Source of the DNA: Dehalococcoidia bacterium
GTDB taxonomy: Bacteria > Chloroflexota > Dehalococcoidia > Plut-88900
Length of the DNA stretch: 64,000 nt
Reading direction: 5' to 3'
NCBI GenBank assembly: GCA_965197585.1
Contig: OZ240215.1
Coordinates: forward strand, 1,088,001 to 1,152,000
Shown here: in pieces, positions 1 to 64,000 of the stretch
Layout: each line of letters begins with the position of its first letter
Position numbering within the stretch: position 1 is the stretch's first letter
Made by a program: the position numbers and the translations under genes
Notes under the pieces: model-generated
Told to the model about the DNA's origin: nothing
What the model saw: the letters and a program-made list of their open reading frames with translations, nothing else
Databases searched by the model: none

Positions 1-2
1 AC

Positions 3-1091
3 GGCGAGCCTAATTCGCCCCACTTCCGCAAGAACGCCTTTGACGCCGGAGAGTACGGCATCGGCAACCTGGCCAACTCCCTTACCCTGGGGTGTGACTG
101 CTTGGGCGAGATTCGCTATTTCGACGCCGTGACAAATGACACCCAGGGCGGCGTAATGGAAATACCCAACGCCATCTGCATGCACGAAGAGGACTTCGGG
201 ATACTCTGGAAGCACGTCGACTGGCGGACCGGAGAGACCGAGGTGCGGCGCTCCCGCCGATTGGTCGTCTCGTTCATCTCCACGGTTGGAAACTATGAAT
301 ACGGGTTCTTCTGGTACTTCTACCAGGACGGGACGATCCAGTACGAGGTCAAACTTACCGGCGTATTGAATAACGCCGCCGTTCCCCCGGGCCACGTGCC
401 CGAGCACGGGACTTTGATTGCACCTCAACTCGCGGCCCACATCCATCAACACTTTTTCAACGTCAGGATGGACATGGCGGTGGATGGGCAGAAGAACTCA
501 GTCTACGAGGTCAACAGCTACGCCTGCCCCGCTGACGAAAACAACCCCCACCACAACGCCTTCTATGCAGAGAAAACTCAGCTGAAGACCGAGTCCGAAG
601 CCCAGCGCAACATCGACCCATACTCGGCCAGGTATTGGCTTATAACCAGCGAATCGGAGACTAACTACCTTGGGCAGAAGACCTCCTACAAGCTGATACC
701 GGGAGAGAATGTGTTGCCCTTTGCCCACGACGACGCCTCGGTCATCAAAAGAGCGGGGTTCATGACCAAACACCTCTGGGTCACGCCCTACGACCCCGCG
801 GAAATGGACGCCGCAGGCGACTACCCCAATCAGCATCCGGGTGGGGCCGGACTTCCGGCTTACACGAAGGCCAACCGGAGCCTCGACAACACCGATCTCG
901 TAGTCTGGTATACCTTCGGACATCACCACGTCCCCCGCCCCGAAGACTGGCCTGTCATGCCGGTGATGTACACCGGGTTCAGCCTGAAACCCGTCAGCTT
1001 CTTCGACCGCAACCCCGCCCTGGACGTGCCCCCCTCCAGCCACGGGAACGGTCATCACTGCAGCGGCCACAATGGCTCGTGCCACGTGTGA
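3..1091 (+). CDS. tynA: Copper-containing primary amine oxidase, 5'-truncated by window edge
   Basis: Frame open from position 3 (FRKNAFDAGEYGIG..LGCDC). Has the TVGNYEY TPQ consensus, the HQH copper ligands and HHVPRPEDWPVMP. Confidence 0.92.
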   Translation, partial: GEPNSPHFRKNAFDAGEYGIGNLANSLTLGCDCLGEIRYFDAVTNDTQGGVMEIPNAICMHEEDFGILWKHVDWRTGETEVRRSRRLVVSFISTVGNYEYGFFWYFYQDGTIQYEVKLTGVLNNAAVPPGHVPEHGTLIAPQLAAHIHQHFFNVRMDMAVDGQKNSVYEVNSYACPADENNPHHNAFYAEKTQLKTESEAQRNIDPYSARYWLITSESETNYLGQKTSYKLIPGENVLPFAHDDASVIKRAGFMTKHLWVTPYDPAEMDAAGDYPNQHPGGAGLPAYTKANRSLDNTDLVVWYTFGHHHVPRPEDWPVMPVMYTGFSLKPVSFFDRNPALDVPPSSHGNGHHCSGHNGSCHV

Positions 1092-1094
1092 CCC

Positions 1095-3437
1095 GTGGAT
1101 GGTTTAAGCACAACCGAAATCGGAGCGGGGGACCTGAAGGCCGTACTGCCCGACCTGACCGGGACGCTCAACCTTGCCGGGCTGGATGGTACGGTCACCG
1201 TCTACCGAGACCGGTCGGGCATACCCCACGTCCAGGCTTCCTCTCTGCAGGACGCGTTCTTTGCACAAGGATTCGTAACGGCTCAGGACCGGCTTTGGCA
1301 CATGGACTGGGATCGGCGCCGGGCCTTGGGCAGATGGGCCGAAATAGCAGGGCCCGCTGGCGTTGAGCAGGACAAGCTGATGCGGAGGTTTCGGCTCGGG
1401 GCAAGTGCAAAAGCCGACTTCGAAGTCGTGAGCCCGGATACCGGGGCCATGCTCGAAAGCTATGCCAGGGGCGTCAACGCATTCATTCAGACCGCCTCCG
1501 AGTTGCCCATCGAATACCGGATCATAGGCTCGGGCCCCGAGCCCTGGGAACCCTGGCACTCGATGGCCGTTTTCAAGGTGCGCCACATCCTGATGGGCTC
1601 CTTTGAGCGGAAGCTGTGGAACGCGCGGATGGTCGGACGGCTCGGCTACCAGAAGGCACAGGAAGCGATGCCCGAGTCCCGGCCCGGCGAGCTGCTTATC
1701 GTGCCGCCGGGAGGCGAATACTCAGGCCCGACGGATAAGTCGCTGCCTGACTTCCTTGAAGGCGCGGAGTGGCCTGGACTCCCTACAAGGGAAGAGGGTG
1801 GAAGCAATAACTGGGCGGTGCATGGGAGCCGGACTGCCTCCGGCGCACCTCTCCTCGCAGGAGACCCACATCGGGGGCTTGATGCGCCCAGCGTTTACTA
1901 CCAGAACCACATAGCGTGTGACGAGTTTGATGTTGTAGGGCTCTCATTCCCCGGCGTGCCGGGGTTTCCGCACTTTGGACACAACGCTCACGTAGCCTGG
2001 TGCGTAACCCACGCCATGGCCGACTACCAGGACCTCTTCATCGAGCGATTCAAGGACGACGACTCCCGATTCTATGAATTCAAGGGTGAGTGGGCACCTG
2101 CCGAGGTCTCGACCGAAGTCATACAAGTGGCAGATGGGCCTTCGGAGGAATTCGAAATCATCTCCACCCGACACGGTTCTATCGTGGCAGGAGACCCGGC
2201 CAAAGGGACAGCCTTAGCTCTCAGGTATACCGCGACCGTCGAACCCATCAAGGCCTTCGACTCGATAAGTCAGATGCTCACTGCCACGTCGGTTGACGAG
2301 ATGGACGAGTCGATGCGGGACTGGGTTGACCCAGCCAACAACTTCGTCTGCGTAGACGTGCAAGGCGACATAAAGTATCTGACCCGTGGCCGACTCCCGA
2401 TCAGGCCCAAGGCCAACGGATGGGTCCCGGTTCCCGGCTGGAGTGGAGACTATGAGTGGTCCGGCTACGTCCCATTCGAGGAAATGCCAAGGTCTCGGAA
2501 CCCCGAGACCGGTTTTATCGTCACTGCCAACAACCGCATCGCCGACGAGGACTATCCTTACTACATCGGCCTGGACTACGACGGCGAGCACCGAGCCAGG
2601 TGTATCTATCAAGCCCTCGAAACACTGGCCGCGGCTTCTGTGGAAGACATGGCCTCTGTGCACGCGCTGCGTACGTCGATACCGGCCCGGGAGTTGTGTG
2701 AGCTGCTGAACGATGTGGAGATGCGTACCGAAGCGGCCACAGAAGCAAAGCGCATGCTCCATTCATGGGATCGCCGGATGGACAGAGGCCGTCCGGAGCC
2801 AACTATCTTTAGCGCTTTCCACGATGCCCTCGCCGAGGCATATTCCTCGTCCATCCTCGGTCCCCTGGCTGAAGAAATGGCAGGTGAGACGGGACGGGGA
2901 GCGCCGTCCTGGTACGGGCGCACAAAGTCGAGTCTGCACGACCAGCTCAAGTCGCTATCCTCCTTCGGCGAGATGACTGAAGTTCACTCTCTTCTCGCCG
3001 GGGCCCTGGAAACAGCAGTGGCTAAGCTGAAGGCTTGGCTCGGTGGGGAGATGTCTGAGTGGACCTGGGGCCGAGTTCACAGAACGAGTCCCAGGCACGC
3101 CCTGTCCGCTGCCTTCCCCAATCTGGCCCAGGAACTCAATCCCCCGTCTGTGGGCACACACGGAGACGGTTTTACGCCCCTGGCAGGCTCCTACTCGGCT
3201 GCGGAGCCATACATACTAACGTCGGCTTCCATGGCCCGGTACGTGTTCGATGCGTCGAACTGGGAAAACTCACGCTGGGTCGTGCCCCTGGGAGCGTCCG
3301 GGCATCCGGGAAGCCCTCACTACTCCGACCAGTCCGAGACATGGGCCAACGTCGCCCTCCTACCCATGCTCTACGACTGGGAAGCGGTCTCCCTGCAGTC
3401 CGAGACCCATCAGTCCCTGTTGCCGGCGACCGAATAG
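1095..3437 (+). CDS. Penicillin acylase family (Ntn hydrolase, peptidase S45)
   Basis: VYRDRSGIPHV, AQDRLW, the GSNNW autoprocessing site, AGDPH, TANN and GASGHPGSPHYSDQ. Confidence 0.92.
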   Translation: MDGLSTTEIGAGDLKAVLPDLTGTLNLAGLDGTVTVYRDRSGIPHVQASSLQDAFFAQGFVTAQDRLWHMDWDRRRALGRWAEIAGPAGVEQDKLMRRFRLGASAKADFEVVSPDTGAMLESYARGVNAFIQTASELPIEYRIIGSGPEPWEPWHSMAVFKVRHILMGSFERKLWNARMVGRLGYQKAQEAMPESRPGELLIVPPGGEYSGPTDKSLPDFLEGAEWPGLPTREEGGSNNWAVHGSRTASGAPLLAGDPHRGLDAPSVYYQNHIACDEFDVVGLSFPGVPGFPHFGHNAHVAWCVTHAMADYQDLFIERFKDDDSRFYEFKGEWAPAEVSTEVIQVADGPSEEFEIISTRHGSIVAGDPAKGTALALRYTATVEPIKAFDSISQMLTATSVDEMDESMRDWVDPANNFVCVDVQGDIKYLTRGRLPIRPKANGWVPVPGWSGDYEWSGYVPFEEMPRSRNPETGFIVTANNRIADEDYPYYIGLDYDGEHRARCIYQALETLAAASVEDMASVHALRTSIPARELCELLNDVEMRTEAATEAKRMLHSWDRRMDRGRPEPTIFSAFHDALAEAYSSSILGPLAEEMAGETGRGAPSWYGRTKSSLHDQLKSLSSFGEMTEVHSLLAGALETAVAKLKAWLGGEMSEWTWGRVHRTSPRHALSAAFPNLAQELNPPSVGTHGDGFTPLAGSYSAAEPYILTSASMARYVFDASNWENSRWVVPLGASGHPGSPHYSDQSETWANVALLPMLYDWEAVSLQSETHQSLLPATE

Positions 3438-3694
3438 AAGACACGCCTCGCGGGCTCAGGCGATCCTTCCTCTGGCTATGTGCTCCAGTGCTTTGAAACC
3501 TGCAATAGGGGTGCTCAGACGGCCTTGGGACGCCTAAATTGAATTCCAAGCCCTAAAAGAGCCCCCATTGTCTATTGACCGCAGGGCAAGACCTATGAGA
3601 TGCTTTTAAGCGTGCTACGTGGGCCGTTGAGCGCGTCTGATATTAGAGCGTCAGAATGGCCCGCAACATTCTCATTCTAAGGTAGGGGAAACAA

Positions 3695-3838
3695 ATGCAA
3701 GGATATTGCGTAAAGTGTCGAGCCTCCCAGGAGATCAAAGACGCCGAGCAGATCACGATGAAGAATGGTCGGCCTGCCACCCGAGGCATCTGCCCGGTCT
3801 GCGGAACAAAGATGTTCCGCATCGGCAAGTCCAGTTAG
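3695..3838 (+). CDS. Small zinc-ribbon protein (DUF5679-like), 47 aa
   Basis: Not in ORF track. Translates as MQGYCVKCRASQEIKDAEQITMKNGRPATRGICPVCGTKMFRIGKSS, with two CxxC motifs, an upstream AGGGGA RBS and a downstream hairpin. Confidence 0.85.
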   Translation: MQGYCVKCRASQEIKDAEQITMKNGRPATRGICPVCGTKMFRIGKSS

Positions 3839-3849
3839 CTAACGTTTCA

Positions 3850-3884
3850 GCCTCGGGCCTTCCGGCGCATAGTTGGCCCGAGGC
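3850..3884. terminator. Hairpin between convergent genes
   Basis: GCCTCGGGCC...GGCCCGAGGC 10-bp inverted repeat. Confidence 0.55.
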
Positions 3885-3988
3885 AAAACCCGCTCCCGTA
3901 TAACACCATCAGGCCTGGCGGCCTGTTTTTGATAAAGCGGGAGCGATATCTTATATACCCGTCTTCCAGTCAACGATAGCGAGTGCTT

Positions 3989-5932
3989 TTAGCGTACGTT
4001 GATCGTTGTTGCCACTGGGAAGTGATCAGATACTTGACTCTGGGTGGATGAGTATCCCGTTGACTCCAGGTCAGGGCTCGTCCACACATAGTCGATGCGC
4101 TGGTGTGGCCCGTCCGACGGGGAAGTGAACCCCTTGCCTTGGGTCCCTGAGTCTACGAAGGAGTCCAGAAGCCCGGTTTCCTCCAGCAGGGTAATTTCCG
4201 GGTCTCCCGGCCTGCCGTTGAGGTCGCCCAGGAATACGGTTCGAGATAACCCGTCCCACCTTTCGAATATCGCCTCCGACTGAGGTATCCGGTGTTCACC
4301 CTCGTCCCGTCCCGCGTGGAAGTGCGTGGCGATAATCCGCAGCGGCTCCTCGTCCCCGATGTCTATTTCCACCCAGAGGAACCCTCTGTCCAGGGACAGG
4401 TCGTCGTTGTTGGGCATCTCGTGGTTTTCTGAAAGGACGATAGGATAACGGCTGAACACCGCGTTGCCCCATACGGAATCGGCGGCGGGCCCCCAGGCGT
4501 AGTCCATGTCGAGCCGCTGGGAGAGCCATGTCAGGATGTCGACGGACCCGTCTACCAGCCAGCCCCGAGACACCTCCTGGAGAGCAACAATGTCGGGATT
4601 CTCAGCCTCGATCACCCGCGCTATCTCCTCTAGCTCGAAGCCGCCTTCAGTGCCGAATCCCTGGTGGATGTTGTAGGCCATCACCCTGACGGGAAGGCCG
4701 TCCCCAGCCTCGACCTCCGGCTCGGCCCATGTAATGGTCAGGATTAAGGGAGACAGCATTAGCAGGGCCGCCACCCGTCCTGCCCATATGAAAGGCGCCC
4801 GGGGCCTTTCCACCGACTTCCCCCAGGTCCCCACCCAGACCGTTACGCCAATGAATACCGCCGCCCCGATAATGATCGCCCGTTGAGGCACGCCGACGCT
4901 AATGTCGTAGGTGGCGTAGTAGAGGAAAACTGCGCCGAGAAAGATCAGCATCCCCACACCCGAGAAGACCGTGACCGACGTAAACCTCCTGCCTTGTAGT
5001 TCGGGGCCATTCCGGGAAGCCAGGGACGCCATCAGCAATACCAGCATTAGGTGCCCGACAGGCATGACGGTCGCGGCAAGGGCCCCGGTCTGTTCCGCCA
5101 GCAAACCGACTATCAGCACGACGGTCGCGGCCGGAACTAGGGTGAGTGCCAAGGGTCGGCGCAAACCCATGACTATGGCTGCCAAGGCGAGGCCCACCAG
5201 ATTGGACGCCACGATCAACGCCAGGACCCCGGGCTGGTCCCACCCGATTAGCGCCGTCTGCTGCCCGATGTTCTGAAAATAGAGCATCTCCAGGAATAGG
5301 AACGGGCCGATTGCCAGAAGGAGCAGGGAGCCACGATTACTCGGCGGTAGCGCCTTCTGGCCTCGGCTGCGCATTGAGATGATCTTCGCCGATCCTGTCA
5401 GCCCTCCCGCAAGAATTACCGCAATAACGTCGGCGCCCACATTGTTCTGCCATGATAGATCGACAGTGCCGAAGCCACCCTTGATTGCCGTGTCCAAGGC
5501 CACTCCGACCAGGAGCCCCAGCAACCACGTTCCGCCATCTATCCTCTTGCCGTTCGATACGAGGGAAGCGCTGGCGGGGATCGCCCACAGAAACAGTACC
5601 GCACCCGCAATCGACAACGCGAAGTCTACGACGGCTACGTCTACGAACTGGATGATGATTCGAGCTGCCCATAGTCCTGCGGCGCTTAACTGCAGCACTC
5701 CCCCGGGGCCCATGACCCGAGCCAGGACAGGCGCCAGGAACACCATCAGGAAGCATACAAAAGCCACTCCCCCAACCCCGACTGTCGAGACTTCCCGAGC
5801 CTCGCGCAGGTAGAAAAGCAGGCTCGACATGAACAGCCGCAGCATCTCGATGCCAACGGCAAAGAGTAGGGTGATGAAGATGAAATGCCAGATGCTGGAT
5901 CGGGCGCCGGTGTTCTTTTCTCCGGTGGTCAT
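3989..5932 (-). CDS. Polytopic membrane protein fused to a C-terminal endonuclease/exonuclease/phosphatase (EEP) domain
   Basis: About 13 hydrophobic segments, then VMAYNIHQG, DIVALQEV, GDLN, RIDYV and SDH. Confidence 0.85.
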   Translation of the reverse strand: MTTGEKNTGARSSIWHFIFITLLFAVGIEMLRLFMSSLLFYLREAREVSTVGVGGVAFVCFLMVFLAPVLARVMGPGGVLQLSAAGLWAARIIIQFVDVAVVDFALSIAGAVLFLWAIPASASLVSNGKRIDGGTWLLGLLVGVALDTAIKGGFGTVDLSWQNNVGADVIAVILAGGLTGSAKIISMRSRGQKALPPSNRGSLLLLAIGPFLFLEMLYFQNIGQQTALIGWDQPGVLALIVASNLVGLALAAIVMGLRRPLALTLVPAATVVLIVGLLAEQTGALAATVMPVGHLMLVLLMASLASRNGPELQGRRFTSVTVFSGVGMLIFLGAVFLYYATYDISVGVPQRAIIIGAAVFIGVTVWVGTWGKSVERPRAPFIWAGRVAALLMLSPLILTITWAEPEVEAGDGLPVRVMAYNIHQGFGTEGGFELEEIARVIEAENPDIVALQEVSRGWLVDGSVDILTWLSQRLDMDYAWGPAADSVWGNAVFSRYPIVLSENHEMPNNDDLSLDRGFLWVEIDIGDEEPLRIIATHFHAGRDEGEHRIPQSEAIFERWDGLSRTVFLGDLNGRPGDPEITLLEETGLLDSFVDSGTQGKGFTSPSDGPHQRIDYVWTSPDLESTGYSSTQSQVSDHFPVATTINVR

Positions 5933-6312
5933 GGGTGAGCCTCCCCCATCAGCTGGTCCAGTCGTTCGTCGCTTATCCCGAAGAAGTGCCCGACCTCGTG
6001 GATTACCGTCTGTCTGACCTGCTCTTCTACTTCCTCGTCGGTCTCACAAATCGCTTCTATGGGCCTCTGGAAGATGAATATCCGGTCGGGTTGGACGCCC
6101 GTGTGGAAGACGCTGCGTTCCGTCAGAGGAATGCCGTCGTAGAGGCCGAGCAGCTCCAACGGATGGTCGAGCCCGACAGAATAGAGCTGCTCATCAGACG
6201 CGTAGTCTTTGACGACGCGTGCCACGTTGCCTTCGCCGAGGATCTCGGCAAACTCGGGCGGAAGGTCCGCCAGGGCCTTTTCAACCAACTCGTCAAACCG
6301 GCTATGCTCGAT
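5929..6312 (-). CDS. Zincin-like metallopeptidase (Zincin_1 family); start uncertain (ATC 6312 or ATG 6345)
   Basis: LLGLYDG, PDRIFIFQRPI, TVIHEVGHFFG (HExxH). Stop overlaps the start of the next gene. Confidence 0.85.
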   Translation of the reverse strand: MEHSRFDELVEKALADLPPEFAEILGEGNVARVVKDYASDEQLYSVGLDHPLELLGLYDGIPLTERSVFHTGVQPDRIFIFQRPIEAICETDEEVEEQVRQTVIHEVGHFFGISDERLDQLMGEAHP

Positions 6313-6691
6313 GATATCGCCTCCAGGGGTCGGGTCCGAGGCCATTATAAGCCGCGCCGACATGCAAAGCTCGGCATGAGTCGGGCTGTTGAGTGGTGGG
6401 GGCACTAGGCATTACACTGTATCGCCGACAGGCTACCTAACTAAGGAGAGCGACTACGACATTGTCGGCTTGACGGGGCTCTACGCGCACCAAATGTGGG
6501 CGCTCCCGGTTTTAAGTCGATTAAATCCGAACCACCGGCAAGATTGCCAGGTTAATGAACATCCAGCACAAGAAGTTTGCCGCCATAGTTTGCGCGATTC
6601 CAGCCACACCGTGCTCTATAGATGCAGCATATCCAAACTGGCCAACGTGCTGAACTTCCTGGCAGGCTAACCATGACCGCGGGAGAATTAC

Positions 6692-8392
6692 ATGACCATA
6701 GGCCACGAAATGATCGCCGACGTGCTCCAGGAAGCAGGCATAGAGTACGTTTTCGGCATACCCGGCGGAAGCACCGGCGCCATCTACGATTCTCTTTATA
6801 GCCGACCGGGTGTCAAGGCGATTCTCGCCCGGCACGAGCAGGGCGCTGCCATCATGGCCGACGCTTATGGCCGCGCCACGGGCCGACCCGCCGTGGTCAT
6901 GGGCCAGGGCCTCTTTATTGGCTCAAATGCATCCTTCGGCATCATGGAGGCCCAGCTAAGCAGCTCTCCCATGGTTGTCCTCACTGACACCTCGGACGGG
7001 GACATGGCCCAGCACCCTGCCAACCAGTCGGGGTCGGGCGAGTACGGCAGCATTGACCTGTTGGCCATCTTTCGCTCCATGTCCAAGTACACAACCCTTG
7101 CCACGACTCCCAAGGAGGCCGTAATAGGGCTTCAGCTGGCGATGAAGCATTCACTAAGCGGGAGGCCGGGGCCCGGGGTTGTGCTCATGCGCAGCCGAGC
7201 GCTTGTGGGAGAGGTGGACGTCGAGTCCCCACCCTTCATACACCCGACCCAGGGCTATCTGAACACCAAGCCCTCCGTAGCTCGCCCCGAGGACGTGGAG
7301 AGGACGGCATCCCTCCTCGCCGATTCCAAGTACCCGGTGATAGTCGCGGGCAACGGTGTCCACATGGCCAACGGTCATTCAGAGTTGCAGCGCCTCGCCG
7401 AGATGCTTGGCGCGGGTGTCGCCACCTCCTACAAGGGAAAGAGCACCCTCCCCGAGACCCATCCCCAGGCCCTCGGCATGGTGGGCCAGTACGGCCAGCA
7501 GGCCGCCAACACCGCGGTTGGTAGGGCTGACGTCGTGCTGGTGGTCGGGGCTAAGCTCTCCAGCCAGGAGACCGTCGGAGAGACACCGTCCCTTTTCAAC
7601 CCCAAGAGGCAGACTATCATCCAGATCGACGTTGAGGAACGTAACGCCGGCTGGTCCTTCCCAATTGATATTGGACTGATCGGGGACGCCAAAGAAGTAA
7701 TGGCCCAGCTCATTGAGGCCCTTGACGGCAGCGACAAAGACACCAGCGAGAGAGTCAAAGGCCTCGCCGCGCTGAAAAAGCATGCCTCCTACTACAACGA
7801 TCCTGAACTTTTCATGGACTCCTTTCCCGTTATGCCCCAACGCCTTGTTCGGCTGCTGCAGGAGACCCTGGACCCCTCGACAATTATCAGCTTGGACGCG
7901 GGCAACAACAGGGTCTGGATGTGTCACCACTTCCAGTCTCAGGGAGCCAAGACCATATACGCTCCCGGCGGTATGGCGGGGATGGGGTGGAGCCTGCCTG
8001 CGGCCCTCGCGCTCAAGCTCGTCCATCCCGACCGACCCGTAGTCGGGGTCACGGGGGACGGGGGCTTCATGATGTCCGTCCACGCACTTTCGACCGCCGT
8101 CCAGTACAATCTTCCCGTGGTCTACGTGGTGCTGAACGACTCCTCGTTGGGTATGGTGAGGCACCACCAGGGCGAAAAGAGCATCTCATCGGAGTTTGCA
8201 AAAACTGATCACGGGGCCATATGCCGCTCGATGGGTGGCTACGGCGTCCAGGTCAGCGATTCCAGGGAGGTGCCGGACGCGTTGAGAGAGGCTTTTGCCT
8301 CGGGAAAACCCGCCGTCGTGGACGTGCTCATCGACCGACGCCCCAACCCCGACGACTTCCGTGCCACCGCGCGGAGGTTGACGGATACATAG
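6692..8392 (+). CDS. Thiamine pyrophosphate-dependent enzyme (acetolactate synthase-like)
   Basis: VFGIPGG, RHEQGAAIMADAYGR, and the GDGGF..LND TPP-binding motif. Confidence 0.9.
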   Translation: MTIGHEMIADVLQEAGIEYVFGIPGGSTGAIYDSLYSRPGVKAILARHEQGAAIMADAYGRATGRPAVVMGQGLFIGSNASFGIMEAQLSSSPMVVLTDTSDGDMAQHPANQSGSGEYGSIDLLAIFRSMSKYTTLATTPKEAVIGLQLAMKHSLSGRPGPGVVLMRSRALVGEVDVESPPFIHPTQGYLNTKPSVARPEDVERTASLLADSKYPVIVAGNGVHMANGHSELQRLAEMLGAGVATSYKGKSTLPETHPQALGMVGQYGQQAANTAVGRADVVLVVGAKLSSQETVGETPSLFNPKRQTIIQIDVEERNAGWSFPIDIGLIGDAKEVMAQLIEALDGSDKDTSERVKGLAALKKHASYYNDPELFMDSFPVMPQRLVRLLQETLDPSTIISLDAGNNRVWMCHHFQSQGAKTIYAPGGMAGMGWSLPAALALKLVHPDRPVVGVTGDGGFMMSVHALSTAVQYNLPVVYVVLNDSSLGMVRHHQGEKSISSEFAKTDHGAICRSMGGYGVQVSDSREVPDALREAFASGKPAVVDVLIDRRPNPDDFRATARRLTDT

Positions 8393-8465
8393 AGTATCTA
8401 AGCCCACCATGCACCTAAAAGATTGAGGGTGTATTGTTTCAGAAAATATATGAGAGGTGGCAATC

Positions 8466-8768
8466 ATGGGAGACAACGGTAGCACAACCTACAAATACGG
8501 AGATGAAGAGTTTCAGATTGTCAGGATTGACAGACTTTCGTTACTTGTCAAAGACAAAGAAAACATCGTTACAATCAAGGTTGATAGAACTGAAAACTAT
8601 GACGTCCGCCGAGAGGACGGCTGGGGAGCCTGGCATACAAGCTTGGACGAAGCATTGCGGTACGCGTGTCGCCTTCTAGTGGGAGCTCGCAACCAGCTAT
8701 CCAAAGACCAGCGAGTTGGCGAAATCGACAAGTTATTCAATGAGGTTTTAAGCAAGGAGAGGCACTGA
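8466..8768 (+). CDS. Hypothetical protein (lower GC)
   Basis: GAGAGG RBS before ATG 8466. TGATG overlap with the next ORF. Confidence 0.65.
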   Translation: MGDNGSTTYKYGDEEFQIVRIDRLSLLVKDKENIVTIKVDRTENYDVRREDGWGAWHTSLDEALRYACRLLVGARNQLSKDQRVGEIDKLFNEVLSKERH

Positions 8769-8965
8769 TGCCTGAAGTCCCAACCTTAATCACGACTGAA
8801 GGGCCTCGCTTCATCACCATGGAAGAAGCCAAGGAACTCTTTGCAACTAAAGTTGATCTTGCCAACATGGAAACTCGAATTATCAAGTGGACGGCAGGCA
8901 TGATGATAGGTGGCATAGCAGTTGCAGCCGCTGTTGTGTCGGTATTGATCAAACTCCTAGACTAA
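8768..8965 (+). CDS. Small coiled-coil protein with C-terminal TM (DUF1640/CCDC90-like)
   Basis: ATKVDLANMETRIIKW followed by a hydrophobic helix. AAGGAG RBS. Confidence 0.65.
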   Translation: MPEVPTLITTEGPRFITMEEAKELFATKVDLANMETRIIKWTAGMMIGGIAVAAAVVSVLIKLLD

Positions 8966-9006
8966 CTGACGAGACACCCACTAACGCCCTACAAGTTGCA
9001 CAAATC

Positions 9007-10548
9007 ATGAACAACGATTTCGACGTAATAATCATCGGTGGGGGCCACAATGGCCTCGTAGCCTCAGCTTACATGGCCAAGGCAGGAATGAGCGTGTTGG
9101 TTCTTGAACGCCGACACCTGGTCGGTGGCGCCTGCGTAACCGAGGAGCTTATCCCCGGCTTCCAGTTCTCTTCATGTGCCTACCTCTCGTGGCTCCTTCA
9201 GCCCAAGGTCGTCAAGGACCTGGAGCTTCACAAGCATGGTCTCGAGTTGTACAGGCTCGACCCCCATTCCGCCCGGCCCTTCCCGGACGGGAGCGGCATG
9301 CTGTTCTGGGACGACGAGGAGCGGACTAAAGAGTCTGTCGGCAGAATCAGCCCGGAAGATGTCGAAGGGTACACGGCGTGGTCGGAGTTCTGGGACAAAG
9401 CAGCCGAAATCATGCAGCCGTACATGCTCCAGCCGCCGCCCACCATGGAAGAAGTCGTGGAGCGTGTACGAGGCACCGAGCACGAGGATGTCCTCAATAC
9501 CCTTGTCACGGTCAGTATGGGCGAGCTTCTGGACCGCTATTTCGAGTCCGAGAAGATCAAGTCCTGCATGGTCTACTCCCCCGACCCCAGAGGCCTATGG
9601 GTCGTCGGCAACGCTCTTCCGTCCGCGTACTACGCCTGCAACCGCTACGTGGACCCTGCGGACACCGGACTGCCGAGAGGCGGAATGGGCGGCCTCACCC
9701 GTGCGATGGCTGCTTCAGCACGTTCCAGTGGGGTCTCCATATGGACCTCGGCCAAGGTAAAGAAGGTGATCATTAGGGAAGGCAAGGCTATAGGTGTAGA
9801 ACTCGAGGACGGGGAGCAGATCGAAAGCGCGATAGTAGTTTCCAACGCCGACCCCTTCCAAACTTTCCGCCACCTGGTCGGCCTCGAAAATCTTGATTCC
9901 GCCTTCTCAGATGCTCTGTCCAAGGCCAAGACCAACTTGACCCACCTGAAATTCCACTGTGCGCTGCGGGAAGCCCCCGACTTCTCCCGCCACTTCCCTG
10001 ACCAGGAGTCGAACAAATACATGGGTATGATGGACATATGCCCATCCCCTGAATACTTCCAGAACAGCTGCCGGGACACCGCAGAAGGCCGCTTCACCGA
10101 TTCTCCCATTCTGGAGTTTCAAGTTCCTACTGTACTCGACGACTCCCTTGCACCGAATGGCAATCACATACTCTCGGCCTTCATCTTACACGCCCCCCGT
10201 GTGTTGGCCTCCGGGTCCTGGGACGACGCCCGTGAAGAGACCGCCGAGAAGCTCATCAATAAGATCACCGAGTACGCTCCCAACTTCCGGGATTCCGTCA
10301 TCGACTGGCGGCTGATCACCCCTGAGGACATGGAGAGCAGGGTCGGGCTGACAAACGGCAACATCCATCACCTGGACCTGGTGGATTCCCAAATGCTCTC
10401 CAACCGCCCCCTTCCCGGCTGGTCCGACTACCGGACGCCGATAGAGGGGCTATATCTCTGCGGGGCCGGGACCCATCCGGGCGGTGAAGTCACGGGGGCC
10501 CCAGGGCACAACGCGGCCCACCAGGTTATAAAAGACTGGGCCTCCTGA
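9007..10548 (+). CDS. Phytoene desaturase-like FAD-dependent oxidoreductase
   Basis: IIGGGHNGL..LERRHLVGGA, YRTPIEGLYLCGAGTHPGGEVTGAPGHNAA. Confidence 0.9.
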   Translation: MNNDFDVIIIGGGHNGLVASAYMAKAGMSVLVLERRHLVGGACVTEELIPGFQFSSCAYLSWLLQPKVVKDLELHKHGLELYRLDPHSARPFPDGSGMLFWDDEERTKESVGRISPEDVEGYTAWSEFWDKAAEIMQPYMLQPPPTMEEVVERVRGTEHEDVLNTLVTVSMGELLDRYFESEKIKSCMVYSPDPRGLWVVGNALPSAYYACNRYVDPADTGLPRGGMGGLTRAMAASARSSGVSIWTSAKVKKVIIREGKAIGVELEDGEQIESAIVVSNADPFQTFRHLVGLENLDSAFSDALSKAKTNLTHLKFHCALREAPDFSRHFPDQESNKYMGMMDICPSPEYFQNSCRDTAEGRFTDSPILEFQVPTVLDDSLAPNGNHILSAFILHAPRVLASGSWDDAREETAEKLINKITEYAPNFRDSVIDWRLITPEDMESRVGLTNGNIHHLDLVDSQMLSNRPLPGWSDYRTPIEGLYLCGAGTHPGGEVTGAPGHNAAHQVIKDWAS

Positions 10549-10588
10549 CCGGGGCCGGACAATTCTGATGAAACGGAGACCTAGTTAG

Positions 10589-11719
10589 ATGGCCAGAAAC
10601 GGGTTCAAAGTGTTGGACAGCGACATGCACGTCATGGAACCGTCAGACCTGTGGCAGACCTACACCGATCCCAAATTCCGAGACCGCGCACCAGTGTTTC
10701 GCGGCGTGGAAACGAGCCACGGGTTCACCAACAAGTGGATAGTCGAAGGCAGGATTTTCCCCGCCCATTCCGACAGGAAACCTCGGACAGAGGTGCTCTC
10801 CGGTCGGCATGAGGCGATAACCGACAGGTTCGCCAAGGCCCGTGCCGCCAAGTTCGACAACGTCACCCAGTTGGAAGCCCTCAAGGTTGAAGGAATCGAC
10901 ATAGCCGTGCTGTTCCGCACATTCGGGGCCCACGTCATTGCTCTCGACGGCCTGGACCCCGACCTTGCTCTCGCCATCTGCGCCGCCTTCAACGACTGGC
11001 TGCATGACTTCTGCTCCGCCGACCCGTCTCGACTCAAAAGCGCCGCCCAGATGCCCATGCACGACGTCGAGAAGGCCACTCAGGAGGCCCGGCGCGCCGT
11101 GAAGGAGCTGGGCATGGTGGCACTCGTTCTACCCTCAAATCCTGTAAATGACCGGCCCTGGTACGACCCCTATTACGACCCGTTCTGGCAAGAGGCAGAA
11201 TCATTGGGAGTACCGGTCTGCTTTCACGGGATACAAGGAGCCTACCAACAGCATATCGGGACCCGGTTCCTGGATTCCTTCGTCATAGCCCACGCTGCCA
11301 CACACCCTATGGAGTTGATGATGGACGTCGGCAGCATGATCGGTGGAGGTGTTCTTGAGCGATTCCCGACCCTCAAGGCCGGGTTCCTTGAAGGCAATTG
11401 TAGCTGGCTTCCCTGGTGGCTCTGGCGGCTCGACGAGGAGTGGGAGACCTTCGGCCCGTGGGAGAGGACAAAGCTAGAGGGCCCACCCTCCGACTACTTC
11501 CGCCGCCAGGGCTTCATCTCCGTCGACGTGGACGAGTTCATGGTCAAGAACGTCATCGAAACCGTCGGGGACGACAATATTGTCCTCTCCACCGACTACC
11601 CTCACCACGACTCCAAGTACCCCGACGCCCTGGCCACATTCCTGGAGATGGACGTCGTACCAGAGCCTTCGAGGAAGAAAATACTCTGGGACAACTGCGC
11701 CAGGCTCTACGGCATATAA
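10589..11719 (+). CDS. Amidohydrolase family 2 protein
   Basis: DSDMHVME, FLEGNCSW, STDYPHHD, DNCARLY. Confidence 0.9.
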   Translation: MARNGFKVLDSDMHVMEPSDLWQTYTDPKFRDRAPVFRGVETSHGFTNKWIVEGRIFPAHSDRKPRTEVLSGRHEAITDRFAKARAAKFDNVTQLEALKVEGIDIAVLFRTFGAHVIALDGLDPDLALAICAAFNDWLHDFCSADPSRLKSAAQMPMHDVEKATQEARRAVKELGMVALVLPSNPVNDRPWYDPYYDPFWQEAESLGVPVCFHGIQGAYQQHIGTRFLDSFVIAHAATHPMELMMDVGSMIGGGVLERFPTLKAGFLEGNCSWLPWWLWRLDEEWETFGPWERTKLEGPPSDYFRRQGFISVDVDEFMVKNVIETVGDDNIVLSTDYPHHDSKYPDALATFLEMDVVPEPSRKKILWDNCARLYGI

Positions 11720-11766
11720 ACGTTTTACATAAGCACACCGAATCATTAACATAAAGAAAGGCATAC

Positions 11767-12924
11767 ATGGACGTTATCAAGATCAGGTCGCAAATTCCCG
11801 TCTGTAGCAACCTTATCTACCTGAACACCGGTTGGTCGGGACCGTCTCCCGAGCCGGTCCTCGACGCCATCAAGGCGAGGATCGACTACGAGTCGGCGGA
11901 AGGGCCGGTCAGCAAGCCGGTTCTTGAGTCGGGCCACGAAATCGAGGACGGCACACGGCAGGCCGTGGCTAGCCTTCTGAACGTTGCCCCGGACGAGCTT
12001 GCCCTGACCCAGAACACCACCGAGGGCCTGAACATGGTGATGGCCGGCTTCCCCTGGCAGGAAGGCGACGAGATCATCACCTTCGACATTGAGCACCTGT
12101 CCGTAATGATCCCCTGTCTGTACGCCGAGAAAAGGCACGGGGTCAAGGTTCGGGTCGTCGAGCTAGGCACCAACGACGAATGGGACACCATCCTTAGCAA
12201 AGTCGAGGCGCAGATGAATCCCCGAACTCGGATGATCGCCTTCAGCCACATCCAGTTTTCCTGTGGCCTGCGCATGCCTCTGGAGGGAATCCGATCCCTG
12301 ACCAAGGACAAGGGGATCTACATGCTGGTGGACGGGGCCCAGACCCCCGGACACATAGCGCTGGACCTTTCGGGGGTGGGCGTGGACTTCTACTCGACCC
12401 CCGGCCACAAGTGGATACTCGGGCCGGAGGGCACGGGTGCTCTGTTCATCAGGCGAGACCACATCGAGATGATCAACCCCTCCTACGTCGGCCACAGCGC
12501 CGTCGACACGGAGAAAAAGCCCCTCGAATTCGATCTTTCCGGGATGAACAAGTTCAAGGTGAGCACCACCAGCGCAGCTCTCGCCGCGGGATACGGAGCC
12601 GCCATCGGCTTCATCAACGATGCCGGCCCCGCGGACATTGAGGCCCGTAACATCGCCCTGTCCAGCTACTTGAAAGCTAAACTGCTGGAGCGTGGCGGCT
12701 ACGATGTTCTCTCGCCGCTGGAAGGCCCGGGCCTCTGCGGTCTCACTTCCTTCCGCGCCGAGGGCGCGACATCCCAGGAAATAGTAGATCGGTTGTGGGA
12801 AGACCACAGGATCGTGGCCCGCTCGGTGGGCGGGGTAGACTGTGTCCGAATCTCATCCGACTTCTACAACACGGAAGAGGAGCTCGACCGGTTCATGGAG
12901 GCACTTTCAGCTATCGTAGCCTAG
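11767..12924 (+). CDS. Class V PLP-dependent aminotransferase (cysteine desulfurase/epimerase-like)
   Basis: YLNTG, NTTEGLN, VDGAQ, PGHKWILGPEGTG, FYNTEEE. Confidence 0.9.
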   Translation: MDVIKIRSQIPVCSNLIYLNTGWSGPSPEPVLDAIKARIDYESAEGPVSKPVLESGHEIEDGTRQAVASLLNVAPDELALTQNTTEGLNMVMAGFPWQEGDEIITFDIEHLSVMIPCLYAEKRHGVKVRVVELGTNDEWDTILSKVEAQMNPRTRMIAFSHIQFSCGLRMPLEGIRSLTKDKGIYMLVDGAQTPGHIALDLSGVGVDFYSTPGHKWILGPEGTGALFIRRDHIEMINPSYVGHSAVDTEKKPLEFDLSGMNKFKVSTTSAALAAGYGAAIGFINDAGPADIEARNIALSSYLKAKLLERGGYDVLSPLEGPGLCGLTSFRAEGATSQEIVDRLWEDHRIVARSVGGVDCVRISSDFYNTEEELDRFMEALSAIVA

Positions 12925-14186
12925 GCTGTCAGCCTGCGCTCGACCAACCGGCCCCGCTTGAATACGGCAGCCACGTCCGCCAAGGCGGATGGATTCTTGG
13001 TGGGGTCGCCGTTCGCCACCAGGATGTCTGCCTGCTTCCCTGCCTCCAGGGTCCCGACTCTGTCGGAGACTCTGAGAGCCCTTGCCGCTTCGCTGGTTCC
13101 CGACATCAGGGCTTCCATAGGGGTCAGCCCAGCCTTGGCTAAAGCCTCGATTTCCCGGGAAAAGTAACCGAACGGATATGCGCCCCAGCCGCAGTCGGAA
13201 CCGGCCACGAACTTGGCCCCCATTTCCCGTAGGCGGCTGCACTCGTCTATGCGTTCCTGCACGGCTCGCTCGCCCTTGGCCACTTCCTGCTTGTCCTCGT
13301 CGGTGAGTTCCTGGGCCTCGGCTTTCTCCTGCAGCAGCCTGAGCCTCGACTGCCACATAGCGAGAGTTGGGTTGTTCCGCACACCCTTCGATACCAGCCT
13401 CTCAGCCAACTCTTCATTGAATTGGTAGCTCTCGTCGGGAGCGGCGAATACGCAGTGTGCGATCATGGAAAACCCTGCGTCAACGGCCATCTCTATCCCC
13501 GCTGAGCATCGCGCATGTCCAAAGGTGGGTACGCTCTTCTCTCTCGCTGCGCCCGTGATGGCTTCCAGCTCTTCCAAACGGAAAGCTGCGGCGTAGGGCC
13601 GGGTCCCGAGGGTGCTGCCTCCGGTGGTCATTGCCTTCAGGAAATCGGCGCCCGCGTCCAGGTGCTCCTGGGCCTTGGCCCGCGCCTCCTCGGGCCCCGA
13701 GACCTCGGAGCCCATGAACCAGCAGTGCCCCCTGTGGATGGTGATGGGGTTGCCGCAGGCCAGCACGTCCGCCCCTATTACCGTTCCCTTCTCCAATTCA
13801 GCCTTCAAACGAAAGCCGAGATCATTCCACGCCCCGAGGTCGCACACGGTAGTGACCCCGGTTTCCAGGGCTATGCGTACGTTCCTGAATGAGCGGGTCA
13901 GGCGAATTTCGTCGTCATCCTCGGCGTTGACGTCTTCGCCCTTGCGGCTGTTGCCGGGCATGTTGGTGTGGGTATGGCAGTCTATCAGCCCGGGAACGAT
14001 TGACGCTCCGGGGTATTCGAGCACGGGCCCCGTGCCCCCGTCTCGGGCCTGGGCTTTCGGAATTACCCCTTTGATCAGCCCATCTTCAAGAACGAGGGCC
14101 GACCCCTCGTCCACATCCCCTCCCAGGCCGTCGATGATCCTGTCCGCTATAAGTATTGATGTCCCAGATCCGTCATGTTCAGGCAA
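12921..14186 (-). CDS. Amidohydrolase family 1 protein
   Basis: PGLIDCHTH, GVTTVCDLG, GSD, GTLEAGKQAD. Confidence 0.9.
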   Translation of the reverse strand: MPEHDGSGTSILIADRIIDGLGGDVDEGSALVLEDGLIKGVIPKAQARDGGTGPVLEYPGASIVPGLIDCHTHTNMPGNSRKGEDVNAEDDDEIRLTRSFRNVRIALETGVTTVCDLGAWNDLGFRLKAELEKGTVIGADVLACGNPITIHRGHCWFMGSEVSGPEEARAKAQEHLDAGADFLKAMTTGGSTLGTRPYAAAFRLEELEAITGAAREKSVPTFGHARCSAGIEMAVDAGFSMIAHCVFAAPDESYQFNEELAERLVSKGVRNNPTLAMWQSRLRLLQEKAEAQELTDEDKQEVAKGERAVQERIDECSRLREMGAKFVAGSDCGWGAYPFGYFSREIEALAKAGLTPMEALMSGTSEAARALRVSDRVGTLEAGKQADILVANGDPTKNPSALADVAAVFKRGRLVERRLTA

Positions 14187-14441
14187 TAGGTGCTCCCTTC
14201 GGAGAATTCTGCTGGGCGCTAGTCCTGCTCATTCTGCATTTGCCGGTTCTTTGCAGCGTTCATTTGCCACTGCCGATCCTGGAGCCATAGTATCACCACG
14301 GCTGTGGCAGCCACCCCGACAACCGATAGCGTAATGAACCCAATAGAGGCCAAGAAATATAAGATCAATCTGCCCATGCTATTACCTCCCGGAAACCCCG
14401 CGGCATCGGGGCCTATTGCGGCATCCCGGCCGTTGAAATGA

Positions 14442-14516
14442 TGGTCGGGGTGGCCGGATTTGAACCGGCGACCTCATGGTCCCAAACCATGCGCGCTACC
14501 CCTGCGCTACACCCCG
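14442..14516 (-). tRNA. tRNA-Pro(TGG)
   Basis: Reverse complement CGGGGTGTAGCGCAG..CATGG-TTTGGGA-CCATG..GGTTCAAATCC..CACCCCGACCA, with encoded CCA. Confidence 0.95.
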
Positions 14517-14524
14517 ATGGTCAA

Positions 14525-14553
14525 ATCATATTCCGGGCCCGTATGCCGGTCAA
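14525..14553 (-). promoter_or_regulatory. Sigma70-type promoter of tRNA-Pro
   Basis: TTGACC-17 nt-TATGAT on the minus strand just upstream of the tRNA. Confidence 0.7.
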
Positions 14554-14635
14554 GGAAAACGGCTCGGTACACGGTTCCGGAATGGACAATCCCCACCCCC
14601 CAAACTAGACTTCCCACCTGCCCGGAGATCTTTTC

Positions 14636-14773
14636 ATGAACAACCGTAAGACGATATTACTGATAGGGGCCTTTCTACTCGCAGCAGGCCTGAGCCTCTT
14701 GGCCCGACTGCTTGACGATAGGAAGAAGGCACGCACCCCTGAGTCGAGGCCTGGCCCCGATTCAGACGGATAA
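14636..14773 (+). CDS. Small single-pass membrane protein, 45 aa
   Basis: Not in ORF track. Translates as MNNRKTILLIGAFLLAAGLSLLARLLDDRKKARTPESRPGPDSDG. GGAG RBS and TGGACA-17-TAGACT promoter at 14583-14611. Confidence 0.55.
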   Translation: MNNRKTILLIGAFLLAAGLSLLARLLDDRKKARTPESRPGPDSDG

Positions 14774-15481
14774 GTCCCTGCGGGCGAATATCGCCAGCGC
14801 AGCCAGGTGCCCCCCTACTACGATTCCCCCCAGAATCCCTATTCCCATCCAGTCTACAGTCCCGCTCTGTAGCAGTTCGGACGGGTCGTAGTAGTGGAAG
14901 ATGGATACGGACGCTAGCCACTTCAGTCCCTCGTAACCCGACCCTATCACCTCGGCCAGGTAGGCAGCAAAGGTTATGACGGAGGTGAGGGCCAGGGCGG
15001 TTCTCTGGTTCGAGCACATTGCAGAGGCAATCAGCGTATAGCTGAAGACCGTCATCACCAGCAGATAACCCACTACGGTTGAAAGGGCCAGACGCTCAAT
15101 GCTGATATCCGCCTCGACTATGGCCACTGCCAACGCGCTTGAGGCCCAACCGACAAAAGCCAACCCTGCCACAGCCAGCGCAAAGAACATGGATTTCCCT
15201 AGAGCCGTGTGTCGGCGGCGCAGAGGCAGGGTGCCGAGCGTCAGGAGCATATTGTCCCTCTGGTTGTTGGACAGGCAACCGGATGAGAAGATCAGGGCAT
15301 AGACTATGAGGTAGAAGACAAGGGAGCCTGTGGCGGGCAGAGGGAGATGAGCGGGACCGTACGCGGGCATTTCCGGAACCCAGAAAACCGAGAGCGCTCC
15401 TAATACGAACAGGGCCAAGGCCCACGAGACCAGAGCCAATCGACTCATCTTGAAATGGAGATGCAGAAGACGGCTGGTCAT
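14762..15481 (-). CDS. ABC-2 type transporter permease
   Basis: About 6 TM helices, SIFHYY and C-terminal FARRDL. ATGA-coupled to the ATPase. Confidence 0.8.
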   Translation of the reverse strand: MTSRLLHLHFKMSRLALVSWALALFVLGALSVFWVPEMPAYGPAHLPLPATGSLVFYLIVYALIFSSGCLSNNQRDNMLLTLGTLPLRRRHTALGKSMFFALAVAGLAFVGWASSALAVAIVEADISIERLALSTVVGYLLVMTVFSYTLIASAMCSNQRTALALTSVITFAAYLAEVIGSGYEGLKWLASVSIFHYYDPSELLQSGTVDWMGIGILGGIVVGGHLAALAIFARRDLSV

Positions 15482-16386
15482 ACGTACGGGCCCGGGCCAT
15501 AGCCCTTCATCATGTCCATCAGTATGTTCTCAACCGCATTGTCAATGACCTCGACGTCCTCCACCGAGTACCTGCCGAGCCTCTTCAACAGGCTTCCCGC
15601 CTCCCCGTCCAGCGTTACTACCCACTCTCTGCCGTTGCGGCTGACCACCGACATGTTGTGAGTGATGATGTCCTGGAGCTCTACGTCTTCCCGAAAAATT
15701 ATCTTCACCCGCCTGCCGAGCTTCCGGTTCAATGTGGGCATTTCCCGGATGAAGTTCATATCGCCGTTAACGAGCGTGCCCACTCTATCGCTGACCTTGG
15801 CGGCCGTACGCGGTGAGTCGGTCGAGATGACGATGGTCGTGCCTTTCCGTCGCTCCTCATCTACCAGGTCGTACATTACACGTTGAGAGGACTCGTCCAG
15901 GTTGTGAAAAGGGCTGTCCAGGAGAAGTATGGGTGGATTGTGCTGGAGAGCCAGCGCCCACGCCAGCCGCACCATCTCACCCCGTGAACAGTTGCCAATC
16001 TTCTCGGATTCGTTGATCTTGAGCCGCTCCATCAATTCTTGGCGCCTGGGGGCCCCTGCCTTTCGGGCTGCGGCGCTCAGGTCTATATATTCCCGCCCCG
16101 TTAGGTCCGGGTGGAACCGTTGGTCGCCGAATACACACCCCATCCTCTCTCTGACCCGGTCGGACTCCGATGCGCAATCGTAGCCCAGGACTTCTGCCGT
16201 GCCACGCGTGGGCCGTTTCAAGCCTAGGAGGATGTGCATTAGCGTTGTCCTCCCGGAGCCGCTCGGGCCCAGGATAGCAAAGGTCTCACCTTCACCAACG
16301 TCGAAATATACGCTCTCCAATGCCACGGTGTTGCCGTAGTGTTTGGTGAGGTCGGTTACTTGGATGAAGCGCTCTTTCCTGAACAT
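15478..16386 (-). CDS. ABC-2 exporter ATP-binding subunit with degenerate catalytic motifs
   Basis: Overall ABC fold (DLTKHYG, GPSGSGRT, CSRGE, LLLDSP), but the key K/E/H residues are replaced. Confidence 0.8.
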   Translation of the reverse strand: MFRKERFIQVTDLTKHYGNTVALESVYFDVGEGETFAILGPSGSGRTTLMHILLGLKRPTRGTAEVLGYDCASESDRVRERMGCVFGDQRFHPDLTGREYIDLSAAARKAGAPRRQELMERLKINESEKIGNCSRGEMVRLAWALALQHNPPILLLDSPFHNLDESSQRVMYDLVDEERRKGTTIVISTDSPRTAAKVSDRVGTLVNGDMNFIREMPTLNRKLGRRVKIIFREDVELQDIITHNMSVVSRNGREWVVTLDGEAGSLLKRLGRYSVEDVEVIDNAVENILMDMMKGYGPGPYV

Positions 16387-16453
16387 GCCAGCGCGATTCT
16401 ACCCCTTTTGCGCTCCCCTCGCCCCTCCGCACCCCTCCCAACTTGCCGGTCTT

Positions 16454-19027
16454 TCAGTTGATGGAGAAGACGGACCCCTGCTCGGTTTTTGTGACCTGGA
16501 TGCGGACAGGGAAGGCCTCCTTCAGTTCGTCGATGTGGGTGATGACGATTATACGGTCGAAGTCTTCCTGTATCGAGTATATGGTGTCCAGCAGCTTTTC
16601 GCGCCCTGCCCCGTCCTGCGTCCCGAACCCCTCGTCGATGAACAATATGCGCAGCGGCGCTCCGGCCCGCCGAGTCAGCAGCCGGGAAATTGCCACCCGT
16701 AATGCAAAGTTGATGCGGAACGCCTCGCCGCCGCTGAACATCTCGTAGGGCCGAGCCCCGAGCTCATCTGCAATGTTGATGTCCAGCGTCTCAATTGAGC
16801 CGCCGGTGCGCTTCTCCCGCTGTGTCTCGATTTTGACGTGCATCCGGTTGTCCGTCATGCGGCTGAGGAGCCGATTTGCCTCATCTTCGATCTCGGGCAG
16901 GACGGTCTCGATAATCAGGGCCTGGACTCCGCCTTTGCCAAACGCCCGAGCCAACTCTTCGTAGCTCCCCTTCTCCCGATTGGCGCGGTTGAGCTGGACC
17001 CTCTGGACTTTGGCCCGCGCCTCAAGCTCGCGGATGGTCTGGAGCCGCTCCCGCAGACCGGCGAGCCGGTCCCGACGCTCCCTCAAATTTCGGCCAACCC
17101 CTTCCAACGATGATTGAACCTCCCTCAACCTCCGGGCCAGGCCGGGTAGTTGATTTGCCTGCTCTTCGATTCCTTGAAGACTGGTCCGTTCGGCTTCAAT
17201 GCGGGATTGCAGTTCGGTGCTGCGGACCTCTGCCAAGCGAAGGTCGTCCCGTGCCTCATCACTGCGGCTCCTAGCCTCCTGCAGCTTCAACCAGGCGAGG
17301 TCCGAGCCTTGAAGGGATCGTACCTGCTCGGAGACCTGCTGGTGGGAGTCGGGATCGTACGCCAGGGCCCCGAGCCGGCGATTCACCTCAGACAGCTGGC
17401 CTCGCATTTCCTGATTGAACATGTCTTCTTCCAGGAGCGCCGATACCGCAGTCCGCTCCTCTTGTAAAGGCACTAGCAGACCCGCCGCCTCCTCACCTTC
17501 TCTGACGTCCCGTTCCAGTACCACAACCCGAGCCTGCAGGTCCCTCCGCTCCTTCTCTGCTTCGGCTTGTGCCTTCTGTGTGTCCGTCTTCGCCCTGTCC
17601 CGCTCAGCAGTCATTTCCGTGACCTGACGACGATTTTCATCGTACTTACGGCGTCGTTGTTCACCCTCGGAATTCAGCGCCGACCGAACGTGCTCGATAC
17701 CCGCCTCCGCCAGTGAAGTCCCACACGTCGGGCACTGGGACACACCTTCGGTAAGCAGGTCCACCTTCTTGCGCAGCTCCTTCATCTCTTCGACCAGGTT
17801 GCGATTATCGGATTCCAGGCTGCGTATGGCTACGGACATCTCTTCCTGACAGCGGGACTCCTCATTCAGTTCGAGGAAGAGCTCGTCCAGGGCCGCGAGC
17901 CTCTCGGCGCTCTGGGCCAACCTCTCCTCCGAGACCTCTATCCTGGACTGCTTCTCTTCCAGCGCCCGACACTCGGCCTTGAGCCGTTCCAGCTTGGCAT
18001 TGAGCTGGACACGCTCGGCATCCAATTGCCGTTCTAACTTATTGCACTGGTCGGTGAGCCGGCTGTGCTCCCTCAATCCGTCAGCGAATTCCTTTTCCGC
18101 CTCGACTGCGTGGCGAAAGCGTGCATACCGATCTTCCAGAGCATCGGCGTCCTGGAGCAGGCGGTCATAGTCTGCCAGCTGAGACTTGTGCCTCTCCACG
18201 TCTCCTCGGGTGCGCGACAAGTCCTCCTCCAGCACGCGCAGCCGAGTCCTAAGTGAGTCCAGTTCCGAAACACTGGATTCGATGCGGATCTTCCGGGCCG
18301 TCAACTCTTGAACGACCTCGTGCCGCCTGCTTTCCTCAGTTTCCAGTCCTCCCACTTCTTCCAAAAGGCGGCTGACATCGGCCTCCAAATCCGGCCTTTT
18401 CTCAGATTCCCTTTCGATTTCGGCCAAAGAATGCTCAAGTTGCGTCGACTCCCTTTCCCTCGTACGCGCCTTCTGCCTCGACAACTCTTCAAGGGTGTCG
18501 TAGTAGGAAAGGTCCAGTATGTCGGCGAGGACTTCCTTGCGCTCCTTGGGGGTACGGAGGGTGAACTCGTCGGCCCGGCCCTGGCGGAGAAAGGCGCTGT
18601 TGACGAAGGTCTCGTATTCAAGGCGCAGGAGTTGGCTGATCTGGGCCTGGGTCTCGGCGATTGTGTTCCCGGTGATGGGCCTGAACTGCCCTCCGCCCCC
18701 CGACCCCGCAATCTGAAGCTCCAGCACGCTCGCCCCCGACCCCCGGCCCCTGGCCCTTTTCCGCTTCCTTATCACCCGGTACGCGTCCTCCCCGTTGGAG
18801 AATTCCAGCTCCACCTCCATGTCCGATTCACCGATGTGAATAAGGTCGTCGACTCCCCTTCCCCTCGCCTTTCCCCACAATGCCCAGGTCATTGCGTCCA
18901 GCAGCGCCGACTTGCCGTGGCCGTTGTCACCACAGATACAGGCTACGTGGATGCCTTCCAGCGTCAGCGGTTCCGGGACGTCCCGGTAGCACATGAAATT
19001 CTTGAGGCGCAGCCGGAGGGGAATCAC
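16454..19027 (-). CDS. sbcC: SbcC/Rad50 SMC-family ATPase
   Basis: LKNFMCY, GDNGHGKS, coiled coils with a CPTC zinc hook, FSGGE, LFIDEGFGTQD, ITH. Confidence 0.92.
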   Translation of the reverse strand: MIPLRLRLKNFMCYRDVPEPLTLEGIHVACICGDNGHGKSALLDAMTWALWGKARGRGVDDLIHIGESDMEVELEFSNGEDAYRVIRKRKRARGRGSGASVLELQIAGSGGGGQFRPITGNTIAETQAQISQLLRLEYETFVNSAFLRQGRADEFTLRTPKERKEVLADILDLSYYDTLEELSRQKARTRERESTQLEHSLAEIERESEKRPDLEADVSRLLEEVGGLETEESRRHEVVQELTARKIRIESSVSELDSLRTRLRVLEEDLSRTRGDVERHKSQLADYDRLLQDADALEDRYARFRHAVEAEKEFADGLREHSRLTDQCNKLERQLDAERVQLNAKLERLKAECRALEEKQSRIEVSEERLAQSAERLAALDELFLELNEESRCQEEMSVAIRSLESDNRNLVEEMKELRKKVDLLTEGVSQCPTCGTSLAEAGIEHVRSALNSEGEQRRRKYDENRRQVTEMTAERDRAKTDTQKAQAEAEKERRDLQARVVVLERDVREGEEAAGLLVPLQEERTAVSALLEEDMFNQEMRGQLSEVNRRLGALAYDPDSHQQVSEQVRSLQGSDLAWLKLQEARSRSDEARDDLRLAEVRSTELQSRIEAERTSLQGIEEQANQLPGLARRLREVQSSLEGVGRNLRERRDRLAGLRERLQTIRELEARAKVQRVQLNRANREKGSYEELARAFGKGGVQALIIETVLPEIEDEANRLLSRMTDNRMHVKIETQREKRTGGSIETLDINIADELGARPYEMFSGGEAFRINFALRVAISRLLTRRAGAPLRILFIDEGFGTQDGAGREKLLDTIYSIQEDFDRIIVITHIDELKEAFPVRIQVTKTEQGSVFSIN

Positions 19028-19073
19028 TTCGCTGCTCCCGAGCCCTTCATCGGAAACGTGGAAGCGGAGTCCA

Positions 19074-19757
19074 TCAGTTGGGCTTGACGATGATCTTGCT
19101 GGCCGTTTCCGTGCTTATCACTATTTCGTGCTGGTCCACTTCCAGCGTGATGGTACCCTTGAAGCCGGCCACGTCCAGCACCTTCATCGTCCAGGAGGGC
19201 GAAACGTTATGCTCTTCCAGGTACTGGAGCAGTTCCTCGTCTTCTTCCGGTACACGTTTGACTGTGACGGCCATGCCTGCCGGGACCTCGTGAAGAGACT
19301 TGAGGTGGGAGCGCACGTGGCGTGCCCTGGCATATCCCTCGCTTCCCGGTATCGGATACCCATGAGGGCAGGTGGTCGGGTTGTTCAGCAGGTTTACGAG
19401 GCGGTCGGCAACTTCCTGTGAAATGCCGTGCTCCAGCCGATGGGCCTCCGAGTAGGCCTTATGCCAGGCCAGGTCCAGCACGTCGGTCAAGAAGCGCTCC
19501 GCCAGACGATGCCTGCGTATGACCTCCTCAGCAATCTTGTTGCCGGCCACCGTGAGCGCTATCTCCTTCTTCCGAGAGACCTTGATGTGGCCATCCCGGG
19601 CCATCCTGCGCACCGTCCCGAAGGCCGTGGCAGGAGACACGCCCAGGGTCTCTGCAAGCCGGGCCGAGATAACGGGCTTACCTTCCTCGACAAACCTGAA
19701 GATGCTGGTCAGGAAATCGTCCGTCGCCACCGATGTCGGTTTTGCTATTCCCGGCAT
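19074..19757 (-). CDS. DtxR/IdeR/MntR family metal-dependent repressor with FeoA domain
   Basis: HTH, RRHRLAERFL, EAHRLEH, PTTCPHGYPIP and a C-terminal FeoA/SH3-like domain. Confidence 0.92.
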   Translation of the reverse strand: MPGIAKPTSVATDDFLTSIFRFVEEGKPVISARLAETLGVSPATAFGTVRRMARDGHIKVSRKKEIALTVAGNKIAEEVIRRHRLAERFLTDVLDLAWHKAYSEAHRLEHGISQEVADRLVNLLNNPTTCPHGYPIPGSEGYARARHVRSHLKSLHEVPAGMAVTVKRVPEEDEELLQYLEEHNVSPSWTMKVLDVAGFKGTITLEVDQHEIVISTETASKIIVKPN

Positions 19758-19851
19758 TGTAAAGCCTTATTTGTGCACTGGTTCTCAAGCGTATTCATTA
19801 TTTGTCACATGCAATCGCGCAAATTCGCACGAAATTTGCTCAAAAAAGGTA

Positions 19852-19882
19852 TTGACAGGTCTTATTTGTTAGCCTACCCTAA
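19852..19882 (+). promoter_or_regulatory. Promoter of the iron ABC operon with overlapping DtxR/IdeR-type box
   Basis: TTGACA (19852)-17-TACCCT (19875). ATTTGTTAGCCTACCCTAA (19864-19882) matches TTAGGTTAGCCTAACCTAA at 15/19. Confidence 0.75.
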
Positions 19883-19954
19883 CGCCCAAGTTTCTCTTTG
19901 TGAAGCCACCCTCATGGTGAAACGCAAATCAAAGGAATTATAACACGAGCCCTT

Positions 19955-21085
19955 TTGACGAACCGAAGTGAAGAAGGAACGGCAAACCGAGTGAATCCTT
20001 TAGGGTCCAAAAAATCAATCTTTCCCCTGACCGCCTTGGCTCTGGTTTTGGTGCTTCTGTCGACACTAGCTTTGGCATGTGGCGCCGAACCCACTCCTAC
20101 GCAGGCATCTCAGCCAAGCCCCACGCAACCCCCCACAATAGATGAAGGTCAAGATGACCCCGGAGAACTCGTCATTTACTCCGGTCGGGAAGAAGACCTC
20201 ATAGGCCCGATCGTCGAGCAGTTCGCCACGGCCACCGGAATTGACGTCAAGGTCAACTATGGTTCTAACGCTGCTCTTGTAGCTACCATCCACGAAGAGG
20301 GCCAGAACAGCCCCGCCGACGTCTATTACGGCTCCGACCCCGGCTCCTTGGGCGCTCTGGAGTCGAGACTCCAGGCACTGCCGGACTCAATATTGGAGAA
20401 AGTTGACCCGAAACTTGCTTCCAGGCAGGGCAAGTGGGTCGGCATTTCCGGGCGCGCTCGGACCGTCGTTTACAACACCGACGCCCTTTCCGAGGCGGAC
20501 CTTCCGTCCTCAATCCTGGACTTCACTGATCCCAAGTGGAAGGGCCGCATAGGCTGGGCCCCGACAAATGGCTCCTTTCAAGCCTTTGTGACCGCCCTGC
20601 GATTGACAGAGGGAGAGGACGTGGCGAAGGCGTGGCTGGAGGGTATCCAGGCCAACGAGCCCAGGGTCTACCCAAAGAACACCCCCACAGTCCAGGCGGC
20701 TGCCGATGGCGAGATCGACGTAGGATTTGTGAACCATTACTACCTGTTCAGGTTCCTCGCCGAAGAGGGCGAGGGGTTCAAGGCAAGAAACTACTTCCCA
20801 ACGGGAGGCGACGTTGGCGCTACGATCCTGGTTTCCGGAACCGGTATCCTGGATACTTCCGGGAACGAGGAGAACGCGGTACGGTTCATCGAATTCCTGC
20901 TCTCCACCGTGAGCCAGCAATACTTTGCAAGCCAGACCTTTGAATACCCGGTAGTGGAGGGAGTGAAGACTCACCCTGAACTGCTACCTCTATCCGAGAT
21001 AGACGTCCCGGACGTCGACCTCGGCTCCTTGCAGGATCTGGAAGGGACATTAAAGCTGTTAAGGGACACAGGGATAGTCCCATAA
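19955..21085 (+). CDS. Fe(III) ABC transporter substrate-binding lipoprotein (FutA/AfuA/FbpA-like)
   Basis: Lipobox LALAC, IYSGR, SPADV, VNHYY iron-binding tyrosines, FEYP. Confidence 0.9.
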   Translation: MTNRSEEGTANRVNPLGSKKSIFPLTALALVLVLLSTLALACGAEPTPTQASQPSPTQPPTIDEGQDDPGELVIYSGREEDLIGPIVEQFATATGIDVKVNYGSNAALVATIHEEGQNSPADVYYGSDPGSLGALESRLQALPDSILEKVDPKLASRQGKWVGISGRARTVVYNTDALSEADLPSSILDFTDPKWKGRIGWAPTNGSFQAFVTALRLTEGEDVAKAWLEGIQANEPRVYPKNTPTVQAAADGEIDVGFVNHYYLFRFLAEEGEGFKARNYFPTGGDVGATILVSGTGILDTSGNEENAVRFIEFLLSTVSQQYFASQTFEYPVVEGVKTHPELLPLSEIDVPDVDLGSLQDLEGTLKLLRDTGIVP

Positions 21086-21092
21086 GCTTTCC

Positions 21093-22757
21093 ATGAGGGT
21101 AACGCGGGCAGCCGACAGCACAGCGTTCCTCCCAGGTCCCGTAGCCGGGGCCCTAAGGCAAATCATGCCTGGGGCCCCGGCCTTTATCTGGCTTCCGGCT
21201 CTCCTGATTGCCGCCGCCCTCGCGCTGCCACTGGTCTACCTAATTCTGCGGGCCCTTGGCACGGAGAATGGCATATGGGAAGTGCTGGTCAGATGGCGCA
21301 CCCTGCAAATCCTGGGACGCTCCGCGTTGCTGGCCGCATCGGTGACTGGGTTGAGTATTGCGTTGTCCGTGCCCCTGGCCTGGCTCACCGTCAGGACCGA
21401 CCTCCCACTGAAACGGTTCTGGTCGGTTGTTACGGCTCTTCCCTTGGTCATACCAAGCTATCTGGGGGCCTTCGCCCTCATAGCAGCCCTCTCGCCGCGA
21501 GGAATGTTCCAGCAGCTTCTCGGGGGTGTCTTTGGCATTGACCGCCTCCCCGATATTCACGGGTTTTGGGGCGCAACCCTGACTCTGACAGCGCTCAGCT
21601 TTCCATATGTACTGCTCCCCGTGCGGGCGGCAATGCGAAACCTGGACCCTGGAGTTGAGGAATCAGCCCGGGTGCTCGGTCACGGGCCCTGGTCGGTGTT
21701 CTACCGCATCACCCTGATGCAGCTCCGCCCTGCCATTGTCGCTGGCGCTCTCCTCGTATCACTCTACACCCTAAGCGATTTCGGGGCCGTGTCCCTCCTC
21801 CAATACGAGACCTTCACTTGGGCCATATATCTCCAGTTCAACTCCGCTTTCGACCGTGGCATAGCCGCAAGCCTTTCTCTGGTCCTCGTTGGTATGGCTC
21901 TGGCGATACTGCTTTTTGACTCGTACACCAGGGGCCTCGCCCGGTACTCAAGTAAGGGTGTGGGTGGCAAGAAACGCACTCCAATGGTGAGCCTTGGCAG
22001 GTGGAAGTGGGTCGGTGTAGGGTTCTGCTCTCTCGTCGGGCTGGTGAGCATCGGCATGCCTCTATCCGTCCTCTCTTACTGGCTGGTCAGAGGCCTGGCT
22101 GCCGGCGAGCAGATTAGTTCTTTCTGGGGCACCGCCGCAAACTCAGTCTACGTATCGCTCCTGGCCGCGGCCGTGTGCGTGCTCGCTGCGGTACCCGTTG
22201 CCATGCTCAGCGCCCGATACCCGAGCCGCTTCTCCTCAATGGTCGAACGATTCAGCTATCTGGGATTCGCGTTGCCCGGGGTCGTGGTCGCCTTGGCCCT
22301 CGTCTACTTTGGAGCTAACTACGCACTGCCTCTCTACCAGACCCTCGCCATGCTTATATTCGCCTACGCAATCCTCTTTCTACCTCCGGCCGTTGGTGCG
22401 ATAAGGGCCCAACTGCTTCAGATTGACCCGAAAGTCGAGGAAGCAGCCCGTGGCTTGGGCCTTTCACCTCCGAGAGTCTTCCTGTCGGTAACTCTACCCC
22501 TCATCAGGAGTGGTGTTCTGGCGGGGGGCGCACTGGTGTTCTTGATCACCATGAAGGAGCTTCCGGCCACCCTCCTGCTAGGCCCTATCGGCTTCAAGAC
22601 CCTGGCAACCAGCGTCTGGGGTGCCTCCGAGGCTGCTTTCTTCGCCAAGGCCGCTCTTCCCGCCCTGCTGCTGGTGCTCCTCTCCTCCGTGCCGATGGCT
22701 CTGCTGGTGCTCGCGGACAAAGGACGAGACCAGACCCTCCAGCGGGCCAAACGGTGA
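21093..22757 (+). CDS. Fe(III) ABC transporter permease (FbpB-like)
   Basis: Duplicated permease with two EAA loops (EESARVLG, EEAARGLG), SDFG and MKELPAT. Confidence 0.9.
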   Translation: MRVTRAADSTAFLPGPVAGALRQIMPGAPAFIWLPALLIAAALALPLVYLILRALGTENGIWEVLVRWRTLQILGRSALLAASVTGLSIALSVPLAWLTVRTDLPLKRFWSVVTALPLVIPSYLGAFALIAALSPRGMFQQLLGGVFGIDRLPDIHGFWGATLTLTALSFPYVLLPVRAAMRNLDPGVEESARVLGHGPWSVFYRITLMQLRPAIVAGALLVSLYTLSDFGAVSLLQYETFTWAIYLQFNSAFDRGIAASLSLVLVGMALAILLFDSYTRGLARYSSKGVGGKKRTPMVSLGRWKWVGVGFCSLVGLVSIGMPLSVLSYWLVRGLAAGEQISSFWGTAANSVYVSLLAAAVCVLAAVPVAMLSARYPSRFSSMVERFSYLGFALPGVVVALALVYFGANYALPLYQTLAMLIFAYAILFLPPAVGAIRAQLLQIDPKVEEAARGLGLSPPRVFLSVTLPLIRSGVLAGGALVFLITMKELPATLLLGPIGFKTLATSVWGASEAAFFAKAALPALLLVLLSSVPMALLVLADKGRDQTLQRAKR

Positions 22758-22833
22758 CTTGAGTGGACAAGTTGATATGGAATGGTGGGCGTGAGACACT
22801 GAGACCGCGCAAAGCGAAAGGACGCCGCCGCCC

Positions 22834-23952
22834 TTGTCAGCCAACTCTCATACGGCAAACTCAGTCGTAGAGCTAAGAAACACCTCGAAGACCTACCCGG
22901 GCACCACCTTCCCAGCGGTTAGCGAACTTTCTTTCTGTTTGGCCGAGGGCGAGATCTTGTCGATCCTCGGGCCCAGCGGTTGCGGTAAGAGCACCACTCT
23001 CCGGCTGATAGCCGGGTTCGAGGCGCCCGACTCCGGAGAAGTCTTCTTACGAGACAGTCGTGCATCCGGACAGGGTTGCCACGTTCCCCCCGAGAAGCGA
23101 GGCGTGGCGATGGTCTTCCAGGACTACGCCCTGTTCCCCCACCTGTCCGTCGCCAAGAACATTGGCTTCGGCCTCAGGAACATGAAATCCAGGGAGCGGG
23201 CGCAGCGGGTAAAAGAGGTCTTGGACATTATAGAATTGTCCTGGCTGGCCGACCGATACCCGCACCAGATATCGGGTGGGCAGCAGCAGAGAGTCGCGTT
23301 GGGTCGGGCCCTGGCCCCCCGGCCCGTGGTGGTCCTCCTCGACGAGCCCTTCAGCAATCTGGACAACGCCATGCGAGGCCAGATGAGGCGGGAGGTGCAA
23401 GCTATTCTTCGGCGGGAAAGGGCCACGGCCATCCTCGTCACCCATGACCAGCAGGAGGCGCTATCCTTCGCCGACAGAGTGGCAGTGATGCACCGGGGGA
23501 AGCTGGAGCAGATGGGGACGCCGGAGGAGATATTTCGCAAGCCCGCCACCTCCTTTGTCGCAACCTTTGTCGGGCACGCCAGCTTCATCTCCGGCCGGGT
23601 GGACGGTGAAGAAATAGACACGGAGATCGGCAGTTTGGCGTATAACGGAGACCATCTGCTCACCGAGGTCATCGTCATGATCCGACCCGATGACGTCAAA
23701 CTCCTCCCCGACGCCGCAGGACAGGGAACTATCATGTCCAGGGAGTTTCACGGTTCCCGAAACTTCTATTTCGTAGAACTCGATTCCGGGACGACGATTC
23801 GGAGCAGACAGCCGTCTGGGACAATATATCCTCCCGGTATGAAGGTCAGGGTGTCTCCGAAAAAGTCGGCGGACATCGTGGTATTCCCCCAAACCCAGCG
23901 TGGCCTGATACCGAGAGACCTGCCCATATCTGACCCAGACTTGAATCCCTGA
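22834..23952 (+). CDS. Fe(III) ABC transporter ATP-binding protein (FbpC-like)
   Basis: GPSGCGKST, FQDYALFPH, ISGGQQQR, LLDEPF, TH and a TOBE domain. Confidence 0.92.
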   Translation: MSANSHTANSVVELRNTSKTYPGTTFPAVSELSFCLAEGEILSILGPSGCGKSTTLRLIAGFEAPDSGEVFLRDSRASGQGCHVPPEKRGVAMVFQDYALFPHLSVAKNIGFGLRNMKSRERAQRVKEVLDIIELSWLADRYPHQISGGQQQRVALGRALAPRPVVVLLDEPFSNLDNAMRGQMRREVQAILRRERATAILVTHDQQEALSFADRVAVMHRGKLEQMGTPEEIFRKPATSFVATFVGHASFISGRVDGEEIDTEIGSLAYNGDHLLTEVIVMIRPDDVKLLPDAAGQGTIMSREFHGSRNFYFVELDSGTTIRSRQPSGTIYPPGMKVRVSPKKSADIVVFPQTQRGLIPRDLPISDPDLNP

Positions 23953-23978
23953 CCCCGAGACCCATAACCACTCAAGAC

Positions 23979-24668
23979 ATGCCCGAAAGCGAGTCGACTA
24001 TCGCAATTGACGGCCCCGGCGCGGTGGGCAAGACTACCGTCGGTAGAATGCTTTCAGAGCGCATCGGCTTCCTTTTTATTGATACGGGAGTAATGTACCG
24101 GGCAGTGACTGCCGAGGCGATTCAAAGGGACGTAGACACGGATGACGAGGATGCCGTCACCTGTCTCGCAAGGTCGGTCGACATCCGTATCACCGGGGGC
24201 CCGAGGCCGCACTCCCAGAGGGTGATGGTGGACGGCGGTGATGTAACGAACAGCATCCGCTCCCAGGCCGTCGACAGGCGCGTCTCTGCCGTTTCCAGCT
24301 ACTCAGGTGTTCGAGAGGCGATGGTCGACCAGCAGCGTGCCTTGGCGGCTCAGGAGAGAGTTGTGATGGTGGGCCGGGACGTCGGCACCGTCGTCCTGCC
24401 CGATGCAAAGCTCAAGATTTACCTGACAGCCTCTGCAGAAGCCCGAGCCAGGCGGCGTTACGCCGAGCTGCCGGATGCAGGTTCTGACGTGAGCTTCGAA
24501 TCCGTTCTCCAGGCCCTTGAACGCAGGGACAAGACCGACTCCGAAAGGGCCCATTCGCCCCTGAAACCTGCACTCGACTCCATAATCGTCGACACTTCCC
24601 ACCTCACTGCCGATCAGGTCGTCGACCGTATCATGGAGCTCTGGCGCACCGTAAACTTACAAACCTAG
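23979..24668 (+). CDS. cmk: Cytidylate kinase
   Basis: IAIDGPGAVGKTT, DTGVMYRA, GRDVGTVVLPDA, RD..D..R..SPL. Confidence 0.95.
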   Translation: MPESESTIAIDGPGAVGKTTVGRMLSERIGFLFIDTGVMYRAVTAEAIQRDVDTDDEDAVTCLARSVDIRITGGPRPHSQRVMVDGGDVTNSIRSQAVDRRVSAVSSYSGVREAMVDQQRALAAQERVVMVGRDVGTVVLPDAKLKIYLTASAEARARRRYAELPDAGSDVSFESVLQALERRDKTDSERAHSPLKPALDSIIVDTSHLTADQVVDRIMELWRTVNLQT

Positions 24669-24671
24669 TCT

Positions 24672-26516
24672 ATGTGTGGAATCGTAGGATACGTGGGCAA
24701 CCGCCCCGCTGGGCCGATACTGTTCGATGCCCTCAGCCGCCTTGAATACCGAGGCTACGATAGCGCGGGAATCGCTGTCATCGACGGTACGGGCAGGGCC
24801 GTGGTGCAGAAACAGGCCGGCAAGCTGGGAGCCTTAGTAGCTAGCGTCGGAGCCCGGGTCCCTGACGGTTGTACGGGTATTGGTCATACCCGCTGGGCCA
24901 CCCACGGTAAACCAACGACCCCAAATGCCCACCCCCACTCCGACTGTACCGGTCAATTCCTGGTCGTACACAACGGCATTATCGAAAACTACCGCGTCCT
25001 TAAAGAGAGGTTGATCAAGTCTGGGCACAAGTTCACCTCGGAGACGGACTCGGAGGTGATAGCTCACCTGGTTGAGGAGAATAGGAGCGCGGGCATCGGG
25101 CTAGTGGAGGCCGTAAGGAAGAGCCTCGACCTCCTGGAAGGCGCGTTCTCGGTAGCCGTAACGGCAGCTGACGAGCCAAGCAAGATAATAGCAGCGCGGG
25201 TGGGCAACGGCGGTGGGATAGTTGTCGGCTATGGCGAGGGCGAGATGTTTCTCGCCAGCGATCTCCCAGCCATATCATCCTACGCCCGGGTCGCGGTCTA
25301 TCTGAAAAAAGGAGAGCTGGCCCTCGTCGAGCCTGATGGCGCCCGCTACTTCGATCAAATCGGCGTTCAGCTATCCCGCGTCCCCGTCCCCGTCTCCCGG
25401 GGCGACATGGTTTTTGCCAAGGGCGGCTACAGGCACTTCATGCTCAAGGAGATAATGGAGCAACCGGAGTCGCTAACCAACCTTCTCCGGGGACGCATCA
25501 ACTTCGACCCCGCAGACATCCTTCTCCCCGAACTGGCTGACGCCGCCGAAATGCTTGCGAAAACCGAACGGGTAATCATCGTAGGCATGGGCACTAGCTT
25601 GCACGCCTCCGCCGTGGGAGCCCGCATGTTCGAGGCACTGGCCCGCATCCCCGCCGAGGCGGAGAACGCCTCCGAGTTCCGCTATCGGGACCCGGTAATC
25701 AGCCCTTCAACGCTCGTGATATCCGTGTCACAGTCCGGCGAAACCGTGGACACCCTCGCGGCGATGGAGGAGGCCAAGTCCCGGGGCGCGGGCCTTGTCG
25801 CCGTAACCAACAACGAGCTGAGCCAGGCCGCCGTCCTCGCCAACGCAACGCTCGACATAAGAGCCGGTGCGGAGATCGGAGTTGCCAGCACAAAGTGTCT
25901 AACCAATTCCATATTGGCCCTTTATCTGGTAGCCTCTTACATGGGACGGGCGCGGGGCCTGATTTCCGGCGGACAGGTCAACCAAATGGTAGATGATCTG
26001 GCCAGGCTCCCGAGCCTCATAAGCCGAACCCTGGAGACTGACAACGCGGTCCGGCAAATAGCCCGGAGGCTACACAGGACCAACAATTACCTCTACCTGG
26101 GGAGGGGAATCAGCTATCCCGTAGCCATGGAAGGTGCGCTCAAGCTGAAAGAGATCAGCTACTGCCACGCCGAGGGTTACCAGGCCGGGGAGATGAAGCA
26201 CGGGCCCATAGCCCTAATTGATGAGGATATGCCCGTCGTAGCCCTGGCCCTGCAAGACCGCCTATACCCGAAAATGCTGGGCAACATCGAAGAAGTGAAG
26301 GCGCGCGATGGTAGGGTAATAGCAATCGCGACCGAAGGCGACGAGGACATAGCGGCGAGGGCCGACCACGTCATACACGTACCCCCCACCCCCGAACTTC
26401 TTTCGCCTCTCGTGTCCGTGATTCCCCTGCAGCTGTTTGCCTATCATGTCGCCGTGACCCGGGGCTGTGACGTAGACCAGCCCAGAAACCTCGCAAAATC
26501 CGTGACCGTTGAATAA
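24672..26516 (+). CDS. glmS: Glutamine-fructose-6-phosphate transaminase
   Basis: MCGIVG, LEYRGYDSAG, GHTRWATHG, SQSGET, C-terminal PRNLAKSVTVE. Confidence 0.97.
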   Translation: MCGIVGYVGNRPAGPILFDALSRLEYRGYDSAGIAVIDGTGRAVVQKQAGKLGALVASVGARVPDGCTGIGHTRWATHGKPTTPNAHPHSDCTGQFLVVHNGIIENYRVLKERLIKSGHKFTSETDSEVIAHLVEENRSAGIGLVEAVRKSLDLLEGAFSVAVTAADEPSKIIAARVGNGGGIVVGYGEGEMFLASDLPAISSYARVAVYLKKGELALVEPDGARYFDQIGVQLSRVPVPVSRGDMVFAKGGYRHFMLKEIMEQPESLTNLLRGRINFDPADILLPELADAAEMLAKTERVIIVGMGTSLHASAVGARMFEALARIPAEAENASEFRYRDPVISPSTLVISVSQSGETVDTLAAMEEAKSRGAGLVAVTNNELSQAAVLANATLDIRAGAEIGVASTKCLTNSILALYLVASYMGRARGLISGGQVNQMVDDLARLPSLISRTLETDNAVRQIARRLHRTNNYLYLGRGISYPVAMEGALKLKEISYCHAEGYQAGEMKHGPIALIDEDMPVVALALQDRLYPKMLGNIEEVKARDGRVIAIATEGDEDIAARADHVIHVPPTPELLSPLVSVIPLQLFAYHVAVTRGCDVDQPRNLAKSVTVE

Positions 26517-26528
26517 GGAGAACGCCTG

Positions 26529-26744
26529 ATGGACATTTCCAAGTTCGGCATATACGTCAATGCCAGTGAGAAGAAGGCGGTGAGAATCAACTCACCCTAC
26601 TGGATCCCGCCCGCCGAGGAATGGACCTACCTGACCCCCGAAGTGAACATGACACTGCTAAAGATACGAGACCTTGCCAAGGAAAAAGGCCTGTCTGATT
26701 CCCCGGACGAGATAGTCTGGACCTCCATTCCCTTGCTGGACTGA
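26529..26744 (+). CDS. Hypothetical protein, 71 aa
   Basis: Strong AAGGAG RBS after glmS and globular-looking composition. Confidence 0.75.
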   Translation: MDISKFGIYVNASEKKAVRINSPYWIPPAEEWTYLTPEVNMTLLKIRDLAKEKGLSDSPDEIVWTSIPLLD

Positions 26745-26794
26745 GGACTGGCCATGATTGTGGACGTAGGAGATGATGGCGTGAGTAAAGTCGG

Positions 26795-27178
26795 GTGAGG
26801 TCGGCAAGCGGCCCGGAACGCCTGTGCCCCCGCTGCAAGGGCGGTGAGTTCAGACGAGGATTCAGCTCGGTTACCGGGTACTGGGCCGGCCAGGTTCTGG
26901 TGCCCGTAATATGCTCTCGCTGCTACTACAACGTCGGTTTCGGAATCCAGACTGCGCTTCCCCGCTTCGAACCGGCGGAGGCTGGGACACCGCAGGCTGC
27001 GGGACGAGTGCACTCGCCGGGCCCGACTCAAGACGATGGCCCACGCATGGTCTGGAGCGGAGGCCGGGTCGTCGGGCCCCTTCGCCGAGGAGCGATTCGG
27101 GACTGGGTGGTACTTGGGGCGGCTGCGCTCATAGTTGTCGGGATATTCTTCGTGTTCAGGTCTATCGGTTCAGGATAG
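26795..27178 (+). CDS. Hypothetical zinc-ribbon protein with C-terminal TM helix
   Basis: CPRC..CSRC, plus C-terminal WVVLGAAALIVVGIFFVF. Confidence 0.55.
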   Translation: MRSASGPERLCPRCKGGEFRRGFSSVTGYWAGQVLVPVICSRCYYNVGFGIQTALPRFEPAEAGTPQAAGRVHSPGPTQDDGPRMVWSGGRVVGPLRRGAIRDWVVLGAAALIVVGIFFVFRSIGSG

Positions 27179-27196
27179 GAATGAGGGGAGAACTTC

Positions 27197-28756
27197 ATGA
27201 CCCAAACACCCTTGCCGAATCGTCTGGAGCGAGTAAACAGGGATGCTATCGACCGATTGAGCGAACGGGCATCTTACCTAACCCCCGAGGCTCTATGGGA
27301 AGATGCGGTGCGACACAGGGAGGCTACCGTGGGCCAAGGTGGAGTTCTGGTTGTTAGCACAGGCAAATATACGGGCCGCTCCCCCAAAGATAAATTCATC
27401 GTCAGGGAGCCAGGCTCGGAAGCCAACATATGGTGGGGCCCGGTCAACCGCTCCATGGAACAGGACACGTTCAATCGGCTGCTTACCCGTGTCCTCAATC
27501 ATCTCCGGGCCCGAGACGTCTACTACCGAGACTGCTGGATCGGCGCCGACCCCCGCCACCGGCGTCGGCTTCGCATTTTCACTGAAACTGCCTGGCACAA
27601 CCTCTTTGCCGCAAACATGTTCCTGCCCATGCCTCGGGAACAGGTGGGTCTCTCCGAGTCCGACTTCACCTTTATCCACGCCCCGGGCTTCGCCGCTGAG
27701 TCCGACAGGGACGGCACAAACTCCGAGGCCTTCATCATCATCGACTTCGGGCAGCGAATCGTCCTTATCGGTGGCTCCAGCTACGCCGGTGAAATCAAGA
27801 AATCAGCCTTCACGGTGATGAACTACCTGCTCCCCAACGAGGGCGTCCTCCCGATGCACTGCTCCGCCAACGCGGGCCCCGATGGCGACGTGGCCTTGTT
27901 CTTCGGGCTGTCAGGCACCGGAAAGACCACCCTGTCCGCCACCTCCGACAGGATGCTCATCGGAGATGACGAGCACGGCTGGACCGACGATTCGGTCTTC
28001 AATTTCGAGGGCGGCTGCTACGCCAAGGTGATCCGACTCTCAGAAGAGGCCGAACCCGAGATTTACGCCACCACCCGCCAATTTGGCGCCATCCTCGAAA
28101 ACGTGACCATAGACCTCGACACCCGCGCCCTGGACCTCGACGACGACTCTGTTACCGAAAACACCCGAGGCTCGTACCCTCTCTCCAGCATTCCTAACGC
28201 CGACCCCACGGGCGTCGCCGATGCGCCCAAAAACATCTTTTTCCTGACCGCCGACGCCTTTGGCATCATCCCTCCCATCTCCCGTCTCACTCCCGAGCAG
28301 ACCGAATACCACTTCCTGTCTGGCTACACGGCCAAGGTTGCGGGCACGGAGAGAGGGATAGTAGAGCCCGTGGCCACATTCAGCCCATGTTTCGGCGCAC
28401 CCTTCATGCCCATGCCGCCCCGAGTCTACGCCGGGATGCTGGCCCGCAAGCTCGAAGGCTCCAGCGTGAACGTCTGGCTGGTCAACACCGGCTGGACGGG
28501 AGGCCCCTATGGAGTGGGGCATCGTATGAAGATCCAATACACCCGGGCGATGGTGCGCGCCGCCCTTAACGGCGCCCTTGCTTCTGTCCCGACCGAGGTC
28601 GACCCCGTGTTCGGCCTGCAGGTCCCGGTTAGCTGCCCCGGCGTACCCTCGGAGGCGCTCCGGGCTCGGGACACCTGGGCCGACCCTCATGCCTATGACC
28701 GGCAGGCTCAGAAGCTTCTAGCCATGTTCAACGACAACTTCCGCAAGTTTGGCTAG
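27197..28756 (+). CDS. pckA: Phosphoenolpyruvate carboxykinase (ATP)
   Basis: TGRSPKDKF, YAGEIKKS, GLSGTGKTTLS, LIGDDEHGW, FEGGCYAK. Confidence 0.97.
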   Translation: MTQTPLPNRLERVNRDAIDRLSERASYLTPEALWEDAVRHREATVGQGGVLVVSTGKYTGRSPKDKFIVREPGSEANIWWGPVNRSMEQDTFNRLLTRVLNHLRARDVYYRDCWIGADPRHRRRLRIFTETAWHNLFAANMFLPMPREQVGLSESDFTFIHAPGFAAESDRDGTNSEAFIIIDFGQRIVLIGGSSYAGEIKKSAFTVMNYLLPNEGVLPMHCSANAGPDGDVALFFGLSGTGKTTLSATSDRMLIGDDEHGWTDDSVFNFEGGCYAKVIRLSEEAEPEIYATTRQFGAILENVTIDLDTRALDLDDDSVTENTRGSYPLSSIPNADPTGVADAPKNIFFLTADAFGIIPPISRLTPEQTEYHFLSGYTAKVAGTERGIVEPVATFSPCFGAPFMPMPPRVYAGMLARKLEGSSVNVWLVNTGWTGGPYGVGHRMKIQYTRAMVRAALNGALASVPTEVDPVFGLQVPVSCPGVPSEALRARDTWADPHAYDRQAQKLLAMFNDNFRKFG

Positions 28757-28803
28757 CCGGTGCCCCGAGCACGAAACCCAATGAACCGGCGAGTCCCGCA
28801 GTG

Positions 28804-29706
28804 ATGGGCCAACTGGTAAGCCTCCTCGCCGCGATGCGGCCCAGGCAGTGGACCAAGAACTTTGTTGTCTTTCTGCCCATGGCCTTCACCATCAACCTGG
28901 CCTGGGACCCGGGCAACGTCGGCGAAGTGCTCGACATCCTCGCTTCAGCGGCGTCGGCCTTCGGCCTGTTCTGCCTCCTCTCCTCCGCCGTCTACCTACT
29001 CAACGATCTCGCCGACGCCGAGAAAGACCGCCTTCACCCGAAGAAAGCCTCGAGGGGCGTGGCCTCGGGCCGGTTGTCCAAGGGGCTTGCCGCATTCGCT
29101 GCGATGCTCTTTGTCGGTGCGGCGTTGCCCCTCGGCTTTCTTGTCGAAGTCAGCTACGGCTGGGCCCAACTCGCCTATGTGGGGATATCTGTCGTTTACA
29201 TAAGCATAGTGCGTCAGCTGGTAATTCTTGACGTGTTCGCAATATCGGCGGGGTTCATTGTGCGTGCCGCCGCCGGGGCCCTGGTCATTTCCGCCGACCC
29301 TTCACCCTGGCTATACATCTGCACGGGGCTCGGGGCCCTGTTCATCGGGTTTGCCAAGCGGCGGCAGGAGATGCTGACGCTGAAAGAAGATGGAACAGAG
29401 CATCGGGCCAGCCTGGGCGGCTACTCCCTCCCGATGCTCGACCATCTCATCACTATGCTCATGGCCTCCACCCTCATCGCATACATCCTCTACACCTTCA
29501 CCGCCGACAACCTGCCTCCCAACGATGCCATGATGTTCACGATCCCTTTCGTGGCCTTTGGCATAGCCCGCTATTTCTACCTGATTCACGCCAAACAGGC
29601 GGGCGGCAACCCCGAGGATATCCTGCTCAAGGACGTGCCGATTTTGCTGTCGGTGGCGGGCTGGCTGGCGGCAACTGTGGGCATCCTGCTGGCCTACCGG
29701 GAGTGA
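28804..29706 (+). CDS. Decaprenyl-phosphate phosphoribosyltransferase-like UbiA prenyltransferase
   Basis: RPRQWTKN, NDLADAEKDRLHPKK, ILDV, KRRQE. Confidence 0.88.
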   Translation: MGQLVSLLAAMRPRQWTKNFVVFLPMAFTINLAWDPGNVGEVLDILASAASAFGLFCLLSSAVYLLNDLADAEKDRLHPKKASRGVASGRLSKGLAAFAAMLFVGAALPLGFLVEVSYGWAQLAYVGISVVYISIVRQLVILDVFAISAGFIVRAAAGALVISADPSPWLYICTGLGALFIGFAKRRQEMLTLKEDGTEHRASLGGYSLPMLDHLITMLMASTLIAYILYTFTADNLPPNDAMMFTIPFVAFGIARYFYLIHAKQAGGNPEDILLKDVPILLSVAGWLAATVGILLAYRE

Positions 29707-29749
29707 GGTGATCCCCCACCCCCGCGCCTCGCTCGACCCTCCGATGCTC

Positions 29750-29820
29750 TCGGCCAAAGGCGGACTCACAGCCCGATCGGGGCCGGGAATGATCCGCCTG
29801 AGGCGGACAGGCTCCCCTCG
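29750..29820. repeat. Short palindromic CCGCC-nnn-GGCGG mini-elements
   Basis: GATCCGCCTGAGGCGGACAGGCTC at about 29791-29814 resembles GATCCGCCGAGGCGGGAGGCTC at 62223 and 62419. A degenerate CGGCCAAAGGCGGAC lies at 29751. Confidence 0.55.
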
Positions 29821-29828
29821 GGGGGGGG

Positions 29829-31217
29829 TTATTCATAGCCTTTTCTGAGGCGGCCGGTGGCGCGGCGGGGGATGTAGTGGGAGGCGTGGACGAGGAGGGC
29901 GAGGGAGGATAGGAAGTCATCGTGGCCTTGGGATGGTTCTACGAAGAAGTTGATGGTCTGGTTGGGTCTGATTACGCTCCTTGCCTTAGAGATTTGGGAC
30001 CAGAATTCTTGGGACTCGGGGGAGCCGTCGGGCTTGTAGATTTGGAGCCTGCCGGAGTTGACAGAGGCCAAGAGGTCAAAGCCGAGGTCGGACTTGCTGC
30101 GGGCGGTGAAGGTGAAAGGTTTGACGATGGAAGATCCTAGACGTTTGCGCAGGAAGGCGGCGACGCCTGCGCCTATACCGGTGGCGTCGACGATAACTCT
30201 GCGGCAGCCCCATTTTTCTTTGAGGATGTGGACGAGGGACGAGAAAATCTCGGTATGGGGCCTGCCCGTCCACCAGTGGTGCTCGACTACCCGAAGGGAG
30301 GGGAGCACGAACCCGCTTCCGTCGTCGAGCGAACAGAGTTCGCCAATGGTGACGACGGTGGAGTCCCGTAAGGGCTCGTTGGCCCTGAGCCCGCCGTTAG
30401 CGGGCCCGTCTGACTCGCCAGCAAGGTCTATGCCGGCGACGTATGTGCGCTGAGCAAGGGGAACGCGTAAGCGGCAGTGGTTGCCTTGGAGAAGGGCCAG
30501 CCGCGTATTATCCAGGAACCTTCCATCGTTGGAGACGGGAGTGAGGCAGTACTGGGAGAGGAAAAGGGGGTGATCGCTACCGAGGCGGACCCGTTCAGCC
30601 TCGACGTAGCGTTTGTAGTGAGGGTTGAATTTGGCGACGGCCTGCCAGTCGAACTCGAAGTGGCGGCGGATGCCGTCTGAGCGTTGGAGTTCGAGGTTTG
30701 ACTGCTTGGACTGTTCGAGGAGGGAGTCTTCGTCCCAGGCGGTGCCGTAGTGGACGGTGGTGACGTTGGAGGATGCACCCATAGGCATGAAGTCTCGGTT
30801 GAACTTATCAGGAGATACGTCCTGGGATTCATCTACTTCCAATAGTGTGTCGGCGGTGTTGCCGACGACGTTGCTGGAGGGGTGGGCACTGAGAAATAAC
30901 TGGCGGGCGCGGTGTAAGTGAAAAGTGCGGCCGAGCTTGGAGTAATAGGGGGCTAGGCAGGCGCGGTCCATGACCTGTTGGAGGCGAGAGATGCTGATGT
31001 TGACCTGCGGGTCAAAGGTAGGTGCGGCCTTGATGGCGGCACCACCGACCTGGGAGAAGGCAGTAAGCAGGTAAGCCTCAATATGGGCGGATAGCTCGTT
31101 CTTGCCGCCCTGTCGGGCGATCATGACGGAGAAGGATAGGCCCTTGCGATGGCGGACGCTATCGATGACGGCAGTGGCTATCTCCTGCTGGTAGGGCCTG
31201 AGATCGTGAAGGGTCAC
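29829..31217 (-). CDS. Phage terminase large subunit-like ATPase/nuclease
   Basis: LRPYQ adenine-binding motif, ARQGGKN Walker A, LLEVDESQ Walker B, YGTA motif III, and RNase H acidic motifs GIDLAG, VDATGIG, HDD. GTGA overlap with the upstream ORF. Confidence 0.85.
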   Translation of the reverse strand: MTLHDLRPYQQEIATAVIDSVRHRKGLSFSVMIARQGGKNELSAHIEAYLLTAFSQVGGAAIKAAPTFDPQVNISISRLQQVMDRACLAPYYSKLGRTFHLHRARQLFLSAHPSSNVVGNTADTLLEVDESQDVSPDKFNRDFMPMGASSNVTTVHYGTAWDEDSLLEQSKQSNLELQRSDGIRRHFEFDWQAVAKFNPHYKRYVEAERVRLGSDHPLFLSQYCLTPVSNDGRFLDNTRLALLQGNHCRLRVPLAQRTYVAGIDLAGESDGPANGGLRANEPLRDSTVVTIGELCSLDDGSGFVLPSLRVVEHHWWTGRPHTEIFSSLVHILKEKWGCRRVIVDATGIGAGVAAFLRKRLGSSIVKPFTFTARSKSDLGFDLLASVNSGRLQIYKPDGSPESQEFWSQISKARSVIRPNQTINFFVEPSQGHDDFLSSLALLVHASHYIPRRATGRLRKGYE

Positions 31218-31435
31218 CAAGGGGTGACTCCGGCGATGCCGAATACGAACTGGAGCATGGCGGCGACCATTACGAAGAAGAAGAGGATGTTGATGCGGCC
31301 CTTGACCTCGGCGACCTGCTGTTGAAGTTCTGCGAGACGCATTTCAAGGACGGCGTCGAAGGTGGATTCGGGCCGGATGGCGGGAGGCGCGACGGTGTGG
31401 GGTTTGCGGTTGAATATGTTCATCGGGTTAATCAT
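31214..31435 (-). CDS. Small coiled-coil + TM protein in the terminase cassette
   Basis: RLAELQQQVAEVKGRIN followed by ILFFFVMVAAMLQFVFGIAGV. ATGA/GTGA couplings on both sides. Confidence 0.7.
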   Translation of the reverse strand: MINPMNIFNRKPHTVAPPAIRPESTFDAVLEMRLAELQQQVAEVKGRINILFFFVMVAAMLQFVFGIAGVTPW

Positions 31436-31830
31436 GCGTTTTCGTTCCAGGGGATTCTGTCGAGTCCCAGAGTGTCGGTGGCTTCTCTGAGCATGTTCTC
31501 GATGGCCTTGCCGTCAGGGTCCTGGGAGTCTCCAGAGGCACGTATCTTGGCGGCGTAGGCGCGGATAAGGAGTTCGATAACCTTGAGTATTCGGGGCTCG
31601 TTTTTGACTATATTGACAAGGAGTCCTCTGAGGCGAAAACGGAGGAAGGCGACTTCCTGGTCGATTCCTTCGATCACCCCTGCTTCTGCGAGGACTTCTC
31701 TCATTTCATCGATCAACACAGAACCGTAGAAGGAGTCACCCGGGACGCCGGGATTGCGGGCGCGGCGACCCCGGGGTTCCTTGGACTCGGGGCGCGGGTT
31801 GGGTAGGGGGTTGGGGGTCTTTCTGGTCAT
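31432..31830 (-). CDS. Putative terminase small subunit-like protein
   Basis: 132 aa, basic N-terminus, helical GIDQEVAFLRFRL core, AAAGGA RBS. First gene of the operon upstream of TerL. Confidence 0.6.
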   Translation of the reverse strand: MTRKTPNPLPNPRPESKEPRGRRARNPGVPGDSFYGSVLIDEMREVLAEAGVIEGIDQEVAFLRFRLRGLLVNIVKNEPRILKVIELLIRAYAAKIRASGDSQDPDGKAIENMLREATDTLGLDRIPWNENA

Positions 31831-31912
31831 TCGGCAGTCCTTTCGATCTTTTCGTCAATTCAGCTTGTTCCGGCAAGGGGCCCGGCCCTTATGCGGGCCC
31901 GAGTCGGAGTGC

Positions 31913-31942
31913 AATATAGAATATGTGTACTAGGTTAGTCAA
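31913..31942 (-). promoter_or_regulatory. Promoter of the terminase cassette with SOS (LexA)-box-like palindrome
   Basis: TTGACT-18-TATATT on the minus strand. TAGTAC-ACAT-ATTCTA (31917-31932) covers the spacer and the edge of the -10. Confidence 0.6.
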
Positions 31943-32002
31943 TGGGTCCGTGTCACTTTTGGGTGGCGGGCTCGCGCGAACCGATCCTACGGGAGGAGAG
32001 GA

Positions 32003-32103
32003 ACCCTCACCCCCTTGCTCCCCCTCTCCCTTAGGGCCTTTAAGGGAGAGGGGGAGATATGAACAGGGGCAGACGCATGTGCGTGGCACATGCGTCTGCC
32101 CCT
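32003..32103. repeat. Cluster of REP-like palindromes
   Basis: CCCCCTCTCCCTTA..TAAGGGAGAGGGGG hairpin, and a perfect 18-bp stem AGGGGCAGACGCATGTGC-GTG-GCACATGCGTCTGCCCCT (32065-32103). Confidence 0.7.
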
Positions 32104-32155
32104 AGTTCAGTACTGAGGGGAGGGGTGGATTGACTGGTGTCGGGGGTGGGGGAGT

Positions 32156-32184
32156 TTGACACCGAGAGCGTGAATAACTATAAT
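32156..32184 (+). promoter_or_regulatory. Consensus sigma70 promoter of the rpmH operon
   Basis: TTGACA-17-TATAAT exact consensus. Confidence 0.9.
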
Positions 32185-32210
32185 CGGCATTCCTAAACGA
32201 GTCTGAAAAC

Positions 32211-32348
32211 ATGCCTAAAAGAACCTATCAACCAAAGAGGTTGCCCCGAAAGAGGAAGCACGGGTTCCGTGCCCGAATGAGTACCCGAGGCGGACGTGAC
32301 GTTATACACCGCCGAAGGGCCAAGGGCAGGACCAGTCTGAACGTTTAG
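32211..32348 (+). CDS. rpmH: 50S ribosomal protein L34
   Basis: Not in ORF track. Translates as [45 protein letters not shown]. Confidence 0.97.
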
Positions 32349-32385
32349 GGCTTACAATTTCGAACACTAAAGAAAGGGGAGCCCG

Positions 32386-32748
32386 CTGCTGAAGGGTACG
32401 GCCAGGGATCGAAGGCTCAAAAAGAGCCGCGACTTTGATCGGGTCCTCAGGAGGGGCAAGCGCAGGGCAAACGGGTTTCTGGTACTCGGCGCCATTCCCA
32501 ACGGTCTTGAAGTCAGCAGGTTCGGCTTCTCGGTTGGAAAGAGAGTCGGCAACGCTGTCCGGCGGAACCTCGTAAAGCGTAGACTGCGGAACATCATGAC
32601 TGAGCTGTGCGGCCAGGACGGATGGGACCTCGTAGTCATCGCCAGGAAGACCGCCTCAGAGGCCGGATACCGTGACCTTAAGATGGCTTTAACCGGTCTG
32701 TTGCGATCGAGCGGCCTGCTCGGTAAACGTAACGCCAGCGCAGTTTAA
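32386..32748 (+). CDS. rnpA: Ribonuclease P protein component (non-canonical CTG start)
   Basis: Not in ORF track. RLKKSRDFDRV, RFGFSVGKRVGNAVRRNLVKRRLR, WDLVVIARK. Lies between rpmH and yidD. Confidence 0.92.
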   Translation: MLKGTARDRRLKKSRDFDRVLRRGKRRANGFLVLGAIPNGLEVSRFGFSVGKRVGNAVRRNLVKRRLRNIMTELCGQDGWDLVVIARKTASEAGYRDLKMALTGLLRSSGLLGKRNASAV

Positions 32749-32750
32749 GC

Positions 32751-32972
32751 ATGGTCCCTAAACGGCTTGTCCTGGCCCTGATCGGCTTTTATCGCCAGTT
32801 TGTATCTCCTTACTATGGCCCCGGCCCCACCTGCCGCTATCTCCCAACTTGCTCTGAATACGGCCAGGACGCGGTCGAAAGATACGGAGCCCTCAAAGGC
32901 GGCTGGTTGACTATCCGGCGGATCGGCCGGTGCCATCCACTATCAGCAGGCGGGTACGACCCAGTACCTTGA
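32751..32972 (+). CDS. yidD: Membrane protein insertion efficiency factor
   Basis: CRYLPTCSEY, RCHP..GGYDPVP. Confidence 0.95.
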   Translation: MVPKRLVLALIGFYRQFVSPYYGPGPTCRYLPTCSEYGQDAVERYGALKGGWLTIRRIGRCHPLSAGGYDPVP

Positions 32973-33031
32973 AAGGCCATCACGTAATTCCCGGCAATAA
33001 CCGCCTCCCTCAAGAGGCGTCTGTCCGCGAT

Positions 33032-34339
33032 ATGATTTCTCGGGTATCACCGACGCCCGCCTTGGCGTCGGATGAGGTTCCCGTCTCTCGCATCCGGTCG
33101 CGAAAAGTGACCGGCAAACTTCTGCTGATCCTTCTATTGGTTGGGCTGCTTGCTACTCTTGCCTGCAGCCGAGCCGGTCTGGGCATCAACTTCGAGGGCT
33201 GGGGTGGCCCGACCTCCATCGGCAACTCTGTTTACATACCCACAAAGAAGGACGCCGACCAGGCCAGCATTCGGGTTATCGATGCGGTCTCCGGAGCTGT
33301 TAACGGCATGTTCACGGCGACCGGTGAGTCCACGTCCATTTACGGCGCACCCGTCCAGGGACCCGGAGCTGATGGTCAAACTACCTTCGTCACGGTAATC
33401 TACACCGCCGACGGTCAGAGCTACGGCAGGGTCTTCGCCATTGGGCCGGACGGCTTCGACAGCCCCGTGTGGCAGTTTCCCGAGGTCGGGATGGACTCCG
33501 TTGGCTCCATATTTGGCGGTGTGGCCTACTCACAAGCCACCAACACCGTCTACTTTGGCGCCGACGATGGCATGTTGTATGCCCTGGACGCGGGCACCGG
33601 AGAGCCGAAGCTTGGCACCGGAGGCGTTTTCTTCCCCGCCGAGGCTCCTATCTGGTCGACACCTATGGTCGAGAACGGCGTGGTCTATTTCGGGACCATG
33701 GACGGCATCCTGTACGGCGTCGGCGAGACCGGTGGCAAGATTCTTGAGTTCAAGGCCGGGGGGGCCATTACCGCAACCCCGATAGTCGAGGAAGGAATTG
33801 CTTACGTCGGCTCCTTTGACAAGAACTTCTACGCCGTGCCCGTCAACGGAGGCCTGAACGCCACGCCCCGCTGGATATACTCTACCAACGGCTGGATCTG
33901 GGCCGACGCCCTCTTCGCCGCCGATGCAAGAGGACAAGACTTTATCTTCGTATCTTCACTTGACGGCAGCGTGCAGGCCGTCAACGCTGCCTCCGGTTCC
34001 CCCCTCTGGCCCAATCCTTTCATCGCCTCCGAGGGCATCCGCGGCACACCGGCACTGGTTAGCAAGACGGGTGGCGGCAGCCAGTTCTCCAGTCTCGCCG
34101 ACAAGGTATTGGTAGTCGGGTCCAGGGATGGCATGCTATATGGCCTGGACCCGCAGACCGGGGCTCCTGCATGGGAGCAGCCCTTCAACACCCGGGCCCT
34201 GGGCGACGGTGACGGCCAAATCCTTGCGCCTGTCGCCTCCCGAGGCAACGCAGCCTTTGTGGTCACGTCGAAATACGATATATTCGCAGTTGACGCGAAT
34301 ACCGGACAGGCATTGCCGGGCTTCACGTCTCTACAGTAG
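33032..34339 (+). CDS. PQQ-type (BamB-like) beta-propeller lipoprotein; start uncertain (ATG 33032 or GTG 33107)
   Basis: Lipobox LATLAC and repeated blades (VYFGADDGMLYALDA, GSFDKNFYAV, GSRDGMLYGLD). Confidence 0.85.
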   Translation: MISRVSPTPALASDEVPVSRIRSRKVTGKLLLILLLVGLLATLACSRAGLGINFEGWGGPTSIGNSVYIPTKKDADQASIRVIDAVSGAVNGMFTATGESTSIYGAPVQGPGADGQTTFVTVIYTADGQSYGRVFAIGPDGFDSPVWQFPEVGMDSVGSIFGGVAYSQATNTVYFGADDGMLYALDAGTGEPKLGTGGVFFPAEAPIWSTPMVENGVVYFGTMDGILYGVGETGGKILEFKAGGAITATPIVEEGIAYVGSFDKNFYAVPVNGGLNATPRWIYSTNGWIWADALFAADARGQDFIFVSSLDGSVQAVNAASGSPLWPNPFIASEGIRGTPALVSKTGGGSQFSSLADKVLVVGSRDGMLYGLDPQTGAPAWEQPFNTRALGDGDGQILAPVASRGNAAFVVTSKYDIFAVDANTGQALPGFTSLQ

Positions 34340-34375
34340 ACACCGACGCAGGAAAAACAGGTCTAAAGAGCAAGC

Positions 34376-35293
34376 ATGGGCATAATAATAGACATCTGGG
34401 ACGCGCTCCTACTCCAGCCTATGCTGAACGCGCTGATCTTCCTGTATGGCGTCCTTGCTAGCAATTTCGGGCTGAGCATCATTGCCTTCACCATCGCGGT
34501 TCGCATAGCCATGTACCCGCTGACCCGCAAGCAGCTGAACGCCTCCCGAGCCATGTCTGGCCTCCAGCCGAAGATCCAGGAGATCCGGCAGAAATACGGC
34601 AAGGACTCCCAGAAGGTCACCCAGGAGACCATGAAGCTGTACAAGGAGGAGGGGGTGAACCCCATTGGGTGTTTGGGCCCGATGTTCGTGCAGCTTCCCA
34701 TATGGATTGGCCTCTATCAATCGATCATACAGGCCATGCCCCGGAACCCCGAGCGCCTTGTCGATCTCTCTCAGAAGCTGTACTCCTGGCTCCCCGGCGT
34801 CCACACCGCCATACCCCTCAACAAGGGCTTCCTCTGGTTCGACCTCTCGGAGCCCGACCCCACCAAGGTCATGCTTCCCTTACTCGTTGGCGGCTCGATG
34901 TGGGTGCAGCAGAAGATGATGGCCACCGTGTCCACGGACCCGAAACAGATGCAGATGAACCGGATGATGCAGTGGATGATGCCCGTGATGTTCGGCATGA
35001 TCACCATCGGATTCCCCAGCGGCCTGGCCTTATACTGGGTCGTGTCCAACACCATAGGTATCGCCTTGCAATACCGGGCCGCGGGGTGGGGTAACCTTTT
35101 CCCCTCAGCCGACATCGCTTCTCAGCCGGCTGACGCCCGTTCTGCTAAGGCCGCCGATAGCTCAAAGGAGATGGTAGTCCATGGAGAGCCTGGAAGTGTC
35201 GGCAAAGACAGTGGAGGAAGCGATCGACCTGGCCCTGAAACAACTCGAGGCAGATCGAGAAGAGGTCGACGTCGTCGTCGTAACAGAGGGTAG
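34376..35293 (+). CDS. yidC: Membrane protein insertase YidC/Oxa1
   Basis: NFGLSIIAFTIAVR, LQPKIQEI, LYKEEGVNPIGCL, PSGLALYW. Confidence 0.95.
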   Translation: MGIIIDIWDALLLQPMLNALIFLYGVLASNFGLSIIAFTIAVRIAMYPLTRKQLNASRAMSGLQPKIQEIRQKYGKDSQKVTQETMKLYKEEGVNPIGCLGPMFVQLPIWIGLYQSIIQAMPRNPERLVDLSQKLYSWLPGVHTAIPLNKGFLWFDLSEPDPTKVMLPLLVGGSMWVQQKMMATVSTDPKQMQMNRMMQWMMPVMFGMITIGFPSGLALYWVVSNTIGIALQYRAAGWGNLFPSADIASQPADARSAKAADSSKEMVVHGEPGSVGKDSGGSDRPGPETTRGRSRRGRRRRRNRG

Positions 35294-35840
35294 AGCGGGC
35301 ATTCTCGGAATCGGCAGCGAGCCCGCAAGGGTAAAGGTTACTCCCAGGGATAAGACCCCCGAGGCAGTCACCCTCGCCAAAGAGGTCCTTGAGGATATAT
35401 TCGACAGGCTGGATGTCGACGCCGAGGTCCGTCTGAGGACCAACAGCCTTTCCGGCAAGGACCTCTCCCTGGACATTCTCGGAGACGACTCGGGACTGCT
35501 CATAGGCCGGGGCGGCGTCACCCTGGACTCCCTCCAGTTCATGGTGAACTTCGTCGTCAGCCGCAGGCTCAACGAATGGTCCCCCGTCAACATAGACGTG
35601 GAGGGCTACCGCCAGCGAAGGTACACGTACCTGGAGACCCTTGCCGAAAGGCTCGCCAAGAGGGTTCGCAACACCGGCAAACCCTTTACCCTTGACCCGA
35701 TGCCTGCCAACGAACGCCGCATAATCCACCTGGCCCTCGCCAATAACTCCCAGGTCACCACCGAAAGCACTGGTAGCGGCAACGAACGTCGGTTGTCCAT
35801 CCGGCCCGCGCCCGGCTCCCGGCGTCCCTCCCGTAACTGA
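35181..35840 (+). CDS. jag: RNA-binding protein Jag/EloR (Jag_N-KH-R3H)
   Basis: AKTVEEAI, LIGRGGVTLDSLQ, PMPANERRIIH. AAGGAG RBS inside yidC. Confidence 0.95.
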   Translation: MESLEVSAKTVEEAIDLALKQLEADREEVDVVVVTEGRAGILGIGSEPARVKVTPRDKTPEAVTLAKEVLEDIFDRLDVDAEVRLRTNSLSGKDLSLDILGDDSGLLIGRGGVTLDSLQFMVNFVVSRRLNEWSPVNIDVEGYRQRRYTYLETLAERLAKRVRNTGKPFTLDPMPANERRIIHLALANNSQVTTESTGSGNERRLSIRPAPGSRRPSRN

Positions 35841-35894
35841 TCCCGCTGTGCGGGACTGAATAGTGAGGGAAAGTTTAGAGGGAGGAGGCTGAAT

Positions 35895-36206
35895 ATGACT
35901 CTAACCCCGAGCGAAAAAGAAAGACTGATAGACGAATCTTTAGAGATAATTGAGGAATTGGGTGGGGTGAAGAGTATCCGCGAGGGCCTCGCCGAAATGG
36001 ACACTGCTTGGCGGCGTATGGACCGCGAGAGTGAAACCTTGCTCAAGCTATACCCCGATAAATGGGTGGCGATGAGTAAGGATGGCGTTGTGGAAGTGGG
36101 CGACTCACTGGAGGGCGTTTTCAGCAAAGTAGACGCCTTGGGCTTACCCCGGAATTCCATCAATGTTAAATTCATCGCTACGCACCCTCGTACGTTGATC
36201 CTGTGA
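35895..36206 (+). CDS. Hypothetical protein (DUF5678-like)
   Basis: LLKLYPDKWVAM..GVV motif and GGAGGAGG RBS. Confidence 0.7.
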   Translation: MTLTPSEKERLIDESLEIIEELGGVKSIREGLAEMDTAWRRMDRESETLLKLYPDKWVAMSKDGVVEVGDSLEGVFSKVDALGLPRNSINVKFIATHPRTLIL

Positions 36207-36628
36207 CACTGGGTGGGTTTGACGGTGACGGATGGCCTTATATAAAGGGCTTTCTGGTCCTTCCTCGCCTGGGGATTTATGGCAATGTCCAATTTCTACT
36301 GGATACTGGGGCCGAATCAACGTGCATTCATCCGGTCGACTCCCTGAAGCTAGAAATACCCTTTGGTAGACTTCTTTCCCCAAGTATGTCCTACGGCGTT
36401 GGGGGGAGTTCCCTTTATCATAAAGAACCAGCCGTTCTTTCCTTTCTAGACGATGTGGTAATGCAGTCCTATAGAATTCGCCTATACATTGCCGATCCCA
36501 CCACCACAAATGCTGTGTTTCCTTCTCTGTTAGGCCGGGACGTATTGAATCGTTGGCGTGTAGAGTACGATCCAACAAAATTGAGTCTCGAATGCATAGT
36601 GCGTAGCGCCGACCGAACTGTAGACTGA
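36203..36628 (+). CDS. Retropepsin-like aspartyl protease
   Basis: FLLDTGA catalytic motif, GVGG flap, LLGRDVL. GTGA overlap. Confidence 0.85.
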   Translation: MTLGGFDGDGWPYIKGFLVLPRLGIYGNVQFLLDTGAESTCIHPVDSLKLEIPFGRLLSPSMSYGVGGSSLYHKEPAVLSFLDDVVMQSYRIRLYIADPTTTNAVFPSLLGRDVLNRWRVEYDPTKLSLECIVRSADRTVD

Positions 36629-36660
36629 ACAACCCCGGCTATTAACGCGGAGATTGCGCA

Positions 36661-37161
36661 ATGGATTGTCCTACTTGCGGGGCACGGAATGATGACAGGT
36701 ACAGGTTCTGCGGGACCTGTGGTAAGAAATTACAAGAGCGAACATCCATACGCGGCAACCGTGACCCGATAGACCGGGAACCTCCTCCCGAAACTGGTCC
36801 CGCATATAACCCATATAGAGGCCCTGGACCTATAGAACAGGAACCCCCTCCCGACCCCGCCCCCGGATATGGTTCCTACCGCGCCCCGGGCACACCTCCC
36901 CCTCAGATACCGAACTACCTGGTTCCAGCCATCCTGGTCACTCTCTTCTGCTGCGTTCCTTTCGGCATAATTGCCATCGTCTATGCTGCTCAAGTGAATG
37001 GCAAAGTCGCCTTGGGCGACATAGAAGGAGCATTGCGAACATCCCGAAACGCAAAGAAATGGGCATGGCTTTCGTTTGGCACGGGACTATTGATAACTGT
37101 AGGGTGGATAATCTACATAGGGGTTGGCCTTGCCGGCTCAGACTTGGGTGGGCTTGAGTAA
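36661..37161 (+). CDS. Zinc-ribbon + CD225/dispanin family protein (copy 1)
   Basis: CPTCG..FCGTCG, Pro-rich linker, PNYLVPAILVTLFCCVPFGIIAIVYAAQV..GD...A..S..AK. Confidence 0.88.
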   Translation: MDCPTCGARNDDRYRFCGTCGKKLQERTSIRGNRDPIDREPPPETGPAYNPYRGPGPIEQEPPPDPAPGYGSYRAPGTPPPQIPNYLVPAILVTLFCCVPFGIIAIVYAAQVNGKVALGDIEGALRTSRNAKKWAWLSFGTGLLITVGWIIYIGVGLAGSDLGGLE

Positions 37162-37251
37162 ATCATGCGACTAACGGAGCACACTCACACATCAGATGCG
37201 CAAACCAAGACCTTCGCCCTAGTCCCTTGGACCTGATTTGGAGGAAATCGG

Positions 37252-37674
37252 ATGCACTGCCCAACCTGTGGTGCTAGGAACGATGACGACGCCCGGTTCT
37301 GTGTCAACTGCGGCCAAAAACTGGAAGCTGAGGAATCGCTCCCCGGTGGCAGTCCTCCCTATCAACGATTCGGAGGTTCCACCTATGAACCTTTCGGGGA
37401 TTCCGACAGCCACCCACAGCACATTCCCAACTACCTAATACCGTCAATCCTGGTAACCATCTTCTGCTGCCTGCCTTTGGGCATAGTGGCCATCATCTTT
37501 GCAGCCCAAGTAAACGGAAAAGTCGCCGCCGGCGACATCGCAGGGGCGCAGTCGTCATCCCGTACGGCTAGAGCCTTGGTAATAGTTTCCGTCATCGTGG
37601 GGGCGGTAGTAATCGGCATAGCACTGCTGGCAGGACTCTTGGGAGAGCCTCCTGCCGAGTTGATCAATGAATGA
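37252..37674 (+). CDS. Zinc-ribbon + CD225/dispanin family protein (copy 2)
   Basis: CPTCG..FCVNCG, PNYLIPSILVTIFCCLPLGIVAIIFAAQV. Confidence 0.88.
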   Translation: MHCPTCGARNDDDARFCVNCGQKLEAEESLPGGSPPYQRFGGSTYEPFGDSDSHPQHIPNYLIPSILVTIFCCLPLGIVAIIFAAQVNGKVAAGDIAGAQSSSRTARALVIVSVIVGAVVIGIALLAGLLGEPPAELINE

Positions 37675-37677
37675 ACC

Positions 37678-38130
37678 TTGGTGTTGAGCACGCAAACTAA
37701 AGAATTCCTACAGCTGATTGGCGGGCACGGACTCTCCGAGAGAGCCATCTATTTAGCCGCAGGCCTCTTGGCCCTTGGCGCGGCCGCGATGCTTTACGTC
37801 CTTGACCCCCGTGAGCCGGGCAACTACCCCGTCTGTCCCTTCCTGGGCCTGACCGGCTACCACTGCCCCGGTTGCGGCAGCCTGCGGGCCATACACCAGC
37901 TTCTCCACGGCAGCCCTCTGAACGCACTCGGGTACAACCCGCTCACGATTCTTTCGCTGCCCTTCCTTGCGTATGCCTTCGTTGCAGGTGGGTTGAGAGC
38001 CTTCCGGGCCCCGGCGCCCGCGCCCATCTTTATCCACCCCAGGTTTATATGGGCCATGCTCTTCGGCATAGTGGCCTTCTGGGTCCTGCGAAACATCCCT
38101 ATCCAGCCCCTCTCCATCCTCGCTCCCTAG
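37678..38130 (+). CDS. DUF2752-like membrane protein
   Basis: CPFLGLTGYHCPGCGSLRA..LLHG...A..YNPL and FWVLRN. Confidence 0.85.
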   Translation: MVLSTQTKEFLQLIGGHGLSERAIYLAAGLLALGAAAMLYVLDPREPGNYPVCPFLGLTGYHCPGCGSLRAIHQLLHGSPLNALGYNPLTILSLPFLAYAFVAGGLRAFRAPAPAPIFIHPRFIWAMLFGIVAFWVLRNIPIQPLSILAP

Positions 38131-38162
38131 TCCCGCTCACATAGAGGGGTGACATCACCCCC

Positions 38163-38191
38163 TTGACTTAATAAGACACATGTTCTATTAT
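38163..38191 (+). promoter_or_regulatory. Sigma70 promoter with SOS-box-like site and no intact downstream gene
   Basis: TTGACT-17-TATTAT. The spacer contains AGAC-ACAT-GTTCT. Confidence 0.6.
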
Positions 38192-38429
38192 TGGGCTGGT
38201 CTAGACCCGACACCCACCTTAAGGAGGAACCAAAAGCCCAGGGGAAGCCCACCCGACCCACCCGAGGACTCAACGCCCAAGCCCATCCCAACGGCCCATA
38301 CACGGGGCCCGCGGCACAAGCGAAAGTCGCCATCTCCTCTTCCCACGGGTCCCGTGCCCCCTTCCCTGATCCCCAGGCGATGGAAGAAGCCCTGGCTTTC
38401 TACTCCCACCCCTCTCCCGCCATCCCCCC

Positions 38430-38458
38430 GTCATTCCGGCCCCCGAGCCGGAATCCAG
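38430..38458 (+). repeat. GTCATTCC...GGAATC REP-like palindrome
   Basis: GTCATTCCGGCCCCCGAGCCGGAATCCAG. Related copy GTCATTCCGAGGCTCCGCGGGGAATCT at 53742-53768. Confidence 0.65.
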
Positions 38459-39055
38459 GGGCAGGGTACGCAGAGAGATTACAACAAGGGTGACAGGAGC
38501 TGTACTCGCGGACCGTAAGACCCCCATAGAGAACCGTCTCGAAGTTCGGACCGCATTGCAAGAGTTAGCGCGCTACGGCGAGGGGGTGCCGGAGGATTTG
38601 CTCCATATCGCTCCGGCAAACTAGGACATCATTAGTTAGGCTTGTGGGGCCACAGCTGGATCCCTGGCCCACGAGATGCCCATAGTGGCATACAGCCCAA
38701 AAATGGAACCTCTCACGGACGTCCTGCCCTGGAAGTGTCCGTGCATATAATCGAGCAAAGGGCACGGCCGGCTGTAAGTCCCTCCCTCTCAGGCGGGGCC
38801 TGCTCTCCAGGTCCCCCGACAGCCGGAACACCCGCAAAGAGAGATGCAAAGCCAATTAGAGGGCAAGAGGGCCTCTTCCATCGTCAACCCAAAACCCAAC
38901 AGACAGAACGAAAACCCAAACCCCACAACTGAATAGAAACCCGGCGTGTCACTAACCTGCCGAACGAGTGCACTCCCTAGTCCTTCCATCTGCCTAACAG
39001 GTAAACTTAAGCTCTCCGACCCGCTCCCCGACTTTCCAACAACAGGAGTCCACCG

Positions 39056-40438
39056 ATGCCCAATGCAACCGTCAAGATCGAAAACGTCCGCTTCATCCTC
39101 ACCCTGGACCCGGAAAGAAGGATCATCCGGGACGGGTCGATTGTCGTTGAAGGATCGAGGATTGCCCAGGTAGGCAAGGCCGCCGACCTCAAGGACATCT
39201 CCGCAGACAGGGTGATCGACGGCTCTGAGATGGTGGCGACACCCGGCTTTATCAACGGTCACCTCCATATCTCCTACGCCCACGCCACCCGAGGCATATT
39301 CCCCGACTCCCTGGAACCGGTCGACTATTTGGGCAACGTCTTCCGCCTCGCCCTCCAGATGCGTCCCGAGGAGGAGTACAACACCTCCCTCCTCGCCCTC
39401 ACCGAGGCCCTCAAGTATGGCACGACCACCGTCGTAGACCCTGGCACCACCCGCTATCCCGACTCCTGCATCAAGGCCTACGAAGAGTCCGGGGCAAGGG
39501 TCATCATCGGGGCGTCGGTGACCGATCTTCCCAACGCGATCAACGTACCTCTAGTTAGCCTGCAGGATGCAGAGCAGCTGATGGAGAGCACGGTCAAGCA
39601 GTTCGATGGCGCTCTGGACGGCCGAGTTCGCGCCTGGACAATGCCCGCCGACGTTAGCTCCTCGTCCAAGGAACTGCTTCAGGCCGCCAAGCGCATAGCC
39701 GACGAAAACGGCACCCGGATGACCATCCACTGCGTTAATTCACCCCAGGCGGTGGATGCCTTTCTTAGCAACTACGGTAGACGACCCATCGAGTGGCTGG
39801 AGGACATTGGCGTCCTTGGCCCCAACCTCCTGCTTGCCCACGTAGTCGGCCTCAACGACTCGGAGGTCGACTGTGTGGCCAGGACAGACACCAAGATGGT
39901 AATGTGCCCGACGGCCGCGGTGAAAATGGGCGCAGGCACCTCCTCCAAGGGCCGCTTGCCTGAGATGATCGAAAGCGGCGTCACCGTCGGTCTCGGCACC
40001 GACTCTGCGAACAACTCCTGTGTCGCCGAGGTTTTGCGGTCGATGTACCTCGCCGCGGTCCTTTACAAGGATGGCCGGGGCTCGACCAGCATGGTCCCTG
40101 CGGAAAAAGCCCTGGAAATGGCCACAATCGACGGGGCCCGGGCCCTGGGGCTCGAGTCGGACATCGGCTCCATCGAGGCCGGTAAGAAGGCCGACATCGT
40201 CCTCTTCGACACCCGCCGCCCCGAGTGGCGCACCCTGTTCAACCCCGTCAACAGCCTGGTATACAATGCCGATGGCAGGAGCGTTCACACGGTCCTCGTC
40301 GACGGCAGGATAGTGGTAGAGGACCAGAAGCCAACCTACGTGGACGAGTGGGAGTTGATCCAGAAGGTCCAGGCCATAGGCTCGGACATGCTCTCCCGCA
40401 CCGACACGCACTTCCCGCAGTCCTGGCCCATTGTCTAA
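39056..40438 (+). CDS. Amidohydrolase (MTA/SAH deaminase, AtzA/TrzA-like)
   Basis: PGFINGHLH, LAH, GLGTD, MATIDGARALG, GSIEAGKKAD. Confidence 0.9.
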   Translation: MPNATVKIENVRFILTLDPERRIIRDGSIVVEGSRIAQVGKAADLKDISADRVIDGSEMVATPGFINGHLHISYAHATRGIFPDSLEPVDYLGNVFRLALQMRPEEEYNTSLLALTEALKYGTTTVVDPGTTRYPDSCIKAYEESGARVIIGASVTDLPNAINVPLVSLQDAEQLMESTVKQFDGALDGRVRAWTMPADVSSSSKELLQAAKRIADENGTRMTIHCVNSPQAVDAFLSNYGRRPIEWLEDIGVLGPNLLLAHVVGLNDSEVDCVARTDTKMVMCPTAAVKMGAGTSSKGRLPEMIESGVTVGLGTDSANNSCVAEVLRSMYLAAVLYKDGRGSTSMVPAEKALEMATIDGARALGLESDIGSIEAGKKADIVLFDTRRPEWRTLFNPVNSLVYNADGRSVHTVLVDGRIVVEDQKPTYVDEWELIQKVQAIGSDMLSRTDTHFPQSWPIV

Positions 40439-41197
40439 ATGTCGAAACTAGCTCTGATAATTCGTCACGCCGCCCCCGAGACCCTGGCCGGGAACTATAC
40501 CTCGGTCCTTCAGGAGCGCGGCTTCGGGCTCCATCCCCTCAACATATTCGAGAGTGCCCCTGCTTTCGACAAATTCGACCCACCTTCGCTTAAAGACACC
40601 GATCTGATCATTGCCATCGGCGGCCCACAATCGGCCAACGACAGCTATCCCGCCCTGCACGCGGAACGTCAGTTTCTTGGCGATGCTATGGCGTCGGGAA
40701 AGCCGGTATTCGGTGTTTGCCTGGGAGCCCAAATCATGGTCAAGGCACTGGGTGGAGCAGTAGCTCCGACAGGCGGCTACGAGTTCGGCCTGCGCAAAAT
40801 ATGGGTTACGGAGGAAGGAAACCGGGACCTGGTCTTCAGCAAGCTGCGCGTCCCTCTTGTCCCGACCCTCCACGGCGAAATGTTCACCGTTCCTCCCGGC
40901 GCAACTGAACTGGCATACGGCTACATGCTCTGCAAAGACGGAACCTTCAAAAGGCAAAGCATGGCTTTTCGACATGTCAACTCCTATGCCTTCCAGTTCG
41001 AGCCTCAGCTAACCCTTGATGAGTTGAAGGTCTGGAATCGAGACCTCGCCGCCGACTACAAATTGATGGGCCCTCCATTCGACCCCGCCTCTGAAGCCGA
41101 GACTAATCTTCGTGAATTCACAGCCTATTCGCCTATATATGAAGCCCAGTCCAGGGAGATGCTGGTGGCCTTTCTTGAGAAAGCGGGCCTGGCCTAG
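40439..41197 (+). CDS. Class I glutamine amidotransferase-like protein (atypical triad)
   Basis: IGGPQS, GVCLGAQ nucleophile, and FQFEPQ in place of QFHPE. Confidence 0.82.
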   Translation: MSKLALIIRHAAPETLAGNYTSVLQERGFGLHPLNIFESAPAFDKFDPPSLKDTDLIIAIGGPQSANDSYPALHAERQFLGDAMASGKPVFGVCLGAQIMVKALGGAVAPTGGYEFGLRKIWVTEEGNRDLVFSKLRVPLVPTLHGEMFTVPPGATELAYGYMLCKDGTFKRQSMAFRHVNSYAFQFEPQLTLDELKVWNRDLAADYKLMGPPFDPASEAETNLREFTAYSPIYEAQSREMLVAFLEKAGLA

Positions 41198-41217
41198 GGC
41201 CGAGGAAGAGTGAAGAT

Positions 41218-42444
41218 ATGAAAGCACTGACGAACGCCAACCTGATAGATGGCACCGGAGCTCCTGCGAAGGCGGGCCACACGGTACTGATAGATGAAGA
41301 TAGGATCGTTGAAGTCGGGCCCTGGGAGAAGACCACCATTCCACCAACTGCCGATGTCACGGACCTGCAGGGAATGACCCTTATGCCGGGCCTCATCGAC
41401 TGCCATGACCACATCGCCGGTTCCGTATACGGTCTAATCGGCAGATGGGAGCTCGATGCCCCTCCCAGCCTGAGACACCTGCGTACTGCTGAAACCCTGA
41501 GAAAGACCCTCGATATGGGCTATACAGCATTTAGAGATGCCGGCGGCCTGGACCAGGGATTCAAGATGGCTATAGAGGATGGGCTTATCCCTGGACCTCG
41601 CCTTGTATTGAGCTTGAGCATCATCTCTCCCACCGGCGGCATTGGTGATTGGTCAAGTCCCTCGGGTCACCATCGCCCGGATCCCGGCAATGTCAGCTTG
41701 CCTCGTGGCGTTGCCAACGGCGTCGATGCCGTCCGTGCGAAGGTCAGGGAGATTGCCCGCATGGGCGCAGACGTCATTAAGTTTGCTACCACCGGTGGGG
41801 CCAGCTCACGCCTGGGCCACGGGCCCAAGGACATCGCATTCGGAAAGGATGAGATTTTTGCCATAGTGGAAGAGGCTCACGCCTTGGGCAAACGTGCAAT
41901 GTGTCATGCCATCGGTGGCCCGGGCCTCAAGCTCGCCGTTGAGGCAGGCGCCGATAGCATCGAACACGGCAGCTACGTCGACGAAGACCCTGACATAATC
42001 CCCATGATGTCAGAAAAAGGCATCTTCCTGGTTCCCACATTGACCGTGTACGCCTTCCATCGCGATGCACCTGAGCCTCACTTCAGTTCACGGGCCCAGG
42101 CGATGTACGCGCACCAGGTCGAGAGCATCCGGAAAGCGCTGGACGCGGGAGTGAAGGTCGTGGCCGGAACCGACGCCGGTGGCTACCAACACTTCATAAA
42201 TGCCCAGGAGTTGCAATGGCTGGTGGAACAAGGTGGCATGACCAACAGCCAGGCCATCGTGTCGGCGACGGGTTGGGCGGCGGAGTGTCTCGGGTTGGAA
42301 AAGGACATCGGCACCGTGGAGCCGGGAAAGCTCGCCGACCTGATAGTCGTGGACGGCGATCCACTTCTTAACATAAAACTTCTACAGGACGAATCTCGTA
42401 TCAGGGCCGTGATCAAAGGCGGCGTGACTCACCTATCCAAGTAA
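41218..42444 (+). CDS. Amidohydrolase family 1 (Xaa-Pro dipeptidase-like)
   Basis: PGLIDCHDH, RDAGG, GADVIK, SIEHG, GTDAG. Confidence 0.9.
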   Translation: MKALTNANLIDGTGAPAKAGHTVLIDEDRIVEVGPWEKTTIPPTADVTDLQGMTLMPGLIDCHDHIAGSVYGLIGRWELDAPPSLRHLRTAETLRKTLDMGYTAFRDAGGLDQGFKMAIEDGLIPGPRLVLSLSIISPTGGIGDWSSPSGHHRPDPGNVSLPRGVANGVDAVRAKVREIARMGADVIKFATTGGASSRLGHGPKDIAFGKDEIFAIVEEAHALGKRAMCHAIGGPGLKLAVEAGADSIEHGSYVDEDPDIIPMMSEKGIFLVPTLTVYAFHRDAPEPHFSSRAQAMYAHQVESIRKALDAGVKVVAGTDAGGYQHFINAQELQWLVEQGGMTNSQAIVSATGWAAECLGLEKDIGTVEPGKLADLIVVDGDPLLNIKLLQDESRIRAVIKGGVTHLSK

Positions 42445-42534
42445 CGCCGCACTCCAAGAAGCTTCGTCCTACCTTTCTATCGTCGTAACAGGTTTGGCGC
42501 GACCATCAGCGACAGGTTAGAATTACCTGCACTC

Positions 42535-42612
<78 letters not shown>

Positions 42613-42874
42613 ATTCCCAGCACGGCACGTGCATTTTGAAAGGTTCAACCGAATATCTAAAGAGATATCTCCACTCTCACCTTGGCTATTGTATAGTCTT
42701 TTAGGCATCACACCAGCATGTCATAGACCTAATACGCTCTTGATACTACTATTGAACTCACTGGTATAAACAGCAAAGAGTTGCAAATACAATCAGGTTA
42801 CCCTAACTCTGTTAAAGATACCCTTGCCTCCCAAGTTCACTCTCCATCACCCATCGAGCGATTAATCCCACAAG

Positions 42875-43576
42875 GTGTGCCCTTTGAATCTGGATATTCT
42901 TTCCAAGCTGCTGGAATCCGCAACATGCGGCGCATATGCCGTGTCAATAGACCAGACCATAGTCCTGTGGAACCGTAATGCCGAGCGCATCCTCGGTCAC
43001 TCGTCCCAAAACGTGCTGGGCCGCAAGTGTTACGAAGTCATGGAAGGTGTCACTTCAGTCGGCTTGACGCCCCAGTGCCTGGGCGGTTGTCCGTCAATGC
43101 ACTACCTGCGTGCAGGACTAATCCCTGCGACGACCCGGCTTCAAATGCTATGTTCAACTGGGGAACGCAAGTGGGTATCCATCACTCCCATGGTGGTCTC
43201 AGGCATCCTTAGAGACGCACCTATTCTGGTGCACTTGTTCGACGAAGCCGAGCAAGTGGAAGATTTTAATCAGGCTAGAGACTCAGTTCATGATGCGCTG
43301 GCAGAGAGCGGCGCTCAGGTCATCTCTGACCAGCCCCCCACCCCTGCCCCCCTCGGAGAGGACCCGGCACTTTCACGGCGAGAATTAGAAGTGTTGCGTT
43401 TGGTCGCACTGGGTTGGGATACCCCGCGTATAGCCGCCGAGCTGGCCATCAGCCGCCACACGGTGCGCAACCATATCCGAAATCTAAGGCACAAGCTCAA
43501 CGCAACAACCAAGCTGGACGCTGTGATGAAAGGCATTCGGCTAGGCATTCTGGCAATGGGCCGGTCATCGCGCTAG
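42875..43576 (+). CDS. PAS + LuxR-type HTH transcriptional regulator
   Basis: WNRNAERILG..VLGRKCYE PAS domain with several Cys. LSRRELEVL..IAAELAISRHTVRNHI HTH. Confidence 0.9.
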   Translation: MCPLNLDILSKLLESATCGAYAVSIDQTIVLWNRNAERILGHSSQNVLGRKCYEVMEGVTSVGLTPQCLGGCPSMHYLRAGLIPATTRLQMLCSTGERKWVSITPMVVSGILRDAPILVHLFDEAEQVEDFNQARDSVHDALAESGAQVISDQPPTPAPLGEDPALSRRELEVLRLVALGWDTPRIAAELAISRHTVRNHIRNLRHKLNATTKLDAVMKGIRLGILAMGRSSR

Positions 43577-43639
43577 CTAACTCTCCTGTCAGCGGTGCAT
43601 AACGATACGTATCGACGAAGTCCGCGTCTCGTACTTCGC

Positions 43640-43667
43640 TTGACGTATCTTCCCCTTCCCTTAGAAT
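43640..43667 (+). promoter_or_regulatory. Putative ppcA promoter
   Basis: TTGACG-16-TAGAAT. Confidence 0.55.
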
Positions 43668-43728
43668 GAATCCCGATTCAATTGTGCTATCCGCGTAACA
43701 TTCTCAATCTTCCCGCAAGAGGTCTGAC

Positions 43729-45207
43729 GTGTTCCTAGTTCCAAGGGTGATGAGCACCCAGCACCCCGACAACGCTGTTCCTGCTCCCTTCGCGGATTCC
43801 GAAGGGGTCCTTCGCGGCAATGGTGAGGTCAACGAGGCCTTCCACATCTTTTCCCTCGGCTGCGACGAGCAGATGTGGGATTCGGAAGGCAAGGAGGCCG
43901 ATAACCACGTCGTTCAGAAATTGCTGACCGGCTTCCCCGAGTTCTTCCACAATGAGCGCCGACTCGGGCGCGACGTGATCCTCACCCTGCGCGTCCCCAA
44001 CCCCGGCATCGAACGGGACATGCGGAAGTCCATGGTCGAAGCCCTTCAGAGCGTGCCTTCCGCACGGGACGTGGCCGACAGCTTCTACGGCGGCATTGAA
44101 GACGCCTCAGCGCCCATCCAGGAGGTTATCCTTCCCTTCACCACCTCCGCCGAGGAATTATCCCTCGTCGAGGCCTACTACAGTAATGTCATCATAGGTC
44201 AGGAGACTCTATCCCTCCTGGACGGCCAAGTCGTGAAAGACTGGGTCGGCGAGTTCTTTCCCAAGCGCATCCGTGTTATCCCCCTGATAGAGGATATAGA
44301 GCACCTCTTCCAGTGCGATAACATAGTGGAGGAATACCTGAAAGGAAGAGACTTGCCGGGCCAACGGGTCTTCCTGGCCCGGAGTGACCCTGCGCTAAAT
44401 TATGGCAATGTGGCCGCGGAACTGGCGCTGAAAGTAGCCCTTGTCCGCCTCCACGAACTTGCAGGCCGACTGGGCATGCCCATTTTCCCCATAATTGGGG
44501 TTGGCTCCGTTCCCTTCCGAGGCCACCTTACTCCCGTCAATGTCGACAGAGCCCTTCGCGAATACCCCAGCGTCCATACATTTACCGTCCAGTCCGCCTT
44601 CAAGTACGACTACGATAGCGACGCCGTACGTAATGGCATCGCCCAGCTCCGAGCCCACGAGCCTCGTGACCCGGTCCCCATAGATCAAGCCCGAGCCCGT
44701 GAAGTCATAGACAAGACCACTGCGGAATACCAGGCCCGAGTCCGTGACCTGCTCCAAGTGATCACCAGCGTCGCTGGACACGTTCCCAAGCGCCGCGAGC
44801 GCAAACTGCATGTCGGATTATTCGGATACGGCCGATCGCTTGGCGGGGTCGGCGGAGCAACTCTCCCACGCGCTATCGGATTCGCAGCTTCCCTCTATTC
44901 CATAGGCGTTCCACCGGAGCTGCTGGGCCTCGCCGCCCTCGATGAGGCAGACCTTGCCTTTATCCGGGAGTCCTGTCCCAGCCTCAATGAGGACCTGCGC
45001 GCCGCACTGCGCTTCACCAACGAGCGTCACGTCCTGGACCTTCTCGGCGAAAACCATCTCCGCATCGTCGCCCAATTCACCGACGAACTGGACCGTGTCC
45101 ACGAAGGTCTAAGCAGCGCAATTTGGGCTGGCATCAACCAGGACGCTCCCGTTAGCATCCCCCACTACGTGCAAGAGGCGGCTCTCCTGCGTCGCTTCCT
45201 TGGTTGA
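43729..45207 (+). CDS. ppcA: Archaeal-type phosphoenolpyruvate carboxylase
   Basis: PRVMSTQHPDN, MWDSEGK, ARSDPALNYG, GVGSVPFRG, LPRAIGF, C-terminal RRFLG. About 490 aa. Confidence 0.92.
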   Translation: MFLVPRVMSTQHPDNAVPAPFADSEGVLRGNGEVNEAFHIFSLGCDEQMWDSEGKEADNHVVQKLLTGFPEFFHNERRLGRDVILTLRVPNPGIERDMRKSMVEALQSVPSARDVADSFYGGIEDASAPIQEVILPFTTSAEELSLVEAYYSNVIIGQETLSLLDGQVVKDWVGEFFPKRIRVIPLIEDIEHLFQCDNIVEEYLKGRDLPGQRVFLARSDPALNYGNVAAELALKVALVRLHELAGRLGMPIFPIIGVGSVPFRGHLTPVNVDRALREYPSVHTFTVQSAFKYDYDSDAVRNGIAQLRAHEPRDPVPIDQARAREVIDKTTAEYQARVRDLLQVITSVAGHVPKRRERKLHVGLFGYGRSLGGVGGATLPRAIGFAASLYSIGVPPELLGLAALDEADLAFIRESCPSLNEDLRAALRFTNERHVLDLLGENHLRIVAQFTDELDRVHEGLSSAIWAGINQDAPVSIPHYVQEAALLRRFLG

Positions 45208-45240
45208 GTTCCCTCCGACACACAAACATCCTTACCGCGC

Positions 45241-45273
45241 TAAGGCCGGAGCACTCTTCGCGCTCCGGCCTTA
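45241..45273. terminator. Hairpin after ppcA
   Basis: TAAGGCCGGAGC..GCTCCGGCCTTA 12-bp stem. Confidence 0.7.
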
Positions 45274-45524
45274 GTCTGTAATTGCACCCCCGGTTTACGG
45301 GCCCGATCTACTCCCTTATGCCAACGGGCAACTCGGGGTCGCAGTAAGACAAGTCCAGACTGTCAACGTCGCTCTCGGGCACATCCTTTAGCTGATTTTG
45401 ACTGGCCATTAGCATTATCCTGATATCCGGCCTTGGAAGGCAATAAGGTTGATTTTCCACGCAACTCGCCTTCAATACATCAATTTTGCTCCATACTCCG
45501 CTTCCCGTTAACATTGAACTGCTG

Positions 45525-46034
45525 ATGAAATGCGGAATTACAATACGCCGATTCGCTCTTGCGATTGCATTCCTGATCGTTTCCATGGCCTTGGTGGTCG
45601 CCTGCTCTTCACCCCCGAGCATTGATGGGCCAACCCCCACCCCAGCCCCACCCACCGGGCAGGAAATCTTCGCAGCTACTTGCGCCACATGCCACGGCGC
45701 CGAGGGCCAGGGCCAGTCCGACTGGCATATCCGCAAGCCCGATGGCATCTTCCCCGCTCCTCCCCTGAACGGCGATGGCCACACCTGGCACCACGGAGAC
45801 GGACTGCTCTACAGCATAGTGAGCCAGGGCGGACAGCGCTGGGAAGACCTTAACTTGCCACAGTTTAAAAGTGGCATGCCTGCATTTGGAGAACAGTTCA
45901 CCCAGGATGAGATTGTTGCAGTGCTCGAATACATCAAGAGTCTCTGGGATGACAAGGAAATCCGCGGCGTCTCCATCATCGAGCACCAGGCCCTCATGAG
46001 CGAGACCGATCCTTTCCCACCTGACGGAAGCTAG
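45525..46034 (+). CDS. Monoheme c-type cytochrome lipoprotein
   Basis: Lipobox LVVAC, CATCH heme motif, APPLNGDGHTWHH, MPAF. Confidence 0.88.
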   Translation: MKCGITIRRFALAIAFLIVSMALVVACSSPPSIDGPTPTPAPPTGQEIFAATCATCHGAEGQGQSDWHIRKPDGIFPAPPLNGDGHTWHHGDGLLYSIVSQGGQRWEDLNLPQFKSGMPAFGEQFTQDEIVAVLEYIKSLWDDKEIRGVSIIEHQALMSETDPFPPDGS

Positions 46035-46252
46035 TCTTCCACCACCCGGTCTCTACGTCTTCACTCTCTCTTTTGCCCGCACTTTTGGCGAAAATGGGGG
46101 CAACTCTCACAACAGGTTCTTGACCGGCCTATGGGCTTCCAATAAACTGCCAGTCACTCAGCCCCCTGACCGTTCGTCTCGATACAATTCATGGCGAGAA
46201 CCCGAAAATAGCGCATTTCGGGTAACTCACCAGCCAGGAAAGAGCGTGCCGG

Positions 46253-47077
46253 TTGAAGAGTCCAAACATCGATAAGAAGGCGGAGAAAGGCAAGGCGGCG
46301 CGTATGATGGGCGCCGCCGAAAGTCATGTTCAGGGCAAGGTGCTTGCCGGTCTTCTGCAGCTTGTCCCCCTGCTGGTGACCGCAATAGTCATTCTATTCA
46401 TTGTCGGTAAGACGGATAGTTACGTCCGTGACCTGCCGTTCGTAAAAGGAGAGCCTTGGGATGTACCGGGCATCGGCTTAGCGGCCTTCGTCGTTGCGTT
46501 ATATGTAATAGGGTTACTGATCTCCTTCCGGCTCGGCAAGTGGGTTATCTCCCTCATCGGCGTCGTCCTTCTACGCGTTCCCGTGATCAAGGTCATCTAC
46601 AGGCTCATGCTGCAGGTCACCAATGTAGTGGCTTCAGATTACGGTTTTAGTAGGGTCGTATTCATAGAATGGCCCAGGGACGGTATGGTAGCCTTGGGAT
46701 TCGTTACAGGCCGAGTCCAGTCCAAGGACTGCGAGCATTCCCTGGTTACTGTCTATATTCCCACCATACCAAATCCCACATCCGGCAACATGGCCTTTGT
46801 TAACGAGGATGACGTTATGGAGACCGACATCTCCGTCGACGCTGCCATGAAGCTCGTTTTCTCCGGGGGTTTCGTACTGCCGGACACTCTTGCTATTGCA
46901 CGCGGACCCAGAACTGACACCGACGCCAACGCCGATTTTCTGGGTGCTTTTGAAGCAGATAACAGCGTAAGGGACGGCGAGAACCAACAGCAAGATTCCT
47001 CATCTAAAGGCGAGTCTGGCGCTCCTGCTATAGGAGGCCTGATGCCCAAAGAACCCGAAGAGGGGAGGTCTTCCTGA
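46253..47077 (+). CDS. DUF502 family membrane protein
   Basis: AGLL..VPL, RVPVIK.IY, VVFIEWPR, VYIPTIPNPTSG, SGG. Confidence 0.85.
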   Translation: MKSPNIDKKAEKGKAARMMGAAESHVQGKVLAGLLQLVPLLVTAIVILFIVGKTDSYVRDLPFVKGEPWDVPGIGLAAFVVALYVIGLLISFRLGKWVISLIGVVLLRVPVIKVIYRLMLQVTNVVASDYGFSRVVFIEWPRDGMVALGFVTGRVQSKDCEHSLVTVYIPTIPNPTSGNMAFVNEDDVMETDISVDAAMKLVFSGGFVLPDTLAIARGPRTDTDANADFLGAFEADNSVRDGENQQQDSSSKGESGAPAIGGLMPKEPEEGRSS

Positions 47078-47184
47078 CAAGCGCCACGCTTTGGGCTCCT
47101 TGAAAGGATGCAAAGTCTCGGCGCCACTTTGGGCAAGAAGGGCCTGCCCCCCGGATTAAGAAATGCCCTGCACGTGCTATAGGG

Positions 47185-49362
47185 TTAAGATGTAACCCCC
47201 GAAGCCGTTGCCTCTTCCACTATCTCTGTTGGGCGTTCCAGGGGCAGGGCCACAATCATCGTAGTGCCTTCCCCTGGCTCGGTTTCCACCCGTATCACCC
47301 CGCCGTGCCGCCGCACGATGTCGTTTGATATAGCCAGTCCAAGCCCCGTGCCCTGGTCCGTGGGCTTGGTAGTGAAGAATGGGTTGAATATCTTCTCTAC
47401 CACGTCGGGGGGCATGCCCGTGCCGTTGTCCCGGATCCGAATTTCCACCCCATCCTCTTTTCGTATAGTAGACATCCACAAAGTCGGTTCGAAAGGTACT
47501 CCTTCCGCCATGGAAGCGCGGCGCCTCTGATCGGTAGCATAGCAGGCGTTGCTGACTATGTTGAGGAAGACACGACCTAGTTGCTGGGGGACAACCTCTA
47601 GTTTCCCAACATCGGGGTTCAAGTCCCATTGGAGGTCTACCTGGAACTCCTGGTTCGTGGCCCTGGTGCTGTGATAGGCCAGCCGAGCATGCTGGTCCAC
47701 CAGTCCGTTGATGTCTGATTCCTGCCAGTCTCCCGAGTCTCTTCCCATCCTCAGCATATCGTGGACTATGCGGTTGGCCCGCTCCCCATGTGAGCGTATA
47801 CGTACGACATTGTTTGTCAGGTCATCAGTGATCTCATTCACCAGGCCCCGCTGTTCGTCGGGTAATACCACTCCCTCTTCCTCTAGTATCTCCCGCAACT
47901 CTTCGATCAGCTCTCCCGACGCCTCGGAGAAGTTGTTGACGAAGTTCAACGGATTGCGTATCTCATGAGCGACCCCCGCCGTTAGCTCACCGAGAGCGGC
48001 CAGCTTCTCCCGCATCACTATCTGGTCCTGTGCCTTCCGAAGCTCCGCCAGAACGCTCTCCAACTGCCCATTCTTGTCCTGAAGCTCACCCGCTAGCTTC
48101 TCCACCTCGTTAAGCCGTAACGCTTCCAGAGCGTGACGGCGGAACACTTCAAGCGCAGCGGCCATGTCCGCAACCTCATCCTTGCCGCTCATCTCGACTC
48201 GGGCCTCCAGGTCCCCCCCGGCCATTCGGCGCATCCATTCGGAAAGCATCCCCAGCCGCCGCAGCAGCACCCTGCCGATGAACAGCCAGATAATTAGCGT
48301 CGCACCAATAATGCTTAAACCACTAATTACCAGCAGCAGCGTACGTCCTGTGAATATCGCCTGGGTTGACGCCTGTGTCGCAACTGCCGCACTTGTCTCT
48401 GCCGCGCTTACCAGTCCATCAACCTCCTCCACCAGGTCTACTGAAATGTCCCGGTTTAACGCAAGCAATTCCCCTTGCTGCTCCACTATCTGCAGCTCTC
48501 TGGCAAACACGTTGAAAATACTGTCTTCACCTGTCCCCAACTCAAACAACCTGGTGTAAATCGGCGCCGCCTCTTCGTAGAAACCAAGGGTCCTCTGCGC
48601 ATCTAGGTTCCGGTCGATCCTTTCCACCGCCGCCTCGAACCGTTCCCTCAACGGCTCTATAAAAGATTCATCCGAAAGTGTGAATGCGTTGGCCAGAAGT
48701 TCGGTGGCGATGTTGGTGTCGGCCTGCATCTCCGTAAGCCTTCGATAGCGGACGACCTGTTGCTCCGACAAGTGGGCCGGACGGGATACAGCACTGCCCT
48801 CGACGGTAACGTGCCCGGTGAGGACATAGAAGAGTTGATCGTCTATGGCAGGGGCCAATAGGGCGTCCAACTGGCTCCGCAGATCTGCGAGCTCAGCCTG
48901 CAAGCTCAATCTGTTTTCAGTTAGCTGGAACACCTCCGCCATGCTGAACTTTAGGTCATTGATATTGGTGATCAGTGTCTCTGCGTGAGTCAGGATCTCC
49001 TCTACCCGCTCCCTTCCTGCACTTTCGCTCTCTTCAAGAACGGCGATCTGCTCTTCGAATGATAGAAAAGCGTGATCAATGTTCCCCGCCACAAGGGCCA
49101 GTTCCAGTGGATTAGCGGCTGTAGTAAGGCTGGGCGCTGCGGCCACTAGAGTACTGCCGTACTGTGCCACTTCAAACGCAGCGGCCAATTCCGGCACACT
49201 TCCTTCGTTCACCCTGCTTTGCACTTCCCCTACCCGGTTGAACGAAAACCATCCGACCAAACTGGCTGCGATAGTCATGACCACAGCGCCGCCAACCGCG
49301 AGGTACAGCTGCGTGGATATCCTTGATCGCCTGGCCAGTATCCGCTTTAGTTGCTCGACCAT
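47185..49362 (-). CDS. Sensor histidine kinase (helical TorS-like sensor, HAMP, HisKA, HATPase)
   Basis: Two TM helices, HAMP, AGVAHEIRNPL, DNGTG, FFTTKP..GTGLGL. Confidence 0.92.
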   Translation of the reverse strand: MVEQLKRILARRSRISTQLYLAVGGAVVMTIAASLVGWFSFNRVGEVQSRVNEGSVPELAAAFEVAQYGSTLVAAAPSLTTAANPLELALVAGNIDHAFLSFEEQIAVLEESESAGRERVEEILTHAETLITNINDLKFSMAEVFQLTENRLSLQAELADLRSQLDALLAPAIDDQLFYVLTGHVTVEGSAVSRPAHLSEQQVVRYRRLTEMQADTNIATELLANAFTLSDESFIEPLRERFEAAVERIDRNLDAQRTLGFYEEAAPIYTRLFELGTGEDSIFNVFARELQIVEQQGELLALNRDISVDLVEEVDGLVSAAETSAAVATQASTQAIFTGRTLLLVISGLSIIGATLIIWLFIGRVLLRRLGMLSEWMRRMAGGDLEARVEMSGKDEVADMAAALEVFRRHALEALRLNEVEKLAGELQDKNGQLESVLAELRKAQDQIVMREKLAALGELTAGVAHEIRNPLNFVNNFSEASGELIEELREILEEEGVVLPDEQRGLVNEITDDLTNNVVRIRSHGERANRIVHDMLRMGRDSGDWQESDINGLVDQHARLAYHSTRATNQEFQVDLQWDLNPDVGKLEVVPQQLGRVFLNIVSNACYATDQRRRASMAEGVPFEPTLWMSTIRKEDGVEIRIRDNGTGMPPDVVEKIFNPFFTTKPTDQGTGLGLAISNDIVRRHGGVIRVETEPGEGTTMIVALPLERPTEIVEEATASGVTS

Positions 49363-50606
49363 GCCTCCGCCTCTTGCAAGTTGTCGACGGCATGGTACGC
49401 ACCGTCGTTACCTATAACCGTAAGAAACACTTTGTCCGATCCCTGGTTGTCACCTTCCCCAAACTGCAACTCAAACCCTCCGATGTCGATCTGGCTGGAG
49501 CCCAAGATGCTATGCATAAAACATTCTCGGTTTACGTCTCGCCCACACTTTTCCAGCCCGGCTATTGCCATTCGGCCTGCCAGGTATCCTTCAAGGGAGA
49601 CGAATCCCGGCGTCGTCTCCGGGGCATGTGCCCCAAGAGCCTCCTGGTAGGCCTCTACCACCGGGAGAGAATCGTCCCAGGGGAACGGCACCACTTGCGT
49701 CACAATCACCCCCGCGCCATTGATTCCCAGCTCTTCCCTCAGCGCATTGCTCCCGACGAACGATACGTTCAGGAATATCGAGTCGAAGCCTAGGCGTCGG
49801 GCCCAGATTATCAGCTCCGCACATGGCTCGTAGGCCCCAATCATGATCACGGCCTCGGGCTCCCCTTCCATCAGGTCGAGCAGTGCAGTTTTTACCGCTG
49901 TCGTGTTGCGCTGGTACAGTCCCACCGCAACGGGTTCCATGCCGTGAGGTTCAAGCGCGGCAACCACCCCCCGGTATCCGCTTCGACCATAGGAATCGTC
50001 CTGGTACATTACGCCGATCCTGGTGATGTCCAAGTCCTCCATTAGCCGAGCCACCATCTCCGCCGTCTCCTGCTGGTAAGACGAGCGCAAGTTGATGATA
50101 TTGTCCCAGCTCGGGTCTCGCAGGAATCCTGCGCCCGTAAACGGGCCTATGAAGGGCACGTTGGACGCGGCCGCTACCGGTGTAGCTGAGCGGGACGTGG
50201 GTGTGCCCACTTCCCCTATCAAGGCAAAGACCTCGTCTTCATCTATTAGACGGTGGGTGTTGGCTATGGAAGCCTCGGGTTCGTAGGAGTCGTTATAGGA
50301 TACGAGTTCGAGGCGCCGCCCGTGGACTCCCCCGTTCGCATTCGCCTCGGCAAATGCAACTTCAATGCCCAGCCGCATATTCTTGCCCAGTTCTTGCGCG
50401 GGCCCCTCAAACGCTGCCGACTGCCCAAAAAGCACCCTATCGTCCGATACTCCATGATTATCGGGCGTTGCCGGCACGGCGGTTGCCCTGGGTGTGGGGA
50501 GGGGCGTGCCCTCCGGTCCGTTGCAGCCCGAGACTACCAGTAAGGCCAGGACGCTCACCAGAAAAAACGCCAGGAGCATTGGGATTACGGGACGGGTGCC
50601 TCTCAT
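49347..50606 (-). CDS. Type I periplasmic-binding (LivK-like) lipoprotein
   Basis: Lipobox VSGC, GQSAAFEGP, GGVHGRR, YEP, GTPTS. Confidence 0.88.
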   Translation of the reverse strand: MRGTRPVIPMLLAFFLVSVLALLVVSGCNGPEGTPLPTPRATAVPATPDNHGVSDDRVLFGQSAAFEGPAQELGKNMRLGIEVAFAEANANGGVHGRRLELVSYNDSYEPEASIANTHRLIDEDEVFALIGEVGTPTSRSATPVAAASNVPFIGPFTGAGFLRDPSWDNIINLRSSYQQETAEMVARLMEDLDITRIGVMYQDDSYGRSGYRGVVAALEPHGMEPVAVGLYQRNTTAVKTALLDLMEGEPEAVIMIGAYEPCAELIIWARRLGFDSIFLNVSFVGSNALREELGINGAGVIVTQVVPFPWDDSLPVVEAYQEALGAHAPETTPGFVSLEGYLAGRMAIAGLEKCGRDVNRECFMHSILGSSQIDIGGFELQFGEGDNQGSDKVFLTVIGNDGAYHAVDNLQEAEAWSSN

Positions 50607-50654
50607 CAGAGTCTAAAGCCCTCCGATCCCTGCGTTACACAGGATCAGTTGCCT

Positions 50655-51830
50655 CTAAACGGCGTAACAGCCCAGGGTGAGACATGTGATGTCATCGTGC
50701 TGGGGTGCATTCTCAGCAAAGTGGTTCACGGCTTTGACTACCTCTATCCCAACCTCTGCCGCGTCTCTAGGCGTAGTGTTTGCGAATATCCGCTGTACCC
50801 GTTTGATTCCCAGTTGCACGCCTTCGCTGTTCATTGCCTCGGTTACTCCGTCAGTGTAAAGCACTAACGTATCACCCGAAGATAGATATACGGTCTCCTG
50901 CCGGTACTCAAAATCCGCAAGGACGCCCAGAGCTAGGCCCCCTGTAAGGGGAAGAAGGGAGGAGGTACCGTCGCTGTGGAGCAGTAGAGGCGGATCGTGG
51001 CCGCCGCTTGCATAGGTCAAGGCGCGGGTGTCGGGGTTGTACACCGCATAAAGCATCGTAACAAACATTTCGGCGCTGTTGTCCTCGTGGAGCAGGTTGT
51101 TTACTTCGGAAAGCACCGCCCCTGGCCCGTCCATTCCAATAGCCGCGCCCTTCAGCAGTGTACGGCTCGACATCATGAACAATGCAGCCGGCACCCCCTT
51201 GCCCGACACATCGGCTATGGCCAGACCTATCTGTCCATTCTGCAGCCGTATAACGTCATAGAAGTCTCCTCCCACGTTCCGGGCCGGTTGCATGGTCCCG
51301 AATACTTTGTACGTGTCACTGATAGGAAATGCAGTGGGCAGAATGGACTGTTGCATGGTGCTTGCGACGTTTAGCTCGTTCTGAAGGACCACCAGCTTGT
51401 CGCGCGCATTGAGGGCGTCTCGCAGCTCCTCTATGTGCTGCAAAGTCCTGTCTATTGTGAAGCGGAGATCGTCGAAGTCAACCGGCTTGGTCACGAAGTC
51501 GAACGCACCCCTGTTCATGGCCGTCCGGATATTCTTCATGTCGCCGTATGCCGAAATGATCACCGACCGCAGATTTGGGCTTACCTTAGGTATCTGCTCC
51601 AGTAGTGAAAGCCCGTCCATTCTCGGCATGTTGATGTCCGACAGGACCATGTCGATCTCTTCGTCTGCCTCTAGCATCTCCAGGGCCTCGACTCCGTCCC
51701 CAGCGAAGCAAAACTGATAGCGCCCCGACCGGATATCGCGCCGCATCCGCTGAAGCATGAGGGGTTCCAGGTCAGGCTCGTCGTCGACCACCAGGATTTT
51801 GTAAGGCTTAAGCCTGTCTGCCGTTGTCAT
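50655..51830 (-). CDS. Receiver domain-PP2C (SpoIIE/RsbU-like) phosphatase
   Basis: LVVDDE..SDINMPRMDG..FVTKP receiver; GGDFYD, ADVSGKG, YTDGVTEA, DDIT phosphatase. Confidence 0.92.
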   Translation of the reverse strand: MTTADRLKPYKILVVDDEPDLEPLMLQRMRRDIRSGRYQFCFAGDGVEALEMLEADEEIDMVLSDINMPRMDGLSLLEQIPKVSPNLRSVIISAYGDMKNIRTAMNRGAFDFVTKPVDFDDLRFTIDRTLQHIEELRDALNARDKLVVLQNELNVASTMQQSILPTAFPISDTYKVFGTMQPARNVGGDFYDVIRLQNGQIGLAIADVSGKGVPAALFMMSSRTLLKGAAIGMDGPGAVLSEVNNLLHEDNSAEMFVTMLYAVYNPDTRALTYASGGHDPPLLLHSDGTSSLLPLTGGLALGVLADFEYRQETVYLSSGDTLVLYTDGVTEAMNSEGVQLGIKRVQRIFANTTPRDAAEVGIEVVKAVNHFAENAPQHDDITCLTLGCYAV

Positions 51831-52162
51831 CTGTGCCTTTTATATCCGTCTTGGCATAGGGGCTATCGGGCGCAAACCACCAGCATTGAAGAAAATGGTA
51901 GGTTAAGCTGGCAGAGACATTGTGCCCAGTTAACATTGTCCACGCGGTCATTGCACCTCGTAAGTAGTGGGTTTCGCTCTTCCTTTCGGCGCTGACTATC
52001 GCGTGCCGAGACAGTCTACAACATGGTAGCTACGTGCGACAATCTATTGCACTTGTTTAATACTTTTGTTTTGTTCCAGTTGCACCCAATGTCCCGACCG
52101 ACTAAAGTTGGCCTAACTCTATCTGTCTGGCCCTCCCCACCATTCCTGAAAGGGGCAAACCA

Positions 52163-53710
52163 ATGAGATACGACCATATAATTGTTGGCGCAGGATCGGC
52201 AGGCGCTGCCCTCGCCGCCCGACTCACCGAAGACCCCGACCGCTCCGTTCTCCTCCTCGAAGCTGGCGGCGACTACCCCGAGTTCGAGCGCATTCCCGAG
52301 GAGGTCAGACTGGCCTACGGCAGCAAGGTGCCCATCTGGGACAGCGACCACATCTGGAATTTCAGCGCCCGTGCCACCGACCTTGCACGCATAGACATTC
52401 CCCGCGGCAAGATCACTGGCGGCTCCAGCGGAGTCAACGGCGCCCAGTTCCTCAGGGGTGTCCGGGAGGACTACGACCGATGGGCTGAGTGGGGCAACGA
52501 AGAATGGTCCTTCGAAAACGTGTTCCCCTACTTCAAGCGCATGGAGGCCGATCAGGATTTCCGTGACGAGTTCCACGGCAACGACGGCCCAATAATGGCC
52601 CGCCGCTACCCCGAGGACGAGTGGCCGCCCCACGCCCATGCCTTCTACCAGGCCTGCCGTGACGCCGGCTTTCCAGACTGCCCCGACCACAACCGCACAG
52701 ACTCCACGGGCGTCGGTCCCCTGACCTTTAACATCATCGATGGCGTGAGGATGAGTACTGCCATCGGCTATCTGAATCCTACCCGGCACCGCCTCAATCT
52801 GACTGTCAGACCCCAGTGTCATGTCCACGGCATCATCTTCGATGGCAACCGGGCAGCCGGTTTGCTTGTCATAAGCGGTCGAGAGATGTTCTCAGTATAT
52901 GGAGACGAAATCATCCTCTGCGCCGGAGCCGTGGGCACCCCACACATCCTGCTGCTCTCGGGCATTGGACCTGGAGACCAGTTAAGGAATCTAGGCATTC
53001 CGGTGGTCCAGGACTTGCCGGGCGTTGGCCGAAACCTTAGAGACCACCCGGATGTGCCCCTGTGCTGGTACACGAAGGAGGATTACCCTCTGAACATCGA
53101 TCAGGTCACCTCCGGCACGGTGACCCTGAGGCACACGGCCCCGGGATCGCCCTTCGTGAACGACATGATCCTGTACGTCGGCAACTATTTGGCAGCGAGA
53201 CCCTTCAGGGGCCTGGACGAGAAGGCCCCCGTCGGCGTCGGAGTCAGCCAATGCCTCTACCTGGCCTTGAGCGAGGGCGAGCTCAGGCTCCAGTCCACCG
53301 ACCCGCGCCAGCAGCCCATCCTCGACTACAACCTCCTCGACGACCCATTCGACCTGAAGCGCATGCGAGACGGCCTTAGGCTCTGCAATGAGCTATTCAG
53401 CCACGACGCATTCAGTGACATCGTCGAGAGCCGTACCACCCCTTCGGACGAAGTCTTGGATTCCGACACTCTCCTGGATGAGTGGATGAAGACCGAGGTT
53501 GTAACGGCCCACCACATCTCCAGCACCTGCAAAATGGGCCCTTCCAGCGATCCCCTCGCCGTCTGCGACCAGTACGGCAAGGTCTACGGCGTCGATGGCC
53601 TCCGCATTGTGGACGCCTCCATCATGCCCGACACCGTACGCGCCAACCTCAACGTCACCGTCATTACAATGGGCGAAAAGGTCGCCGACTTCATAAAACA
53701 GGGCCGCTAA
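52163..53710 (+). CDS. GMC oxidoreductase (choline dehydrogenase/MftG-like), copy 1
   Basis: IIVGAGSAG, LLEAG, RGKITGGSS, LLSGIG, HISSTCKMG, VDASIMP. Confidence 0.92.
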   Translation: MRYDHIIVGAGSAGAALAARLTEDPDRSVLLLEAGGDYPEFERIPEEVRLAYGSKVPIWDSDHIWNFSARATDLARIDIPRGKITGGSSGVNGAQFLRGVREDYDRWAEWGNEEWSFENVFPYFKRMEADQDFRDEFHGNDGPIMARRYPEDEWPPHAHAFYQACRDAGFPDCPDHNRTDSTGVGPLTFNIIDGVRMSTAIGYLNPTRHRLNLTVRPQCHVHGIIFDGNRAAGLLVISGREMFSVYGDEIILCAGAVGTPHILLLSGIGPGDQLRNLGIPVVQDLPGVGRNLRDHPDVPLCWYTKEDYPLNIDQVTSGTVTLRHTAPGSPFVNDMILYVGNYLAARPFRGLDEKAPVGVGVSQCLYLALSEGELRLQSTDPRQQPILDYNLLDDPFDLKRMRDGLRLCNELFSHDAFSDIVESRTTPSDEVLDSDTLLDEWMKTEVVTAHHISSTCKMGPSSDPLAVCDQYGKVYGVDGLRIVDASIMPDTVRANLNVTVITMGEKVADFIKQGR

Positions 53711-53856
53711 GCCCATCTATTCGACGGATCTCGTTTACCCTGTCATTCCGAGGCTCCGCGGGGAATCTAAGGCGTATATCGCACCTCTCTACTCCTGTCC
53801 TTCGCCAACGAGGACTGAAGAACTGGGGACGCCACCCCTCAAGAAAGGACCACACC

Positions 53857-55401
53857 ATGAAATACGACCACATCATAGTAGGCGCAGGCTCCGCCGGAGC
53901 AACCCTCGCCGCCCGACTCACCGAAGACCCCGACCGCTCCGTCCTCCTCCTCGAAGCCGGCAGCGACTTCCCGGAATTCGAGCGTATTCCCGAAGAGGTT
54001 AGGCTGGCCTACGGCGGCAGGACTATTTACGACTCCGAGCACATCTGGAACTTCAGCGCTCGCGCAACCTCCAAGGCCCACATGGACATCCCGCGCGGCA
54101 AGATCACCGGCGGGTCCAGTTCCGTCAACGACGCCCAGTTCCTCCGCGGCGTCCGCGAGGACTACGACCGATGGGCGGAATGGGGCAACGACCAATGGTC
54201 TTTCGACAACGTCTTCCCCTATTTCAAACGCATGGAAGCCGACCAGGACTTCCGGGACGAATTCCACGGCAATGACGGCCCCATCATGTGCCGCCGTCAT
54301 CCCGAGGATGAGTGGCCGCCCCACCAGCGCGCCTTTTACCAGGCTGCCCGAGACAAGGGCTTCCCCCACTGCACCGACCATAACCGTACCGACAGCACGG
54401 GTGTCGGGCCCCTTACATTCAACATCATAGACCGCGTCCGGATGAGCACCGCCATCGGCTATCTGAACCCTGCCCGTCACCGACTCAACCTCACCATCCG
54501 ACCTAATTGCCTCGTTCATGGCATCCTATTCGATGGCAACCGGGCTGCCGGTTTGCTTGTCATAAGCGGCAAAGAGATGTTCTCCGTCTACGCCGATGAG
54601 ATCATTCTCTGCGGTGGGGCCGTCGGCACTCCCCACATCCTCCTCCTCTCCGGCGTCGGCCCCGCCGACCAACTCAACGCTTTCAACATTCCCGTTGTCC
54701 AGGACTTGCCGGGGGTCGGGCACAACCTCCGCGACCACCCTTACGTTCCATTGTGTTACCTGACCAAGCCCGACTTCCCCCTGGACCTCCCCACCCCCGC
54801 CTCAGGCGCGGTCACCCTCCGCTACACCGCATCCGGCTCACCCTTCGTAAACGACATGATCATTTACATGGGGAACTACGCCGCCAGACGGCCTTCCAGG
54901 GGCCTTGATGACAAGGACCCTGTCGGTATTGGAGTTGGCCCCGCCCTCTACCTTGCCGTAAGCCAGGGCGAGCTCCGACTCCAGTCCACCAACCCCCGAC
55001 AGCAGCCTATCCTCGACTACAATCTCCTCGACGACCCCTTCGACCTTCAGCGTATGCGCGATTGCATCAGGCTCACCGACTCCCTTTTCCAACACTCCGC
55101 ATTCTCCGACATCGTCGACAGGCGCAACGCCCCCTCCGACGAGGTCCTCAATGACGACGAACTACTTGACGATTTCATGCTCCATGAGGTCATGACCGCT
55201 CACCACATCTCCAGCACCTGCAAGATGGGCCCGTCCAGCAATCCCCTCGCCGTCTGCGATCAGTACGGCAAAGTCTACGGCCTCGATGGCCTCCGCATCG
55301 TCGATGCCTCCATCATGCCCGACACCGTACGCGCCAACCTCAACGTCACCGTCATGACCATGGGCGAAAAAGTCGCAGACTTCATCAAACAAGGCAACTG
55401 A
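53857..55401 (+). CDS. GMC oxidoreductase, copy 2 (tandem paralog)
   Basis: Same motifs. AAAGGA RBS before ATG 53857; the longer ORF-track start at 53482 is spurious. Confidence 0.92.
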   Translation: MKYDHIIVGAGSAGATLAARLTEDPDRSVLLLEAGSDFPEFERIPEEVRLAYGGRTIYDSEHIWNFSARATSKAHMDIPRGKITGGSSSVNDAQFLRGVREDYDRWAEWGNDQWSFDNVFPYFKRMEADQDFRDEFHGNDGPIMCRRHPEDEWPPHQRAFYQAARDKGFPHCTDHNRTDSTGVGPLTFNIIDRVRMSTAIGYLNPARHRLNLTIRPNCLVHGILFDGNRAAGLLVISGKEMFSVYADEIILCGGAVGTPHILLLSGVGPADQLNAFNIPVVQDLPGVGHNLRDHPYVPLCYLTKPDFPLDLPTPASGAVTLRYTASGSPFVNDMIIYMGNYAARRPSRGLDDKDPVGIGVGPALYLAVSQGELRLQSTNPRQQPILDYNLLDDPFDLQRMRDCIRLTDSLFQHSAFSDIVDRRNAPSDEVLNDDELLDDFMLHEVMTAHHISSTCKMGPSSNPLAVCDQYGKVYGLDGLRIVDASIMPDTVRANLNVTVMTMGEKVADFIKQGN

Positions 55402-55550
55402 TCCCTCAACCCCACAAAATATAAGAAAGGGGGAGAGGGTTCCCTATCCCCTCCCCACAAATGGCATCATTTCGGGAATTAGTGAAATAGCATGTCACAG
55501 ACTGCCATTTCGTGCCTAGAGTGCCACGCGGACGCGGCGCAATTTTGGGA

Positions 55551-55571
55551 GAAGTTGTCCTGAAGTTGTCC
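55551..55571. repeat. Tandem direct repeat next to the excisionase gene
   Basis: GAAGTTGTCC-T-GAAGTTGTCC. Confidence 0.6.
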
Positions 55572-55574
55572 CGC

Positions 55575-55763
55575 TCAGTTGGCGAGATAGTGGTCAAGAC
55601 ACCACTTTGGAATAAGCACCCGGCCCCTCGACTTCTTCACCTTCAACTCCCCGGCCTGTATCAGCCGCCAAACATGCCGGTCACTCACTGTGAGGATAGT
55701 GGCGGCTTCCTGCACAGTGAACACGAAACGGGGCAATGGTTCAGTGACTTCACGCGGTTCCAT
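55575..55763 (-). CDS. Excisionase-like helix-turn-helix protein (HTH_17)
   Basis: FTVQEAATILTVSDRHVWRLIQAGEL..GRVLIP...LDHYL and GCGGGG RBS. Confidence 0.8.
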   Translation of the reverse strand: MEPREVTEPLPRFVFTVQEAATILTVSDRHVWRLIQAGELKVKKSRGRVLIPKWCLDHYLAN

Positions 55764-55939
55764 CCCCGCTATTCTCAGTGCCCGTTACGGGGTGGGCAAT
55801 GGCGTCCACCCACTCGGTTGTCTGAAGACAGCAAAAGGCATGCGCTGAAGCCAGTTGACAGGCAGCGCCCGGAAGGGCATCAGCATAGGATTTAGAGTTA
55901 TCCCGGTTAAGTGGGTCGAGACGGGCGCTTGCCTGGCTG

Positions 55940-56638
55940 CTAGGGTTGCTTACATCCTACCCGTGACATGCCTGGCGACGACGCAAGGTTCCATGTGAAT
56001 ATTTCCACCGGGAGTTCTTTTGCGTTTTCACTCAATATCTGGGCGATGGTCATTGTTGGACTGACACGTCCTTCAGATATGTTTGGAGGAAATGGTATTA
56101 GCCATAGCAGGGAGGCATAACCAGTTGTGTATTCTTGAGGGATACTTCCTGAATCCGTAGACAATGTTTCGCCTGTATGCGTGTTTATTGCTAGGTTCAT
56201 CACAACGCGGGGAATGCAGGGCCTTTGAATTTCATTGATGTCTATTCCCTCTTCGTACACAGCCGCAACTACATAATATTGATGGTCAGCAAGAGGCCGG
56301 TACTTATCGACCTTGCGTTTCACGCGGGCAACAGAACTGTCATCGCTATCAAGATATGTGACTTCTACAATGAATCGATAGGAACTTGGTAACTGAGGAG
56401 CCACTGTCCACTCGTAATCTGGGTGTCTGCCGGAGAAGTCGGGTTCTCGGTCCAAATTGCCAGAGCAATCGTCGAGTATTAGTCCCACATAGCCCTCTGC
56501 TATCGCTCCCTTCGGTTTTTCTGGCCTATAGAAATCTATGTGGTCTAGGCAGGCTTGGAATAAGGGTCCATGAATTGTCAGACGTTCTTCCATAAACACT
56601 CTGGGGGGTTCATTTCGTCCGGGGTGATGGATTCTCAC
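55940..56638 (-). CDS. Hypothetical protein, possible PD-(D/E)XK-like fold, low GC
   Basis: REPDFSGRHPDY..FIVEVT spacing. AT-richer than the flanks. Confidence 0.5.
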   Translation of the reverse strand: MRIHHPGRNEPPRVFMEERLTIHGPLFQACLDHIDFYRPEKPKGAIAEGYVGLILDDCSGNLDREPDFSGRHPDYEWTVAPQLPSSYRFIVEVTYLDSDDSSVARVKRKVDKYRPLADHQYYVVAAVYEEGIDINEIQRPCIPRVVMNLAINTHTGETLSTDSGSIPQEYTTGYASLLWLIPFPPNISEGRVSPTMTIAQILSENAKELPVEIFTWNLASSPGMSRVGCKQP

Positions 56639-56796
56639 ACGGGTCGCTAGGATTGTTGATATGGTGGTTTAGCCCTGACACGTCTCGGACACCAGACCCT
56701 CAGATTATAAGCGATTTCTCAATCTGAGCGGCTATCTGACGTTCCCGTGGTGTTGGCCGGAGTGGAATTATCATCGAAGGTGGTCGGGCACGAATA

Positions 56797-57555
56797 TTAG
56801 CCCCTCCCCACAAACGGCATCTTCGTAGCCATGATGTTCATGAAAAGCACGTTGGTGTCCAATGGCAGGTTCGCAATGAACAACACCGCCTCCGCCACCC
56901 TCTCCACATCAAAGGTCGACTCCACCTTCCGGGTCCCGTCCGGCTGAGGCACCCCTTTCGACATCTTCGCAGTCATCTCCGTCACCGCGTTCCCAATGTC
57001 TATCTGGCTGCAGGCGATGTCGTATTTCCTCCCGTCCAGAGCCGTCGATTTCGTCAATCCCACCATCCCATGCTTTGTCGCTGTGTAGGGTGCGGAGTTT
57101 GGCCTAGGGGTCTGCGCGGATATCGACCCGTTGTTGATTATCCGACCCCCCATCGGAGTCTGATCTTTCATCATCCTGAACGCCTCCTGCGTGCACAGGA
57201 ACGGCCCCGTGAGGTTTGCATCAACTACAGTCTTCCACTGCTCATAGGTCAGGTCTTCCAGCGGGCGCCCCGCGGCCCCGACCCCCGCGTTGTTGAACAG
57301 CACGTCCAGCCGTCCGAACACCTCCTTGGTCTTGGCAAACAGCCCCCTCACCGCTTCCGGGTCTCCCACGTCCGTCCTCACCACTATGGCATTCTTACCC
57401 TCTTCCCCCGCCTCCTCCCGCGTCTTTTCCAACAGTTCCGCCCGACGTCCCGCCAGAGCTACTGACCACCCGTCCTTCAGCAGCGCCAGCGCACAGCTCT
57501 TCCCGATTCCTGTCCCCGCACCCGTGATTATCACAACCTTGCCCGTGGAACTCAT
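56797..57555 (-). CDS. Short-chain dehydrogenase/reductase
   Basis: [18 protein letters not shown]. Confidence 0.93.
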
Positions 57556-57673
57556 TTACATAACCTCCGAACTTAGCCTTGTGAAACGACATAATAGTAG
57601 AGCTGGTTGTTTGCCATCTCCGACTGCCGACGATAGTATATCCGCAAGCCGAATCCCTTTCGAGGAGCGCACC

Positions 57674-58825
57674 ATGAACGATTCCATGACCTACGTCGAT
57701 GTCGACGGACACATCCTCGAACCACCCAACATGTGGAAAGAGTACATAGAGCCCGAGTACCGTGACGGTGCCGTCCAGATTCTGCTCGACGACAAGGGCC
57801 TGGAATATCTGAGCGTCGCCGGGGCGACCTCATGGTTCATGCAGGGCGGTGTCCTCGGTAACATTGCCGGCATTGGGCAAGACGTCCGGGAGCACCTAAC
57901 GCCCGGCTCCATCACCTACGAAGAGTCACTGCTCCCCGGCGGCTATGACCCCCACGAGCGCATCAAGGTCATGGACGAAGAGGGCATTGACGTCTCGATC
58001 CTCTACCCGTCCCTGGGTCTCTGCTGGGAAGACGTCTGCTCCGACCCCAAGCTCGCCGCCGCCAACTGCCGCGCCTATAACAACTGGATGATCGACTTCT
58101 GTCGCCCCTACCCGGACCGTCTCCACGCCGCCGCCCACATCCCCGCCCTCGACGTCGAGGAAGCGGTGAGGGAGCTTAGGAGGGTGGCAGGCCTGGGCGT
58201 CAAATCGGCCATGCTGATCTCCGCCGCCCCCGACGGCCTCGCCTTCGGCAACCCTCGCTTCGATCCCCTCTGGGCCGAGGCCCAGGAGATCGGCATCCCC
58301 ATCTCCTTCCATCCCACCGGCAGCTTCACGTCCATCGGAAACCACTTCTACCCCACCCCTGAAGACTCCTCCGTCTGGTGGGTCTACGTAGTCGCCTCCG
58401 ACGAAGTCAAGTACCAGTACACATCCCTGCTCGGCGACGGCGTCCTGGAGAAATTCCCGGAACTCAAAATCGTCTTACTGGAGTCGGGGGTCGGGTGGCT
58501 CGCCTTCTGGATCGACCGCATGGACCAGAAATACGAGGTCAACGGCTTCACAACTCCTATGAATATGCTGCCCAGCGAGTATTTCCAGAGGCAGACCTGG
58601 ATTGCCATAGAACCCGACGAACGCCTGGCCCAATTCAGCATCGAAGCCCTCGGCGCGGATAAGTTCTTCTGGGCCTACGACTATCCTCACTCGGACTCAG
58701 TGACCGAGCCGCTCACTAAGCTCAAAGACACCCTTGCCCCCCTCCCCGAAGCCTCCCAGCGAATGGTCGCCGGAGAAAACGCCATCGCGCTCTACGATTT
58801 AAAGGTAGGTGCCGCACGGGTTTAA
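57674..58825 (+). CDS. Amidohydrolase family 2 protein
   Basis: DVDGHILE, LESGVGW, DYPHSD. GAGGAG RBS before ATG 57674. Confidence 0.9.
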   Translation: MNDSMTYVDVDGHILEPPNMWKEYIEPEYRDGAVQILLDDKGLEYLSVAGATSWFMQGGVLGNIAGIGQDVREHLTPGSITYEESLLPGGYDPHERIKVMDEEGIDVSILYPSLGLCWEDVCSDPKLAAANCRAYNNWMIDFCRPYPDRLHAAAHIPALDVEEAVRELRRVAGLGVKSAMLISAAPDGLAFGNPRFDPLWAEAQEIGIPISFHPTGSFTSIGNHFYPTPEDSSVWWVYVVASDEVKYQYTSLLGDGVLEKFPELKIVLLESGVGWLAFWIDRMDQKYEVNGFTTPMNMLPSEYFQRQTWIAIEPDERLAQFSIEALGADKFFWAYDYPHSDSVTEPLTKLKDTLAPLPEASQRMVAGENAIALYDLKVGAARV

Positions 58826-58839
58826 CGTAAGGGCAGGGC

Positions 58840-58963
58840 AATCCGTTCGCCCTAATGCTCTCGAAGGGTCAAGCTGTGGGTGCCCGTCGATGCGTCTACC
58901 GAACAGACTCAGGGGGGTAATCCGTTCGCCCTGAGCCGAGTCGAAGGGTCTCCCGAACGGATT
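58840..58963. repeat. Two REP-like AATCCGTTCGCCCT..TCGAAGGGTC units between convergent genes
   Basis: Copies at 58840-58870 and 58919-58950. The second is closed by CGAACGGATT. Confidence 0.7.
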
Positions 58964-58985
58964 CGAGGTGGGGACAAACCCCCCA

Positions 58986-60125
58986 CTACTCGATAAACCC
59001 GTAGAGCTTACCCGCATTCGTACGAGTGATCTTTTCCCGTGCCCCGGCAGGAACACCCGCCAGATTCTCCTCAATGGTAGCCAGGGAGTCGGGCCAGACG
59101 CCATCCGGGTGCGGGTAGTCGGAGCCCCAGATAATGTTGTCCTCTCCCATAAGAGGCACCATGCCCGGATCGATGGTCTCCTTCTGGTAGGTGGAGAAGC
59201 CCTGCCTGAGCCAGAACTCGCGGGGCGTCATCGATAAGTTTAGGTGATAGAAGCGGTCCTCGTACTCATGGTCCATCCTGTCCAGAACATAGGGCAGCCA
59301 GCTCACACCACTCTCTCCCAGCACGAACCTCAGCCCCGGGTGCCGATCGCACGCCCCCGAGAATATGACACTGGCCAGGTACTCCACCCCCGATAGCTGG
59401 AACATTGTGATCCGCACCGCCTTGTATCGCCTCTCGTACTCTTCCGCCTCCTCAGGGTCCGGCTGACGAGGAGTGAACCCGACAGTGTGGAAAGATATCG
59501 GGGCCTGTGTCTCCTCCGCTGCTTCCCACAACACGTCCCAGTTCTCGTGGTACATAGGTTTGCTCGCAGAGGCCACTGCAAAGTCCGCCCCCCGCAGCCC
59601 CAGCCCCGAGGCCCTTCTAAGCTCCGATGCCGCTTCCGCCGGATCATGGTTGGGAATGCAGGCCAGCGCCCTGAATCGCTCCGGGTTCGACTTGCAGAAG
59701 TCCGCCGCCCAGTCATTGTAGATGCGATAGACCAGGGACATCGCCTCGGGGTCCTTTAGGTTCAGTCCGACCCCAAGGATGCCGTATATGACCTCGGCCT
59801 CCACACCGTCCAGGTCTTGGTCCTTCGCCCTCAGCTCCGGGGTGGTTGGGTGAAACAGGCCCTTCGCGCCGTCCTCGTAGAAGCCCAGCGAGATCATCCT
59901 GTCCAACCGTTTGGACCAGCCTTTCTCCACTTTTTCACCCGTGAACCCCAGCCCCCCGACCCCTCCCAGCTCAATCCCGTTCGCCCTCCACGATGTTCCC
60001 CGCTCGTCCACCACCACCCGAGGCATCTTCGCTGCCATGTCAGCGGGGGCATTTGAAGCGAACAGGTCGCCCGGCAGCCAGGTTAGATCAACGTGAGAGT
60101 CCCCGGAGATAATCGTGTATTCCAT
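58986..60125 (-). CDS. Amidohydrolase family 2 protein
   Basis: ISGDSHV, DQDLDGV, ESGVSWLPY, WGSDYPHPD. Confidence 0.9.
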   Translation of the reverse strand: MEYTIISGDSHVDLTWLPGDLFASNAPADMAAKMPRVVVDERGTSWRANGIELGGVGGLGFTGEKVEKGWSKRLDRMISLGFYEDGAKGLFHPTTPELRAKDQDLDGVEAEVIYGILGVGLNLKDPEAMSLVYRIYNDWAADFCKSNPERFRALACIPNHDPAEAASELRRASGLGLRGADFAVASASKPMYHENWDVLWEAAEETQAPISFHTVGFTPRQPDPEEAEEYERRYKAVRITMFQLSGVEYLASVIFSGACDRHPGLRFVLGESGVSWLPYVLDRMDHEYEDRFYHLNLSMTPREFWLRQGFSTYQKETIDPGMVPLMGEDNIIWGSDYPHPDGVWPDSLATIEENLAGVPAGAREKITRTNAGKLYGFIE

Positions 60126-60261
60126 CGCACTCATCCCTCCCAATCGTCACGAGTTGCCCCGCATATGTCCTAGGCCGCCACAGTCCGATCAACTGGATTA
60201 TATACAATCCCGCCCGACAATAGTTGGGGGCTTGTTGTAACTCACGGAAGTGACAATACCT

Positions 60262-60292
60262 GTCCCCGTAGGGGCGATTCGCGAATCGCCCT
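60262..60292 (+). repeat. GTAG-type REP element
   Basis: GTCCCCGTAGGGGCGA-TTCGCGAA-TCGCCC. The identical 16-mer recurs at 63521-63536. Confidence 0.7.
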
Positions 60293-60364
60293 CCCCCCAA
60301 CCTCCGCGTAAATCCACTCCGGCAGGTCAAAGAGCGGGTGGAATATCGTGGTTGGGGGTCCCAC

Positions 60365-60473
60365 TCCCCTCTCTCGATGAGTCGCAGATGCGCTGAGGCG
60401 TGACCCTTGCATAACCTGTGTTGGAAGGGCGTGGGGCCGCTCGTGCTGAGGCTCTCGAAGTATGAGCGGGGGG
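60365..60473. repeat. Composite interspersed repeat, copy A
   Basis: Shares GATGAG/ACCYTTGYATRACCTGT..GGGGCCGCTYGTGCTG/AGGCTCTCGAAGTATGAG with 62160-62263 and 62321-62459. Confidence 0.8.
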
Positions 60474-60642
60474 TGTTAGGCGAGCTGGACGGAACAACAT
60501 ATGCGATCTGCAGCTACACGAAGATCCCCCGAGGGCCGTGGATACGCCTCTATCGTGAAGGGATTGAGAGGGAGGGTGTTTCGAGGATTCCAATCAGAAC
60601 CAATCGCAGCCGCGCATCGGCCTCATGGGGAAAAGGGGTGAT

Positions 60643-60692
60643 AAAAAAGAAGAGAAAAAGAAGGGGCCTCTCCCGACACGAGAAGCCCTCTT
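60643..60692 (-). terminator. Intrinsic terminator of the RRM gene
   Basis: Imperfect hairpin at 60661-60692 followed by a long U-rich tract on the minus strand. Confidence 0.6.
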
Positions 60693-60718
60693 CAATTAGC
60701 GGTCAGTTAGGGGTTTGG

Positions 60719-60997
60719 TTACCAGGAACGTCGGTTGTTCGAGGGCGCACGGTTGGCCCGGGGCCTCGCTTCGTTTACTGTCACGTTGCGACCGTCGATT
60801 GCGGTGCCGTTCAGCCCTTCGATAGCTGACCTTGCGGCAGAGTCGTCACCAATTTCAACGAAACCGAAGCCGCGGGAACGGCCCGTCTCCCTGTCCGTGA
60901 TGACTACGGCGTCGTCGATGGTGCCGTAAGGCGCAAAGGCCTCCCTCAGATTTTCTTCCCGAGTGTCGTAGTTTAGGTTTCCTACGTAAATCTTCAT
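60719..60997 (-). CDS. Single-RRM RNA-binding protein
   Basis: RNP2 IYVGNL, RNP1 RGFGFVE, VNEARPR. Confidence 0.95.
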   Translation of the reverse strand: MKIYVGNLNYDTREENLREAFAPYGTIDDAVVITDRETGRSRGFGFVEIGDDSAARSAIEGLNGTAIDGRNVTVNEARPRANRAPSNNRRSW

Positions 60998-61279
60998 AGC
61001 GGTTCTCCTTATTTTTGTATCCGTCGATTGCTGGAGGAACCGCCGGCGCTCAGTGTGTCGGTCCGAGGGGGCAGGGGTAACTCTCGATATCTCTGGACGC
61101 CAGTATTATACACCACATAGCAATAACGCGATCAATATCCCGGACACGGCCTCGCATTGCGCTAGTTTGCCACTCGAAAAGTGACACCATTTACTCTTTC
61201 AACATACCGGGTACAATTGACCTCCAAACAAAAGACTCACGGAACTAATTGCCCCACACGAGATTATCAGGAGGCCCCA

Positions 61280-62119
61280 ATGCCCAGCAGAATGTCTATT
61301 GGCAACGCCGAGCTCGTCGGAGTCCTCGACATGATTCCCCCCACCCGAGACCCCACCGCCTTCTTCAACACAACCACCCGTGACTCCTGGGCCCCTTACG
61401 CCGACGATGTTCTCGAAGAAGGCAGGCTCCAGCTCTATTTCGGCTGCTTCTTTGTCCGCACACCTGACAAATGTGTCCTCGTCGACACCGGCATGGGCCC
61501 CGGCCCCCACCCCGACCGCGAGAACCGCACCGGCGACCTTATCAACCAGCTCAAGGGCCAGGGCCTCCAGCCCGAGGACGTGGACATCGTCGTCCACACT
61601 CACCTCCACCCCGACCACGTAGGCTGGAACCTCCATTTCGAAAACGGCGAGGCAATCCCCTTCTTCCCGAACGCCGAGTACCTCGTCCCCCAAAAGGACT
61701 GGGACCACTTCACCGACCCTGAAAACCTGAAGTCGGCATCCTATGTTCGGGACTACGTCGTTCCCCTGGAAAAGCTAGGCTGCATGAGACTCATCGACGG
61801 AGAGGCCATCGTCACCGACCAGATTTCTACCCTACCCACCCCCGGCCACACCCCCGGCCATCAGGTCATCCTCATCAGCTCCCAGGGCGAGAAGGCCATG
61901 GTCGTCGGGGACGTGCTGCACAATGTGGTCCAGGTCCAGGAACCCAAGTGGTGCGCCCGCGTCGACATCAACAAGGACGACAGCCGCAGCAGCCGGGAAA
62001 AAGTCCTCTCTAAAGCCGAAAACGAGGGCTACACCATAGCCGCCGGCCACTTCCACCCTGACCGACACACCGGCCGCATAGTCCGCATGTCCGGCCGCCG
62101 CTACTGGCAAGCCCTCTAG
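61280..62119 (+). CDS. Metallo-beta-lactamase fold hydrolase
   Basis: LVDTG, THLHPDHVG, PGHTPGH, GDVLH, GHF. AGGAGG RBS. Confidence 0.9.
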   Translation: MPSRMSIGNAELVGVLDMIPPTRDPTAFFNTTTRDSWAPYADDVLEEGRLQLYFGCFFVRTPDKCVLVDTGMGPGPHPDRENRTGDLINQLKGQGLQPEDVDIVVHTHLHPDHVGWNLHFENGEAIPFFPNAEYLVPQKDWDHFTDPENLKSASYVRDYVVPLEKLGCMRLIDGEAIVTDQISTLPTPGHTPGHQVILISSQGEKAMVVGDVLHNVVQVQEPKWCARVDINKDDSRSSREKVLSKAENEGYTIAAGHFHPDRHTGRIVRMSGRRYWQAL

Positions 62120-62154
62120 TCACCCCTTACGCACCCCTATCGGAGGAATCTTAT

Positions 62155-62503
62155 CCCCGCTCCCTTGATGAGACCTTTGTATGACCTGTACTGGAGGGGC
62201 CGGGGCCGCTTGTGCTGTCGCAGATCCGCCGAGGCGGGAGGCTCTCGAAGTATGAGCGGGGGGAGGGAGGTAAAGTGATCTGAATGGCACGACAGACGTG
62301 ATCTACAGTCATGCTAATGCCCCTCGATGGGTCGCAAATGCTGCAAGTGTGCCTTTGGCGTGCGCCGAGGCGTAGCCTTTGCACAACCGGGGCTGGTGGG
62401 GCCGCTCGTGCTGTCGTAGATCCGCCGAGGCGGGAGGCTCTCGAAGTATGAGTGGGGGGCTCCTATCCCCTCTCCCTCGATGGGAGAGGGGATAGGGTGA
62501 GGG
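62155..62503. repeat. Composite interspersed repeat copies B and C plus a CCCCTCTCCC..GGGAGAGGGG palindrome
   Basis: Near-identical 62-nt cores at 62202-62263 and 62398-62459. Palindrome at about 62466-62492. Confidence 0.85.
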
Positions 62504-62567
62504 TGATCCGAGACTTGTAACGCACGTACCGAACAGTAACGCACAGTTCCACACAGGAGACACCACC

Positions 62568-63530
62568 GTGGAAAAAATCCTCGTCACCGGCGCCGCAGGC
62601 CAAATAGGCTCCGACCTCGTCCCCGAACTCCGACACCTTTACGGCAACGACAGCGTCATCGCCGCGGGCCACGTCACCCCACTACCCGAGGACATCCGAG
62701 CATCGGGCCCTTGCATCACCCTCGACGTCCGGAGCTACGAAGACGTGGACCGCGTCCTCAAGGAGCACGGCATCACCGTCGTATACCACCTCAGCTCCCT
62801 CCTCTCCGTCCTCGCCGAGGCCAACCGACCCCTTGCTTACGCCGTCAATTTCACCGGCAACTTCAACATCCTGGAAGCCTCCCTGTCCAACGGTGTGAAG
62901 AGGGTCAACCTCCCAAGCTCCATCGCCGTCTTCGGCGCTGACGCCTCCAGCCTCCACACCCCCAACGACGTATCTCTGAATCCGACCTCCCTCTACGGCG
63001 TCTCCAAAGTTTACGGCGAGAATATGGGCACCTATTACCGGCACCTCGGACTGGACGTGCGCGGCACCCGGCTCCCGGGCATCATCAGCTGGAAGACCGA
63101 GCCCACCGCCGGCACCACCGACTACGCCGTCGCCATCTTCTACGGCGCAATCTCCGAGGGCAGATACACCTGCTACCTCCGCCCTGACACCGCCCTCCCA
63201 ATGATGTACATGCCCGACGCCATCCGCTCTCTCATCCTCCTCGACCAGGCCGACCCCTCCCGCCTCATCCACTCCGCCAACTTTAACCTTACCGCTATGT
63301 CATTCACTCCCGCTCAGATTGCCCACGAGATCGAGGCGCGCATCCCCGGCTTCCAGATCGACTACGAAGTAGACCCCTTACGCCAGGCCATCGCCGACTC
63401 CTGGCCCGACTCCATAGACGACTCCCCCGCCCGCGAAGAATGGGACTGGAAATCCAAATACAACCTACCCACCATGGTCGACGACATGCTAACCAACCTC
63501 CGCCCAAAACTCGCCTCCCCGTCCCCGTAG
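62568..63530 (+). CDS. NAD-dependent epimerase/dehydratase, L-threonine 3-dehydrogenase-like (extended SDR)
   Basis: TGAAGQIG, PSSIAVFG, YGVSK, GTTDYAV, LPMMYMPDA, RQAIADSWP. Confidence 0.88.
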   Translation: MEKILVTGAAGQIGSDLVPELRHLYGNDSVIAAGHVTPLPEDIRASGPCITLDVRSYEDVDRVLKEHGITVVYHLSSLLSVLAEANRPLAYAVNFTGNFNILEASLSNGVKRVNLPSSIAVFGADASSLHTPNDVSLNPTSLYGVSKVYGENMGTYYRHLGLDVRGTRLPGIISWKTEPTAGTTDYAVAIFYGAISEGRYTCYLRPDTALPMMYMPDAIRSLILLDQADPSRLIHSANFNLTAMSFTPAQIAHEIEARIPGFQIDYEVDPLRQAIADSWPDSIDDSPAREEWDWKSKYNLPTMVDDMLTNLRPKLASPSP

Positions 63531-63566
63531 GGGCGACCGGCCGGTCGCCTTCCTTGCCGCCGCCCC

Positions 63567-64000
63567 CTACCCCAACCCCTCCACCGCCCCAATCCCGACA
63601 GGCAACTCACCCCGCTCCACCGCCTTGACCTTCTTCACCAGCCCCTCATTGATCGAGACATCCACCCCCGCCTCCCGACCCTTCGCCACCACCAACCCGT
63701 TTAGGTACTCGATCTCCAGCCGACGCCCCTTCTCCATGTCCTGCGCTGTCGAAGACCGACCCGATTCCTGATATTTCTCCGCCGCCTGCATTAGAGAAAG
63801 TTCAAGCTCTTCCAGCCCCTGACCCCGCCCCGCAGCCAGCCACACCTCGGGGGCCTTTCCACCTATGGGCACCAGCGTAAGGCCGATGGCCTGCCCGACT
63901 CCCACAGCCTCAGCCGCCAGACGTATCGTCAGCCTCCTGACCTCGGCGGTCATGACCATCTCCCGGCTGCTTAGGCCCGTGATCGCCTGCAGGCCGTTCC
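63567..64000 (-). CDS. Ketopantoate reductase family, C-terminal part (truncated by window edge)
   Basis: SSTAQDMEKGRRLEIEYLNGLVV matches the PanE/ApbA C-terminal signature. Confidence 0.8.
   Translation of the reverse strand, partial: NGLQAITGLSSREMVMTAEVRRLTIRLAAEAVGVGQAIGLTLVPIGGKAPEVWLAAGRGQGLEELELSLMQAAEKYQESGRSSTAQDMEKGRRLEIEYLNGLVVAKGREAGVDVSINEGLVKKVKAVERGELPVGIGAVEGLG

Follow-up and report, generated by a model that had tools for sequence, protein, structure and literature searches.

A spare, movable terminase cassette in a Dehalococcoidia chromosome hints at a gene transfer agent-like system with interchangeable DNA-recognition subunits

We found that the window (the whole 64-kb stretch of Dehalococcoidia DNA analysed here) carries, at a site termed locus A, an intact cassette for a putative small terminase subunit (TerS), a small membrane protein and a large terminase subunit (TerL), and that this cassette is a paralogue of one that adjoins portal and capsid genes elsewhere in the same chromosome (locus B). 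Within the genus the cassettes share a promoter and are under purifying selection, and several of them accompany a single portal and a single capsid gene. The parent module, apparently long resident in this lineage, is widely distributed and tracks its hosts, and TerS alleles have been exchanged among cassettes. Collectively, these data suggest that the window cassette, a separately promoted extra copy of the terminase part of the locus-B module, may act in trans for a domesticated particle resembling a gene transfer agent (GTA), a reading that we consider about as apt to prove right as wrong.

The terminase cassette in the window

As the initial annotation had proposed, three overlapping minus-strand open reading frames (ORFs) of 132, 73 and 462 or 463 aa were found between UbiA/pckA on one side and rpmH-rnpA-yidD-yidC on the other (Table 1). 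The ATGA and GTGA overlaps that couple the three genes could be read directly in the sequence; TerL has 463 aa when the full ORF is taken and 462 aa when it starts at the GTG at 31217, which gives the GTGA overlap. Pfam analysis of the flanks identified GlmS-like, PEPCK_ATP, UbiA, L34, RNase P protein, YidD, PQQ propeller, YidC and Jag genes, bearing out their description as housekeeping genes. All portal, capsid and tyrosine-integrase matches of the whole genome lay outside the window, and TerL does not adjoin portal or capsid genes at this locus. The earlier statement that the window lacks such genes thus stood for portal, capsid and tyrosine integrase, with one correction as to repeats: REP-like hairpins with dozens of genomic copies flank the cassette.

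Table 1. Coordinates of the cassette and its surroundings in the window
Feature	Position	Strand	Basis
REP-like hairpin repeat immediately following the TerL stop	29772..29828		genomic copies
Large terminase, ATPase and RNase-H-like nuclease	29829..31220	-	ORF, motifs, fold
Internal TerL segment (codons ~195-376) recurring as partial copies	30093..30641	-	genome matches
Coiled-coil-like stretch and C-terminal hydrophobic anchor, 73 aa	31214..31435	-	ORF
Small-terminase-like protein, 132 aa	31432..31830	-	ORF; ATGA overlap with next gene
5' leader: G+C hairpin, conserved GCCGAAA..AACTGAATTGCC block, GAAAGGA ribosome-binding site	31831..31912	-	20 upstream regions aligned
Sigma-70-like promoter, TTGACT - 18 nt - TATATT	31913..31942	-	consensus scan
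REP-like hairpin repeats between cassette and rpmH promoter	31967..32146		dozens of genomic copies

Direct searches with the window TerL gave nothing significant in Pfam, none of whose N-terminal terminase models matched, in NCBIfam or in PDB, and only weak terminase matches in PHROG (phrog_5909, 7.1e-6); a TerL profile reached at best E ~1 in PDB, for the G20c terminase nuclease. PF17289 (Terminase_6C) was matched by 13 of 30 aligned TerL homologues. When the AF2 model (pLDDT 64) was compared with PDB using Foldseek, the 11 best matches were all large terminases, with HK97 (6z6d, 2.1e-12), T4 gp17 and Sf6 gp2 among the fold matches. The ATPase side matched the T4 and P74-26 ATPase domains, and the nuclease side the G20c nuclease (5m1o, E 8.5e-6, TMt 0.67). 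Furthermore, RQGGKNE (36-42) and LLExDE (126-131) were invariant or nearly so in 30 TerL sequences, as were D265, D345 and D435 (invariant) and D434 (nearly so); we take RQxGK to be a terminase-type, T4-like Walker A motif. By fold and motifs the large ORF is a true large terminase, and the earlier reading of intact ATPase and nuclease motifs was confirmed.

The 132-aa protein has a disordered Pro/basic N-terminus followed by a helical hairpin, and its AF2 model is all-helical (pLDDT 65). The protein itself had no matches in Pfam, PHROGs or NCBIfam, its profile found nothing in PDB, and its model had no BFVD match at E <= 0.001. In its 20-sequence family, phrog_1889 was matched by two members (best 6.9e-9) and phrog_370 and phrog_509 by one each; these PHROG 'terminase small subunit' matches come from class-level homologues. 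Its gene lies directly upstream of TerL and is translationally coupled, an order repeated at genus, class and IMG/VR loci. In the 73-aa protein, a hydrophobic C-terminal tail follows a heptad-like stretch, as read from its sequence alone. In other families of the class, too, a homologue is encoded between the TerS and TerL genes; within the genus the gene is present in 14 of 20 cassettes and missing from the remaining 6.

The same -35/-10 pair was aligned in all 20 genus cassettes, at every locus, and solo copies of the promoter and leader without genes were seen elsewhere. The predicted fold energy of the leader was not better than that of shuffled sequences (z -0.2). The repeat after TerL has ~20 genomic copies at 87-95% identity and also scores as terminator-like (hairpin 29812-29828); in metagenome runs it showed a high summed contig depth. 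The contigs of the four runs compared were short and none spanned the ends of the cassette, and no RNA run containing the stretch was listed. In other genomes the repeat that lies here between the cassette and rpmH occupies the opposite flank of the cassette, or both flanks. Rfam searches of 28500-33500 returned only spurious, below-threshold miRNA-like hairpins in the REP repeat.

Locus B and the copies within the genus

A paralogous cassette was located at 2.872-2.874 Mb, with amino-acid identities to the window copy of 77% for TerL, 90% for the membrane protein and 41% for the TerS-like protein. It abuts genes for an SPP1-type portal (PF05133 1e-14, phrog_64 1.9e-27), an HK97-fold major capsid protein (MCP; phrog_212 8.9e-75), an SU10-type adaptor (SU10_adaptor, 1.3e-6) and a 662-aa protein, and this set, spanning 2.86-2.874 Mb, consists of phage-derived, podovirus-like head and neck genes. 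Tail tube or tape-measure genes were not seen in the structural set. The integrase scans covered tyrosine integrases, and the 10 matches in the window's genome (G000) all lay farther than ~230 kb from the window cassette and farther than ~650 kb from locus B. That genome has neither other TerL families (PF03354, PF03237) nor a PF04860 portal, and no helper phage was found in it. The rest-of-genome search suggested by the initial annotation thus did turn up a portal and capsid locus away from any tyrosine integrase. The idea that the window holds the missing motor of a split GTA had to be abandoned, however, because the capsid locus has its own TerS-membrane protein-TerL cassette, of which the window copy is a genus-only paralogue. 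An MFS gene flanks the capsid locus on the host side throughout the genus and in G010. Host-like genes (for a cupin and an ECF sigma/anti-sigma pair) and repeats break up this locus, which might therefore be non-functional.

Multiplication of the terminase module is confined to this genus, whose genomes hold 2-4 full TerL cassettes against one portal and one capsid gene (both single-copy in 5/5 genomes searched). Locus A is filled, in either orientation, in eight of nine genus genomes and is empty in the genus member G003, whose filler sequence at the site had no Rfam matches, and in the sister genus (G009). At least four insertion loci with presence/absence polymorphism were found; two of these, C1 and C2, carry a cassette in G004 and G007, while G000 has an empty C1 site and no cassette at the C2 position. 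Between G000 and G005 the locus-A allele differs with a dS of 0.64, against 0.09-0.16 for its flanks, and on the genus TerL tree the locus labels do not cluster (A: 7 changes for 8 rows). A single ancient locus-A duplication inherited vertically was rejected because dS is incongruent, the orientation varies and some sites are empty. The patchiness of locus A and its flank-incongruent alleles are as compatible with an element that is selfish or was recently exchanged as with one kept by the host.

The small subunit is highly divergent, with TerS alleles 27-94% identical within the genus (median 40). The locus-B TerS proteins of G000 and G005 are only 36% identical, yet the adjoining TerL genes are sisters (dS 0.089) and the portals are 98% identical; the closest TerS to that of G000 locus B is found at locus A of G006. 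These comparisons indicate, at the level of the alleles, that TerS has been shuffled among cassettes.

Open frames were full-length in all 20 genus cassettes examined, and the catalytic motifs of TerL were invariant. Omega was 0.10-0.37 for TerL, orphan copies included, and 0.25-0.29 for the window TerL against other copies, indicating purifying selection and agreeing with the expected dN/dS below 1. The corresponding values were 0.06-0.18 for the portal, 0.08-0.15 for the MCP and 0.07-0.16 for housekeeping genes; that TerL lies above these counts against our preferred reading. Decay was seen too: a stop interrupts the TerL match in G010, the locus-B copy of G001 has an internal repeat, and ~15 partial matches to the internal TerL segment (41-61% aa identity) occur in G000, with the same piece in every genus genome. 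The many decayed fragments show that cassette copies do die, which also counts against that reading. MITE-like, internally deleted cassettes were rejected as the source of the fragments, since these have only the internal TerL piece and generic repeats in common with a full cassette. It had been argued beforehand that absence from sister genomes or relaxed selection would make the cassette a prophage remnant; the absences in G003 and G009, the variable orientation and the flank incongruence go that way, yet dN/dS below 1 does not, so this objection applies only in part.

The parent module in the class, the phylum and IMG/VR

TerL homologues were found in 193 of 301 class genomes (161 of 242 high-quality ones; the tally includes the unpublished genome G230), with a single match in ~165 of 184 positive genomes outside the genus, and also in other classes of the phylum, where the tally includes the unpublished G339. 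The family is thus widespread in the class and mostly single-copy. Whole families either have the gene or do not. On the TerL tree, 25 host family labels needed 25 changes (minimum 24, shuffled mean 48, with 0/200 shuffles as low); at the level of family labels the tree follows its hosts. A portal lay inside the fetched flanks of 36 of 56 class TerL loci. Several families have the module in split or rearranged form, and it is retained in genomes of 0.8-1.5 Mb.

TerL is at most 34% identical to that of any isolated phage. IMG/VR gave 139 matches, and it has at least 20 contigs that carry a tyrosine integrase just upstream of TerS and form a clade nested inside the family. One such contig, behind locus L130, is circularly permuted, 18,518 bp long, and bears a tyrosine integrase (PF00589 1.2e-34) and an exonuclease-like gene; its gene order, TerS-TerL-portal-MCP-adaptor-p662, is that of the module. 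In the chromosomal loci retrieved (L041-L121, with ~9 kb on either side of TerL), the L130 integrase had no homologue. The integrase-bearing ~18.5-kb relatives count against the initial interpretation and leave the parent module a candidate domesticated element. Between distant genus members the dS of portal and TerL (0.6-0.9) was below that of housekeeping genes (1.2-1.7), which could reflect horizontal spread. Literature on Dehalococcoidia/Chloroflexi gene transfer agents and on Dehalococcoides prophage, terminase, portal or capsid genes, in a selection with few subscription journals, contained no description of such a module.

Possible roles and comparison with known systems

If the window cassette serves a GTA-like particle, its TerL would dock in trans on the single locus-B portal and pump DNA into the resident procapsid, with the choice of DNA set by the cassette's own divergent TerS. 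Since that choice would then depend on TerS, each extra cassette would amount to an alternative packaging specificity. The 73-aa membrane protein may determine where or when packaging or release occurs, and cassettes may be gained, inverted and replaced via recombination at the repeat-rich intergenic sites. The original proposal of a host-maintained, GTA-like packaging module is favoured by the resident capsid locus, the selection and the host-tracking, and is qualified by the status of the window copy as an extra paralogue at a patchily occupied site. A bolder version, which we regard as doubtful, is a terminase-only satellite system: ~2.1-kb cassettes of promoter, TerS, optional membrane protein and TerL would multiply and swap TerS alleles inside a genus, each re-aiming one anciently domesticated, podovirus-like Chloroflexota capsid at another DNA site, with host or cassette choosing the DNA to be packaged and exported and the parent being an unrecognised phylum-wide GTA-like element.

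Multiplication of the terminase module alone could instead be the work of a selfish hitch-hiker, a 2.1-kb minimal satellite that packages DNA from its own recognition site via the resident capsid and portal and spreads between strains by transduction and homologous recombination with conserved flanks. The polymorphic insertion loci (A and C1 being empty, and C2 without a cassette, in some genomes), the two orientations at one site, the replaced locus-A allele, the unclustered locus labels and the shuffled TerS alleles would all suit such an element. Neither a recombinase nor terminal inverted repeats nor a clean target duplication was seen, though, the flanks being genome-wide REP-like repeats, and there is no known pac site; the pattern could also arise, with no selfish drive, if cassettes were duplicated and recombined ectopically between repeats. 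Nor does the cassette resemble a transposable element, as it has no recombinase gene and its A and C1 junctions showed only the generic repeats in an analysis that was not exhaustive. We judge the hitch-hiker unlikely. That the cassette is functionless debris of a degraded temperate phage could be argued from the scattered TerL fragments, the interrupted locus B, the lesions in G010 and G001 and the integrase-bearing IMG/VR relatives; the full-length frames, invariant catalytic motifs, low omega even in orphan copies, conserved promoter and filled site in most of the genus make this quite improbable.

The L130 contig, with its integrase and shared gene order, the clade to which such contigs belong and the low portal and TerL dS raise the prospect that locus B and the cassettes are a still-active small temperate phage or capsid-forming satellite, inducible, whose host-tracking results from co-divergence and site-specific integration. 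We think there is little chance of this, as the L130 integrase has no homologue at the chromosomal loci, no G000 integrase match is near either locus, and the module, retained in small genomes, has been broken up or rearranged in several families. A machine unrelated to capsids, such as a membrane-tethered DNA translocase or nuclease repurposed for defence, DNA uptake or secretion, would explain why, in many lineages, a small membrane protein gene is conserved between those for TerS and TerL, and why the window locus has a cassette but no portal. The same trio, membrane gene included, nevertheless accompanies portal and capsid genes both at locus B and in other families, the membrane gene is dispensed with in some cassettes, and no defence genes were noted beside the cassette; this idea is very improbable.

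Gene transfer agents have, to our knowledge, been described in few lineages. A truly GTA-like system would add a large and environmentally important group, with the module in about two thirds of sampled class genomes and in other classes. The multiplication of a terminase alone, with fast-exchanged small-subunit alleles against one portal and capsid, is an unusual arrangement and raises the testable question of whether the choice of TerS decides which DNA leaves the cell. It also bears on virus-calling pipelines, which list such chromosomal modules as viral contigs, as the IMG/VR matches illustrate.

Compared with the large terminases of phages (HK97, T4 gp17, Sf6 gp2; 6z6d, 3ezk, 4iei), the window TerL has the same two-domain fold of ATPase and RNase-H-like nuclease, the RQxGK Walker A-like and hhhhDE Walker B motifs and three acidic nuclease residues in common, although it is only 10-15% identical to the solved structures. 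Phage-inducible chromosomal islands (PICIs), including capsid-forming ones, carry their own terminase subunits, and are islands of ~10-15 kb with integrase, regulatory and replication genes and att sites. The likeness lies in an additional terminase specificity that might divert a capsid encoded by other genes, and the IMG/VR relatives likewise combine an integrase with TerS-TerL-portal-MCP in ~18.5 kb. The window cassette, in contrast, has three genes in only ~2.1 kb, none of them for integration, replication or regulation, and lacks an att-like unique repeat; both TerL and TerS are encoded in it, and no helper phage was found in its genome. Particles of a GTA package host DNA at random and are unable to transfer the complete set of their own genes. 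As to vertical inheritance, the agreement of the TerL tree with family labels and the conserved host flank of locus B speak for it, yet dS is below housekeeping values and integrase-bearing relatives exist; as to linkage, tyrosine integrases were absent from both G000 loci and from the chromosomal loci fetched. The system shares with the GTA of Rhodobacter capsulatus (RcGTA) phage-derived chromosomal head genes with no integrase found nearby, parts at more than one locus, a wide, host-tracking distribution and purifying selection. RcGTA is siphovirus-like, whereas the genes described here look podovirus-like (SPP1-type portal, SU10-type adaptor) and belong to a member of the Chloroflexota (Dehalococcoidia), and only here has the terminase module alone been multiplied, with strongly divergent TerS alleles.

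Structure of the cassette and its paralogue

Our analysis confirmed the cassette as a genuine and intact terminase operon, with GlmS-like, PEPCK and UbiA genes on the UbiA side and L34, RNase P protein, YidD, PQQ propeller, YidC and Jag genes on the other (Pfam assignments). The gene junctions are GCATGATT (ATGA) and TTGGTGACC; at the latter, a GTG start at 31217 therefore yields a GTGA overlap and a 462-aa TerL, the length of the database entry. When the AF2 model of TerL (mean pLDDT 64, C-terminal domain better) was compared with the PDB using Foldseek, each of the top 11 hits was a full-length large terminase (E 2.1e-12 to 2.9e-7). RQGGKNE, LLExDE, D265, D345 and D434/D435 were invariant or nearly so in the TerL alignment, in which 13 of 30 homologues matched PF17289. 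The window protein alone had no Pfam or NCBIfam match, PDB sequence searches came back blank and its PHROG terminase matches were weak (best 7.1e-6). Collectively, the 463-aa product is a large terminase, and the three ORFs, ATGA/GTGA overlaps, TerL fold and motifs, and flanks agree with the initial annotation. The 132-aa protein itself had no family match and its model, helical with 40 disordered N-terminal residues, found nothing in BFVD; within its 20-sequence family, a few class-level members matched PHROG small-terminase models (phrog_1889, n=2; phrog_370 and phrog_509, n=1 each). The family of the 73-aa protein has a heptad-like stretch followed by a C-terminal hydrophobic tail; in several further families of the class, its genes sit between those of TerS and TerL.

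A TerL search of G000, the genome that holds the window at C1:1088001-1152000 (3.43 Mb in one contig; completeness 91.9%, contamination 6.9%), recovered a second full copy and about 15 partial matches. The duplication spans the entire cassette, with about 80% identity between nucleotide sequences (TerL 77%, membrane protein 90%, TerS-like protein 41% identical), and downstream of the second copy lies a portal-capsid locus, locus B. No match to PF04860, PF03354 or PF03237 was obtained in G000, and none of its 10 tyrosine-integrase matches lay near locus B or the window site (locus A). G000 yielded a single phage-like head gene set, and the window cassette is paralogous to its terminase module. 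The proposed link to a phage-like system that is dispersed and maintained by its host was upheld by a portal-capsid locus elsewhere in the genome, but the cassette is not the system's lone motor, because locus B has its own TerS-membrane-TerL cassette.

The ECF sigma/anti-sigma pair inside the portal-capsid locus is conserved there genus-wide and in G011; through it the host may regulate the module. The methylase and nuclease genes directly upstream of the locus-B cassette are likely a restriction-modification pair. The portal gene itself is intact, and a fragment of it recurs about 1 kb further downstream.

Features of the window (bare positions), of G000 and of fetched loci (L-numbers); locus B genes are numbered in order downstream of the second cassette
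Feature	Position	Strand	Evidence or detail
TerS-like ORF, 132 aa	31432-31830	minus	ORF listing
Membrane-protein ORF, 73 aa	31214-31435	minus	ORF listing
TerL ORF, 463 aa	29829-31220	minus	ORF listing
Shared cassette promoter	31942-31913		promoter scan
Internal TerL piece	30093-30641	minus	codons ~195-376
REP-like repeats	29772-29828; 31967-32146		
UbiA end	29708		
rpmH promoter	32156-32184	plus	perfect sigma-70 (TTGACA, 17 nt, TATAAT; 12/12)
Second full TerL	G000 2872277-2873662		77% aa
Locus B 1: SPP1-type portal			PF05133 1e-14; phrog_64 1.9e-27
Locus B 2: cupin gene			
Locus B 3: membrane protein gene			
Locus B 4: ECF sigma/anti-sigma pair	G000 2866048-2867626 (L011 8049-9624)	other strand	
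Locus B 5: HK97-fold major capsid protein (MCP)			phrog_212 8.9e-75
Locus B 6: SU10-type adaptor			1.3e-6
Locus B 7: 662-aa and 152-aa proteins			no family
Locus B 8: MFS transporter			
N6/N4 DNA methylase and PLD-family nuclease	G000 2874908-2876536 (L011 16909-18537)		nuclease with DpnI-like C-terminal domain
Portal-gene fragment, 56 residues	G000 2868385-2868552		93% identical to residues 378-433
TerL-piece repeats, examples	G000 504500-505720, 3022162-3023283, 1577740-1579155; also L117-L121		
Solo promoter/leader copy	L042 ~11690-11800		
Locus-A site of G003, with filler	L202 7311-8854		

Turnover within the genus

Full TerL copies numbered one to four in the nine genus genomes (four each in G004 and G007, two in G000); portal and MCP were single copy in 5/5 genomes searched. 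All genus copies fell in one clade of the TerL tree (support 100), with locus labels unclustered (seven changes for eight locus-A rows). The window site, between the UbiA end and the rpmH promoter, holds a cassette in 8/9 genomes, four of them with the cassette in the UbiA orientation and four with it reversed. In G003 the site, between flanks 94-97% identical, is instead filled by about 950 bp of unrelated sequence that is G+C-rich, looks structured and has no Rfam match; in the sister genus just 842 bp separate UbiA and YidD. G004 and G007 carry cassettes at two further sites, the first of which is empty in G000; at the position corresponding to the second, G000 has no cassette. Between G000 and G005, dS was 0.09-0.16 for housekeeping genes and 0.089 for locus-B TerL but 0.64 for locus-A TerL, so the locus-A cassette has been replaced in one lineage; the locus-A allele of G005 and G002 is also without the membrane gene. 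TerS alleles (27-94% identical, median 40) have been shuffled with respect to both TerL and locus: those at locus B of G000 and G005 share 36% identity, with TerL and portal near-identical between the two genomes, and the closest relative of the former is at locus A of G006. On short evolutionary timescales, then, the cassette is gained, inverted and replaced; with empty sites, both orientations and allele replacement, it is not the stably inherited core gene first envisaged.

Beyond the cassette, homology to other genus genomes restarts exactly at the rpmH promoter. REP-like G+C hairpin repeats fill intergenic regions of G000 (dozens of copies, 70-95% identity) and border every cassette. The internal TerL piece recurs in every genus genome, with about 15 copies in G000 that are degraded, some with tandem 30-residue internal duplications. 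These repeats share with full cassettes only that piece and generic repeats. Five copies in G006-G008 keep an open frame of 175 codons (omega ~0.3; 11-16 differences per class), and the piece may code for a mini-domain, serve as a cis site or have been captured in a repeat.

Distribution of the parent module

The parent module of TerL is ancient and occurs widely. TerL matched more than 3,600 proteins; the best 120 were 55-100% identical, unnamed or 'hypothetical', and the named sources among them were Dehalococcoidia metagenome bins. At E <= 1e-30, 193/301 class genomes had a match (161/242 of high quality; 114/181 genera; one unpublished genome, G230, included); of the 184 genomes with a match that belong to other genera, about 165 had just one (counted from the table). 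Presence was mostly all-or-none by family (anonymous codes are used for families and genera), as in f6 (18/19), f14 (9/9), f16 (17/19) and f30 (8/8) versus f22 (0/19), f24 (0/8) and f29 (0/7), and TerL is retained in genomes of 0.8-1.5 Mb. Across the phylum, 90/251 genomes matched at E <= 1e-40 (one unpublished, G339), 70 of them outside the class and again family by family. In a 61-row TerL tree, 25 family labels took 25 changes (minimum 24; shuffled mean 48; 0/200 shuffles as low), all trees being quick searches supported by SH-aLRT only. Across the class, the TerL tree follows host families. A portal lay nearby in 36/56 class loci (about 9 kb fetched each side), several of which also had MCP, adaptor and 662-aa genes; f14 and f43 are among the families with TerL apart from the portal or in rearranged order.

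Role of the cassette and its integrating relatives

The cassette is selectively maintained. Pairwise Nei-Gojobori estimates (in-house script) gave omega of 0.10-0.37 for TerL pairs, orphan copies included, in line with the purifying selection the initial annotation had asked for; portal spanned 0.06-0.18, MCP 0.08-0.15 and three housekeeping genes 0.07-0.16. That the cassette is debris seems improbable. Its predicted own promoter lies in an upstream region common to 20/20 cassettes, comprising a GTGACAC box, TTGAC(T/A), 18 nt, TAT(A/C)(T/A)T, then a hairpin, a conserved stretch and the ribosome-binding site GAAAGGA; this promoter/leader is also found as solo copies. Sequence comparison leaves an even chance that the cassette is a host-useful alternative terminase of a GTA-like particle: in trans, it would serve the single portal and procapsid, and its divergent TerS would give a different DNA choice. 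The same mechanics could instead serve the cassette itself as a terminase-only satellite, which is rather unlikely. A repurposed non-capsid machine is very improbable.

The cassette could also be part of an active phage or satellite lineage, which we judge as improbable as debris. The nearest isolated phage is at most 34% identical in TerL (5 records in all), and 139 IMG/VR contigs carry relatives at 51-57% identity, usually ordered TerS-TerL-portal-MCP-adaptor-662-aa gene in the 29 loci of at least 12 kb. L130, an 18,518 bp IMG/VR contig, is circularly permuted, with halves of the 662-aa gene at opposite ends; besides this module it encodes a tyrosine integrase (PF00589 1.2e-34), an exonuclease-like and a PolX-like protein, and may be a complete element of this bacterial group, either a small temperate phage or a capsid-forming satellite. 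At least 20 IMG/VR loci have a homologue of its integrase upstream of TerS, and none of the chromosomal loci fetched has one. The contigs with this integrase group as a single clade within the family, beside f14. Integrating, perhaps active, relatives thus exist, and in this genus the module is likely domesticated.
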